DNA of 64,000 bases. Source: Oikopleura dioica. Taxonomy: Eukaryota > Animalia > Chordata. Both the position numbers and the translations under genes were made by a program. The notes under the pieces are model-generated. The model was not told where the DNA came from and did not search any database. It saw nothing but the letters and a program-made list of their open reading frames with translations. Positions 1 to 64,000 of this stretch are shown here, one piece after another; the stretch's first letter is position 1; the number at the start of each line of letters is the position of its first letter. The DNA is taken from contig OU015567.1 in assembly GCA_907165135.1 (NCBI GenBank), positions 744,001 to 808,000 on the forward strand. Reading direction: 5' to 3'.

Positions 1-1977
1 GAATTCCCAAAGCTCATCTGTGAGCTTGTTGTCGATTGATTGATGAGTTCTTCGTTCAATTCAGAATTCTCCGACGAGTTGAGCTCGACGATATTGCTAG
101 GGTGGGTTTTGAATTTAATCGGGCAATCTTGGTCCTGCTCTCTCCCTGATCTTGAAAACATAAACCAAACATATCATACATGTATGGATAGAGCTTTTCA
201 AGATCTAGCAACTCTGCATTGGAATTCCAAAAATATCAAATATAATCAGTTTTATCGGAGTTTTTCCTTCAAAACTGGGTTGCATTTTTGAAAATTGAAC
301 AGTGCGAGACATGAATTCAGATTAGATTTCAACATTTTTAACGCCTGAAAACCGGTAATTTTTGGCTGATTTGTTATTCAAATGCAGAGTTTATCAACCT
401 GTGGGAGATCGAAAAGGATCTGATTGTTAATTTTGGTGAAAACCGGCAATTCAGATAAAAATCCGTATGCAAAAACCGGGAATTTCTATAGATTTCGGAA
501 ATTCCAATGCAGAGTTTGTAGAGCTCAAAAAGCTCTTTCCAACCATGTGTCATATGTTGGAGGTTTATTAGAAAAGTTCGGAGCTACAGCCAAAGAAAGA
601 TTGCCCGATTAAATTCAAAACCCACCTAGGCGGCTGCTTTTTGAACAGAAACATGGGAAGCAAGCTGAGGAAAACGAAAACAGCGGCGATAAAGTATCCA
701 AGCCACCACTGACCGACCCATCTTGTATCGGCTGGGCTGACGGAAGGCTCTTGAAACGGATCTACCCAGCGGTTTTCGACTAAATAGAAGATAGAAAGGC
801 TGGTTTGATTGTAAAAATGCAGTAACTTGAACTACTCGGTCTTAATTGTGGAGTGTTTATGCAACAATTTCAATTGTTTCTAATTCAAGCGTTATCTTGA
901 TTTCGGGAAATTGTCGGAATAAAGTCTGCCGAGCCGTTAAAAATAATCGAATTCCAGTTTGTTGAATAGAAAAATTTGAGTAAACTGTTAACTCATTTTC
1001 AAGTAGACTATTTCTCCTGGGTTAACGAAGCTATCACACTATTTTTGGTAAATAATCGATTGTTATGCATTAAATATTTGTTACTCTCTTTCTTACGAAA
1101 TCGAGACGAAGTTATTAAAGAGAATCTCGTAATTCAGTTCGATTTGCATACCCCCCCCCCATTACCTTGTGAAGCAAGAACATAACCAGCTGCTGGTCCA
1201 ATCGCTCCAACAAGATAGACCACCGAAACATAAACAGGCGCAGATCTCACTGGAGCAGCGTCGTGGACATAAGTCGTCCCTAAAATCCAATAACAGTCGG
1301 GGCCTTCGCCGTTCTTTTACCTAAAGTGTAAATGGGACTTCCACCCATGCCAATGATCAAATTAGCGAGCAGAAAAATGAACATGTAAAGCGAGTTCTTT
1401 GGGCCGACGTTAAGACAGTCGTCTGGATTGAAAACCGAGTAGTTTGACTGGCACAGGTCGCCGTCGATGCTGTTTGGGTCCGACCCGCTGGGCTGGTACA
1501 GACCCGAAATCAGCTGCGGAAGGGTGAAGAGGAGGGAACCCAGGACGACGAGGAAGCCGCCTCCTGCCACCTAAAGAATGCGTTTTTAGGAAAATGTTCA
1601 AAAAAGAAGGAAACGAACCCATCTGGGACGATTGCCGCTCCCACCAAACCAAGAGACGAAAACGACGGTGCTTAAACTTCCAATATCGCCGGCGGAGATA
1701 ATCGTCCCGATTTCAGAAGATCTGAGGGAGTATCTTTGTTCTATCGAAGTTGAGACTCCAGCTGTGTAGCCAGAGCTAACCATCGACTGAAAAGAGAGTT
1801 GTCAAAACCCTAGAGGAATTTGAAGATTCTTACCTGGAAGAAAATATACATCGAAAAGCAAACCAAAAAGCCCTTCGCCGTAAAGAATATCCTCCTCAGC
1901 TTCTTGAAGGGAGCAAAACATCTGCAGCAAAGAAATCGTCGCCATTTTGATTCGCCTTTGCCGATATCTGACAGCAT
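1..1977 (-). CDS. Organic anion transporting polypeptide (OATP/SLCO family, SLCO4-like); N-terminal part, gene runs off the window start
   Basis: Spliced exons 1977-1834, 1786-1619, 1570-~1321, ~1280-1168, ~781-626 and 96-1 give MLSDIGKGESK...KGFLVCFSMYIFFQSMVSSGYTAGVSTSIEQRYSLRSSEIGTIISAGDIG...FVSWFGGSGNRPRW...GMGGSPIYTLGTTYVHD...GPAAGY...WVGQWWLGYF...LFKKQPP. These match OATP motifs (IExRY, SYFG, RPRW, YxD, GPAxGY, WVGAWWxGF). Confidence 0.92.
101..626. mobile_element. Non-autonomous TIR element (MITE) that forms an OATP intron; 30-bp TIR, 3-bp TSD TAG/CTA
   Basis: GGTGGGTTTTGAATTTAATCGGGCAATCTT at 101-130 and its exact reverse complement ending at 626; TAG at 98-100 and 627-629. Confidence 0.85.
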
Positions 1978-2208
1978 AACGCTCTGAAAACGAAAATATG
2001 AGAAACAGTTCAGTCACTGAACTTCAGTGGAAAATGATTCTAAAGACAGAGGGGTGGCTAAAGCCTGTTTTTAATGCATTTAGACAGTCTCGGTCTCATT
2101 TTTCTGAAGGTCTCGGTAAATATTCTTGAGGCGGTTTACTGTCTTGTTAAAATTTCAAAGATTCTCGAAGAAAAAAAAGAATCATCATTCATGAAGCTTC
2201 TTTTTGAC

Positions 2209-2945
2209 TGGGCTCGGTAATCTGTGAAGCAAACCTGAGTCAGGGTATGAAAGATCCTTGATGAAACGCCGGGAATGATTTCTGATCCTGACTCAGGTTT
2301 TCAACGCAGGTTGCCGCCCTCTGCTTTCAGGACCCAAACTCAGGCTTGTTTCTCTCTCTCCGAAATTCCTCTTTCCAAATAGCTACGCCGTAACTCATCG
2401 AAAATAACATTATTTTTACGAGCTCGATTCACCTTTTTTACAACTGTTAGATTCGGAGAAATTATCCTCGGAAAATCGAAAGATAGATGTTTTTCTTTAA
2501 ATTTGAGAGATTGATTTCTTCTCTTGGTCGATGGAATTAGCAAAGATCGATCTCCCAAGCTCTCGCGGTTTTTTAGAGAATTCAAACGCAACTTTTGTCG
2601 AATCTTTTCGATTCTTTGAAAGTGGGAAACGGGCTAGGAATGACACACCCAGCTTATGTAAGCTTGAGCTTGAATGTGAACTCGAAAAGATCGAAGGTGA
2701 AGGTCATGTTATTACATAATATTCAATAATTTGGTTGTAAATAGGAGGGAAAAGGCCTCAGACTCAGGGTCGGTACCCTTACTCAGGTTTTCAATACAGG
2801 TTTCTGATTTTCGGTTCACAGACTCCTGTGTGGAAACCTGAGTCAGGAATACGAAAGAGCTTGTTATACCAAAAATCTTGAAAAAGGACTGAAAAAATCA
2901 TTTTACCGACCCTGACTCAGGTTTCTACACAGATTGCCGGACCCG
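2209..2945. mobile_element. Cluster of palindromic TGACTCA-family MITE copies (about 2209-2320, 2775-2810, 2820-2945)
   Basis: Arms AAACCTGAGTCAGG...CCTGACTCAGGTTT(T)C(A/T)AC(G/A)CAG, shared with copies at 5045, 42440, 43998 and 55180. Confidence 0.65.
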
Positions 2946-4800
2946 GCGATTTCTTCACAGAGAAGTCAAAACGGTGAGGGAATAAATCTTTTGTAGACAG
3001 CCAATAAAATCGATAAATGTACCCTTGCCAATTCTTAGAGATTCTTTTATATTCACAAAATCATTAATAAAAACGGGTCTTATTTTGAGGCTCTCTTGGG
3101 AAAAGGCAGTTTTATCCACGGTCAGAAGAGTGATTCTCCAGTGGAGAATGGCGGTGAATAAAGCATGAATTCAGCGGCTTTTCGTTTTTCAAAATCGAAA
3201 GCGAAAATAATCAAATATTTAAAATTGAGAAACTTGACTTGCCAAAACATCTCATTTTTTCAAACCTTCTATTTGTTAACTTTCTCTTTTTATGTTTTCT
3301 TGGAAAAAAGAAACGGCGCAAAAAAGAGCTTTGCTCGTTAAAAATGCTCTCAGATCTTGAAATAACTGCTCATCAATTTGCTGCTTTTGACCTTTCTTTT
3401 CCATTCAAAATTGGAGAAAAAAGATGTTTCTTTTTTAAATAAAAAAGATATAAGAAAGTGATTAATTGGCAATCGACGCGGCTGGAAGATGGGTCTGACG
3501 GAAACTCAACCTCATCACCTTAGTTTGGTCATTTCCGGTTCCAACTGGAACAGAAAAGTGCTTTTTTGGCCGCTTTTTTTTTGAAAATTTTGCCATTTCA
3601 AATTTCAAAAGTTATCAAAAATAAAAATTTGGACCAAATTTTTGGTCAATTTTTCGCAATAATTCTGAATTTTCAATTTTTTGGCCAATATTTTGATTAC
3701 AAGCAAAATTTCTAGATTTTCTTTGACTCCAAAATTCGACCAAAAAATTGACCATTTTTCGGTCGAATTCAAATTGTTCCAAATTGACCTAGATTTTCAC
3801 TTACGTCGCGATAAATTTTCTCTTCGTAACTTCTATTTAGATTCAGCTTTTTCTCTTTATAACTGTTTTGAGAGACAGTATTGTCGAAGTAAAAAGCACA
3901 CAAATGAGAAGCGAAAAAAAGTGATTGTTGTGTTTAGAGCTAGTTTCTCGTGGAAAGAGTATGAGCCCCTATACGGGGGCGAAAATGACGCGAAGAAGGT
4001 TGCTACTTGACATGGCCCCAGGGGAGAGAACGAGAGAGCCACTCGCTCAATAGAAATGACAGTAAGGTGTCAAAGGAGAAATTGCGACTAATTAAAGTTT
4101 TAGGAAGGCAATCGCAAATTAGAATGTTTCAGATTTTTAAAAAGTCATTCTGGAATTATACTTTTTCCAGAATAAAAAAAATTAATGAGAAAAAATTAGA
4201 TTTTCACAAAAAAAAGTTTTTAGGAAGATTTGCAGTTTATTATAAAATTTATTAAAAAATCATTTTTAATAAAAATTATTAATAAATTAACAGAAAAATA
4301 AAAATTATCAAATAAAAAATTACCTGTTCGGAACTTTCTGACTCTTCTCTAGAATCCCCCATTTCGGTCGATTTCTAGATTTTTTTTCGTTTATTTTTTT
4401 ATCCTCTCATTATTCCGTTTTTTGGACAAAAGAGAATTTCTCGGATTTCGTTTTTTCTCGCTCCGGCGATTTCTCAAGTCTTTTTTCAAATTTAGCCGAT
4501 TTTTGGAAAGTCGCCAAAATGCGCTCCGGGGCCAATGAGGTGCACTGCGCTGAAGATTTGAATTTCCGAAGATCGAGATTTTAGGGCAACTTGGGCGATG
4601 TAGAGCGGAAAATTGAAATTTCTTGAACTAAAGTGTGATTCGCCCGGTTTGGTTTTATTGGAAGAGGATGATGATGAGGTCGATCTGATTGACATTGACT
4701 CGCAATCGGAATAATTTCATTTGTAGCTTTTGTGATCTGCTGATTATTTTTCGGAAATTTTATTAACCAAAATGCGCTACAAAATTTTCTATATTCTATT

Positions 4801-6255
4801 TCAGGTCTCAAATCTGCAAGAATAGTGAAGTTGATCGTAGCAAACAAAATCAGCAAGATGTCCGGGGAGCCCATAATTGATGAAAACACATGGGTGTGCA
4901 GGATCGTTTGGTTCGTATCCATACCATTTCAAAAATGGACTTCGATTGCCAGTCACAGTTGAGTATTGCTTCGCATTTGACCCTTCTCGCACTCCTTATT
5001 TCCAATTCAAATGTTATTATTCTTCAGGGTACTCTAACCTCATCAACCTGCGAAGAAAACCTGACTCAGGGTCTGAAAAATCTGACGAAATTTTTCCATG
5101 AAGATTTTTCAGGCCCTGACTCAGGTTTTCTTCGCAGGTTTTCGAGCCAAGAGTGAAACCCTACCTATATATTCAAAGCCTCTTTGTGGTAGCTTCATAA
5201 ATTCGTTCCACTCTTCTTCGTTATCGAAAAATACCAAGTTTCCTCCTTGTTGATTGCACTAAAATCCCCTCTCTCGATTTTTTAGGAAACAAACTTCACC
5301 TTGAATTCGGCGAGTTCCATCGTCGACAATCCATCCTGTTGAACGAAAGTTACTTTTTTCGGTCGTTTTGTCGGTTCAATTTGAGCGTCGAAATTCTCTT
5401 CGAAGCGACAGGTGAATTTTCTCAAAGTATAACTTCTCAATTAGAAAACCGTGGGATAATTAAAGTTTACCAATAATATGCCGCCCATTGCTTTGAAGAT
5501 GCATACCAGTAGTTTAAAATGCAGGGAGCATAGTAGACATTTGGCTGACCAACACCGAATTGAAGAAATGTCGTGTTGGAGCCGTCCGTGTTTCGATAAA
5601 AATACTCCGAAGATGACTTCCAAGTTACTTGGCGATAACCCAGGTGCTCCCATCTTGGTGAAAATTGATCGACATAGACGTCATACTCTTCTTTGGTTCG
5701 AAAGAAGGCCAAATGGCCGCCTCGGTCCTGGCAAAACAATTCAGCTCCTTCCATCGTCAAAGAAGGATCTTCCTGAGTTCGTTCGAACCAAACTCGGGCT
5801 TTGCGTGTTGTTTCAAGAGTTGTTGTGGTTGTGACGATGATGGTTGTTGTTATTTTTGTTTTCAAAAAGCTTGGTGTTGTCGAAATCATTGCAGGTGTTG
5901 GAGGCATCATTGTTGTTGTCGGAATCATCATATTTCTTGTGCTAAAAGTTATCGTCGCATTTGCAGTCGAAATGCTGGTTGTTGCGCCTATCGATTGGCT
6001 GGTTGCCATAGGGTCGGTTGTTGAAATAATTGTTGAGAACAAAGTGTTTTGCGGTTCGACTGTTGTCATGGAATTAACCTCTGGTCTTGCTACAGTCGAA
6101 GAATGGTGGTCGTCTGATCCTGGTGAATTAGATCCATCTTGTAGGAAGACCTCTCTTTTGCTTAGAAAAGTAGGATTCAAGAGATTCAACGAAATCCCGA
6201 AAAATATAATTACAAAGAGAGCAATCTTCAGAAGTCTTACAGTTCGTTTTTTCAT
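4801..6255 (-). CDS. Type II membrane (or signal-anchored) protein with Thr-rich mucin stalk and two tandem C-type lectin domains
   Basis: N-terminal hydrophobic segment, poly-Thr stalk, CTLD1 (AELFCQDRGGHL...QPN...CILN...WAAYYC...FTC) and CTLD2 (KCNQQGGNL...WYGYEPND...CVFIN...DFVC...YSC). Three GT-AG introns join the pieces in frame. Confidence 0.8.
5045..5149. mobile_element. Palindromic TGACTCA-family MITE in a lectin-gene intron
   Basis: 39-bp inverted arms AACCTGCGAAGAAAACCTGA(C/G)TCAGGG(T/C)CTGAAAAATCT with 2 mismatches. Confidence 0.75.
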
Positions 6256-7140
6256 TCGATAAAAGTGGCATTTTTGAGAAACAGTGCCGCGAATAAAAAC
6301 CGGTAGGAGATTGTTTAAAAATCTGATTTAACACTGATAGACTCGATAAATACTTCACATGTTTTTCGACTACCTGTCAAAGAGGGGAAAGATAACAGTT
6401 TTGAGAAGTTATATAAAAAAATAAACAGCTACTCTGAAATTTCCAAATTCGAAGGTCTTCTCTCTTTTTAACGGTTTTCTTTTTTTACGAAGTCCTCCCG
6501 AAGGCACAGTCTATTTTCCCAACGGGTTAAAAAGGTCCACCTCTGGCGTATCATGATGGCTTTTAAACAAAACCCAGATATTTATGATAAAAAGTTGTCA
6601 TGTTATTCAACTGCCTGTCTGATAGAAAACAACCAAAGTCAAGCTTTCAAGAAACTCTCTGTTTATTTGTTTCAAAATACGAGAAGACAGTTGATGATTT
6701 CAAACTAAAGTAAAGTTTTACTTACTTTTAAATAACGATGCATAAGAAGAAGAAAAGATGAAGATAATTGAAGGCGGCGGCGATCGTTAACGAAGACAGA
6801 CTGCATAAGCTCTTTATAAATAATTAATAAAAAAGAACATTTCAGTCACAAAATTCTTACTTTTTCGCTCTGTTCCCTAGAAAAACTTCGCCTTTGTAAA
6901 TATATGCGCCCTGAAGATAATTCGGATTGTTTCGGCACCATGGAATATCGCCAGTTTCACCGCCTTTGTATTATAAATTGACAAAAATGTTTATTTGGTT
7001 TTTGGACGATAACCTTTTTCGAAGTATCCAGAAAGAATTGGCCTGGAAGTCGTTCCTTTGATGTTGTCGACTCGTTTCCAATACGGATTTTTATCATTGC
7101 CGAGAAAGAGCTTGTTCTTCTCCACAAACGTCGTGTTCAG

Positions 7141-7910
7141 CTATCGAGTACAAATGTATCGCGCAAGAATGACACTGTGTTGTACCTGTAGGATGTCACA
7201 GTCGGGTTCAGAAGCAACTTGAACAAGGACTTTTCCGTCGTCGTAAACTTTATCAGCGCAGACGAACTCAAATTCTCGCCATTTCGAGCCGCTCGAAAGG
7301 TCATTATACAAGCAAAATGAACACCTGTCTTGCGAGATGCATTCTTTGTACATAAAAAAGATATACCCGGGTTTTGTTTTGGCAAGATCGAGCTTATTTT
7401 GGATATTTTCGCGGAACTCTTCGTTGATTTCAAGACCTTCGAGATCGAGAGAGTACTCTGCTTTTATCCAGTAAAGAAAAGTCTGTCGATGAATGTGGTC
7501 AGGAATCGGCATGAAAGTGTCGATTTTCATTTCTAGCATGGTACCGTTGTGTTCCAAGCAGAAGGTTTTTGCTTCTTCGTATGCTTTTGTTATTTTTTAT
7601 TGCCCCGATATTTTACCCAGAAATCCCTCTTACGTAAAGAAGTTGGCGATATAATTGCATCCATCAATTTTCCCCAATAAAATGCTCTGACTTCAAAAAG
7701 CTCTACGGCTTCTGTTTTTTCCAGGTGTTTGTCTTGAAGGTGCTCTTCGTTAGGATCCCACGCGCCGATCGTTTTTAGCGGTTTTGAATGGCTAATTTGT
7801 TTGACATCTTCGTCTTTTTTTCGAAATGCGATAATAAATGGATAAATCGGGAGACCAATGCCGATGAAAAATGAAACAAAAAGTAAAATTATTAATTTCT
7901 TTTCCATTTC
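7141..7910 (-). CDS. Divergent C-type-lectin-like membrane-anchored protein; junction near 7590-7620 unresolved
   Basis: MEKKLIILLFVSFFIGIGLPIYPF anchor; downstream frame YEEAKTFCLEHNGTML...LYWI...CSFC...YICTR resembles a CTLD. The two frames need a non-canonical intron or a frameshift. Confidence 0.5.
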
Positions 7911-8506
7911 GTATTTTACATTGATTTTTTTTCTTCTTACACACTCGTTCTTAGTCGGCGAACGAAGTTGTAGCCGTGTGATCATCCAAGCGGAGTTTAT
8001 AGCAGTAGAGAACGAACAATTTATATCTAATCTAATGAAAAGATATTGAGTGTAGTTCTGCCCTCCTATATTTTATTCGATGAAAACTCTGGGCAAAACA
8101 CGCGACAAGCTTCAATAGTCACCAATAAATCGTTAGAATCTTTATGCATGATTGACTAAAGATGCTTATTAGGATATAAGGACACAATATAAATCCGTTT
8201 TGATTTTTTAATAAGAAAATATATTTTTAAACAGACATGTGTTGGCTTCAATAGCCAGGGAAACTTGTATTGTGAGGGTTAACTTGCGGTGTCTTCACTT
8301 CCATTCGCTGGTAATTTGGCTGAGCTGAGAAGAGTTTCTCGATTTTCTAGAGTGAAAAAAAATCCGAGAAAAAAACAATAAACTTAAATTTTAAAAGTGA
8401 AGTATGGATTTGCCTCGTTTTATCATTTTCAACGATAAGTATTTAACAGTAATCATAAATTTGGTATTAGGAGTAGAATCAAATCTCATATTTTTATCTC
8501 AAAAAC

Positions 8507-9810
8507 TTATCCTTGTTGGGGATACATCCATCCGCCCTGGCCCCCTGTTGTGCCAACGGGTGCCATAGCAGCATTCGCATTCCACTGGGCCGAGCTTGTT
8601 GGTTTGTAATTCATCGACTGGGGCCGAGCCGGTTGCGAGTAAGTGGGAAAGCTGAAATCGGCAAAGTCCGTTTCTGCAAAATTCGACGCGTTGACTGCTG
8701 ATTCTAGTTGTTCAATCGCCTTTTGTTGATCTTGAAAACAATTTTTCAAGAGTCTGGAGAATGTTTGCTTACTTTGGATGTAGGAAAGGATACTTTTGAC
8801 CTTGAAACTGTTCGGATCGTAGTGGCCATGGCGCTTGATTCTGTTCAAATCGCGAATCAGCATGTTTTGCTCGTTTTTGAGCTTGGTCAGATGCTGCTGC
8901 AAAACAGCTAAAATTCAGAAAATAACACAGTTATAAGGCTACTTTTTGACAAACCAGAAGTCATATTGTCTGTCTGAGAGGGCTGGAATCCAGCAATATT
9001 GTCAAAATCCGGATAAACAGGAGCCGCAGGAGTGACAGGGACATGAACAGGGACCTGCACGGGCACTGGAACTTGAACGACTTGGGGCTGTTGGGGAGGC
9101 GGTTGGATCATCTGGATGGGGGGCTGCTGTGGAGGAGGAGGGAGAGCTTGGCGGTTCTGATTAGCTGCGATGGCGATGATGATCTTGTGAATTTGCTCGT
9201 TTGTTTGGCTTTGAAGTTGAATGTTCTGCTCGATCAACGAGATTTTGTCCGACAAGTCTTCGAGAGAAACGCCCATTGTAGACGGCATCTGGTAGTATTC
9301 TTGCTGCGGATGAGCTTGAACGGGAGGGGACGGGAGAGGAGCTTGTGGCTGGGGTTGCTGCTGGACTGATTCTGGTTGTGGCGCTGGTGGTGGAGGCTCT
9401 TGCTGAACTGGAGCGGGCGGTTGCTGGACGATAACTGTCACTGGTTCTTTTGCTTGGCTTAGAAAATCAGCTTCTTTTTTTAGAAATTTTTCATTTGAAT
9501 TTGCAAGCCCTTTCCTGCTGTTTTTGGCGGCGGTGGAGTTTTTTCTTTCTTTGGCTCTTCCTTCTTCTCTTCTTTTGGAACCGTCACATTGATTGTTGTT
9601 GACTGTGGCTGTTCCTTAGATTTCTTCTTCTTCTTTTTCTTCGATTTCTTGCTTTTCTTTTTCTTCTTCTTCTCGGCTTTTTTCTCTTTTCTCTCCCGAC
9701 GCCGCTTTTCTCGGCGTCTTTCTTCCTGGATTTCTTCTTCTACGACTTCCTAGAAAGAACAGAGGGGCTAGAAATGCTTTTTCGATTACCTTAGAAGCAC
9801 CACAACCCAT
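8507..9810 (-). CDS. Orphan protein: MGCGAS N-terminus, Lys/Arg-rich segment, Pro/Gln-rich region, short coiled coils
   Basis: MGCGASK exon, GT-AG intron 9750-9789, GA-AG intron 9474-9514, then ORFs 8908-9441 and 8507-8902 joined by a short GT-AG intron. Confidence 0.7.
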
Positions 9811-10617
9811 TTTTCAGATCTTTCTCTTCAGATCGATTTCGCTGAGTTTCTTCTCTGAAGTCCCTTTTTAATCAGTTTCTCGTGCTCGCAGTCAGCTTCC
9901 TTGTTTGCCCCGCTGTCAGGACTTATTTGCCTCTTAACATTTTGAAACCACTACTATCGGGTTCCTATTTTTCCTCTGCTGATTTTCTTTCTTTTAGTTT
10001 GCAAGCAAGGTAACGTCGATCATGTTTTATCGCAGTTGAATAAACAGAATCTTGAATCAAGATTCGAATTTGAGGCTATAAAGGAGATATGACCTTTTTG
10101 TTATTGACTTTTGGGTTGGCGAAATTTGGAGTCGCTAATTTTCCCCGATAATTTGTTGATCAGCAGATCATGGGACGAAAAAAATGGAAGAATCCTAAAA
10201 AAGCAGGTGGCATTTACGATAGGGCAAATTTTATCTCCTGACAAAAGATTTTAACTACGACGATGATTCTCAACAATTTGTTTCTACTCAGAACTTACTT
10301 CCTATCGTTCATAATTATTGTCTTTGGGAAAAGAGAGAATGAGCAAATACTCGTCGACTGATTCGGTTTTCAGGAAAATTTTTCAGAGAGTATTTATGAT
10401 AAATAATTTATCGACTAAAACCAAGTTTTTCTTATGGCCAAAATTTTATTTGAAAATCATCATTTTAAATTTTTAAATGTAAACTTGAGCAAACGTCATT
10501 CACAAAAATATTTTACGAGGCATCCACGTCTCCTCGCTGACCAATTGTCCGTGTTTCTTAACGATCCTATTGTTGCGTTTTCGGTTCCCACAAATATTAT
10601 TTTCAAACCACTCAAAA

Positions 10618-12662
10618 ATGAAAAATGTATACAGAACGACTGGTTCTGTGCCATTGCCAGAGAGAGCCGACCGGAACCGCCCGTTTCAATTTGTTCCTCA
10701 ATCATCTGCCTCGTTGATTCAAAAAGCTTACGAGAAAAAACAGCGCATTCATGGCAACACAATCAAAAGAGAGCAAATTCTCAATGATGGACTTCGAAAA
10801 CAGTTGGAAGAACAAGTTCCAGTGATGAATCATGAAATCAACGAAGAGAACCAGTACCAAACGCCTCATGTGCATTTTCCGGAGTATGATACCAATCACG
10901 AATACCAAAATCTTCCGATGATTTTGGACTCCGAGAAGTCTTCAATGATTACTCCACCTCCAGGTTAGATAGAATTTTGGCGATCAAGGGAGTTTTGCAA
11001 ATGAAGATTTGAAAAACTATTTCTGGGGTGGCGTCAGGAACCGACAAAAAAATTTCAACAAATTTTGCGTGGGCGGCTACTCGGCTGCTGATTGGCCGGT
11101 TTGCCGAATCCAGGCTTCTGATTGGTTAAAAATTAACACGCAAAATTTGTCGAAATTTTTGTCGATTCCAGACACCTCCCCTATTTCTACGTAAAATCTC
11201 TTTTTTCAAAGTTTAACTGCCATTCTAGCATTCCATATCAATCAAGAATATTTGAGCCCAAATCAAGGACCTCCATCACCAGACCCTGAGCTTGAAGAAC
11301 TCAAAGCTCTTCTTCTTTCGAAGAAAAGACGACTTCAAGATGCCGAAACCCTCCTCGGCGAAGCGGAAGAACTCATCATTACTAGGTCTCTTTTTCAACG
11401 AAACACTCCTTTACGTTCTTTTTTAGGGATCGGCAAAAGACCAAGATCGAAAATCTCAACTTGACGTACAAGGAAATCGAAAATGCGAAGAAGAATCTCG
11501 ATGGAATTCGAAATATGACTTTGACGGTGAAAAAGGAGCGGCTCGACGCGCAGCTTGAGAACGAAGAACTCGCTGAATATTACAACTCTTTGGTTGACAA
11601 GAAATATGAAGCGGATAAGAAGATCAAGACATTGAGAAGAGCAACTGTGGCGGGGCCGGAAATGACAGAAGATACGGAGTCTGAGTTCAAGAAGCTTTTA
11701 AAAGAGAGAAAAGTGAGCTTTCTTTTATTAATTTTGGGAAACCATAAACATAGCTTTTGGCGGTCAAAATAAGGTTTTTTGGTGTAGAAAACCATGAAAA
11801 AACATAGTGATTGAAATCGTTTGGTGTCTTTCAATTCGTTGAACTTAAATTCCTAGGCAGAAAATGAAAAACTTCGCGAACGAATAAACCGCCGAAAAAA
11901 GGAGCTCACCCGTCGAAACCACAAGCTCGAAATCGCGAAGCAACAAAACGAAACTGCTCATAAGACGCACGACGAAATCAAGGACCAAGATGCGAAAATT
12001 ACCGCTGAGAAAACCGAGCAGATCCGAAAACTTGAGAATGAAGCAAACGCGCTGAGAACAAAAATTGATGGAATTGTGAACAATGATCAGGCGTTGATCA
12101 ATTTGAACACGAGAAAAGCGCAGTTGGAAGAAAATCATCGAGTCTTGATGGGAAGATTTGAGGAGGCTAATAAAGCCATCGGTAGGTCCATTTTTAAAAA
12201 ATATTATTCAGGAAAAGTTCAGATAAGCGACTGGAAGAAGGACCAAAAGTCGTCATCAATGATCCTTATTATAATGTGAGTGGGTAAATAACAACCTTTT
12301 TACTCTTACTCTCTTATGATATTCGATCGACCTTCCTTTAGAAATTCAATATTGATATTCAGAAATCTAATAATTATCCTTTTTTATATTCTTATCTAGA
12401 ATCTTCGGTTGCAAAAACAACTCAAAGACAAAGAAATCGCCAAGCTGGAAAAAGCAAAGCGGGAAATCAAATGGAAGGTAAGCCATTTTCTATCTCCTTT
12501 TACTCGTCAAATTTCTAGTACCACCAAGTTTGGTGCCAACTCAACGACGTGGACGAGTCGGATGATGAGCAAGATGTCGCCGTTGATCCTTCCGTCCTCA
12601 TTGTTCCGGAATCCGTCGCTTCTCATCGCCTCGGCTCATTCAAATCTACCGCCCGATTTTGA
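10618..12662 (+). CDS. Multi-exon coiled-coil protein of unknown function
   Basis: Successive ORF segments (10570-10968, 11252-, 11461-, ~11861-, 12076-, 12409-) rich in E/K/L heptads and flanked by GT/AG signals; final exon YHQVWCQLNDVDESDDEQ...TARF*. Confidence 0.65.
11025..11181. mobile_element. CCAAT-containing MITE (GGGG...CCCC termini) with TATTTCT TSD, intronic
   Basis: Long imperfect TIRs (...CGACAAAAA...ACAAATTTTGCGTG); TATTTCT at 11018-11024 and 11182-11188; further copies at 29915, 49189 and 55257. Confidence 0.8.
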
Positions 12663-12871
12663 TGCTCTCGAAATGACATTGATTGAATCAACCCTTCTTT
12701 GAACCTAACGACCTTTCGATCCCTTCCACTAACAAATTGTTCTTTCCTGTGACGTTTGTTTTTCTTTAAACAATAAAAACAGGCAAATATAGAAGGATGT
12801 TGACTGTTTACTGAACTCATCCGCTCATTCTTCTTTCTCAAAAAAGGGTTGTAATTTTTCAAAAAAAAAAA

Positions 12872-13453
12872 ATGAGAGTTATCGCGTTTTCGTTGCTTTT
12901 CGCTGCTTATGCCCGGGTTATTCGAGAAATTGAAGGGTCAGGAGAAGAGCAGGAAGCTAGAGTTTCCTACCATTCAAAGATACACATTAAAACTCCAGGT
13001 GAAATTCTAGTGATAAAAATCGAGGATGAATACAAGGCATGAATTCTAGAGCAGATTAACGCCGCATTCATGCAATCTTTGGAGCGAACTAGAATCAACC
13101 ACGAGCGTCTTATGGGTACGATAAGCTCAGATTTTCTCATGTTAATCCTTTATTGTAGCGAAAACGAGAACGGATTATGAAAAGTTTCAGGAAAAGATGA
13201 AAAATCTCCGAAGCAACGAAAGTGTTAAAGGTACTTGTTTCCTAGGCACGAAAATCTAATTTGAAATCAAGCGATTGAAGAAGGAATCAAGGCAGATCTC
13301 AAAACCGGTCTTAGGACAGCCCAAGAGAAGATGCAAATCGAGTCTGAGGGCCTCGAACCGTCAAATCCTTTCGAACCGATTGCTAGAACCGGAATTGACC
13401 TTTTCTCTGGACTGATTGACGACGTTATCGTCTCGATCAATAGAGATGATTGA
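12872..13453 (+). CDS. Small secreted orphan protein (multi-exon)
   Basis: Signal-like MRVIAFSLLFAAYARVIREIE; last exon AIEEGIKADLK...DDVIVSINRDD*. Internal exon boundaries not fully resolved. Confidence 0.5.
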
Positions 13454-13610
13454 AGAACTGCTACCGACTGTCTACTCTCTTTTAGTTTAGTTCTGGCTTC
13501 CTCGAAATACAATGTTACTCGGAAAAACTTCTCAAATAGTCATAAAATCAATGCTTCGATAAAGAATGTTCTTCTGCAATATGGAACCGTAAACGAGGAG
13601 AATTCGGAAC

Positions 13611-13811
13611 CCTAGGCCCAGGCATATAAATTCGCTTGGCGATTTTCGCCAAAAGCGAGTTTCGCGAAGCGAAAGCGAATCGAAAATTTCGCTTTCGCCC
13701 CCCGAAAATGACACTCATGATGTTCGCTTCGCTTTCGCTTTTTGTCCCCGATTTTCGCCAAAAATTCGCTTTCGCCGAGGCCTCGCTTTCGCCAAATTTT
13801 CGCCTAGGCCT
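13611..13811. repeat. TTCGC/GCGAA-rich element bounded by CCTAGGCC copies; probable MITE
   Basis: Many TTCGC and GCGAA units; CCTAGGCC at 13611 and 13803; imperfect inverted AGGCC(C/T)AGGC ends. Confidence 0.4.
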
Positions 13812-13977
13812 TCGGAAATATTTGCTTTGGCCAATTTGAATTTCGCGCCCTCGCCCAATGAGATTCAGTGAAAAGTTCGCAGAGAAAGAGAAGTTTACGA
13901 AGTCCTGAATTTGTTCTTTTTTAGTTTAGTCTGTTTATTTGCTGCAGATCGTTTTCTTTCCGTTTTAGTTCAGAGAA

Positions 13978-14916
13978 ATGGCGAGTAAACTCTTTCGACC
14001 GGGCTATTTCGCTGGAAAGGTGAACATCGTTACCGGCGGTGGCAGTGGAATCGGGCTCGGCATCGCCGAAGGTCTTGTTGAACTCGGATCCAAAGTCGTT
14101 ATCGCCTCTAGAAATCCAGAACGCATCGAAGAAGCGACTCAACTTCTATGTAAGGTCCATTCTTTTGATTCGAATTAAATTTTCTCCAATAGCCGCGAAA
14201 TGCCAGGACGGAGGAGAAGTGCTCGGTCTCCAGTGCAATATCCGCTCCCGCGACAGCGTGAAACAAATGATCTCCGACACTCTCGATCATTTCGGCCGTC
14301 TAGACGGGCTGGTCAACAATGGCGGCGGCCAATTCCACTCTCCTGCTGAAAATATTTCGCCGAATGGATTCCACGCCGTCGTGGAAACGAATTTGTATGG
14401 AACTTATCACTGTATGATGGAAGCGTTCGAGCAGCATATGAAGGAGAATGGAGGAAAGATTGTCAACATCGTCACGATTAACAGAATGGGAATGGCCGGC
14501 ATGGCGCACTCTGGTGCGGCCAGAGCCGGTGTCAAGAATCTTTCAATGTCTCTAGGTAAGGAGAAGTGCTCAGCTTTCCTTTTTATATATTCCCCTCCTT
14601 TTTAGGAGCCGAATGGGCAAAATACGGAATCGTCATCAACAACGTCGCCCCGGGAACCATCCATTCCGACACAGCTCAAGCCAATTACGGCCCTCTCGGA
14701 GAACTACTCTTCGACGGTGCGGTACAGACGATTCCGATGGGACGTTTGGGAAGCACGACAGATGATTTGGCGCCGTCAGTGATTTTCATGCTTTCTGAGG
14801 GGGCGAAATACACGACTGGGCAGACGCTAGATGTTTGTGGCGGACAGAGCTTGCACAATAACTACAGACAGGGGCTTGTCTTGCTGGAGGAGTTCCTGAA
14901 GAAGCAACAGTCGTGA
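13978..14916 (+). CDS. PECR: Trans-2-enoyl-CoA reductase (PECR-like SDR), copy 1
   Basis: TGGGSGIG, VVIASR, CNIR, NNGGGQF, ETNLYGT, HSGAARAGV, EWA..GI.IN.VAPG.I and TGQ..DV.GG all match human PECR motifs. Introns 14150-14192 and 14556-14605. Confidence 0.9.
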
Positions 14917-15010
14917 AAGAAGAAAGATCTGTCGTTCAACTTTTTAGAGAAAATCTCGTTCTGATTCAAGCCTGATTCATAAATTATTTATTCCTAACTG
15001 TCTAAAGTTT

Positions 15011-15021
15011 CAATTCTTCAG
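15011..15021 (+). promoter_or_regulatory. Probable trans-splice acceptor upstream of PECR copy 2 (operon-like arrangement)
   Basis: TTCTTCAG ends 1 nt before the ATG at 15023; only 106 nt separate it from the copy 1 stop codon. Confidence 0.5.
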
Positions 15022-15022
15022 A

Positions 15023-15999
15023 ATGAACAAGGTCTTCTCCCCCGCTCTTTTCGCCGGCCGAGTTAATATCGTCACTGGTGGCGGGACCGGAATTGGCTTT
15101 GGAATCGCAAAGGGACTTCTTCAATCTGGCAGTAATGTGGTCATCGCTTCTCGATCGAAAGAAAAGATTGAAAACGCGGCGAAAGAATTGAAGGAATACT
15201 CGACGAACGGGGCAGAGATTCTAGGGCTCAGCTGCGATATTCGAAATAGAGAGAACTGCGCGGAAATGGTAGAAGAAACTATCAAGCATTTCGGTCGGCT
15301 GGGTAAGAATTCTGCTGACTTAGTGTCTCTTTCTATTTCTTTCTTAGATGGATTGTGTAACAACGGGGGCGGACAATTCCAAGCCAAAGCTCATACAATT
15401 TCTGAAAACGGATTCGACGCTGTTGTGAAGACGAATCTCTACGGCCCGTGGAATATGATGCAGGAAGCGTATGATCAATACATGAGCGAGAATGGAGGCC
15501 ATATTGTCAACATCGTGACGACGAATCGAACTGGAATGGCTGGATTGAGCCATACTTCTGCTGCTCGAGCTGGGGTCAAGTCGCTTTCTCAAAGCATAGG
15601 TAGATCTACACTCCTGAACGATTGAATCGAGCACTTCTAGGTCTGGAATGGGCGAGAAAAGGAATAACAATCAACAACATCGGCCCTGGTGTCGTTACTT
15701 CACCGACGGCCATGGCAAACTACGGTCCTCTTGGAGAAATGATGTTTGGCAACACAGAGAAGATCATTCCAGCTGGAATGCTCGGCCAAGTTGATGAGCA
15801 TCTCGTCGCTCCGACCATGTTCTTTCTTTCTCCTGCTTGTAAATATGTTACAGGTGCGTCTTACTGAAAGTTTCCCTCCTCTAGCAGAATTTCAGGCCAA
15901 ACGATAGATGTCTGCGGAGGACTTTCTTTGTTCAACAATCATGCCTTGCAATACATGGAAATAACTGGACAACTGGATGCTGACGAAGCCACTGATTAA
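15023..15999 (+). CDS. PECR: Trans-2-enoyl-CoA reductase (PECR-like SDR), copy 2
   Basis: Same PECR motifs; introns 15303-15347, 15600-15640 and 15854-15895; ends ...GQLDADEATD*. Confidence 0.9.
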
Positions 16000-16257
16000 A
16001 ACACCCAGCTTATTTATGCCAATTTACTCTTCAATTCACTCTGATAAATTCGAGTTTTGTAAAAATAAATAATTTATTTTCGATTATACGACCAGAAAAA
16101 TGCTTTTTTCGAGGATTTTATTTGTGTGAAGACAGCAGGTTGGCGATTCATTTCCCGAATCATTTAAACCCCAGAGGGAAAAGTTTTCTTGAAGGATTTC
16201 GATTGTTTTGAACTAATTTAACGTCTCCAAAAATTGAACTATAAGAATTTATAAGAA

Positions 16258-17646
16258 CTAGAAGAATGTGGACGTTTTCCTTAAAAAATGATCGTAGCTT
16301 CCAAAATGGAGTTCAGGTTTGTAGCCAAACTCTTTCATCAACGGCGCCATCTTCTCAACATTGTCAAGTTCTTCATCTGAGACTTTGCCCTCCCAACTGC
16401 TCAACGCTAGAACCAATTTATAAAATGTCAGATTGGCAAATATCAGTGCCAAAAAGCTCTTTCTCAGCTCGTTTATCGAAAAAGAATGAAAAGCAAACCT
16501 GAAGTATAAGTTGCTTTGACAACTTGATCAGTACTTCTTTCCATGTTTGAAAGGCTTATGTCCGTGCCGATGTGCTCTTCGTGATGGATCAAGGCGTCGT
16601 TCCATTTCAGTCCGAGAAACTTGACTAAACTCACTGTTAACTTCAAGAATGACGCTGGAATTTTACCAATTTTTCGAAGAACCGGTTCTTTTTCCAAAAC
16701 CAAGTGTTCGTAATGAACGGGCATGCAGAACTTCGGCCCCAGATCCTGACATTGTTTCCACATTTTTTGATGCTCAATGTCCCACTTGTGAACGAGATCT
16801 GTAAAGTTTTTGATGTCGTAGCCACTGATTGTGACTTCTCTCGAGAAAATCGAATGGGCAACTGAGCGGGCATCTCGAATCATATAAATGAATTTGCTGT
16901 TCGGGTACCAGCCGCTCAGCTCGGACATGAATTTCAAAGCAAAGGGGTCCTTGTTGCAGAGTCGTCTCGACACGGGCCCGTGTTTTTCGATGACTTGAAG
17001 GATAAATCGCTTCGTGACGTCGTCAACTGCTTCTTTGCTCTCTCCGAAAAGTCCGTTTGCGGAAGAAAACTCTCCTATAAATACTTTTTATTTTTTAAAG
17101 ATTTTCATTGCCAACCGTCGTAAAATACTATTTGCATATCTTTGCGGGCCTCCAACATCCTCGGAACAACTCTTGTTTCTTCGCCACATCTCACATCCGG
17201 ATGAACATCTTTCAAAAGAGACTGTAAATTCAATAAAGAAATATCTTCTTACCCAAAATGGCTCGCATCAAAGTCGTCCCAGATCGAGGCATTCCGCCCA
17301 CCCAAATGATCGGATGTTGATCGTCGACTCGAGGCCATTCGATTTTCTTGTACTTTTTGGCAGTGCAGTTTCCAGACCGGCAAGGTTCCTGCTGAACTCG
17401 TACTTTTTTGATTTCCGCATCGGTAAGATCCTCGATGTTTTTCAGACGAATTGGTCCTTTTTTGAATGGTGATTTTGAGCAGCCATTATTTGAGAAATCT
17501 TAGAAGAAAATGTAACTGCATGAATTTATCTTGAGGAAAATAAACTTACTTTTGCCGAGATAATACGCAAAGAGAAGGCTCAAAAAATAATTAAATAATG
17601 ACGCGATTCGCGATCTGCCTCTTATCCGAATGCACTCCGACGACAT
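16258..17646 (-). CDS. TPST: Tyrosylprotein sulfotransferase
   Basis: Type II anchor exon (MSECIR...FLSLLFAYYLG), then IIWVGGMPRSGTTLMRAIL, LCNKDPFALK, MIRDARSVAHS, HYEHLVL, HHEEHIG, ERSTDQVVK and MAPLMKEFGY, all TPST family motifs. Confidence 0.95.
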
Positions 17647-18922
17647 TCTCTTTTTGCCGCTGGATTCTATCCGGTAAAGTCAGGTTGAAAAAATTGTTAC
17701 CGTAGAATATGCCCTTAGCGAATTTCTATTGCTTGTCTATTTTCTATTATTTTCGGTAGCAAGAGCCCCGGGCACTATCAAAGATACGCTTTCGATCGTA
17801 CACGCATCTCTTAAATTTTGAGCATCACGCAGAAGAAATTTTAACGAGGAGATTTTGATAAACAAAAGTTCATTTCATTTAGCACTGCTTAATTTTAGCA
17901 GCAGAAAATAAGGAGGGAAATAGGGGAAAAAGAGGATTTCGAAGAGGGAAAGAGTGTTACTTTGGAGTAGACTTTTTGTGCTTGTAATTGGAGTAAGCGG
18001 AAAGAGTGTCACGGAAAGAGCAGCAGATTCAGAAGCTTTAATAAAAAGCCGCATCGTGGCTTTTTTTAATTACAAATGTATAATTCGGAATTTCGAATCT
18101 CCATTTTTTTACACTTTTGTCTTGAGACTTTCAGACATGGATTCAGATTTTGATTGGGTTATATAATATATCGAAATGAGCATGACCAGGACGAGGTCTA
18201 TCAAATTTACCTTTGGAAGGAAAAAAGAGTTTCTGATAATAATGAAATTATTAACGCCAAATTTTATTTTTTCATTTGCAATTAGCAGCTAAAAAACATA
18301 TGACACTGAGTAAAATAACATCATTAAAAAAATGAGAATTGATTTGTTGGAATCTATAAATGTATGATATACAGTGTTTATTGAATGCTAACTGGCTTAT
18401 TGTGGGCTTTTTAGATGCTTCACATGAGAAAAATTTTCGATGCTTACAACAATGTTTTAGTCAGAAAAACGTTCACAAGAATTCTACAATTTCTTTTCGC
18501 TTGATATTGTATTTCTTGTGATTTTTGTGATAAAGAAAATAGGAAATCGAATTTAACCTTGCGACGACAAACCCAAATTTCACCCGCCGACGAAAATTGT
18601 GCCATATTTGGCACATGGACTTTAACGCCATCTTTTAATAATAACCTGAATCATAACCTTGATAATCAATAACCTGCCAAAACTGGACGAAAAATGACGG
18701 GCTGAAAATCAAAGTTTCCATATTTAAGCGATGAGTCTGATTTCAGATTCTTGAAGGCGATTAAGCCATGCCGACCATGATTATTCTTGATGATAAAATT
18801 AAGCTTTTTCCGGTGGGCTCCGATTTTGATTAATTTTATGGACACTCCATCAGATTAGTGTGTTTTATTGATTTTTATAAGAAGCCGACTAATTTGAACT
18901 TTTATGGTCAGATTCTGAAATA

Positions 18923-19621
18923 CCGTGGTTTTCCATTTTAAGAGCGTTTTTTGGATGATAGGCCTCGCTCAAATCGCTCTTAGATTGGAAATTTTTCAAT
19001 CAAGGTAGGATGACAGTGGGATTTTTAATTTTTTGTGACAACCTTGCGTTCTGCAATTACAAAAAAAGATCCGATGTTTTCTGGACGATTTCATCGTCGA
19101 TGATGATCATCTGAACATCAACGAAGAAGATCTAGTGATTCACTAGTAGTGAACAAAGCGAACGAAATCTTCATGAACATAAATCCAACAATCTTCAAGC
19201 GCTCTTGGATCAATACTGGGCTGATCAAGGAGGAAGAATTCGAAGGAGCTGTTGAAGATTTTGAAGACTTGGATGTTTTGGAAAGTGTGCTGGAGAAAGA
19301 AGACGAGGAAGAGCTGGTCGAGCATTTTCTGGCGCTTCAAATCGATGAAACACGAGCCGCGACTCCGATGAAGATTGAACAGGAACCTCAAGTTCAAGAG
19401 ATAGAGACACTGCAAAGCCTTCGACTTCAAAATGGCCCGAAAAGCAGTCAAAGATTACAAAATTTTTTAATAAATGATTCACTGTAAGTCTGAAAATTTT
19501 TTGATTTTTAATAAAGATCTTCGAAACCGCTCTTAAACTGGAATTTTGGCGGATGACAACATTTTCAAAAAATAGGCAAAAACGCTCTTAAAGTGGGCGC
19601 TCTTAAAATGGAAAACCACGG
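18923..19621 (+). mobile_element. Internally deleted Tc1/mariner-superfamily (pogo-like) element, 24-bp perfect TIR, TA TSD
   Basis: TA|CCGTGGTTTTCCATTTTAAGAGCG...CGCTCTTAAAATGGAAAACCACGG|TA; subterminal CGCTCTTA repeats; internal ORF 19149-19487 (NINPTIFKRSWINTGLI plus acidic tail) resembles the end of pogo-type transposases. Confidence 0.8.
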
Positions 19622-19886
19622 TAGTGAGAATTTATCCGGGATTAAAATGTTGACCATCAGGGCTGGGAAATCGCCATTTAAGTTTCATCTCTGTAATGTT
19701 ACTGACAGCGCTAGGCGCCATTGGTCTGAGATGTTATTTGAGTTTTGATTTTTTCTTGTTCTCAGTTGATTTCATTTCGAATCAATTTTTAAACCGACTA
19801 TCAATATGGAAAGTGATTCGGAACTCTGGGCGACAGAATTAAACACCCCAGAGAATTTGTATTCTCGAAAATATGACCATTTTCAC

Positions 19887-19943
19887 TGGTCAATTTGGGA
19901 GTTTTCAGGGAAATTGGCCGAAAAAAACCTCCCAAATTGACCA
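19887..19943. repeat. Short hairpin or mini-MITE with 15-bp perfect inverted repeat
   Basis: TGGTCAATTTGGGAG...CTCCCAAATTGACCA. Confidence 0.5.
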
Positions 19944-20094
19944 CACCTACTGTAGGTATATTTTTCCTATAAGGCTATTATATGACATATAATATATGTA
20001 TTTGATGAATTTGAAATTTACGTTCCAAAATTGGTGAAATGCATCAATTATCATCACTACCATATAACGTCAAAAATAAAATTTCCATGTATAG

Positions 20095-20829
20095 GAACTG
20101 ATGGACACAGATCTTGAATGCGTATTCGACAACTACCCGGCTGGCTTGGGTGTTGACCACTGTCGTCTTTTTTCTTATCAGCTGGTGCGAGCGATCAATT
20201 TCATCCACACGGCGCGCATCATTCACCAAGACATCAACCCCTCCAATATTCTCGTCAACCCTGACACGCTATTTGTAAAGGTGCCAAGACCGTTAATTTT
20301 GAAGGAGAAGCGTTTTAACGCGTTCTATCTTTAGCTTGGCGACTTCGGATCGGCGAGGATTTTGGACGTTTGTTTCGGCAAGCGCTGCCTCTCCATTCCC
20401 GCTTATGCGCGGTATTATCACTCGCCTGAAGTCTTAGCTGGAACTGGCATCTATGACCTGAGGTTAGTCACACGTCACCATCTTTATCTTGAATTCTTTT
20501 GTAGCTCGGACATGTTCTCCCTTGGCTGCGTTCTGTACATTATGGCAACTGGTACGATTCCAATCAAGCACGAGTCCGGAGCTGCCCCTGACCTTCTCAA
20601 AGAATGGAAGTCTTTTAACTTCACGAAAAAAGCATCTCCCGACGCCATATTCTCCAATTTGATCGAAAAGTGCCTTTCAACCGAGCCACTTAACCGTCCA
20701 ACAGCAAGCACCCCCTGTAGCTCGTCATTTTTTGCCGAATTGAGCAACGGCGCGGTGCACCAGGTGCCCAAGTCCAAGTTTTCTGTTGAAGAGGAAGTCT
20801 TCGATTACGAACATATTTACGATGGTTAG
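20095..20829 (+). CDS. Ser/Thr kinase C-lobe (CMGC-like), HQD variant; N-lobe not found, possible pseudogene
   Basis: ELMDTDL...FSYQLVRAINFIHTARIIHQDINPSNILV...K|LGDFGSAR...YYHSPEVL...SSDMFSLGCV...EKCLSTEPLNRPTA, joined by two GT-AG introns. Confidence 0.7.
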
Positions 20830-20868
20830 CTAAATATCAAAGTTTGTATTCATGAAGCGTTGAATTAA

Positions 20869-21095
20869 GGACCCCCCCGTCAACTTTTTTCGAAAAATCG
20901 ATTTTCGGAATTTCAAAATTTTGACCCCGGAAATGGATTTTACAGGTCAAAAAACGATTTTGAGGCTTCATTTTTTGGGGGTCTATCTCGACTCTAACAC
21001 CCTCAAAATCGCGTTTGAAAATTGGACTTTTCGCGGAAAAATGACGAAAAAGTCCAAATTTTGATTTTTTTGAGAAAAAGTTGACCGGGGGGTCC
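20869..21095. mobile_element. Non-autonomous TTAA-target element with GG...CC termini (Kolobok-like)
   Basis: TTAA|GGACCCCCCCGTCAACTTTTT...AAAAAGTTGACCGGGGGGTCC|TTAA; second copy in opposite orientation at 54170-54513. Confidence 0.75.
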
Positions 21096-21483
21096 TTAAG
21101 CATTGGAATTGGCAGTGAAAGATTGTAAACCAGACATGGAACTGTCAAAATCTGGCCCAGCAAAACCGAATTCAATTCGCTCTATCGCAGATTGGTAAGA
21201 TTTTTCCATTGCTACTTCCACTGTCTCTGGTATGTCCATGCATTATTTCAGCGTCAATTATCCTTGATAGAACATGAGGCGCGCATTGCCCAGACCGATT
21301 TCGCTTTTGGAATTCAAATCCACGATTGCTCCGACAAAAAGACCGGATGTTTTACGAAGACCACGTTGCGGAATCAGGCTCTGTTTACGATCCATACAAG
21401 TGGGATCGTAAAGAGGCGCCAAAGCCGATTATAAAGTCCAACTACACGATCAGCGATTGTGGCTATTAATCTGATCCGTCGAG

Positions 21484-22045
21484 ATGAGTTTAAACTTTGA
21501 GTCTTCGAACTGCGTTTTGAATCTTTCCGATCGAGAGAAAATTACGTTTATTGGCGACATTCCTTTGAAACCAGAAGGAAACCTTCTTGCGAAGACAAAA
21601 GGGTACAAAACATTTAAAATATCGGTCGAAGTTTTCTGGTCGCCTTCGCATCCATCCTGCTTCAAGAATTTATTGTACATGAGTGCAGGAGTTCCTTATG
21701 GATAGGGTTTATATCAGAAATTGTTTCTACAAGGAAAATTATGGTATAAAACCAAATGATAGACATTTTGGGGAACGATATTTCTGTATCTGGGAGTGTC
21801 CGAAAAACTCAAATATTCACGTTGCCTACTGCGCAACTGGTGATAAACGCTGGAGTGGTTGGGATTTTCCAGCGAAAAACAACGAATGGAATAAAGTTGT
21901 TTTCTACCAAAAAAGGATGAATGACGGACAACTAATGCAGATTTTTACATTGAATGGGACAGTTGTCGCAAAAAATGAGCTAAAAGAGAGCGACGCTTGG
22001 GTTGGTGGACTTATTGTCAAAATCGGGAAGGGCGCACAAAAATAA
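21484..22045 (+). pseudogene. Frameshifted concanavalin-A/LamG-like domain gene remnant
   Basis: FKISVEVFW...KNLLYMSAGVPYG followed, after a frameshift near 21700, by DRVY...WNKVVFYQK...QIFTLNG; upstream segment contains stop codons. Confidence 0.4.
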
Positions 22046-22390
22046 AATTGTTATATGCCTATTTTTGTGTTCCCAAAATAAAGGACAAGAAGATAAACAG
22101 GGTAATCCAGAAGATATGCGACTGCGAAACTTGATTTATGAACGAGACTCTGATTCAGAGCCGTCCGAATATGTTTAAAATGCATTTTTGTACATATTTA
22201 TCTTGATCTTTTACAGAATAAAGGATGAGTCGTCAGAAAACATAGTTGATACGAGCTCAAGTGAATCTGTTAAACAAATAACAAAAGAAGCTCAGGCTCA
22301 GCTGCTGAGCACGTTTATCTTACTTAGAACACCTCCCCACCGGTTCATATGAACGTCGACACATGTAGCTTACCCAAGCGAAATTAGAGG

Positions 22391-22772
22391 TAACATACCC
22401 CCTCCCTAAATTCGCCCGCTTTTCGTGGTACATTTCCCAAAATTCGCTCTCCCTAATTTTTTTAATCTGCCCCCAATTTCGCTTCTCCTGATTTTTCACC
22501 GGGCCCCCAAATTCGCTCTGCAGATTGTCTAAAAACGCCTAAACACAATTGAATATGGATAAATTGCAAAAAAAATCTATTATCAGGCTAGTATTTCTCT
22601 CCACCGAGACAACGACGCGTGCTAATCCTTCAATTTTAGTTTTGAGAGCGAATTTGTGGGCCCGGTAAAAAGTTAGGAGAAGCGAAATTGGGGGCAGATG
22701 AAAAAATTAGATGGAGCGAATTTTGGGAAATGTACCACGAAAAGCGGGCGAATTTTGGGAGGGGGTACGTTA
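22391..22772. mobile_element. Foldback MITE with imperfect TIRs of about 120 bp and TA-flanked ends
   Basis: CCCCCTCCCTAAATTCGCCCGCTTTTCGTGGTACATTTCCCAAAATTCGCTC... mirrored by ...GAGCGAATTTTGGGAAATGTACCACGAAAAGCGGGCGAATTTTGGGAGGGGG. Confidence 0.85.
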
Positions 22773-23599
22773 TTGACTGGCATAAGCGGTAGTTAAGGAT
22801 ATCCGACATGTAATAAAAGTTAACACTGAAATGTGGAGAGAATACTTTGGGTAGGTCAGAGGACAAAATGACTTATTTTGTGAAAGTCAGATTCTTTGTC
22901 TCAAGAATTCTTCCTCCCTTTTCATCTGGCGACTACGCTAATTCCCCTAACCGATTTTTATTTTACCAAGGAACTTATTTTTTCGGCGATGAATCTTCAT
23001 GAAATAACCATATCGTAGCTGGAATACGAAAAGTTTCAAAATGATACCAATTATAAATTGGTAATATATTAAATGAAGAACAGCTATATGATATAGCCTA
23101 TATCATATAGGGCCTATATGATATGAGCCTATATCCTTAAAGCAAAATCTTCGAGAACCGATGTTTTTTCTTTGCAAAAGTGTTTATTTTAAATCATTCT
23201 GCAATAAATCTTGCCGATATAAAGAATCAATATTCCTTTGCCAGAAAAACAGCGTTAAAAGGTCGAAGTGGGTTTTTTAAATACAGGAACCTTAAAAAAA
23301 GCACGTCATAGGTGACGACACGTGATTCTGAAATTCTTAAGTGTTAGAGATATCTACATATCATTTTGTTCTTTGGAGCGAGCTGATTTCATAAATGCAA
23401 AAGAAAAATTTTTTCGGTCACTTGTTTGGGCTCTGGGTCCCCAAAATCACCTTTTTGGCTTGTTTTTGAAAAATTATGCATTATTTGCAAGCTCCCCAGC
23501 AAAAACGAGTACCACCATCAGAAAGAGCAGGTCTTTTAACACTAGAAACCACCTTTAAACCTAATGCCATCGCTCAGGATGGATCAGGATGGTCAATTC

Positions 23600-24078
23600 A
23601 TAACTTATGCATAACTTATGCTTAACAAATATTATCAACTAAGAAGCCTTTGATTTTCAAAAAATCATGGGTTAATACAAAATTGATCAAAGAAGACGAA
23701 TTTGAATAAGAAATCGCCGATGAATCATCGGCGATGATGATGACTACAATGTTGCCGACGCAGTTCTGGAAAAAGAAGAGGAAGAAGCTTTGGTTGAGAA
23801 ATTCGTTGCTTCTGAAATATAGGTTGGCCCAGCTATAACTCCGAAGGCAGCTCCTGAACCAACTCATGGAAATCAAGCGAAAGAACCAGAAAATGGTCCT
23901 ATGAAGCAGTCGAGCAGTTTTTTTCAATGACGTCCATTTTTGTGTCAGAAATATATCTCATAGAAAAAACTGCCTTATTTTGGATATTTTTTTGAAGACG
24001 ATATTTGCGATTTTTCGAAGAAAACTGCCTTATTTTGGACTGCCTTATTTTAGACTGCCTTATTTTGGAAAACTACTG
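23600..24078 (+). mobile_element. Right end of a second, degenerate pogo-like element
   Basis: Stop-interrupted KPLIFKKSWVNTKLIKEDEFE*...AVLEKEEEEALVEKFVA...ENGP, homologous to ORF 19149-19487; four CTGCCTTATTTT repeats; terminus ...TTGGAAAACTACTG|TA. Confidence 0.7.
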
Positions 24079-25162
24079 TATCAGATTTTGAAGCTGATTC
24101 TTTAACCGCAATAAAAATCAAAATTAGAGCATTGGGTGGTGGTGCAAGCGTGGAGGCGCGTGCGCCTCAGGAGCTTTTGGAGTAAATCATCAAAATCAAT
24201 GTTATTTTAAAGAAATTTTTTATCTCTAGGTATTTTAATATGGAGATAAATAATTTATTATTTATTTTATCCGTTCAAATAATATTATATTCAATTTCAT
24301 AAGAAACAAGTATTTTTCGACATCAACAACTGTCAATTTCATTATTTACTTGACATGAATGAGATTTATTCCGGAAATCCCTGGATTTATGTATCGAACC
24401 ACTTGTCACCTTATTCAGAAAGGTTCGAACCTAACACGGGGCGTGATTTCCTGCCGCGCTGTTACTCTCAGTCAGAGGGGTTGCAAAAGAAAGCTCAGCC
24501 TCTGAGCTTTCAGTAGAGCTCATAACATCGGGCTGCCCTTTTGTCTAGCGCCCTCAAGTGGCGCTAAAAGATGACCTTGAAGATCGGAAAAGTCGGAAAC
24601 TTCCGGTTTTGAATTTTAAACTCACTAGTTGTATTTTTAAAACAATAATAAACAATTATCAAAGTCAAAAAAGACTGAACCGCGGTTGAACCGAGTGGTC
24701 AACCGGGTGGTCTATCGCGGTTGGACTCAAGAAATCTTCTAGAACATAGAAATATGGGTATTTTTTGACGGGAAATTGAATAAACCATGAAAAAAAGGAT
24801 GGACCATAACTAATGGTATACATCGGCGCGGTGCTGCTTCCTCGATCAACGCGTCGCCAGAACCTATTTTTTACAACGGCAGAAAATCTGAACGGAGCAA
24901 GATTTTGTCTAGGTTCAAAAAGATTACAAATCCTTGAAGTTTTTTATATTTCTTATTGCGAATATCAAAAAAATGTAATCGAGGAGTTATCTTGGAATCG
25001 CCAGTTTTCTTCTTGTGACATGTTCTCCTTCATTTTTCATCCAAAATTTTATGAAACTTGAATGCTCTTGTCGACAATGCTCTGCTTTTCAATTCCTCTT
25101 ATACAGATTTTTCGTTAAGGGGGTCCCCAACGATTTTTCTGAAAATGGCCATTTATATATAC

Positions 25163-25860
25163 GGGTGGCGGGCGGCTTCGTTCGCAAAGGCCATTTTGCG
25201 AACGGCGTTCGCAAATTACGAGCGGTGTTCGCAAAATCGAAAAAATTTTGGCCGAAAATCGTTCACGCCTTTTTTCAAAATGTGTCCCAGCGGTAAAGAA
25301 AGACTGCTCCTGCCAAGCCGATGAGTAGGTACCCGCTGAAAAAAATAGGTGGTCGATATGTTATCCCTTTTTGAACGAAACTCTGTGACTATAGTAAATA
25401 AGTATCTAGAAGTTCAATTCCGAGGTCAAAAGTTCGAAAAAAGTTCATCTTGGGGTCACCCGAGGTCATCAAAGTTCGAAAAATTGAGATTTTCTAATAA
25501 TACTATTTGTGTATTAAAAGAATGTTTAATGATAGTTTCATTCCCAAAAAATTTTTAGGCTCTATTAGGCTTACAAATTACAGTCGAAAAACGTCAATTT
25601 ACAATGAAAATTCGATCACGTGCAAAATTTTCTCGATAAAAATCTTTTTTCTTTGCTCAAAAGTTAGTGTCAACTATCATTTGCTAGATTTGCAACTTGA
25701 AAGTGCTTAATTAAAGGGGTTGAAAATGGCCCTTTTGACTTCAGCGGGTACCTAGCCAATGAGTTCTCTACCAGAAAATGCGCGAAACGCACACTCACGG
25801 GAAGTTTTTATTTCATTCCGAACGGCGTTCGCAAATTGCGAACGAAGCCGCCCTACACCC
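25163..25860. mobile_element. Inverted-repeat element with GGGTG..GGGCGGCTTCGTTCGCAA arms
   Basis: Imperfect arms of about 25 bp at 25163 and 25836-25860; internal AACGGCGTTCGCAAATT repeats; no TSD seen. Confidence 0.5.
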
Positions 25861-27442
25861 GCCGATACAGACTTATATTTTTCACTAATTTTTTTACGTG
25901 CAAGTAGATCAAATCTAGATCTAGTGAAGCCTGTCTCAGATTTTTTTAAAACCAACCATATCTCGCGCAAAGGCGCCGAGAAGGAGAGCATCTCACAGAA
26001 AATCGCGTTTTTGGCCATTTTTTTCACCTGAGATTACTCCAAAAATTTAGATTACAAAAAATTTTTTCCTGCTGTTTCTGAATGCTCTAGCACTAATCTA
26101 GTGAAGCGGTTCTTCGTTTTTTCGATTTCCCAAAAATGATTATGTAACAAAGACGATCAAAAAATGTACGATTTTGGAATTTTCAACCCTGTGAATTGCC
26201 CTCTGGGCATAACCCAGACCCATATTTTCGGGCATTTACATAAAGCTTAGCTCACAGCATTTCTAAAAATGTGCTATTCTTGAATTTTGATGAAAATGCA
26301 GAAAAATTGGTCACTTCAACTTGAAGTCTTCAAGTATCAAAGGACACTTTTTTCTACAAGAATTGAAAAAGCTAGAGGCCTTTTTGCAGCTTTTGCATAA
26401 GGAATTTAGATCCGAAGAGAAAAAATCTTATTCCCAAAATCGTTAAAATCCATTCAAGCAGCACTATTATTAAGTTTCAGTGACAGATAACCAAACTGTA
26501 AAGAAAATCATAACTTCTGTGAATTTTATGGTTAAAAATATCAGAAGAGACGATTAACTATCCGCTCACATTGTTGAATTTCTCTTTTGAGACACTACAA
26601 TGTTGATCACATTCAAATTTATCTATAAAAATATGATAAGAAATCTTTACAAAGAATAACCTCTCAAAAACTAGACGAAAAATGAAGGGCCGAAAATCAA
26701 AGTTTCCGCCCACCTTAATTTACCGATGAAATCAAGAAATGAATTAAAAATTCAGAGAGCATTGTGCTAGTTTTTGTCAAAAACAAAAGCAATAAAAATA
26801 AAATTTCAGACAAAGAGCATACCGTGGTTTTCCATTTTAAGGGATCCTCCCCTGTTTTTTCATTTCCTGCCGTGCAAAGTTTTGTTCAATAATAGAATGC
26901 ACGTAACGAGGCAGTCGCCATCAACAATGGAGCAGACTTTATTTCAAAATAATGCTTTCCATTTTCTAAAGCGCTACGCAATCTGCATTCCATCTTTCTA
27001 ATCTTAATGAATAATAAGACTTAGACGCAAAGATGCTCATACCTGGTGGATCTTCGTCGTAGAGATCCTAAAGATTAGACAGATCGGAACACGGTCATTT
27101 TTCGGGGTAAAATACTGAAGAGCTAACAAATGCTTTATATAATATAAAAGAGAGCAATTTTTTTATAATTCGGAAGTTGAAAGAATTAAACCTTGTTTTT
27201 ATTCACCCGATTTTCGAGAGGGAATTTTCAATTGAATTTTGTCGGTTTGAAGATCGCAAAATAAAAACATTAAAAATTCATAATGCATATTTTGAGCGAT
27301 GTTTATGATGCTTGACGCTAGAAAAAGTCGCGCATGCAATGGTCAGAGCAAGATAAGACTACATCTCGCGCGCCCTCCGTTTCGTATTATAAATCTGAAT
27401 CATAACCGAAACCATAAAAAAATTACTAAAAAGAGATCTACG

Positions 27443-28412
27443 ATGAGACTTCTTTCAGGAATCCTTGTTTCTGCATACGCCGGCGATATGATGAAGAGAC
27501 ATGATAAAATATTGGGACATCTCAACGTGAGTTGCCCTGATTAAGTGAAAACATTTAATTTTTAGTTCTTCAATCTTTGCGAAAACATAAATTAAACGGT
27601 CATTCAGCGTCTTGCAGACCAAGCTCTGGATCTGACGAACAAAAAAGATGCCCGTCACGTCGCAAAAATTCAAAAATGGGCAGCGCGAGTAGTCGAATCA
27701 AACGATCGAGATGGAGCCCCGTGCGATGACACCGATGATGATGCCAACGACTTCTTTGTTTTCGACAAAGAAGACTCCTGCAAGCTAAACTCTCAGATCA
27801 TGTCTGCGATCAGATCATTCGCGAGAAGATTTGCATGCAACGGGAGAGGCAATGTGCCAAGACAAATTGCAAGGCGAAGCAACAGACTTAAGCAGAACTT
27901 CGAGCGACGAAAATGCGGAGTCTCAACTGCTCAAGAAACCACTGCAGCGCCTCAAACCGCCGAGTCAACGGAGCCACCGACTGAACCAGGAAGAGTCTGT
28001 CCCATCATCTATCATAAAACCGAGGAATTACTTACTTACGATGAAGCCATAGCATATTGCTATGAGCAAGGCATGGAGCTCTCCTCAGTGCCAGATAATT
28101 GGATGAATCCTCTTTGCTGGCATCACGTTTGTATTTTTTTTCCGTGACTTTTCTTACGCTCTTTCTTAGATGGTAGAAATCATCACGAGCGACGTGGTGG
28201 ATCCGCGTGCCGAGCAACATGCCTGGATCAACAACGACAACGGAGAATGCTCGGTGGTGAACTACACCAAAGAATACTTCATCTACGGTACAACAAATGT
28301 TGTCTATTCTCCCTTTTACTTTCCCGATGCTTGCGAGTCAAAATTCAAAGCTATTTGCTCGATGGGAGAATTTGAAACTACAACGAGGATTCCAACCACT
28401 CCAGACTACTGA
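27443..28412 (+). CDS. Secreted protein: Cys-containing helical N-terminal domain, Thr/Pro linker, CTLD-like C-terminus
   Basis: Signal MRLLSGILVSAYA; two GT-AG introns; DKEDSCKLNSQI...RRFAC...; LTYDEAIAYC...AWI...EC...DACESKFKAIC. Confidence 0.7.
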
Positions 28413-28559
28413 GAGATACTGTTTAATACTGTAACAGTCATTGAAAAATATATTGAATAATTTTTATTTCGTTCAGCACGAAAAAGTCATAATAGTCAGC
28501 GAAAATAATTATACAGATGTTTCGACAGAAAGCCGATCTCACGTGAAACAGAAAGGGAA

Positions 28560-29585
28560 CTAGCATTGGGCATTGATATTTTTAACCCCAGAAGGGCAGC
28601 ATTTTTGATTCAAAGTATCGTACTGAGTTCCGGAAGCTTCACAGCAAGCTTTGGCGCCGCCAAAAGGATGGAATGGAGATCGTCGTGGGTATTCGCCGCA
28701 GCATTGCATCGGACCAGGAGCAGTTGGGGGAGTGTTTGTAGAGCCATTTCCTGATGAAAGAATTCATATTTTTTCTTATCTCAAAATTGTGGCTTTACCT
28801 GGACCGGTGAGGCTTCCACCGGTGTTCCCAGAAGGCATGCATTGATCAGCAAAATCAAATCCTTCCGCGACAGCATGTTCTTGAACAAAAAACTCGGCAT
28901 GAGCAGCCAATTGAAAAGCTAGCTCTTCATCGCACTACAGTAGAACTGATTACTTTCAAGTCCCTTTTTTGTCCTCCTACCTTGCACTGATTCGCGCCGC
29001 AAAAGTCCTGAGAAGCAGTTGAGCTGCAATCAAGTCGTTGGATTTCGGCGTTGAAGCTGATTTCATAGAGTGCGTTTTCGACGGAGCAGATGTTTCCGTT
29101 GTCGGTGGAGACTCCGATGTTGTCGAAGACGTTGCATTTCGAGCATCGCTGATATTGCTGGCAGAAGAGATCCAAGTTGTCGACGGGATCACCTTTGCCC
29201 TGAAATCCCGATAAATTGAATTCTTTCAAAATCATTTGACAAACCTGAAATCTATTCGGAAGCAAGTTGCAGTAACATCCGTAGTTGAGCATTTGTTCGG
29301 CCAAGGAAGTGTCGAATCCAGCTTGAGAGAGATAAAATTCTAGCATTTGTCGGATCAAGAAGGCATTTCCGTCGCTTCTAGCGCTTCGCTCCAAATTTTC
29401 TTGGAAATCCATCAATTCTGCCAATCCTGGAACAGCTAAAAATGCGTTTGAGCGAAAATTTCTTGAAATCAACGAAGATTTTTTTCAAAAAAAAAAATCA
29501 AAAAAAAAATTTTTGTCTTACATTTGAGAAGTTCTGAAGAAGGAGCGGCGAGAATTCCATTGATAAGAATTTGTGAAATTTTCAT
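28560..29585 (-). CDS. Secreted phospholipase-A2-fold (otoconin-like) protein, probably non-catalytic, with C-terminal Cys-rich module
   Basis: Signal exon MKISQILINGILAA; NYGCYC...GKGDPVDNLDLFCQQYQRCSKC...CKCDEEL; tail CCGEYPRRSPF...KCCPSG. Confidence 0.8.
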
Positions 29586-29914
29586 ATTTAAAATTTTCTT
29601 TCTCTAATTTGAATTTTTGGTTTTGATGCTTTGGCGAGTTTAAGTTCGAGCTATTTATAGCAAAAACGGGTGACCGCGACGGTTACGGGTTAGGTGTGTT
29701 GAACCGCCGCAATATTAAACCAGCAATAACCGATTTTGTAAATCGGCAATAACTGATTAGAAGCCGATCATCCGCCGAGATTGGTTCCGCTCTTTTCTAA
29801 AAAGCAACTTGAGCCACGTTTTCTGAAAATGCTGCCCAAAGCTTAATTGAAAGAAGCGCAGCCCTGTGAACTTCTAATAATTGCCAATTAGCGCTTTTTT
29901 GATAAAAGCTCAGA

Positions 29915-30046
29915 AAGAATTTCGACAAATTTTGCGTAAAAATTTTCAACCAATCGGAAGTCTGGATTCGCTCCATCTGCCTATCAGCAACCGAGTAGCC
30001 GCCTACGCAAAATTTGTCGTTTTTTTGTCGGTCCCTGATGCCACCC
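29915..30046. mobile_element. CCAAT-MITE family copy (reverse orientation, partial)
   Basis: TTTCGACAAATTTTGCG...CAACCAATC...CTACGCAAAATTTGTCG...GATGCCACCC. Confidence 0.7.
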
Positions 30047-30152
30047 TTTTTTTGGTCGCTTTTTGGGCTGTTTTTCGAACTTTAGTTAACACTTGACAAT
30101 GTTTGACGTTTTTATGATGAGATCAAGGAAGATTTATTGATAGAAAGAATGT

Positions 30153-30717
30153 TTACTTAGAGACTTCTTCTTTTCTTTTCATAATTCTGGTTGCGGTCAC
30201 ATCATCGATTGTTTGCTCAAGATGAAGTTTTCCGTCGATCAGCTTGAAAACTGTCTTCATCTCCTAAAAGAAGAAAGTCGACTCGATTCTTTATTATAAA
30301 ATAACCTTCAAAGAGTCGCCAGCTTTGATCCCTTTTCCGACGATAATCATGTCTTCTCCATCGAAGCTCAGAGTTGATTGGATCTTCTCTCCATTCATTC
30401 CTTCATCTTCAAACACTTCTCCAGAATAGGGAAGGGATGACTTTTTCGTGATGATTTTCGTCTTCATTTTAAATTTTAAGCTCTAAAAATATTGATCCTC
30501 GGTCATCAAGTTGATCCTACAGACTCTTCGGGGATAATTTCAAACTTTACTTCCATGTTTTTTGCAATTTTTCTCGCGACTTTTGGAAGACCAAGTTTTT
30601 TATTCAACTAAAAATACTTTTAAAAAGGCTTCTTCTGGTAAAAATCACCTCTTTGAGATTTTCAACCGATTCCTGCCTCCATTTTCCGGCATATTTTTCA
30701 GCGATGTCTTTTCCCAT
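30153..30717 (-). CDS. Fatty-acid-binding protein (FABP/iLBP family)
   Basis: Four exons give MGKDIAEKYAGKWRQESVENLKE|LNKKLGLPKVARKIAKNMEVKFEII...EVFEDEGMNGEKIQSTLSFDG...KLIDGKLHLEQTIDDVTATRIMKR, matching the GKW, RK, K.KS..T.DG and DGKL motifs. Confidence 0.85.
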
Positions 30718-31468
30718 CTCAATTTAATAAAAAAAGAGATTCTTGAAGTTCAAGAATCTTGAACTCAAATTGTTTTAATTGACAGGATTTGGTGGGGCGT
30801 TGATTCTTTGTTAAATTTTATGATCATTTCTTCAGTTGGCAAATTCTTCTGAAAATGAAGTAATGTAAACAATGATTATCATTAAGATGATTTAAGTTTT
30901 ATGCCGTATTAATAGTATTATGTTATTAATAATCGCGGAAAGTCTTTATTTGACAAGGTAGCTTGATACAGGTAGTTTATTCCGTCTTTTTACAAGAATT
31001 AAAAATATCGTCCATTCCCTCTTAGAATTTTTTTATGGTGCTTTGAAATACCGATGATTTTTGAAGATTGCGCCGAAAACTAAAGCTCAAATAAGCGACA
31101 CCAAGCGAGCAGATTTCTTTCGCTCTACCGCCTGGAGGACTCCTCCTGCTGGAAGAATTCTAAGATAAAAGAAGCATAATTTCAGGCACAATTTCATTGA
31201 AATCATCGGTATCAAAATTTTTAAATCATAATTAGGGTTTTTCACGGAAAATGGTATATCATTCAATCGGCCTGAAAATTTCAAAATATGTGTTTCTTGA
31301 GCCGCTGATTTCAAATATGTGAAAATTATTATCAAATTCTGATGATTCATAATGCTTTTCTTTACAAAAAATCATTTTATTCAGAAAACTAACGTCATAA
31401 CAGTTTGAACAGTTCAGTTAGTTAACACAGTCGCAAAGTTTCGGGAACAGTATAAAAATGATAAGACG

Positions 31469-31890
31469 CTAGAAGTTGATTTCGAAAACACGGTCTTCTT
31501 CAAAATCCTCTCTCCTCAAAGACCGATAAGAAGTCGTTTCAGAGTGACCGTCAGTTTTCAACGAGGACGAATCTGTGCTGAAGAGGGGAGAATCGTCAGT
31601 CGTGAAATCGCCAGATCCGGAACCGTCGCCAGAATATGCGGTTGTGTACTCTTCTGTGGTGGGAGCTTCGGTTGTTGTGGTTGTTTTGTTTTTCGGGACG
31701 AAATATGCTGAAGAATTAATTTTAAGGATGTATTGAAGAGACTGAAAAAAGATGAGGGCACTTTAGTAGCTGTTATATGAATCGACATCTTCTCACTGAA
31801 AAAGAAAGATCTCTTACCTGGAAAGAAAATAATCGAAAAAACTGCGGCGAAGCTAAAAAAGCCAATTAAAAATTTGAGTGATCGTCTCAT
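31469..31890 (-). CDS. Small secreted or anchored Ser-Gly-rich, proteoglycan-like protein
   Basis: Exon 1 MRRSLKFLIGFFSFAAVFSIIFFP, GT-AG intron, exon 2 AYFVPKNKTTTTTEAPTTEEYTTAYSGDGSGSGDFTTDD...EDFEEDRVFEINF*. Confidence 0.65.
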
Positions 31891-32719
31891 GTTTACGGAA
31901 TGCAGCAAATCGGCGAGTATCGGTCGCTTTTATATTGACATCATTCACTTGGCTCCGACTCATTGCAAACACAGCCACCATTCTGTGCAATTAAGAACAA
32001 CATTCCACGCTCGTAAAACTACGCAATTCTGTCCGTACTTTTATAGGAACACAATCATGTGACATGATTCATGTCAAAGGAAATCAAGAATCTTAGCAAA
32101 ATGACTTTGAGTCAGCTTCTCGGTAAAAAAGCTGAAAAAAATATTTCCGAGCAAATTTTTAATAGTTTATTCTTTCGAATTCTTCAGAGACAAAAAATTT
32201 TTATTTTTCGGATCTCTCAAACTTTACTGAATAACTTAGGACTAAACGAGTTTATGGAAGTGCTTTTTGGATGACCAATAAGATTGCTGTATTTGGCCTA
32301 CCGGCCAATCAAAGCCCTGATCCGTAAAATAATTTCCATAAATTTGTTAAACCACCTTTTTTCTCCTATCTTATAAAAAGGTCAGAGTCCTAGTAAAAAA
32401 AATTAATTGTGAGTAATTCCTAGCCCCACGGTCTATTATGCAGGAAGAAAAAGCTTAAGTGCATGAAATTATTGCAGTCAAAATAACTTCCTGGCAAACA
32501 TTACTCAAGCGCATCTACTTGATGATTTGAATGACCCAACTCATAAAGCAAATTCACGTCAAGGACTATTCCTGCCATTGGAACTTGAATTTTCTTCGGG
32601 AAATACCGTATTGCCAATACCGTATTGGTAATGAGTGGGGAGAGCATCTGTCTATGGGACGGTAGCATATGCTTTCATATTTTTATCTCGTGATCTCTGA
32701 GTTCAACATCATTTTTGAA

Positions 32720-33314
32720 ATGAAAATTTCAAGTTTTTCTATCGCGGTCGTTTGCGCAAGCGATCAGAAATTTGACCCGATTACTGGTGAAATCATGCTA
32801 GAAAGACTCAAAATTTGTAAGAGCGAAAATATGCATCCACTCGATTGTGCACGCATAATGCAACCGGAAATTCTCGAAAAAACCGGCGATTATCATGTTT
32901 GCTGGGTCACAAACACCCTCGATGCGTTTGGAAACGCGATGTTCTCCTAGGGTGTTTGAAAGAATATTTTCATATTATCCAGCAATACCTTCACTCTCAA
33001 GTTATTTTATGTTGAATCTTTAATTTTTCAAACAAAGAAGAGCAAAAACGGGCCGATGCTGTGCAGTCAATGATGGCTGGGTCGCGACTTGTGGTCCTCC
33101 TGATTATTCCCACCCGATTGACAAGCCAAACATGGAGTATCTAGTATATTTTCATAAGGAAACATTTGATATTCGATACTTAAGTGTCGTGACTGTGGGC
33201 TCAGTTGCTTCCTCTCCTCCTTCTCGAACGATGCAAACGTCAACTGCGTTTGGCAATGCATGGAGAAATACGGAAACGCTCTCTGTTCAAATGCTGCGAA
33301 TCTTCATCTTTTAG
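32720..33314 (+). pseudogene. Cys-containing secreted orphan with early stop (pseudogene or short gene)
   Basis: Signal-like MKISSFSIAVVCA; ORF stops at 32950; a plausible coding frame GRCCAVNDGWVATCGPPDY... resumes near 33040. Confidence 0.35.
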
Positions 33315-33966
33315 TTTTTCCTTCGAGTGCACAAATCGGAGGTGCTGGACGCGGTCTCGGCGGTGGTGATGTTTCCGCTATAGAAGACACAGGGGTTCAG
33401 TGCGCCACCCACTGTGAGATCAAAATCTGAGAATTCAGATTGCAGGCTCTGAAATACAAACTGTGTTTCTTTGAAAATTTACCAATTAAAGATCCCTGAC
33501 AAAAAACTTTCCGTCGATTAATGCCTTATTCAGAGCATAAGTAGTTGATTTGAAAATTTGCTGACGGAAACCAGGTCAGGAAGGAGTCCAGTTATCTTAC
33601 GAAAATTAATGTTTACGTTTTGTCAACGCCTGTGATAGCTTTGAGTATCCGTGGTGACCACTTACGGAAAAGCCCGTGGAAGTACTTCAATCTCGTTTTC
33701 TCGCCTACTCAGGCTCTTTTTTGTTTATAATCCTTCAGAATTTGAAGCATGGGAGTCATCAAAATCTCAGTTTTCTAAGCGTTTCTTCAATTATTATCTA
33801 TGCAAAAGACAAGGCCAAATTAGCTCTTTCAATGATCATTTTAAAAGCGAATCGTCACTTTTATTAGTCTATGCAGAATGAAGATAAGGAAAGGAATTTT
33901 TGAACTTTGAACTTTTCGAACAAAAGTCGACGACTGAGATTCACAGCGTCAGTCGAACCAATTTTG

Positions 33967-36900
33967 TTATGCGTAGAGGCGTGCCAACGACGGGAAAAAG
34001 CGGCTCCTGGCTTTGAAGTCGAACGGATCATCCAAAATCTTTTTCGATTTTGAGAATTTTTGCATGAAACTAAAAATTATGGAAGCTTCAAAATCGTTGC
34101 CTGAACGTCTTGGCCAAGTGCGTAAACCTCTTCTTGAGTCAATGTGTCTTCTTCGGTGTCTTTATTCGTCACGATGAAAGTTATTCTACTGCGAGTCACG
34201 CTCATGATTTTCTGAAAAATCGAACGAAATGGAGAGCGGAGAAAAATAGGGATCTTACGCTTTTATAGAAGTTGGAGATATCTTCAAGCGTTATTTCCGA
34301 AAGGAGATCTGCTCGTTCGATAGGGACGTTGAAGTTGGGCTGGCGCTTGCCAAATTTGATCGCATCCATCCAGCGATTTATTTGGCTTCTTAGCACTGGT
34401 AGCTCTTGGCCTGGAAGGGATGATGAATAGAATTTTAAATAGAGCTTACGGAAAGAATCGTTCATTTGCCGGACCAGATCGTTGAATTTATGAACTGAGT
34501 ATTCTTCGAGAAAATTCCCAGCGTAGGTGGTGTACTCTTCTATGTTCTCAATGATGGTGTTTGTGTCGTTGCCGCTCTGGACCAGAATGCTAAAGGTGTT
34601 TTGATGGTTTGATTGACTTTAAGAGCGGTTAATGGCATATAGAAATTCGAAATTTGAACTCAATTAAAAGTAAAAATTTAAATTTCCGTTCAAAAATTTC
34701 AAATTTATTTTATGGTTTTTCTCTTTTTACTCACTTGTAGCTCAGCGTTCCTGAATCTTCGACCATGCTACATTTGACAACGTATCCAAGCTGTCTCACA
34801 GTTCGTAAGAAGTGGAAACACTCATCGCTCGTAGCATGGGAGAAAATAGTTGCCATCATCCATTGTTTCGGAGTGATGTCTCCAAGTTGATAAGAAATGA
34901 GGATGCCATGTTCTTTGGAGTACTTCGATTTTCGTTTAACGACTTATTCAGATTATTATGGTGATACAATATGGGTTCGCAATGGTAGAGCTTGATTTTC
35001 ATTATCATCTAGTATAAATTTATAAAAAGGTTTATTTTACCACAGCATAAAAGACTTATTATTTTTCCTCGTCGAAATCTAGAATCTGATTCCTAAATTC
35101 GCGCCTTGCTCAAACTCCACCAACCTAAAAGCCGTGTATCTGTACGCATCCGAATACGGCCCCGTAATTCTAGCTTTCTTTACAAAGCTCTCAATCGTCT
35201 TGATAGCGGGATTTCTCCGGATATTGCCGGCAATCAGGGCGACCACTTTGGATCCGACGAGATTATCCCGGAGATACGCTTTGAATTGCCGGAACGTTAC
35301 GGACTGCAGAGCTTTGATTTTGTCGTTGATTGAGTGGTATCCGTCGATTGTGAAATTGTATCGTTCGTGGTGCAGCATTTCTTTTGCCTGCTAACGGTTT
35401 TTGAAGCCCGAAAATCAGAATTATGGTCTTTCAAAAACCGATCCTCGAGAGTGTCGAAATTCTTCGTCTTCTGAATCATCCCTTCTCTGAGCTGCTCAAA
35501 TCGAGTTGGAGACGGCTCGAACGACTCAATCAGCTCGGCAATCTTATTGAGAACCTTTGGAATAGATTCACTGTATCCAAAAACTGTCAGGACGATTCCA
35601 GAGTCCCATGGTCGGTAGTCAAAATCGAGGTTCCAAGTTATTCCGGCGAGCGAAGCTGGGTAGAGATGCGGTGGAAACTGATCCATCAAAAGCTCGATGT
35701 AAAGTTTCGTCGTCATGTAGGTCCTCAGGCTTCCGATGAAAGCAGGATTTCGAATGTTCAGCTCGACGTGCGTTTTTGGCTTGTTGAAGCGCATGTCCTG
35801 GTGGTGCCAGATTTCGAGCTCTTCTCGGTTGAGGACCAGGTTGGGATGTTTTGATGTGTCGTCGAGGTGATCGAACTGGTTTTCGATTTCAAAACCATCA
35901 GGAAAGAAAATATTCGGTTCTGGAATACGGAAATATGGCTTTGGACTTTTTCAGGGCTGAAAATAATTTACCATATTTTTAACTTAGATCAGCTTAGATA
36001 AAATCAGCATTTTGCAATAGAGGCCTTATTTTTTCAAGGTGATGTTGCAGGTCTTTTTTTCTGTCAGGTGCCCAGATGTGACTTTTTCGTGAATTAATTT
36101 CACCTGCCTCTCTGTATAAAAAGAGAAGCAAATAAAATGGGGCGCCCTGGGAATGTCTCCGAATGTCTCCTAAAATAACAAAAATGTTCTAGAAACTACG
36201 AATATCCGAATTTTGTCCGGACGATAGGAGGCGTGTAAATTAAAGTGTTACCTACCCGATCAATGAGTTTTCTACCACAAATTGCGCGGAGCGCTTAATT
36301 CTAGCGGATTTTCAAAAAGAAAATCATTTTTTCAGTATCTAACATTATTTTTTAGCTTATATTTATTTTTGCCTAATTTCGAAAAAAATCTCTAGAACAT
36401 GTTTATTTTCCAAATTTCGGAGACATTCGGAGACATTCCCAGTGTCGCCCAATAAAATAGCTTTACTTTTCTTAAAAATGAAACTTTTATCAAGAAAAAA
36501 TATTGGTAAAACGCTAGTAAAGCCATTTACTATTATTTATTCTTAATTTTGAAATCAAAATTCAGCTACAAACCAACCTCTGCTCCAGCTGCCGGAACTT
36601 ACGGTAAGTGTCCCTGGACGCGTTCCCTAGACCTTTGTCAGACTGCTAAATTATCTATGAATCAAAGCCCTTGCCTGATATTATCCAGTTCTTCAATAAA
36701 CTCAGTTTCAATATCCGAAATATTATACCTTCCACCATACCAAGGCTCAATTCTTTCCGTCTTCCCTCGAAAAGTCGGCGAAATGAGGAAAACTATCATA
36801 TTTTTCGCATTGAGTCCGTTCATCATTTGCTGCATTTTTTCTTGGTCGTACCCATCATCTTCTGGTGGACCAGCGAGAATACGATCTTTTTCTTTTCTCC

Positions 36901-38342
36901 CGGAAAGGAGCTCATCGACGATTTGTTTGGCATATCTGTACGAAGTCACGTGATCCTGATTTTGAAAGCTCATGCGCTGCCGCTTCAAGATCTCATTCCA
37001 GTACCGCTGAGAGGGAATTGTCGTTTTCAGCATTTTGATGTATTCGAATAAATGGCGCATAATTGTCTTCCATCGTTCGAGCCCCTTGGGAGTCAAGTTG
37101 AAAGAGACCTCAAAATGGTTGATTCCGGGAGCTGTGTTGTCTTTTTTGGTGACAAGGGTGTCAACGAGACCTTGGCGCTTGACTTCTTGGAGGAGTGATT
37201 CGGGGCCCTCATGGCCGATCAGACTCGTGAAGTATTCTTGTGGGTTTACTTTCATATCCGCAGGAGGGTCTTAAAATGAATGATTTTATAAAATAAATGA
37301 TTTTGGCAAAACTTTAGCTTACCATCCATTTGAAAATATACTTTCAGCTTGTGAGACCGGGACACCGTCTCCATTTTGATAAGTTTGCCCAAGTCTCTTT
37401 GTCGAAACGGATAGTCATAAACAGGTTTTGGCAGATTTAAGTCCGGAATAGTCAGCAAAGTGTCCAAAACACCACTTTCAAGTTCGTCCAAAGAGAGAGT
37501 TTTTGTTGTAATAACGATTGCCATCAAATTCGAGGAGTAATGCGTGGAATGGTATTGCTTCAGCCTTTCCGCAATTTGCGCATCAGTTCTGTTTTGGCGC
37601 ACGCTCTTAGTATTGCCAGAGAAAAACGAATTATACGGGTGATCGGGATTCGCGGCCGAGCAGAAAATCTGCATTTGACGACGAAAATCACTCTGCGTGT
37701 TGCCCTTCCACTCCGAGTTTACCGCTAGAAATTCTGTTAGAAATATTCTCAGAATAATTATCAAAAAGAAAACAAAGAAGACAAACCTTTGAGCTCCCTG
37801 GAAACCGAGGATGCTTTCAAATTTGGGCTGACAATGAAGTCAGTCAGTCTCTTGACTCCTTCAATTATGTGTGGTCCTGGGACAAGATCGAAGTAGTACG
37901 TCGTTTTGGTGAAAGCTGTGGCTGCATTGTGGCGACCGCCTTTCGACTTCATGAATTTCGCGAAATCCTGCTCGCCTGGGTAGTTTTCTGATCCGAGGAA
38001 GACCGAGTGCTCCAGGAAATGAGCCATTCCGTACATGTCCCTAAACAAAATTTATTCCTTGTTGATGTCCATCCTGTACCTTGGGTCCTCAAGAGAACCA
38101 CCATTGATGCCCAAATAAACCACATCTTTCGGCGCTTGGTCATCTTTAATCAAAATCACCTGCATTCGATTCCCCAAGACGAGAAATCTGTAGTCTCTCT
38201 TGTCATCCACCGGCTTCCCAATGTCATTCTTTCTCTCTAGAACCGCAGGAATATTTGAAAAATCGCGGATGGAAGAAACAGCAATCGTAGCTGAAACAAA
38301 AAACCAAAGGAGCAACATTGCCCATCTGCAGATGTTGAGCAT
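33967..38342 (-). CDS. Insulinase-family (M16A) zinc metallopeptidase, IDE/nardilysin-like, with N-terminal hydrophobic signal
   Basis: DKRDYR, GSLEDP, GMAHFLEHSVFLGSENYP, NAAT, AVNSEW, HPYNSF..GN, HYSSNLM, LIGHEGPESL, EPWYG, FRIPEPNIFFP, DMRFNKPK, LRTVRQLGYVVK and a C-terminal DFKARSRFFP, colinear with IDE along the whole length. Confidence 0.92.
36139..36450. mobile_element. MITE with 8-bp TSD (AATAAAAT), hAT-like, inside the insulinase intron
   Basis: GGGCGCCCTGGGAATGTCTCCGAATGTCTCC...GGAGACATTCGGAGACATTCCCAGTGTCGCCC; AATAAAAT at 36131-36138 and 36451-36458. Confidence 0.8.
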
Positions 38343-39145
38343 GTCGTACTCTTTATGTGGCTTTTCTTTTCTTGTTCAAAAATATTTTTTGATTCTGAAC
38401 GTAAAACGAAAAATTCGAACAGTCCCAAAAATCTTTTGCTGAACCACAAGTCTCACATTATTCGAAATTTTCTCTTCTTTTGGTGAAATCTAAAAAGCAT
38501 TTATTCCTTAAAGAACTCTGAATTCTTACCCTTGTTAGATTTTTCTCTGAAAGCTCAAGCTGCTTCTTGTCGAGCAAGTCGCCCATTTTGCTCCATGAAT
38601 TCAGCTTCCCGCGGTGCAGTTTTGAATTGAAATGCGTCCTCCAGCTGAGAGCCTCTCGGTCCCATAAAATAACCCTCCTTTGATACAGAAGACCTCACAC
38701 AGTTTCTTTCAATTCGAAGCTTCAATTTCTTTTTCTGATAGATTCAGGGCATTCTCTTTCTCTGCAGCTCAGCGTTTGAGTGGAATCATTAGATCAAACC
38801 CGCATAGACCTAGTTCAAGTGGAGCGAAATAAATGCAATTTGTATCAAATAGGTAAGGTCACTGAACCAAGGCAGGCTGACATCAGCCCTTTTCTTCGCC
38901 GCGGTGCCGCGAATCTCGATAAATGATCCAAAAACTGTCAAGATCGCTTTGCGTCAGAATTTTGATTTCGTATTCTTCAAAATATACTACAGTAAAAATT
39001 AAATCATTTACTTTTATCGAAAATTTTGGCTAAGATGAAATTTAGATAAAAATCCAAATAATTTCAGAAAGCAAATATTACCGTGTTCAAATATTATCCG
39101 CTCATCAGGACCCTCCTGCTTTTTCTCACTTTTTTCGTAAGAGAA

Positions 39146-40617
39146 AATGACAAGTTTCCTGATCGATGGAAAGTATGCTGATATTGACGAATCTGCATTT
39201 GAAAGTTTACGGGGAGTAACAAAAGCTCGTGACACAGAGACAGGGGATGATGTGATGATAAAGGGCTACATGTCATTTCGAAGCCGCAATATGAAGGAAT
39301 CAAGGAAGAAGCTGAGAAGTTAAAAAGCCTTGATCATCCAAACATTGTCAAGTTCATCGAATTTATCGATCGTTGTACTCCTGAATGGTCTTTTGGGCCG
39401 ATGTGCTTCATAATAATGGAATTTTGCTCTAACGGAAATTTATCAGATTTGATTGAAAGAAGAAAACTTGCAAATGAGCTTGTATCTCTCGAAGAGGCGA
39501 AAATTATGGGCTTACAGCTAGTTAAAGCACTGAGCTTCTGCCATGAAAAGATGATTGTACATCAGGATCTTAAGCCTTCAAATATCTTTGTCGACGCTGA
39601 TGGAAAGACGGTTAGTATATATTTGAGCGATATAAGTTGCAAATCTTATCTAGCTAAAAATTGGTGATTTTGGTAGTGCATCAACTGTTCAATCTGTTGT
39701 CCTCACTGCACGGACTGAGAGTTCTGGTGTCAAGAATACTCCTCTTTATGCTCCACCAGAGACTTTTGAAGGGGATGGTATTACAAAATCTGCAAGACTT
39801 GATGTCTGGGGTATCGGAATCGTCTTGCAAGAGCTGATAACTTTTGAACATCCATTCGGACGGATTAATGGGAAAACTCCAACGAAAAATCAGGAAGACA
39901 TAAGTAAAAATTCTGAATGAGTCGGTCTTCTATATTTTTTTAGTTGCAAATATTCGTTCTGGCTCGCGAACTCTGATTTCAGAAGTTCGTGGGGAAGAAA
40001 ACGAGTTTGGTGAATTCGAAATTTTGCTTGCATCTTGTCTCAACACTGACAAGGCTGAACGGCCCCAAAATGCCATGGTTCTTCAAACACATGAACCTTT
40101 TCTTCAAATTTTTCAAGAATCAGTTTGTCACTCTGAATCTTGCGATGAAAGCAAAGAGCCAGAAGACATTATCAAGAAGCTTCAGACGGAAAATAGCTTT
40201 AATCGACCGAATCGAATATCTAGACTCTAGATTCAAGATTCTAGACTCTAGATTCTAGAGACAGAAAATAAGGCGACAAGAGATTATAGAGAGCAGCAAG
40301 ACCGGGAGATGAAAAAACTACGAGACGTAAGTGTTGGTTTTGGAATCATGTTCGCATGTTTTAAGGATCTCAGCAGTCTGCAGGCGTCCGTCACCTATAT
40401 AAAAAATCATAAAAGCTTAGAAATGTGGGACCTTGATGATCAAATTGGAATGTTTAATGGTGCTGGTTTTTATTATGGCCCTGATGACTCCAAAGTTCGG
40501 CAAACCATGAATGATCATCAACTTAGTCAAGTTCTTAGATTGCTCAGTATTGGTGGAGCCGTAAACATAAAGGAATTGAATTTTAATCAAATAAAAAGTA
40601 TCAATTTCCCTTTTTGA
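39146..40617 (+). pseudogene. NEK-like HQD Ser/Thr kinase with a frameshift in the N-lobe, plus a C-terminal tail
   Basis: VMIK frame shifts near 39275 into EEAEKLKSLDHPNIVKF...IIMEFCSNGNL...CHEKMIVHQDLKPSNIFV|LKIGDFG...YAPPE...DVWGIG...HPF...SCLNTDKAERP; no Gly-rich loop. Confidence 0.65.
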
Positions 40618-41266
40618 AAACAACGCTTTAGTTTTTTATTAAAACATCAAATATCAAAAGATCAAAACTCGAATCTAGATAGACACTCATTTCAACCGAA
40701 AGATACAATATGGGGATTGGAAAATGGAATTTATTGCAGGAAGTTATGCAAAGAAAGAAAAACTGTGCTCTAAAAAGATCCTCATCATTATTTACGAATA
40801 ACCAATGGAGGTGTGCAAAATTTCGTGTGCATCGTCTTCATATCTTAAGGTGTCACAAAATATCATGCGAGAATCGATCAGATTGATTGGCAAGACGGTG
40901 AAGTTCATGATGACGAGGAAATGATAAGTAAAACTCAAAATGGTAAAGAGGTAATGAAAGTGAAAACGGAAAATGTCGGAACAATTCGCTATAATCTTTC
41001 TCCGGTTGAGCCAGTGGCTTTCCATCGATCCCCTTTTTTCAATAGTTTTTGAAATAAATATTGCTTATATAAATTTCTCGATGTTATACTCATTTTTATG
41101 AAATAATAATTAGTTGAGTTTTGTTTTGTTTATTGGGTTTCCTTTGTCAATCATGAAAACAAAAGTTTATACAGAACAGAAAGTAAGTTTTTGTCATTGA
41201 TTTGTACATTTTCGTAAGCTGGGCAAAGTGAAGAAATTCTTGGCATAAATATTTTCAAACAGTGTT

Positions 41267-44200
41267 TCAAACTTCAACATCTCCACGGTGCAGCAGCGGT
41301 TGTCGGAAATTCGAAGACGAGTTCAAATTATGAGACGAGATATCGTTCTGGTTCGGTGGTCTGTACTCGAATTCGCCTCTTGAAGGATCGAAGCCTGGGT
41401 AGTTTCCATTGTTTGAAAGCTTTGGGATGGTTCCAGTGGGAGTGTAGACGCTTCGTTGTCCCAAATGGTTCGGGTTGACAATCATCTGCTGCCCCATTTG
41501 CTGGGCCGGAATCATGTGCGTCGGGTAGTGAAACTGAGGTGGAGGATATTGCATTTGCTGGAGCGTGCTTTGATCCGCCATCGATCCCTTCGGAAGCTGC
41601 GAGAGTTGCGATTCATCCGTCGTGTAAGTCATTTGAACACAGTCGGGCACGGGTCGAAGAGTGTGCTGGAAATCAGCGCGAGAATGGAGTGGAGCAGAAC
41701 TCCAGAAGAACTCGGCACCGTGTGATTTTTCGCCGTGATCGCGGAGGCCGAAGTTGGATAGGACGCTTTTGCAGCCACGCTGAGCCTGAAAAGAGGAGAT
41801 TTAGGATCGTTGAAATCAAGGAAGAGTCATTTTTCCAAAAATTTCTTATTTTAAAATTGTCCATCTTGCCAATTCTTACCTTGATATTGCAAAGGCAATG
41901 ATAAATAAAGCTGGCCACAGCATGGAAAATCGCAATCGCAGCCAGAAAGATCGCGACAGTTTCATCCCCGTTTCCTTCTCCTTGAGCATAGTAGAGCAGA
42001 ATCAATCCCCATTCGCAGGACAGCAGCACTGTCAGCAAGCCAACCCAAAGCAGCGTGGATCTAAAAGAAGCGGTTTTTTATTTTGGATATTATCAATGAC
42101 AATATTGAGCCGCGAAAGAGGGGAAGCGCGATCGGATACGCGCAAGTTGTTACACGCATAATCAGTTGTAAACTACACGTGAGCGAGAGAGTCAGAATAT
42201 CGATTTTTGTACAAATTCACCAGCAGCGGCATGGATTTCTAAAAACGTGGGTCCAAAGAGAGAAAATTTTAGATCTGATTTATCTTATTCTGAACATGAC
42301 ACGTGACTTGGTCGAATTGATTTGGAGCGGAGGTATTAAGTGGCACTTGTGATTAGCCAGAAAAATTATATGAATAGGCAATGACTGGAATTAAGGGGGT
42401 AGACGTCGTTAAAGACGATTTTCAAGCTGATTTAAAGTGTTGGCACGAAAACCTGTGTAGAAAACCTGAGTCAGGGAACGCAAAAAGAGACTTTCATAAA
42501 AGATTTTTTCGGACCCTAACTCAGGTTTTCTACACAGGCTCTGACCCAAATTCTTAGTTTTGGGTCGAAAAAATCACTGGAAAGAGCCACGTTCTGAGTG
42601 AAATCGAAATTCCCCGAAATCTGTTTCGGACTCATTCCTCCTCTATCCGGTTATTTTCGGCTCAGTCTCTGCCCGGTCATTTTCTCCTCTCTCTCTCTCT
42701 TTAGAAATCCCTGGCCTGCAGCCAGCGAGCCTGAGTGTCCGTCTAACCCAAAAGCTCGTCATGCAAAAACAAAATTATAAAAAAAATTCTCAGATGTGAA
42801 AACATAAACAGAATTTTTCGCCGATAAGAAAAATTTCGGCTCGATTTCGCAACGTGCTCTAGAGCTGCTCTCAAGTTGAGAGTCTCAACGCGGCAATTAA
42901 GTCTTGAGAGCCGCGTTTTTTTAATAAAAATTCTGCCCAAAAAAATGGAGAGTCGAGTTGTCTTAGAGTTGCGATAAGAAGCTCTACGTCCGGGCTTGTG
43001 TGTGTTGTCACCCGCTGCGCGTTATCAGCGCAAGGAGACGCGCGAAATTGTAACGTTCTCGATCTCTGATCGCACTCGCTGAGGTGTAATTTTGAGTTTT
43101 AGAGTTTCGTTTGAGAGGTCTTATAAAATGACAGCTAGCTTCTTTTGGCGAAGGGGGCGAACTTACCGAATTTGTTGAACATGGAGCTGGTACTCCGGAT
43201 TGTCTCGCAGTCGTGTCGCGCTGAAGAGGATCAGGAGCATTGAAAGTGAGGCGAGAATCACGGCTGGACCCGCAGCTGACCAAGTGAATGAGATTGACTC
43301 GCCGGCGAAGCATCTGAAAGGAAAAAATTTTAGGTTTTTATATTTTTGCTTTCTAGCTTACGATATTAATTCATTTTCTAAAGAGCTTTTAATTCACTTT
43401 ATTTCTAGACAAAAAAGTCTAATTTGATACTGTATGAATGCTTTTATGGTTTCTTGGATTCCTGAGAAGCAAAATCAGCGTCAGAATACTGCACCATAAA
43501 GATTTAAAGGCTCTCCAAATTTCGAATTGGCGAACTGCCACTCTTCAATTGAGCGCAGAAAATTTAAGAGAGTAATATAAAGTATCAACAAAAATTTAAC
43601 TCGTTCCCATTTCCGCGCGTTATTCATCATAAATGACGACTTTTCTTTCTCGTTTTCGAGAATCTGGGCAGCGGATCAAAAAGCACTGACCTTTCGCACG
43701 AGTCAGTGGATGTGGTCAGGCTAAACAACATTTTCGAAAATGAGGCGAATTTTTGGCTTCTTTTTGAAAATGGAGAAATTTACGCCACAGTGGTTGACAA
43801 AGGGGAAAGTGTTGTGAATATAAGCATAAATATATATTGAATTCGGATAATTGATATGGCTAAAATAGACGAGCGGAGGGGAGAATGATTCGATTTTTTT
43901 TCTTGAGTCATGTGAAAATAAAATTAACGGGCTGGAGACCGTTAAAATCACTTTTGCGGCTTCGATTTTGACTTGGCTTATTATTGAAGATCCTTCAGAC
44001 CCTGACTCAGGTTTTCTACACAGGTTTTCGAGCCATGTTTTTAACATTGTGAACCAAAGATTAGATGGCTCTGATTTTGAGGCTGAAAGTTTTCAAAAGC
44101 ATAGTTTTCTAAAGCAGACAAAAAAAGAAGCCTGAAATTAACAATTAGAATGAGCTAACTTTGAAAATGTGGGAAATGGGCGACCGCGCGGCGGCTCAAT

Positions 44201-47200
44201 AATAAGCGACCGGTGATGGGTTAATTTAATCCCTGACAAGAACTAACGATTCATCTTTTACTTCAGGCACTCGGTTAAATTACGCGCCCGGCCACTTTTC
44301 CGAGTTATCGCATTTCGTTTTCTGACGATTCGATTCATTTTTTGAACGAAGAAGAAATCAAAGTCGATCTCCGAAGCTGTCATTTTCGGACCAAAAACAT
44401 GGTTGTTTTTTGGCTAAAAGGACATTTCCTCCGATCATGAAGATATGTTGGTGGTCGGCAGATTAGCTTTGATATTGTTTCTGAGGCTTAGGTTTTTTTT
44501 CAGTCAGACGGAATCGTGTAAATAGAAAAATAAATCCGCCCTGGTACGAACTACGGAGGCCAGATTTAAATTGTTGATGGTTGGTTTCCGTTTCGCGAAA
44601 ATCGTGAAAATCGTTAAAACAACGTCGCGAAATGGATCGTCAATAATTGGTACAGATAACTTTGGAACCGGCGAAAAAACGGGCTGAGCCCTTTTGGAGA
44701 TGAGAGATTCTCACGATGGTATTTTGATACAAACTTTTGAGCCCAAAAAGAACGCGAAATTGGTGAAAATATTTGCGGACGCGGCAAGTATTTCGGCTAA
44801 ATGACGATTATGGCACGCATTTATGGTCGCTACTGAAATGTGAGAGCAATTTGAGCTGCATAGAACACTGCACAGTACTGTAGAAAACTGTTAAATAGAT
44901 TTTTTGGTCAGTTTCGGGTCGAAGAAATTCGATGGCCACTGAAAAAAACAGCCCCTTCAGTGCCTTTTCGGCAAAATTTTCGGAATGAATAATTTAGGAA
45001 ACAACTCTAGAGGTTTATCGACAGTTTAGGGTTAAAATTTCAATTACTTGAAGACCATCCTTTTTGATCAGTAAGACAAATTCCTCATGCATCAAAACCC
45101 TTTTCCGATTAAAAAATCTTTACTCCGGATAACCAAATTTTGGCATGTACTTACAACTTGTCCGTTCTCGGGAACATTTGCGTGCCCGCAGCTCCGAGAG
45201 TGATCAGAATCGGTAAGCCGAAGCAGGCCACGTGAAGCCACCATCCGATGGGTTGATTTTTCAGCGGCTGGGAGCAAAGAAGCGCCAGATAAGCAGGACG
45301 GACCAGGCACCAGCAGAAGCTCATCAGACACATTGTGTGAATAAAGACGGAAACAACGTTGCAGGCCTGAAAAAAGAAATTTATAAATTCTATCGGAGAT
45401 ATCATCATTTTCCAATAATCCGATCCGCCGTGTCATTTTTGATTGACACATCTGTCCGCAAAAGAAAGATAAAGAGAAAAAAAGAGAAAAGCGTTATTTG
45501 ATTATGAATATTTCAAAATCACAAATCGAGGAAAATCCTGTTTCGAAAATTGTCAAGAAACGTCTTTTTCTCGAATGTCTCACAGACTGTCTAGTAGACA
45601 GATCTGATTTTTACCCACTTTTTTGATACAAAACATTTTTTTTCGATCCAGATTCGAATCAAAAATTCAAAAATTGAAGAAAATCTGTTTTCAAAACTGT
45701 CGAAAAGGTCAATCGCCGGGGTGTTTTCTAGACAGTCTGCGAGACAAGAGGCTGTTTTGCAGTCGCAAATCAAAGATGGCATATTTCCCTCTTATTTATC
45801 GATAAATTCTAGCGCCGGAGAACAGAGAGGGATGACTTGAAATTTAGTCTCGAAAGCCGCGATATTTTAATGAAACCACTTAATTTGCACCCTTTCTACA
45901 CGACGTCTTGCAGCTCCGATCGTGTCCAATTTCTAGCATCGAAATTGCAAAAAGCAATAATGCACCACCACCCGCACTCGAGCGCTTTTGCATTTTGAGC
46001 GGTTCATAATTTCAGGCGCCGCAACATGAGTAAATGTTGCGGGGAATGTCTAATCCAGCGCAGGTACTTTGTCGCCTCTCGGAATTAGAAAACAGCCAGA
46101 GCCGGAAAAGTGCTTTTCAAGTTTGTTCCGCGCTTTATTGCTTTGCGTAAAGGCGCTGAGAGGATCAAAACAAATGGAACCTCTCGCTGGCTTTCGAGGA
46201 AAAATGGAAGGAAGCGATGTTTTTGAATTAGGGAAAGAAAAACATGTTCGACAATTTATAAAATAACACTACTTCTATTCCTACAACTGTTTTTTCTTCT
46301 CAATTAAAAGTTAGAAAAGGAGTAGTTTCTTTTTGGTAAGAATTGAGTAGCGGCTGCATCGCAGTTTCTGGTTGGAGAAAAAAGCCGCGTATAGCGCGGC
46401 TAATATTTTTGACTCGAAGCCGCATGCGGCTTCTCGATTTTCTTTTCAATATCTTACCGGGTCAGAAGCATTCATCTTCGAATTCGTTGAAGAAATCGTG
46501 ACGAGCGCAACCATCAGGACAAAATTGATCGCTCTGGCTGCGCTATTCAGTCCTCCAGCATCCACAATGCTCGCTTCTGGCAACAAAAGGCTCGCAACTC
46601 CACTTGCTGCATGGAGAAGAGCGGCGAGAACGAGGACGGCCATGAGCATCGTTTCGACTGTAGAGATTTCTTCGGAAATCATGATCGTTTCTTCGCTGTA
46701 GGATTCTTGCGTGTTTTGCCCCTGTCCGAGAGAAACGGGGCCGGAACCGCGGGAGCAGTAGCAGATTGTAGATCCTGTTTCGGCGTTTATTTCGTGTCTG
46801 CAGCTGTTTCCTTGTACTTCTGAACAACCAGCAGAGCTCATGTCGAAATGGTATCGGACAGACCAATTGACAGGCTCGTTACAGTCAGTGTGAAGCGATC
46901 CCATCCACTGATCGCTGCCGATTTTGATCAATGATCGGTAAGAACTCGAAGGCGCCGATTGATCGAATTCAAGAGCGATGGGCAGATTCGATGATGGATT
47001 TTCTGCCGGTTCGAGCCATGTTTGGATGTGGTCGAATTTGACTTCGAAGGGTTGCTTGTTTGCTCGCAGCTTGCAGCTGATTCTAGAGAGCAATCGCTGA
47101 ACAACTGTGACTGACTCGCGGCGAAGATCCAGGCTGGATTTTTTCTTCTCGATGACTGGGGTGATTTCGCTGACAATTTCTAGAAGCGTCGTTTCTAGTT

Positions 47201-50200
47201 TTCCGCTGTCAAGATCTCTTGGATTCTCTTGTCGAAGCTGGTCGACGAATTCCAAGATTTTCTTCAAGTCCCAAGCGCGGAGGCTGCTTTTGTTTTCCAC
47301 CACGGATTTGAGGAGGTCTTCAGCGGTTGTTTGAGCGACATTCGATCTGCTGATTCGAGCGGTTGTTTTTTGAACCCATGGAGAGAGGCATTGGCTCATG
47401 TCCGGCTCGGAAGTCCAATAAGGTTGGGAATTCGACCCTGAGCATCGGAGAATTGCCTTTCCGGGAGATTCGTAGCAAGAGGTTGCGCTTGAAGCGCCAT
47501 ATTCTGCCGCGGAAAATTGAAGGCCCCAAAAGGTCATTGGTGGACAGCTTTTCGGGGAGCGTGTTGTTCTTGGCGTTTTCTTCGTCGTAGTCGTTGTGGT
47601 GGTGGTTGTTGGTTTGAGAATGTCTCGCGGCTGGAAACGGAGCTGGTAGGTGATGGCGATTCCAGAGCTCCAGACTTGGAGAGAACGGACTTTTGGGTCA
47701 TATTTGACACTTGTTGTCTGCGCAGGAAAGCCTTGGAGTTCGAGCCGACTCACGATCGACTCATCCACGTGGTTCCCGTTGACAGTATCGAACATAAAGA
47801 GCAGCCGATTCGTATCAGCCTCGATTGCGTACAAAATGCCACACGTCATCCAAGCCTCAGCAACCATCGTCTTTTCGAAACGCGTGTTGAAGGTCTTCAA
47901 GACTTTGAGACTTGACGGATCGAGCTGAGAAAGGACGATTTGACCGTTGTTGTTTTCCGTTGCGTAGATGGCCCAGAGCCCGGATTCATCCACGGCGAGG
48001 TCGATGTCTGTGTTGCGATCGATGGAGTAAGGAGAGGTGTCGTAGTAGTTGGCATCGGGAAGCTCCACGGTCCGGGATTCAAAGCGCCGCTCCAGATCGT
48101 ACATGACGATCTAGAAGAAAAATTTGAGAATTGTTTGACTTTTCAGAAAAAAAATTCCCGTGACAAAAAATAAAATAAACAAGGTCCATCTTTATCGAAA
48201 AATTGTCTTGAGCTAATCTCAAAGTTTTGTTTAATCCGTGCCAAGAGGTGCTCCTGCCCGCGTCACATTCCGCGAACCATCCTCTCAAGTGCTCGCGGTT
48301 AGAGGGGGATAGCCTTGGTAAGAGGATAGCTGCACACGAGCTAAGGAGAGGGAAGATTACCAAACTTGTGCTGGATTATTTGGGAGGCGTAACCGGTTGA
48401 GATGTACTTGGAGGACCGCGGATGGTATTCATCCGTGAAGCGAACACTTGGAAAGATAATTGGGCGGAAAATTAGCGGTGGTGCTTTTTAAGTGCGATCA
48501 AGTTCCAAAATTGCGCCTCGCTCCTCATTCTCATTTTCCCGATTTTCTTCAAAGAAAAATGAGTCGATTAATAATTGACCAGATTCTGACCGGCTTCCTC
48601 AGAAGTTGTTTAGTACTTGTGAAAAATGACGGCCATCGGCGATCATAAATTGATCATCACCAATTTATGATTGCCAATCATTTTTCTGATTAATCATTTT
48701 CTTCCTCGCATAACAGGTTCTTTTCGCCGAAACTGCCCGAACAAGATAGGATATCAAGAACCACCAAATGGGTGATTGAGATATCCAGGCCGCAGCATAA
48801 GGCAGCATTGAGGAGTTATGTTTGGGAAACATAATTTTTATCAACGAAAAATATCACTTTGAGCGAGGCCTGTTTTGGCACTTGTCCCGGCAGTTGATGA
48901 TGTGGCTGCTCCGAGAAGCTATCTATCAAGGAGCTCTTCTTCTTGCTACTGGTTTTATAGGAGACTTGAAAATGGAAACAGAAAAGCCCGTGAAATTTTA
49001 AAATTTTCTTGAGAAGCGGCTTTTCGGTTTTAACGAGGTAGATTGGCAGGTATATGACTTGGACCGTGTCCTCCATAAAAAAAGTTTAAAGGGTACCGGA
49101 GACATATTTAGCTTGACTTTTATTGGGTGATGAAAGGATTGGTGATTGGATGGGGGACCTGCTTTGCTTGATTTAAGGGTGTCAACACGGGATGGTGTCT
49201 AGACCCGACAAAAAATTTCGACAAATTTTGCGTGGGCGGCTATTCGGCTGCTGATTGGCCGGTTTTCTGAATTCAGTTTTCTGATTGGTTGAAAATTTCC
49301 ACGCAAAATTTGTCGAAATTTTTTTCGGCTCCAGACGCCTCCCCATTAAGGGTGTCAACAGGGGTAGAAGCTTACCTGTCTTGATTGTCGCTTATTGTAG
49401 TAAAGCTTCCTATCTCTAACAACAAATCCAGTTCCATCCGCGCGCGTGTCCAGCCTAAAAAGATGGTCAACTCGGTAAAAGTGGAATTTTTTCTATTCTT
49501 GTTTTTGCGGAGAGGATTCAATCAAGACTTTTGCATGTATTGGTTGCATATTTTCTACCTGTAGTGGGTTTCTTGGCTGCCCTGAACGAGACTCTCCAAG
49601 CTGCGGAATTCTTTCAACTCGGTGGCTCCGGACTGATCCCACGGGAGGAAGTACACGCGGCTTTCGCTGTCCAAAGGATCGGTCGCCCAGGCTCCCTGAA
49701 GAAAATGAGTTATTCAACGACTTTTTAGTAGTTGCAAGTTCATGGTTGAAAAATTCCAGCGCTTTTTTAGGATTTGGGAAAATTGAAAATTGGGAAAGGC
49801 TTTTGATGCATATTTGAATATCCATGAATATTTGAAAATGATATATAAATAGAATATAGTATCGCTTTTTTGTTTCGGCTCAAAATAAGCCATATGTTCT
49901 GGCTCAGCGCCTAATCATCCGGATTTCCAATTTCGATACATGAGTTGAGAGTGTCGAAATTTAGTTCTACTTGATTCAATTTGCTATGTTCCAAAACTTC
50001 CAGCGCCAAAATTAGTCATCAAAAATGGTCTGAGAACGAATCTTTCAAATGATCTCGAAAATTAATCACCAGCTTCGCAATTTTAAAGTTGATCTTTCTC
50101 GGCCAGAGCCAAGAGGTTAATAGGTGCACTGGGTACTCGATAAAGAAAAACAGAGACGCACTTTGAAGTCTCAAGCCCTTTTTTCCTTATCAAAAGAAAA

Positions 50201-51482
50201 CAGGTCGCTGGGCAAGTTTTTTTTCTGATATTCTCAGCTTTTGGCAAACTGACTGCAATTTTGATTGCAATAATGAGCGCGAGAATGCGATTTGTTCTCT
50301 TTTTTTCAGTGCGCGAGGGGGGTTAATTGAATCCAGTTGTTAGTAACGTGGTTGCGGCGGGAACGTGGTCGCTCTAATTCGATTTGACCTTTTTTAGACC
50401 CGAGCGGTACTCAATTTGGCAATTTCCAATAGTTTTATCCTACCTCTTGTCTGTATTGAGTAAATTGTTCTCGGGGTGTCGAAGCAGCAAGAGCGACGCC
50501 GGGGCATTCGAAGTCGACGGCTTCGCAGTCGTACTCGACGGTCAGGTAGCCAGTGCCGTCGTCACAAGGGTCGGTGCCAAAAGTGGATGGGTCGACTGCC
50601 AGGGAGCATTGGGGCTTTCCATTACAAGCGGTCGAGACAGCTGAAAAAATTGAGATAATTAGGGGCATCCATCATTGTGATCTTAGCGTCTTTGACGGGA
50701 TGAAAAAAGCTCGAATCTGATTGGCCAATGCTTTTTTTTTGCGCATTTTGATTGGTTTATTCAATTTGTAAAGGTTTCGAATTGCTTTTTTTATCGAAAA
50801 AAACTGAGATACACCCTTAACCGAAAAAAAAGATGGCTCGAAAAAAGGTGGAATTTGATTGGTCAATGCATCCTTTTTGGGATTTTGATTGCTTCGTTCA
50901 ATTTTCAAGGATTTGAACTGCTCTTATTCTTGTAAAAAGAGCTGAGATACACCCTTAATCTTAAAATAGAAAGAAGTTAAAACTGTTCTTTAAAAAATAA
51001 ACATCATATTTTTTTGAAAAAAATCGAGTTGATGGTATCAGCTCCGGAAATTTATTGATTGAAATTCCGGAAGAACAGCTCAAAATATTTCTATTCTTGT
51101 TTCTCCTTTTTGCGTGTAATCCGTTTACGCACAAAATGTACCTTGTTTGGTATGGACGACAGGAAGTGAACATTTCTTGTTTGGCGCAAGTTCCGTTTTG
51201 GCGCTTTGGCAGACGTCGGACTAGAATAACAATTTTTGAACACGAGTAAACAAACAATAATCGCTGGAAAATGTTCTTGACAGATTTGGGCAGATACAGA
51301 CAGGCCTGTAACTGACGAAAAATGCTTACCTCGAATCTGCCAAACATGGCCTTGATGATATTGATTTCGGTGCCGCTGGGGCAGACCAGATCCAGCGTCT
51401 GCCCCGGACATCCCGTCCGCGAGCGCGCAGAAGCCAGCGCCGGCAGAAGGATCAATGCTGAACAAATATCGTTAACATACAT
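41267..51482 (-). CDS. ADGRL: Latrophilin (adhesion GPCR L): SUEL/rhamnose-binding lectin, olfactomedin, Thr-rich linker, HormR, GAIN/GPS, 7TM
   Basis: Exons encode GCPGQTLDLVCP...FGR, CNGKPQC...DPC...YLTVEYDC, GAWATDP...YFLPW, ADGTGFVV...YYNK, DTSPY...DIDLAVDESGLWAIYATE, CPP...W..EPDMSQC, TM3 HTMCLMSFCW, TM5 WSAAGP and TM7 FIYHCL. Splice phases checked; true start codon uncertain. Confidence 0.93.
42440..42549. mobile_element. TGACTCA-family MITE copy in a latrophilin intron
   Basis: AACCTGTGTAGAAAACCTGAGTCAGGG...CCCTAACTCAGGTTTTCTACACAGG. Confidence 0.75.
43998..44035. mobile_element. Solo arm of the TGACTCA-family MITE
   Basis: GACCCTGACTCAGGTTTTCTACACAGGTTTTCGAGCCA. Confidence 0.6.
49189..49344. 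mobile_element. CCAAT-MITE family copy flanked by a 15-bp direct repeat
   Basis: High similarity to 11025-11181; TTAAGGGTGTCAACA at 49173-49187 and 49346-49360. Confidence 0.8.
50714..50960. repeat. Degenerate tandem duplication, period about 135 bp, intronic
   Basis: Two units each with GAAT(C/T)TGATTGG(C/T)CAATGC...TTTTGATTG...TTCAATTT...CTGAGATACACCCTTAA. Confidence 0.7.
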
Positions 51483-52427
51483 TTTTAAGTTCTGTTCTCT
51501 TCAGAATTCGTTTCTTCTGTTGGCGACAGAAGGAAGAATTCCGAGAGTCAGTTTTTTTTATCTAAAAAGCTGATTTTGAATGCAAAAATTAGGTCTTTTC
51601 AAAAAATAAATCTAATAATATATTGAGCCCAATCATAATTAAGATTTTCTCAAAAAAATAGAATCTCGAATTCCGATTGGTCATCATTTAGTTTTCGGGT
51701 TTTTCATTGGTTAATCGAATATTTATCGAAGTATACAATTTATAAAGCAAATTAAATAATTTCTTAAAAAATAAATTTTTGAAATCCTTAAAATTTTTTA
51801 AACGGTATCTTCTTTATTATTATTTCGCATCATCAAATCTGCTTCGCGCATAAAATATTTACAAATTGACAACTTTCGCGCTCAATTAACTTTACTAAGC
51901 GCAACATGCGGATTTATATTAATAAAGCGCATCTAAATCCGCCTTCTCAATTGTGCCATAATCCCATGTTCTTTTTGAGTGTGCCCAAGTGAGTAAAACC
52001 AGCTTAGTTTTTCGCGCTTCTTTGTTCGAAAAAAATGAAGAAATCTGAATTGTTGGCTTTGCTATTCATGCGTGTATCGCTCCTTCTTTTTGACATGCCC
52101 TCAGGCGCGTGTGTTAAAATAAGGACACGGAAAGTACAAAAGAAACTCAGAAGAGTGAAACATGCCGCTGAAATTGGATCTGAAGTGTCAGAGCACTTGA
52201 AAAGCAACTCAAAATAGAACATAGAAAATAACATGCATGAGAATATAAATAACTAAATTTCGCTCAGAACTGAACTATCCGTACGTGGACGCAATTTTTT
52301 GAACAGGGAGGAGAGCCAGTTTATTTGAATAGTTTGAATAATTATTTATGCTACAGGAAAATTTAATCATTTGTATATTTTGAGTGAACATTATTTTAAA
52401 GATAGAGAGCATTTTCGAGCCGAAAGA

Positions 52428-52680
52428 ACATTTTCATGAAAACTCATTTTCTTCTCGAAAAACCTCAATTTTCTATCCGAAAAAGAAACTTTCATGAAGC
52501 CTCATTTTCGACTCGAAAAGCGTCCGTTTTTTCGCGCGCGAAAATGTCGATTTTCTTTCCGCTATTATGCAATATTTATCCGGCTTAGTTCAGTTTAACC
52601 AGCTAATTCTTCCGACGAAAATCAATTCAAACTTCTCGCGCGCGAATTTTGCGTCGAAAATGAGTTTTCATGAAAAAAAT
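52428..52680. repeat. Inverted-repeat (MITE-like) segment
   Basis: TTTTCATGAAAACTCATTTTC and its reverse complement GAAAATGAGTTTTCATGAAAA, with internal CGCGCGCG repeats. Confidence 0.5.
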
Positions 52681-54169
52681 TTTTTTACGATTTGCTCAAA
52701 ACATTGGCAAACTTTCTCAGGTACCCAAAAAAGAGGGGAGAAAGCGATTCTATTTGTGAAAGATAAATTTTGACAGCGGGTTGAATAAATTGACATTTTA
52801 ACATCTTGGGAAAGACGACTGTTCCTGCCCCGCGCGAAATGACAGGCGATAAATCGGCAAAAGAATAAATTACCGGACGGACGAACCGATTGACAGTTCA
52901 AAATTCGGCCGGCTAAATTTGGAACTTCTCGATTTAGATGAATCTTAATTAGCTGACTAGAATTTGAATAAATTTTTCATCGAAAAAACCACCTTCAAAA
53001 TCAACCTAGAAAATTTCGTTCTGAGGAAAAAATTCTATAAGCTGCGAAAACCGCGAAAAAGGGCGGGTACAGAGATTCGGCCTCGCGATAATAGAATATC
53101 TTAATTCTTCGTCTTGTTCTTTCTATCGATCATTTATTTCTCGTGGCCCGCGGCTCACCCGTGGAAATGATAATTGATCCAACTCTTTTGGCTCAATTCG
53201 AAGAAAAAATCGAAAATGAAACTTTCCCATAATTATCCATCGAAAGTTGCATAATCTTTTTCTCCATCAGTAGCGAAAGTCGATAAAATCTGCAAATATT
53301 TGGGGGCATAAAGCAACGAAAACAATCAAAAAAAGACTTTAATAAAAAAAACATGAAAATTTTACAGAAAACTTCAAAAATTCGAGCTAAAATAAGAAAA
53401 TTTCAGAAATCATTTTATGAAAAATATTTAAAAGTTTTTCTGTTAGAATTCATTTTTGATAGGGAAACCCTTAATTTTCTTTTTTTTTTTCAGTAGAAAA
53501 AGTAATTTTTGACCAAATCGAAGCATTCAAAAATTAGATTTTTTTTTTAAAAATTTATTTTTTATTAAAATTTTAAGAAAAAAATCGTATTTTTTACCTG
53601 TCAGCATTTTTATCTGTCTTTTCGCTCTTCTATAATCTTTTCTTCATAAGTGTTAATTCTTCTTATTCTTCTGAGACTCTCTTTTTTCTTCTTTTGTAAT
53701 CTCTATTTCCGAGTTTTTATAAAAATATGAAAAAAATCAGTTGACGACACGGTCTATTTTTCGAAGCGATAAAAAGGTACGACCTAATAAAAAGCCAATC
53801 GCTAATCACTCAGTTGGCGTGTCTTTCAAAAAAAAATCTACAAAAATCGAGATCGGTACCGCGCCGCGAAAAAAACGCGCGATTTTTGGGAACTCCGCAG
53901 CGCCACCCCGCGCGCGCATCGGAGAACGCAGCGGTGAGCGCGCTAGGGAGCTGAAAATGGAACTGAAAGAGTGGAAGGTGCTGAGGAGCGAGGGGGACCT
54001 GCGTCTTGTGGGAGCGATTATCACGATTACGAAAAAGTGTTGTGATAAGGAGCGGATCAAGGGGATAAGGCGATGGACGAAATTTTACGGAATAAGGGGA
54101 TCAATCAGCTGGAAACGAAAATAATACAGAAAAAAGATTTTCATTATGAAATATAAAAAAAATATTTAA

Positions 54170-54513
54170 GGACCCCCCGTCAGATTTTCCCTACAAAAAA
54201 TGGAAATTTTTAAGAACACCATATTTTTGGTTCTTTATGCGTCCCAAGGTTAAAATTGCTTCAAAAACTGAATAAAAGGAATCTTTGACAAAGAAAAATC
54301 AATACTTTTGCCAAAATATGGGCAAATTCGTCAATTTTCGGCGAAAAGTCCAATTTTCAAATGCGATTTTTGGGGTTAAGGAGTCGAGATAGACCCCCGA
54401 AAAATGAAGCCTCAAAATCATTTTTGGATCAGTAGAATCCATTTCCGGGGTCAAAATTCTAAAATTCCGAAATTTGATTTTTCGAAAAAAGCTTGCGGGG
54501 AGGGGGGGGGTCC
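54170..54513. mobile_element. Second Kolobok-like TTAA element, longer variant
   Basis: TTAA|GGACCCCCCGTCA...GGGGGGGTCC|TTAA; internal sequence is the reverse complement of much of 20869-21095. Confidence 0.75.
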
Positions 54514-54574
54514 TTAACTTGTCATTTGGGTCCATTCTCCCTAATCAAAATAATTTAGATTCTTATTCCATAAT

Positions 54575-54683
54575 TAGGGTGTTGATATAAGATTTCTGAT
54601 TTTTTTCTAGCGATCCAATCGTCTTTTCCTTTTGGGGGTCCATATTTTGGATGGATGGTTGGATTGGTTATATCAACACCCTA
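54575..54683. mobile_element. 109-bp hAT-type MITE
   Basis: 16-bp perfect TIR TAGGGTGTTGATATAA; 8-bp TSD TCCATAAT at 54567-54574 and 54684-54691. Confidence 0.85.
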
Positions 54684-55179
54684 TCCATAATTGAGTTTCC
54701 CGGGACTCACATTAACTCCCTGTGAACTAATATGCATTCACAACTCCATTCTTGTTGGCTCTACAAAATTACCGTTTTCATGCCAAGTTTCTTGCAAAAC
54801 ACCATGTTCTTAGTTGTATTTTTTGTCTTTCCAAAAATATTAAATACTTGATACAAGCAGATTCGCTCGCTTTTTTCTTAAAAGTCTACGAGGGCTGCCT
54901 CCTTGGTTTTGAAGAAGAAGATCATCAAGTGTAAAAAATGGCCTGAAATTTGGAAAACGCGTGCCAGGTTCTGCACAATTGCGCACAATGGAAAGACATC
55001 ATCAATTATGCAACCAGTGGAAAAGAATTTTCCAAAACCTAAACAACGAATTTTCAACTCCAGCTGTGTCCTGATTTTCAAAGACAAAAAAGAAGAAAAT
55101 CGAATTGGAGTTCCAGCAGCGAAAATATAAATTCTTTCACAAAGCTAAAAACTCATTCAAGCTGTAAAAAGAAAGTACG

Positions 55180-55380
55180 TGGGCTCGGAAACCTGTGTAA
55201 AACCCTGAGCTTTTCTTTCCGATCCTGACTCAGGTTTCAACGCAGGATTCCAAGGGGACAAAAAATCCCGACAAATTTTGGGTGGAATTTTTCAACAAAT
55301 CAGAAGCCTGGATTCGGCAAACCGGCCAATCAGCAGCCAAGCAGCCGCCCACGCAAAATTTGTCGAGTTTTTTTTGGTCG
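55180..55380. mobile_element. Adjacent partial TGACTCA-MITE (55180-55248) and CCAAT-MITE (55257-55380)
   Basis: GGCTCGGAAACCTGTGT...CCTGACTCAGGTTTCAACGCAGG, then CGACAAATTTTG...CCGGCCAATCAGCAGCC...CACGCAAAATTTGTCG. Confidence 0.7.
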
Positions 55381-58300
55381 AAAATTGAACAAATTTGATT
55401 ACTTTTTCTTTCCGTTCAGATTCAATTCTCGGCCCAATCTATCAATCCGACATCCCTTTCCTTTTCAAATACCCCGAATTTCCCACCTCAACCCAAAAAG
55501 AACCGAAAACATATCAAAGCGCAATTTCGTTTCCCACCTTCCATATGTTGATCGATCAGGCGGCCATAAAACCGCGCCGCCATAATTACTTTCCACGCTC
55601 GATTTCAACCCTCTTTCAGCGCCCAAAAAGGCTAAGAACTCGTTCCGCTCTTTACTTCCGGCAAATTTGTCGGTATTTTTTTATTTACTGTTGCGTCACG
55701 CTGCGCTTTTCTCCGCTGACAAAACAGGGGGTGCCTCAAAAAATAAAAAGCTAGAGGGAAGCGCTTACGGTTAAGTTTTTTCGCCTTTGATCTGATTTTT
55801 GCGCCGATGAACTGGTGAAAGGTGGATGTATTGTTTTAGGTTTGAGGCCGGGTGTTTCTGTTTTGTTTGAAAATCGGCGAAAATGAAGGGGGTGGAGAGT
55901 AAGTAGCTCAAATGAGAAGCAGAGCGGAACACGCAAGATATGGTCCTTCTTTTTCTAGTGCTTTTTACTCGATATGTCCGGAGTCGAAAATCTGTTTACG
56001 ATGAACATTCATAACATTTTATGATATCTCATTTTTAAGAGGGAGGGTTAACAGGAGTCTTTGGAATAATGCTTCTATCTTATACTGGTAATATAATTTA
56101 ATCGACATTTATTTCTCAATTAAAATACAAAATAAGAAAATTAATATCAGAGTTTTGGTGTTTGCATTGATTTTTATGATATTTCTAGAGAAATAAGAAG
56201 GGCATTCGCAATTTTCAAAATTTCTACTTATCAGAAGTCTGTATCATCCTTTTCAAGCCTAATTGGCATACTATACTTATTCTGAACGGTCAAAGCCTCC
56301 TTTACAACTTGTAAAGTTTACAAGCTTATATAGACTATATAATATAGTCAGCTTTCTCCAGAAGTGGGGAGAAAAGAAGTTAGGAGCATCTATCCGAGAT
56401 TGGCCACTTTTTATGACCTTGAAAAGCCCAAAACCAGCAAGGGGCATGAGAAAAACCCCAAGGGTAAATAGTCAGAATGATAATGTCATTATTTTTCCTG
56501 ATTTATATGCTCTTAAATTTTAAGACTTAAAAGAGGTCATTTTTCATCGGGCAAACCATTTACTTGAAATAGAGTTTTTCAAAAAGTAATCAACTTTTGC
56601 ATCACGAAAAAATTCTTATTGTGATAGATAATCAAAGAATTATGGTGTTCAGAGAGAGAAAAATAATTGGCGCGTATCCTCCAATTTATCTGAAAACCAC
56701 TTAAATGAAACCAAAAAAATAACCTGAGAAAGTCCTTGCCTTCTTTTGTTTATTTCTTGCGATTAGAAATCAATCAGTCATTAGCATTATCTTCCCGTGT
56801 CCGATCTCCGTCATTCAATTTGGAAAAAAAAATCAAGGTTAATCCTCTGACTGTCATTCTTCTGCCAGTTCCGAAAATTTGGGCTAATCCAAAACTTTCT
56901 CGGTCAGCTGCAGCGGGAGCCACGTGCTCCCAAAAGCAGAAAAACTCGTGCGTTTGTGTATCACCAGACCAAGCCACAAATATTTTGAACTGCAATTTAA
57001 CGGCAGAATGTTCTTTTTGAAACATCTTTTTCTCAAAAACATGTCAAATGACTGTTACTTCTCGAAAAATGTAAGTTCATTTTTGACGTCTTTTTTTGAG
57101 AAAAATTTCTAAAGAATCCAAGAAAATTCGCAAAAAATATTCGTTTCTTTAAATCTGGCGCCAAAATAAGAAAAAATTTTCGCGGGAAATTTGAAAATCG
57201 ACTTTTTCGCGGCCATTTTTTTCATAAATTTTAATTATTTCGGCCGTCCAAATAATTTTTTTTTCAAAAATTGAAAATAATTTTTTGAAAATTAATAAAA
57301 AATAATTTTTTTAAAATTGACCCTAAATATCCGCCTTCGCGTGTAATTAGTAGCTGCTTGAGTAAACTCCAAAAAAAGGTGTTAAATGTTGCCTAACGGC
57401 CTTTTTACCGACCGCGGTGGCCGCGCTTGGAAGTGGCCGTCTTTATCTGATCCATTTCTGCGAAAAGAACACAGAGGCAAGCTAACAAGGTTATTCCCTG
57501 CGGGGGATTACTCTTATGGAAATTGTGGTCAAGCACTTTTCAAGGTGGAAATAGACTCTTTTCAGATTGATGTCATTTTTTTGATCTCTTTGAGTTTCAA
57601 AAAAGGGAAGGAATTCCAATTAACCCGTCTTCGTAGGTTAACCAAAATGCTGGCAAATAACAGGCTAAAATAATTGATGAAAAATAATATTGCCTGTATA
57701 TGATAAATAATAATTAAACAGTCTACTAGACAGATAGTTTGGTAGACGATTGATCATATAAGATCATCAGAAAAAGGACATTCCCCGTGAAAAAATTCCA
57801 GTACACTAAAAACTGCACAATAAAAAAATCCTTCTTTGTGCAAAATTTCCGGTCTGATGCGTTTAACCACTCGACCTCGCCCCGCTTCTGTATACTCAGA
57901 CGGGCGTCAAACTGTTATTTTAATTCGGCCCCTTTATGTCTCCAGCTCCAGGGAGGAAAAATAAATCCAGAAAAAATAATCTCTCCCTCTTCAAAGAAGC
58001 GGGTTTGTTATTTTTTTTCTTGAGCAGGTGATAATAAAAAATTATTCACGGAAAAGAAGTTCTTTCACCTTTTTTTCAAGCGATAAAGAAATTTGAAATT
58101 TCCAGTTTTTGAAATTCTAGTGCCCAAAAAAAGAAGCTCATTTACTTTCTTACGTCCCGAAAATCAATTGGCGAGGGGATTATGCGGCTCGGATGAAGTG
58201 TCACTATTTTGTTCCCATTGAACGAAAGTCGACATTGGGGCGAGGTGAATTTTTGAGTTTTGAATTTTGAAAACTTGCAATTTTTTTCTTTTCGGAATTT

Positions 58301-58804
58301 TTGAATCTGGAACTGACAGCCGATTTTTACGCGGCGGATGGAGCGTGACAGCGCTTCTGGATTAACCATAATCGTACTCGAATTGGAGATGGAGGATCAA
58401 AGGGTTGTTATCTTATTACAAGCTACTAAGTACAGTGCAAAAACGTGGTCTGTGATTCGATTTATAATTTTTTATCTACCAAGGTAGTTTTTTGACAGAT
58501 TTTAAAGGAAGAAATAATGAGCTGATAGGTTCCCTCCCATGGTATCAGTGCGCGTATTTTTGCGGATCCTAAAGGATCAGAAGTAAATCCGCCTCACCGG
58601 TGGTAGCGGATTGGTACGCTACCCCGCTGAGGTAACCCACCTCGCCACCGCTCTGGGAACCACTAAGCTCGTGATAGCTATTTGCCAAAGAAGGAAATTG
58701 TCAGAACTGAACGAGGCGACAATTTTACGCTTAAAATTTTTCATGGAAACTTTCAAGAAACAAATTGTTTTGCTGAAAAATTACCAATTCAAGAACATGC
58801 GCAA

Positions 58805-58899
58805 TCGAGAAGCCGCTCGCGGCTTCGAGCTCTGAAATGAAAAAGCCGCGCTTAGTGCGGCTCTTTTTTCGTTTCTCAAAGCCGCGAGCGGCTTCTCGA
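58805..58899. repeat. Nested-hairpin element; partial second copy at about 46376-46439
   Basis: 21-bp perfect inverted arms TCGAGAAGCCGCTCGCGGCTT, each itself palindromic, around a central AAGCCGCG...TGCGGCT hairpin. Confidence 0.7.
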
Positions 58900-60898
58900 A
58901 TAAAAAAAAAAGATTTTCGAAAGTTTTAAAAATTTACTCAAATATGGAAATTTTCAAATTTTCGAGCCAAAAAACCCCTTGACTTTGAATCGAGAAAATG
59001 TGGCATATCATTTTTGGCAAATTGTCTCAGTGCTCTTGAAGAGCTCTCTTTTCTGCTCTGCTTTTGAATAAACCTCCGATTGAGCCAACAAAAGCGCCTG
59101 ACTTTATAATTTCTTAATTGAGCCGCTTTTGAATGAACCTGGACATCCTGCATCGACACAAGCCCACATCGGGCTCAATGAATAAATCACCTCTCGAATC
59201 TTTTTCCAAAGAATAATTTAAATTTCGGAAACAAGCGAAGTTTTCTCCGAAGTGCGAAAAAGCAGGGAATTTCAAAATAGGCGCGGATTTGCGAAAAAGA
59301 TCCTCCAAATCCGGCTAATCCTGCCAGGCACACCGCCGCGGAGCCCCGTGGAGTCTTGGGAGGAACCACCAAGGAGAACCACACATGCTTCTTTGAAAAT
59401 TGAGGATAGTCGAATTTCATGCCACCGAAGATTCATTTCGAGATGGGATTATGCAAATTCGAATCCAAAACAGGAAAAGCTTTTGTTGAAAAAAGAAACG
59501 GATCAGCTCAAAACTAAAACTGAATACAAATTTTTAAAAAGAAATCGAGTTATCAATAGGTTAATTTTTTAACCCTTCGACGCAACTCTCCCAATTCATC
59601 GACAACTTTAACATTTTAGTCTAATTTTAGTCTGGAATCGCCCACAAGTCCAAAATATCCATCATTTTACACGGAATTTTTTGAAATGACTAAAATGGAA
59701 AAGTTGGCTGTTTCGTGACAATCATGCGTCGATGAGTTAACAAAATCGACCCACTGAAAAATAAATAAATATTCAGCACTTTTTTCTATGAACAATTTGG
59801 CTCCGGTCTCAATATAAAGCAATTATCCCCGTTCTAGTCAAAATATTTACCTTGTTTGATCCTTCCCGCTGTTATCACAATTTCTCGCTTCCCACGTGAG
59901 TGCGCCTTCCAAAACCGAGCAGCCGCAACGTTCCCGGAAGCGAGACTATGTAAGAGTCGGATAATTAAAGCGCAGTGAATTATGCTTATCAGATATGTAA
60001 CTACAAATAATCTGGACGGGAGCTGGGAACGTGGAGCCTTATCGTGGTGACCTCACTACGACATTACGTCGAACTTAATTTTCGCGCTATCAGGATCTTG
60101 TTTTCTGCGGTTTTTGGCATTATTTATCGACTTTTTCATCGTAAAATTTTACTCGAATCGACAACAATTCGACAACCTGGAACTCGCCCATGAGCTAACC
60201 CTAACCCTAACCTATCAAGGTTGTAAGGTCCAGAATGTGCCAAAAGTCTTGAAAAAGGGAAAATCAAAATAAAAGAATAAATATTGAATCAGAACGGTTG
60301 ATACCCCTTCTGCAAGCCGGAAGAATATCTCCGATATTCCGCGATATCTGATAATCTTTTTCCGAATGGCAAATTTGCTCTTTCTGGAGATACAGAGTGT
60401 CTCTTTTTTGAGCGAAAAAGTGCAGAGCGAAGGAAATTCTAAAGCATGATGAAAATTGCAAATTATTGCTCGGCGGGGAGATTCAATTATAGTAACCACG
60501 AATCGTGAAAACTCATTTTCGCATTATCGGTCAGTTACGGGCTCATCGAAAAAAGAACCACGCCACGCCACAGGATGCCACATTAGTGGCAGACGTAACT
60601 AGTAATCCCGTGGTGGTACTATTTCTTCCCTTTTAGAATACTAAATCTTCGAAATTTAAAAAGAGGAATTATCCAGAAATTTGAGTTCAAGGAAAAAATA
60701 CCGAAATTGAAATCAATAAAAGCTAATCTGAAGAATATTTTTAATTAATCCCCTCCCTGATCAACTCATTAGCTCTTTGACTCAAATTCATGACCCGCTT
60801 ATCTTGGCACTGGTTCGTTGAGCACCTTTTCCCCTTGATTGAAATTATAATAGCTCTTGAATCAGGAGGTTATTTACTTGACATTGATTTTGATCAAT

Positions 60899-61340
60899 TT
60901 GAGCTGAGCGAAAATAAGCTCAAAAGATCAGCTCAGGCTCGCTCAGCTCAGCTCTTCCTTTCTTGAGCTCAGCTTAGCCTTTCTTGAGCTCAGCTCAAAG
61001 CTCAACTTAGCCTTTCTTGAGCTCAGCTCAGCCTTTCTTGAGCTCAGCTCAGCTTTTCTTGAGCTAAGCTCAAAGCTCAGCTCAGCCTTCCTTGAGCTCA
61101 GCTCAAAGCTCAGCTTAGCCTTTCTTGAGCTCAGCTCAGCTTTTCTCGGGCTTAACTCAAAGCTCAGCTCAGCCTTACTTGAGCTCAGCAAAATGCTCAG
61201 CTCAGCCTTTCTTGAGCTCAGCTCAAAGCTCAGCTCAGCCTTATTTGAGCTCAGCTCAATGCTCAGCTCAGACTTTTTTGAGCTCAGCTCAATGCTCAGC
61301 TTGCTCACTTTTAGCGAGCTGATTTGAATCTGAGCTGAGC
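60899..61340. repeat. AGCTC-based satellite (units such as TTCTTGAGCTCAGCTCAAAGCTCAGCTCAGCC)
   Basis: About 400 bp of tandem GAGCTCAGCTCA permutations; explains the spurious ORFs 60943-61500 and 61125-61322. Confidence 0.9.
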
Positions 61341-62148
61341 CCGAATAAAAATTCTTAAAAATAGAAAATAAAATTAGAAATTTTGAAAAATAAAATACCG
61401 AAAATGCAAATTGGCGAGCCGAGTTGAGCAATCGCAGTATCGCGCTGGCCTTTTCAGCAGGTCGAAAGAGATAGAATATTTTCGGGAACAAAGATAACAA
61501 TGTTTGACCCCGATTGGAAGGACAACTCGTTTCTTATCACCGCTTCGAGCTGTCATTTCGCGACATTCAAGAAACTAACTTATGTAACGAAAAATCATCT
61601 CCAACTGCCGAATTTCAAAAGATTGATTTTCGAGCTCTATAATTATCAACCCCATTCAATTTGAACTTGAATTAACCCAAAAGAACACTCGATAAAGCAT
61701 CAATTCAAAACAGGTCGCGAGCCAGATGCCGCGGGAATCAAAAAATAGCTTCTTCGTTAATAAAAGTCGATTTTTGAGGACTGCGGTTATTCAATCATTT
61801 TTAGAGGACACGGGCTACGGATCAATACGCTCGATAGTAGGTCGGGCGCGTTGATTGAAAAAGGGAGAAATTTATATCCTCCGTGGACATTTATGGACAA
61901 CGGCTCCTGGGGTGAAGACACGCCGAACAGCCATAAGTACGGATAATTAATTAGACAGATTTATTGATCCAGGAAGGGCAAACCCCCGTGGGGAGCGACT
62001 GAGATGGGAAGGCGGGATGAAAATGGCGGAAGGATTGGGCGATACTTCAAGCGAATAAAAATACCAAGGGCTTTGAAGAAATTAACCCGTTGGCGCATAT
62101 CGACTCAGAAGGTACCTAAATGGTTTATTATCGATGATATTACGGTGG

Positions 62149-62392
62149 TAGAGCTCCCCGTTTTTGGCATATGGGGGAGTTTCTTCTCAAGAGAAAATCC
62201 TCCCCCATCCGGGGTTCTGTCCACTAGGCCAAATTGAAGGGGAAGTTTTTTCAAGAGAAAGAAACCCCCATCAGGGGTACCGTCAACTAGGATTAATTGA
62301 CGGGGGGGGGGGAATACTTCACTAGAGAGAGATAGCCCCCCCTCCATCAGGGAGTTCCGTCCACAAGGACAAATGGGGGGGGGGTTCCCCTG
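62149..62392. repeat. Degenerate tandem repeat of about 65-70 bp with C-runs and G-runs (3 units)
   Basis: Unit: AGAGA...CCCCCATC(A/C)GGG..(T/C)(C/T)GTC(C/A)AC(T/A)AGG....ATTG..GGGG. Confidence 0.65.
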
Positions 62393-63901
62393 TTCCTAGA
62401 ATACTAAGCCATATGTTTTTTGAATCTTTGTTTTCGAAAGCAAGATCATTATTGTCTACTCTGAGTTTTTAAGCGACTCTCAAAACAAGCGAAAAAGACA
62501 GGCAGATTTGTATCGTCTGACTTCTAACAAGGTTTTGGTGTCGAGTTCGGCCAGGAACTGACGTCTGATAATTGGCACTTGGACAGGTTGGCTGGTGTCG
62601 GTTCACGTCCGCGACATTTGCAACTTACGGCACGTTAGCCGCGCAAAGTAATACTCACGTGGCAGCGCTGCTAGCCACATCCGCAAATTCACTGCGACCG
62701 CTAGCACCTTTTCGAGCTTGACATAATCTCCTACTTTACAAGCCATGTTCCCTCTGTTTTGGAAATAAAGATGTACCTTACTTCAATTTCATTGCCTTTC
62801 TCAACTAAAAAACCCCATGAAGAAACGAGAAAGTAAAAAATCAGAGTTGAACAAATCGATTTTTCCGATCGAAGAGATCCAACCGCAAGCTCCAAAAATT
62901 ATAATATCCTCGGTTTACGAAAGCCTGTCATTTCTTTATTGTTTCAAGTTGAACACTCCGTCGCCTTTTAAAAATAGACAAATGCCAGGACGCTGGGTCC
63001 CGTGAAGAAATAAATCGCTTTCTTAATACCTTCCCTTGTTATGAAAACGGAAGAATCAATGCTAAGATTTGATTCTTTTCTCAAAAAAAAGAAGATTTTT
63101 TTTTCGTGAAAACTCATGATTTTGATTTTTTCAATAAAAAAAAGATTTCTTTTTCTTTTTTCGTGAAAACTCACGATTTTGGTTTTTTTTCAACGAACAT
63201 TTTTAGCCGCGAATTTTGGTTTTTAGCAAAATTTTTTTGTGAAAAAGAAACTGAAAATAAGTTTTACTCAGATTTGAGCGTTCTGTGAACAGAGCGTCTC
63301 GTGGAACAGTTGAAAGGGCAATCTCGTAGGAAGAGTCGCACCTGTGGATAAGCTAATAACCGCCGAAAAGTGAGGAATTCCACGAGGCTGTTTCGGCTTC
63401 CGGATAATAGTTTAACCCGGCTTTTCCTGCATAATAACAATTTTAAAGCGAATTGCTTATTCTTCAATATCAATCTCGAGTCAAAATAAAAACGATAAGG
63501 GAGCCAGGGTCACTGGAGTATAAGTTTCGTTCCTTTTTCTAAATTTATTTTCAGGCAACAGATTTATCTCAAACCCAGGCGCTGATACCTCGATGGAGAA
63601 GTTCCAATATGAAAGAAATATGGATTTCTAAAATAATCCGCATTTTAAGATATTCTTTCGTTTTTGAATAAATAATGACGCGGTCAAGTGTTATTCCTTT
63701 TGATGAGCTTGGTAATCCGGCAATGATAATTCAAAGAAGCCCATTATGGGGCTATTTATGGGCGTGGTGCCAGTTTATAAGATACTCAGCAGGGATGGAC
63801 GCTGCTGGAAAAGAGGATTTTAATATTTTTCGAATAGAAAGAATTCAAAATGGCGATTTCGAAGCTTCAAGGTCTGGTGAAATTATTGTCGATAGAAAAT
63901 A

Positions 63902-64000
63902 AATGTCGCCGAATGTCTCCAAATCTCTCCTAATGTCACCAGATGTCTGCAAATGTCGGCAAATGTCTCCAAATGTCGGCAAATGTCACCAAATGTCGGC
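63902..64000. repeat. 10-bp minisatellite (AATGTCTCCA/AATGTCGGCA/AATGTCACCA), cut by the window end
   Basis: About 10 consecutive AATGTCnnCn-type units. Confidence 0.85.

Follow-up and report, generated by a model that had tools for sequence, protein, structure and literature searches.

The birth of an intron is rarely observable in animals, and most documented introners come from protists and fungi. Introners are intron-generating DNA transposons (Huff, Zilberman and Roy 2016; Gozashti et al. 2022, PMC9860276; Gozashti et al. 2025, PMC12130899). Those bounded by terminal inverted repeats (TIRs) and target-site duplications (TSDs), which co-opt a splice site derived from the duplication, are well documented in algae, dinoflagellates and other organisms, and TIR elements dominate the classified introner cases (PMC9860276, PMC12130899). 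The first-pass annotation of the DNA described here likewise states that TIR elements with TSD-derived splice sites make introns in some algae. It also gave MITE-derived introns as reported in O. dioica, which the papers examined credit to Fritillaria borealis instead; in that species the MITE-derived introns mostly have non-canonical ends (Henriet 2019, via PMC11282704). For Oikopleura itself, the supplement of PMC9860276 lists three small introner families in an Oikopleura TARA MAG, with 5–14 genic copies of ~200 nt and TIR/TSD entered as undetermined, and the trait table of this 2022 survey codes Oikopleura_dioica as introner-positive.

The window analysed here, a 64,000-nucleotide stretch of O. 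dioica DNA, begins within an OATP/SLCO gene on the minus strand, whose coding sequence is interrupted at positions 97–625 by what is probably a new intron, made of a TIR element. Exons 1–4 (1977–1834, 1786–1619, 1570–1321 and 1279–1166, together spanning 1166–1977 on the minus strand) are defined by a GT-AG gene model and by Pfam. Exon 5 (626–779, minus strand), reading ENRWVDP...FLFKKQPP, covers the WVGxWWLG/TM6 region, and the first part of exon 6 (1–96, minus strand), reading SNIVELNSS...SFGN, is cut off by the start of the window, beyond which the gene continues. Introns 1–3 are GT-AG introns of 47, 48 and 41 nt, and intron 4, also GT-AG, is 386 nt long (1165–780). The short introns, together with matches in Tara Oceans/ENA marine metagenomes and in a plankton metatranscriptome, suit a larvacean such as Oikopleura. 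Exons 2–5 match the Pfam profile PF03137 collinearly at profile positions 14–68, 70–153, 155–190 and 195–240 (E = 4.7e-12 for exon 5), with exon scores of 27–55 bits that each exceed the gathering cut-off of 25.8, confirming that the host sequence is an OATP coding exon, as first annotated. With 97–625 removed, the six-exon join encodes 308 amino acids without a stop and is open to the window edge; only with this removal is there an intact 308-residue product with collinear PF03137 matches.

A contig from a plankton metatranscriptome (X1) is identical to the window over 1708–1789 and runs on into exon 1; it joins exons 1 and 2, so the OATP gene is transcribed and its intron 1 is spliced. No confirmed relative emerged when JGI metagenomes were scanned for the exon 5 peptide, an exact-product look-up of the exon-2 ORF returned no record, and Rfam applied to window positions 1–2000 gave only a chance-level snoRNA match.

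The element lies directly after the ...WVGQWWLGY...LPMFLFKKQPP segment of the OATP. On the plus strand the order is ...ATATTGC-TAG-[GGTGGGTTTT...AAAACCCACC]-TAG-GCGGCTG, in which the outer brackets enclose the 526-bp element (101–626, without assigned strand), present as a single copy within the window; a longer reading of its termini on this strand gives TAG [GGTGGGTTTTGAATTT ... AAATTCAAAACCCACC] TAG. The left TIR (101–130, plus strand), which begins GGTGGG, and the right TIR (597–626, minus strand) are each 30 nt long and match one another with 0 mismatches. This 30-nt terminal sequence has exactly two exact matches in the 64 kb, which are the two arms themselves, against 0 expected in 100 shuffles, and the 526-bp element with perfect 30-bp TIRs that had been proposed is thus far beyond chance. 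No further copy of the 30-mer occurs within the 64-kb window, even allowing 3 mismatches, and no second copy of the element was found there. The inverted arms reach 53 nt at 79%, a second inverted pair is nested inside them (168–234 / 492–558), and the foldback-rich element as a whole has a self-complementarity of 65%. The ORFs that lie wholly inside it are at most 62 aa long (longest 59–62 aa), and the element therefore cannot encode a transposase. The 24-nt TIR core had 0 matches in JGI metagenome contigs, and an exact-product look-up of the element ORF returned no record.

Copies of TAG flank the element at 98–100 (CTA in gene sense) and 627–629, as read from the flanks; the empty-site contigs described below carry one copy, as TCG. 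Of the 3-bp TSD first annotated, the TAG/TAG flanks are present, but the duplication could equally be 2 or 4 bp long. Both G100 and C626 are assignable to either the element or the duplication, which allows duplications of TA (element 100–626), TAG (101–626) or CTAG (101–625), and the same empty site follows from all three. The TIRs, the TSD, the lack of a transposase ORF, the multiple copies and the presence/absence polymorphism found here are those of a MITE-like, non-autonomous TIR DNA transposon.

In gene sense, the boundaries of the predicted 529-nt, phase-2 intron (97–625, minus strand) read TAG|GTGGGT...CCCACCCTAG|C. The donor GT (625–624) is formed by nucleotides 2–3 of the TIR, and the acceptor AG (98–97) by the last duplicated base and the next exonic base; because the TIR starts G|GTGGGT and the duplicated CTA precedes an exonic G, the pre-mRNA has both a donor and an acceptor. 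Joining 626 to 96 produces ...FLFKKQPP-SNIVELNSS... through the codons CCG CCT AGC AAT, with the frame open. At the level of sequence, both the origin of the splice sites and the restoration of the FKKQPP-SNIVEL frame are as the first-pass annotation described them: the ends of the element match those of the predicted intron, and its removal restores an uninterrupted coding sequence. Read against the canonical U1 sequence, every donor position from −2 to +6 can form a pair with the U1 5′ end, provided that two pairs of the G-U type are allowed. With a TIR that starts GGT, an exact GT-AG fit depends on just two flank positions, A followed by G, and would arise by chance in about 1 of 16 cases, or more often if CTAG is a preferred target; taken alone, the fit is weak evidence, suggestive and not compelling. 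Splice-site weight matrices built on the window's short GT..AG intervals flanked by ORFs were flat, false positives dominating the candidate set.

The empty site, which the first reading had proposed to look for in other Oikopleura populations or cryptic species, was found in other samples and lineages. Reads were mapped to the window from two runs labelled ‘DNA?’ (a guessed kind), X29 bearing the same species label and X30 a different one, which contain only 43–49% of the sampled words of window 1–1300. In both, a contig runs directly from position 98 to 629, the two being separated by a single C (...ATATTGCT-C-GGCGGCTG...), at a depth of 100 in X29 and 109 in X30, equal to that of the single-copy exons and introns nearby. 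These contigs are genomic DNA and not cDNA, since the same runs hold introns 2, 3 and 4 of the OATP gene. In gene sense, the empty allele reads CCG CCG AGC and the predicted spliced window allele CCG CCT AGC, both encoding Pro-Pro-Ser. A T in the wobble position of the proline codon, which gives TA/CTAG at the target, is confined to the filled haplotype, and its presence in both copies of the duplication makes it older than the insertion.

More distant relatives gave the same result. A query with exon 3 retrieved a 146-aa metagenome ORF on a 7.5-kb JGI contig (L001), which is the orthologous OATP locus of a diverged larvacean lineage, with 74–84% nucleotide identity in exons; an ENA assembly contains the same region (L002). 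Exons 5 and 6 form one exon in L001 (5714–5971), where the site reads CCG CCA AGC, and the predicted spliced window sequence aligns with it over 250 nt with no gap, with amino acid differences at 8 of 51 positions upstream of the site and 0 of 31 downstream. Six larvacean-like metagenome ORFs (P0004–P0009), with 55–77% identity to the L001 query, are also uninterrupted across the site (...LFLFKK.PP......SENSELNEELIN...) and break only after ...SI(T/K)G, at the next conserved donor. From the empty sites and the contiguous exon in all relatives examined, it follows that the uninterrupted exon is ancestral and the 529-nt interruption derived. The intron is absent at the orthologous position in X29, X30, L001/L002 and P0004–P0009 alike, and by these comparisons the insertion is derived, lineage-specific and young; its recent origin, supposed from the outset, is borne out by the empty relatives, the perfect TIRs and a young multicopy family.

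Other features of the OATP gene vary or are conserved between these sequences. Intron 2 (48 nt, 1571–1618; ...RPRW|VAGGG...) is missing in L001 (4830–4840), where exons 2 and 3 are fused in one ORF (P0003); the gene thereby offers a second case of an intron present in one lineage and absent from another, here without TIRs. Intron 1 of L001 (4217–4667) is ~450 nt long, versus 47 nt in the window, and holds a 326-bp element with 35-nt TIRs at 94% (4261–4295 / 4552–4586), which is a different MITE, unrelated to the window element, that expands an existing intron. The exon 6 loop peptide SNIVELNSSENSELNEELINQSTTSSQMSFGN (window 1–96) is identical at 31 of 31 residues in L001 (5868–5963) despite 84% nucleotide identity, and the ENSELNEELIN core is present in all six other metagenome orthologues; on this sequence comparison, the acidic, Ser-rich cytoplasmic loop motif of the OATP is unexpectedly constrained. 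A run of ten C residues at 1147–1156 (ten G on the gene strand), 10–19 nt downstream of the intron 4 donor (1165–1164), varies in length and in substitutions between X29 and X30.

We favour, with a probability of roughly 0.6, the reading that a young non-autonomous transposon in the OATP exon is removed by the spliceosome as an exact GT-AG intron, both predicted splice sites probably being used. A cut-and-paste DNA transposon of this kind would have entered the OATP/SLCO codons just after the TM6 sequence FLFKKQPP, in a target haplotype whose proline codon CCT provided CTAG at the insertion site. Its perfect TIRs would present G|GTGGGT at the 5′ end and ...CCCACC at the 3′ end whichever its orientation, placing a U1-compatible donor (TAG|GUGGGU) at the second base of the element and, precisely 529 nt further on, a pyrimidine-rich acceptor (CCCACCCUAG|), the AG of which would be completed by the duplication and the flank. 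Removal of element nucleotides 2–526 together with CTAG would return the pre-insertion mRNA, CCG CCT AGC AAT; the insertion would thus have no phenotype and would be retained as a new phase-2 intron, as the introner mechanism has it. The 386-nt neighbouring intron supports the intron reading in that long introns exist in this gene. Against it, the insertion is too recent for decay to be visible even if the allele were an unspliced null.

Such a null or hypomorphic allele would result if a recent, deleterious exonic insertion were spliced inefficiently or not at all, truncating the protein after TM6. Without removal of the element, read-through meets a stop 25 codons into it (...KKQPPRWVLNLIGQSFFGCSSELF*; ORF 568–663). 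The RNA coverage consists of three reads of 90–95% similarity at 1–60, from the X5 bulk RNA, and the X1 contig at 1708–1789, with 97–780, and hence the 626|96 junction, uncovered. The insertion is absent, apparently homozygously, from X29 and X30, and its perfect TIRs mark it as very young, as this explanation would have it. The predicted intron RNA forms a strong hairpin (−188.9 kcal/mol, z = −10.9 versus shuffles) in which the donor is sequestered; the modelled fold pairs it with the 3′ arm in a 29-bp duplex, which could hinder U1 unless recognition is co-transcriptional. OATPs form multigene families in animals, and loss of one member may then be tolerable. Against these points, canonical splice sites stand precisely at the frame-restoring positions, and Oikopleura is scored as introner-bearing in PMC9860276; we consider a null allele unlikely, if still a serious contender.

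Other or mixed splice sites, such as a cryptic acceptor 12 nt downstream (...GTCGAG|CTC) or partial retention, would instead make the element an imperfect intron that alters some transcripts. The last ten bases of the predicted intron are pyrimidine-rich, but the tract is C-rich, versus T-rich in the four neighbouring introns, and introners that add or delete codons are on record (PMC9860276). Only the predicted pair of sites, by contrast, restores the sequence conserved in all relatives, which makes such usage quite improbable. An old intron later filled by a transposon, for which only the general frequency of transposons in introns would speak (as in the TIR element in intron 1 of L001), or an assembly artefact, is effectively refuted by the empty sites: the exon is uninterrupted in all relatives examined, the interval consists of the element and one copy of the duplication and nothing else, and the empty and filled sequences differ exactly as a target duplication predicts.

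The transposon that would form the new OATP intron belongs to a wider family. Summed read depth inside the element is 4–20× that of the flanks in X29 and X30, and element pieces differ from the window by 1 mismatch per 102, 163 and 210 nt (about 1% at most); the unique DNA of these samples differs from it by ~2–7%. Contigs of both samples exit the element at 626–634 and at 95 into unrelated sequence, which represents other insertions. Depth and divergence of the reads together indicate that the family is multicopy and has recently been active. Other copies have right flanks beginning TCAGC, TAATC, TAGGCTTTT and TAGGCGGCATCG; a left flank with the ending ...AAATGCTAG was also recovered. Three of five right flanks have TAGGC in common with the OATP locus, more than expected by chance, and two left flanks end TGCTAG. 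Flanks of other copies match the OATP locus before diverging from it, over TGCTAG on the left and TAGGC / TAGGCGGC on the right, and this sharing suggests an extended, GC-rich target-site preference. Should both X29 loose ends, left and right, come from a single copy, the empty site of that copy, too, would be ...CCG CCT AGC A..., with the frame open.

A broader reading, which we put forward tentatively and hold to be doubtful as it stands, is that of a currently active, sequence-targeted introner family in a chordate, most exonic insertions of which would be exact GT-AG introns from the start, their presence or absence segregating between populations or cryptic species. Whichever way the element lies, its TIR would bring a donor with it, and the acceptor AG would come from a preferred, GC-rich target resembling ...GCCGCC|TAG|CA. 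If real, such a family would allow intron birth to be measured as it happens in an animal, and would explain some of the intron turnover for which Oikopleura is notorious.

Membership in PIF/Harbinger, suggested by the first-pass annotation, is at most putative. PIF/Harbinger elements typically have a 3-bp TWA duplication, and their autonomous partner encodes a DDE transposase and a Myb-like protein. With the Tourist-like MITEs of this superfamily, the window element shares its short, non-autonomous form, its G-rich TIR ends and a possible 3-bp duplication starting with T. It differs from them in its duplication, which at the OATP locus is TAG and not TWA and is ambiguous at 2–4 bp in length; the flanks of other copies begin TCA, TAA and TAG. 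No transposase was found within the 64-kb window, in which the only ORFs above 220 aa are an olfactomedin-domain protein and an unassigned 262-aa ORF. Other elements in the window comprise a 703-bp TIR element with perfect 26-nt TIRs (18921–19623), a 235-bp element with TTAA at the beginning and end of its TIR arms (20865–21099), a 382-bp foldback (22391–22772), further TIR/foldback elements (25162–25861 and 42432–44044) and a three-copy hairpin family of ~115 bp (11048–11160, 49210–49324 and 55260–55374). Among 11 other TIR pairs of the window screened for exon-restoring excision, none lies in an evident coding exon, and excision of the other TIR/foldback elements in the window restores no obvious ORF.

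At the OATP locus, the state before insertion (empty, in two samples and a diverged lineage) and the state after it (filled, with GT-AG ends) are both in hand, in a conserved chordate-lineage gene. If the predicted splicing is true, the locus provides, in an animal that can be cultured in the laboratory, a clean and polymorphic case of intron gain through transposition that can be dated; if the insertion is unspliced, it is merely a null allele. The kind of event is already known from introners and from the MITE introns of Fritillaria, and what is new here is the TIR/TSD anatomy together with directly observed empty sites. The element resembles an ordinary polymorphic exonic transposon insertion in being recent, missing from other samples and situated in a coding exon that it interrupts, and differs in having canonical splice sites at the exact frame-restoring positions.

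With described introners it has in common a non-autonomous TIR/TSD element whose ends are the intron ends, one splice site coming from the element and the other from the duplication and flank; splicing would not alter the length of the mRNA, the host lives in water, and relatives lack the element at the orthologous site. It differs from them in that one genic copy was inspected, in the window, and that its intron status is predicted from sequence. At 526 bp, it is longer than the members of the Oikopleura MAG families, of ~200 nt (PMC9860276). The MITE introns of Fritillaria borealis (Henriet et al. 2019, as summarised in PMC11282704) are likewise those of a larvacean, bounded by TIRs and TSDs and found at species-specific positions, with hairpin ends that bring the splice sites together. 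The Fritillaria introns are mostly non-canonical (AG-AC and AG-AT) and need a modified spliceosome, whereas the candidate intron in the window has canonical GT-AG ends.
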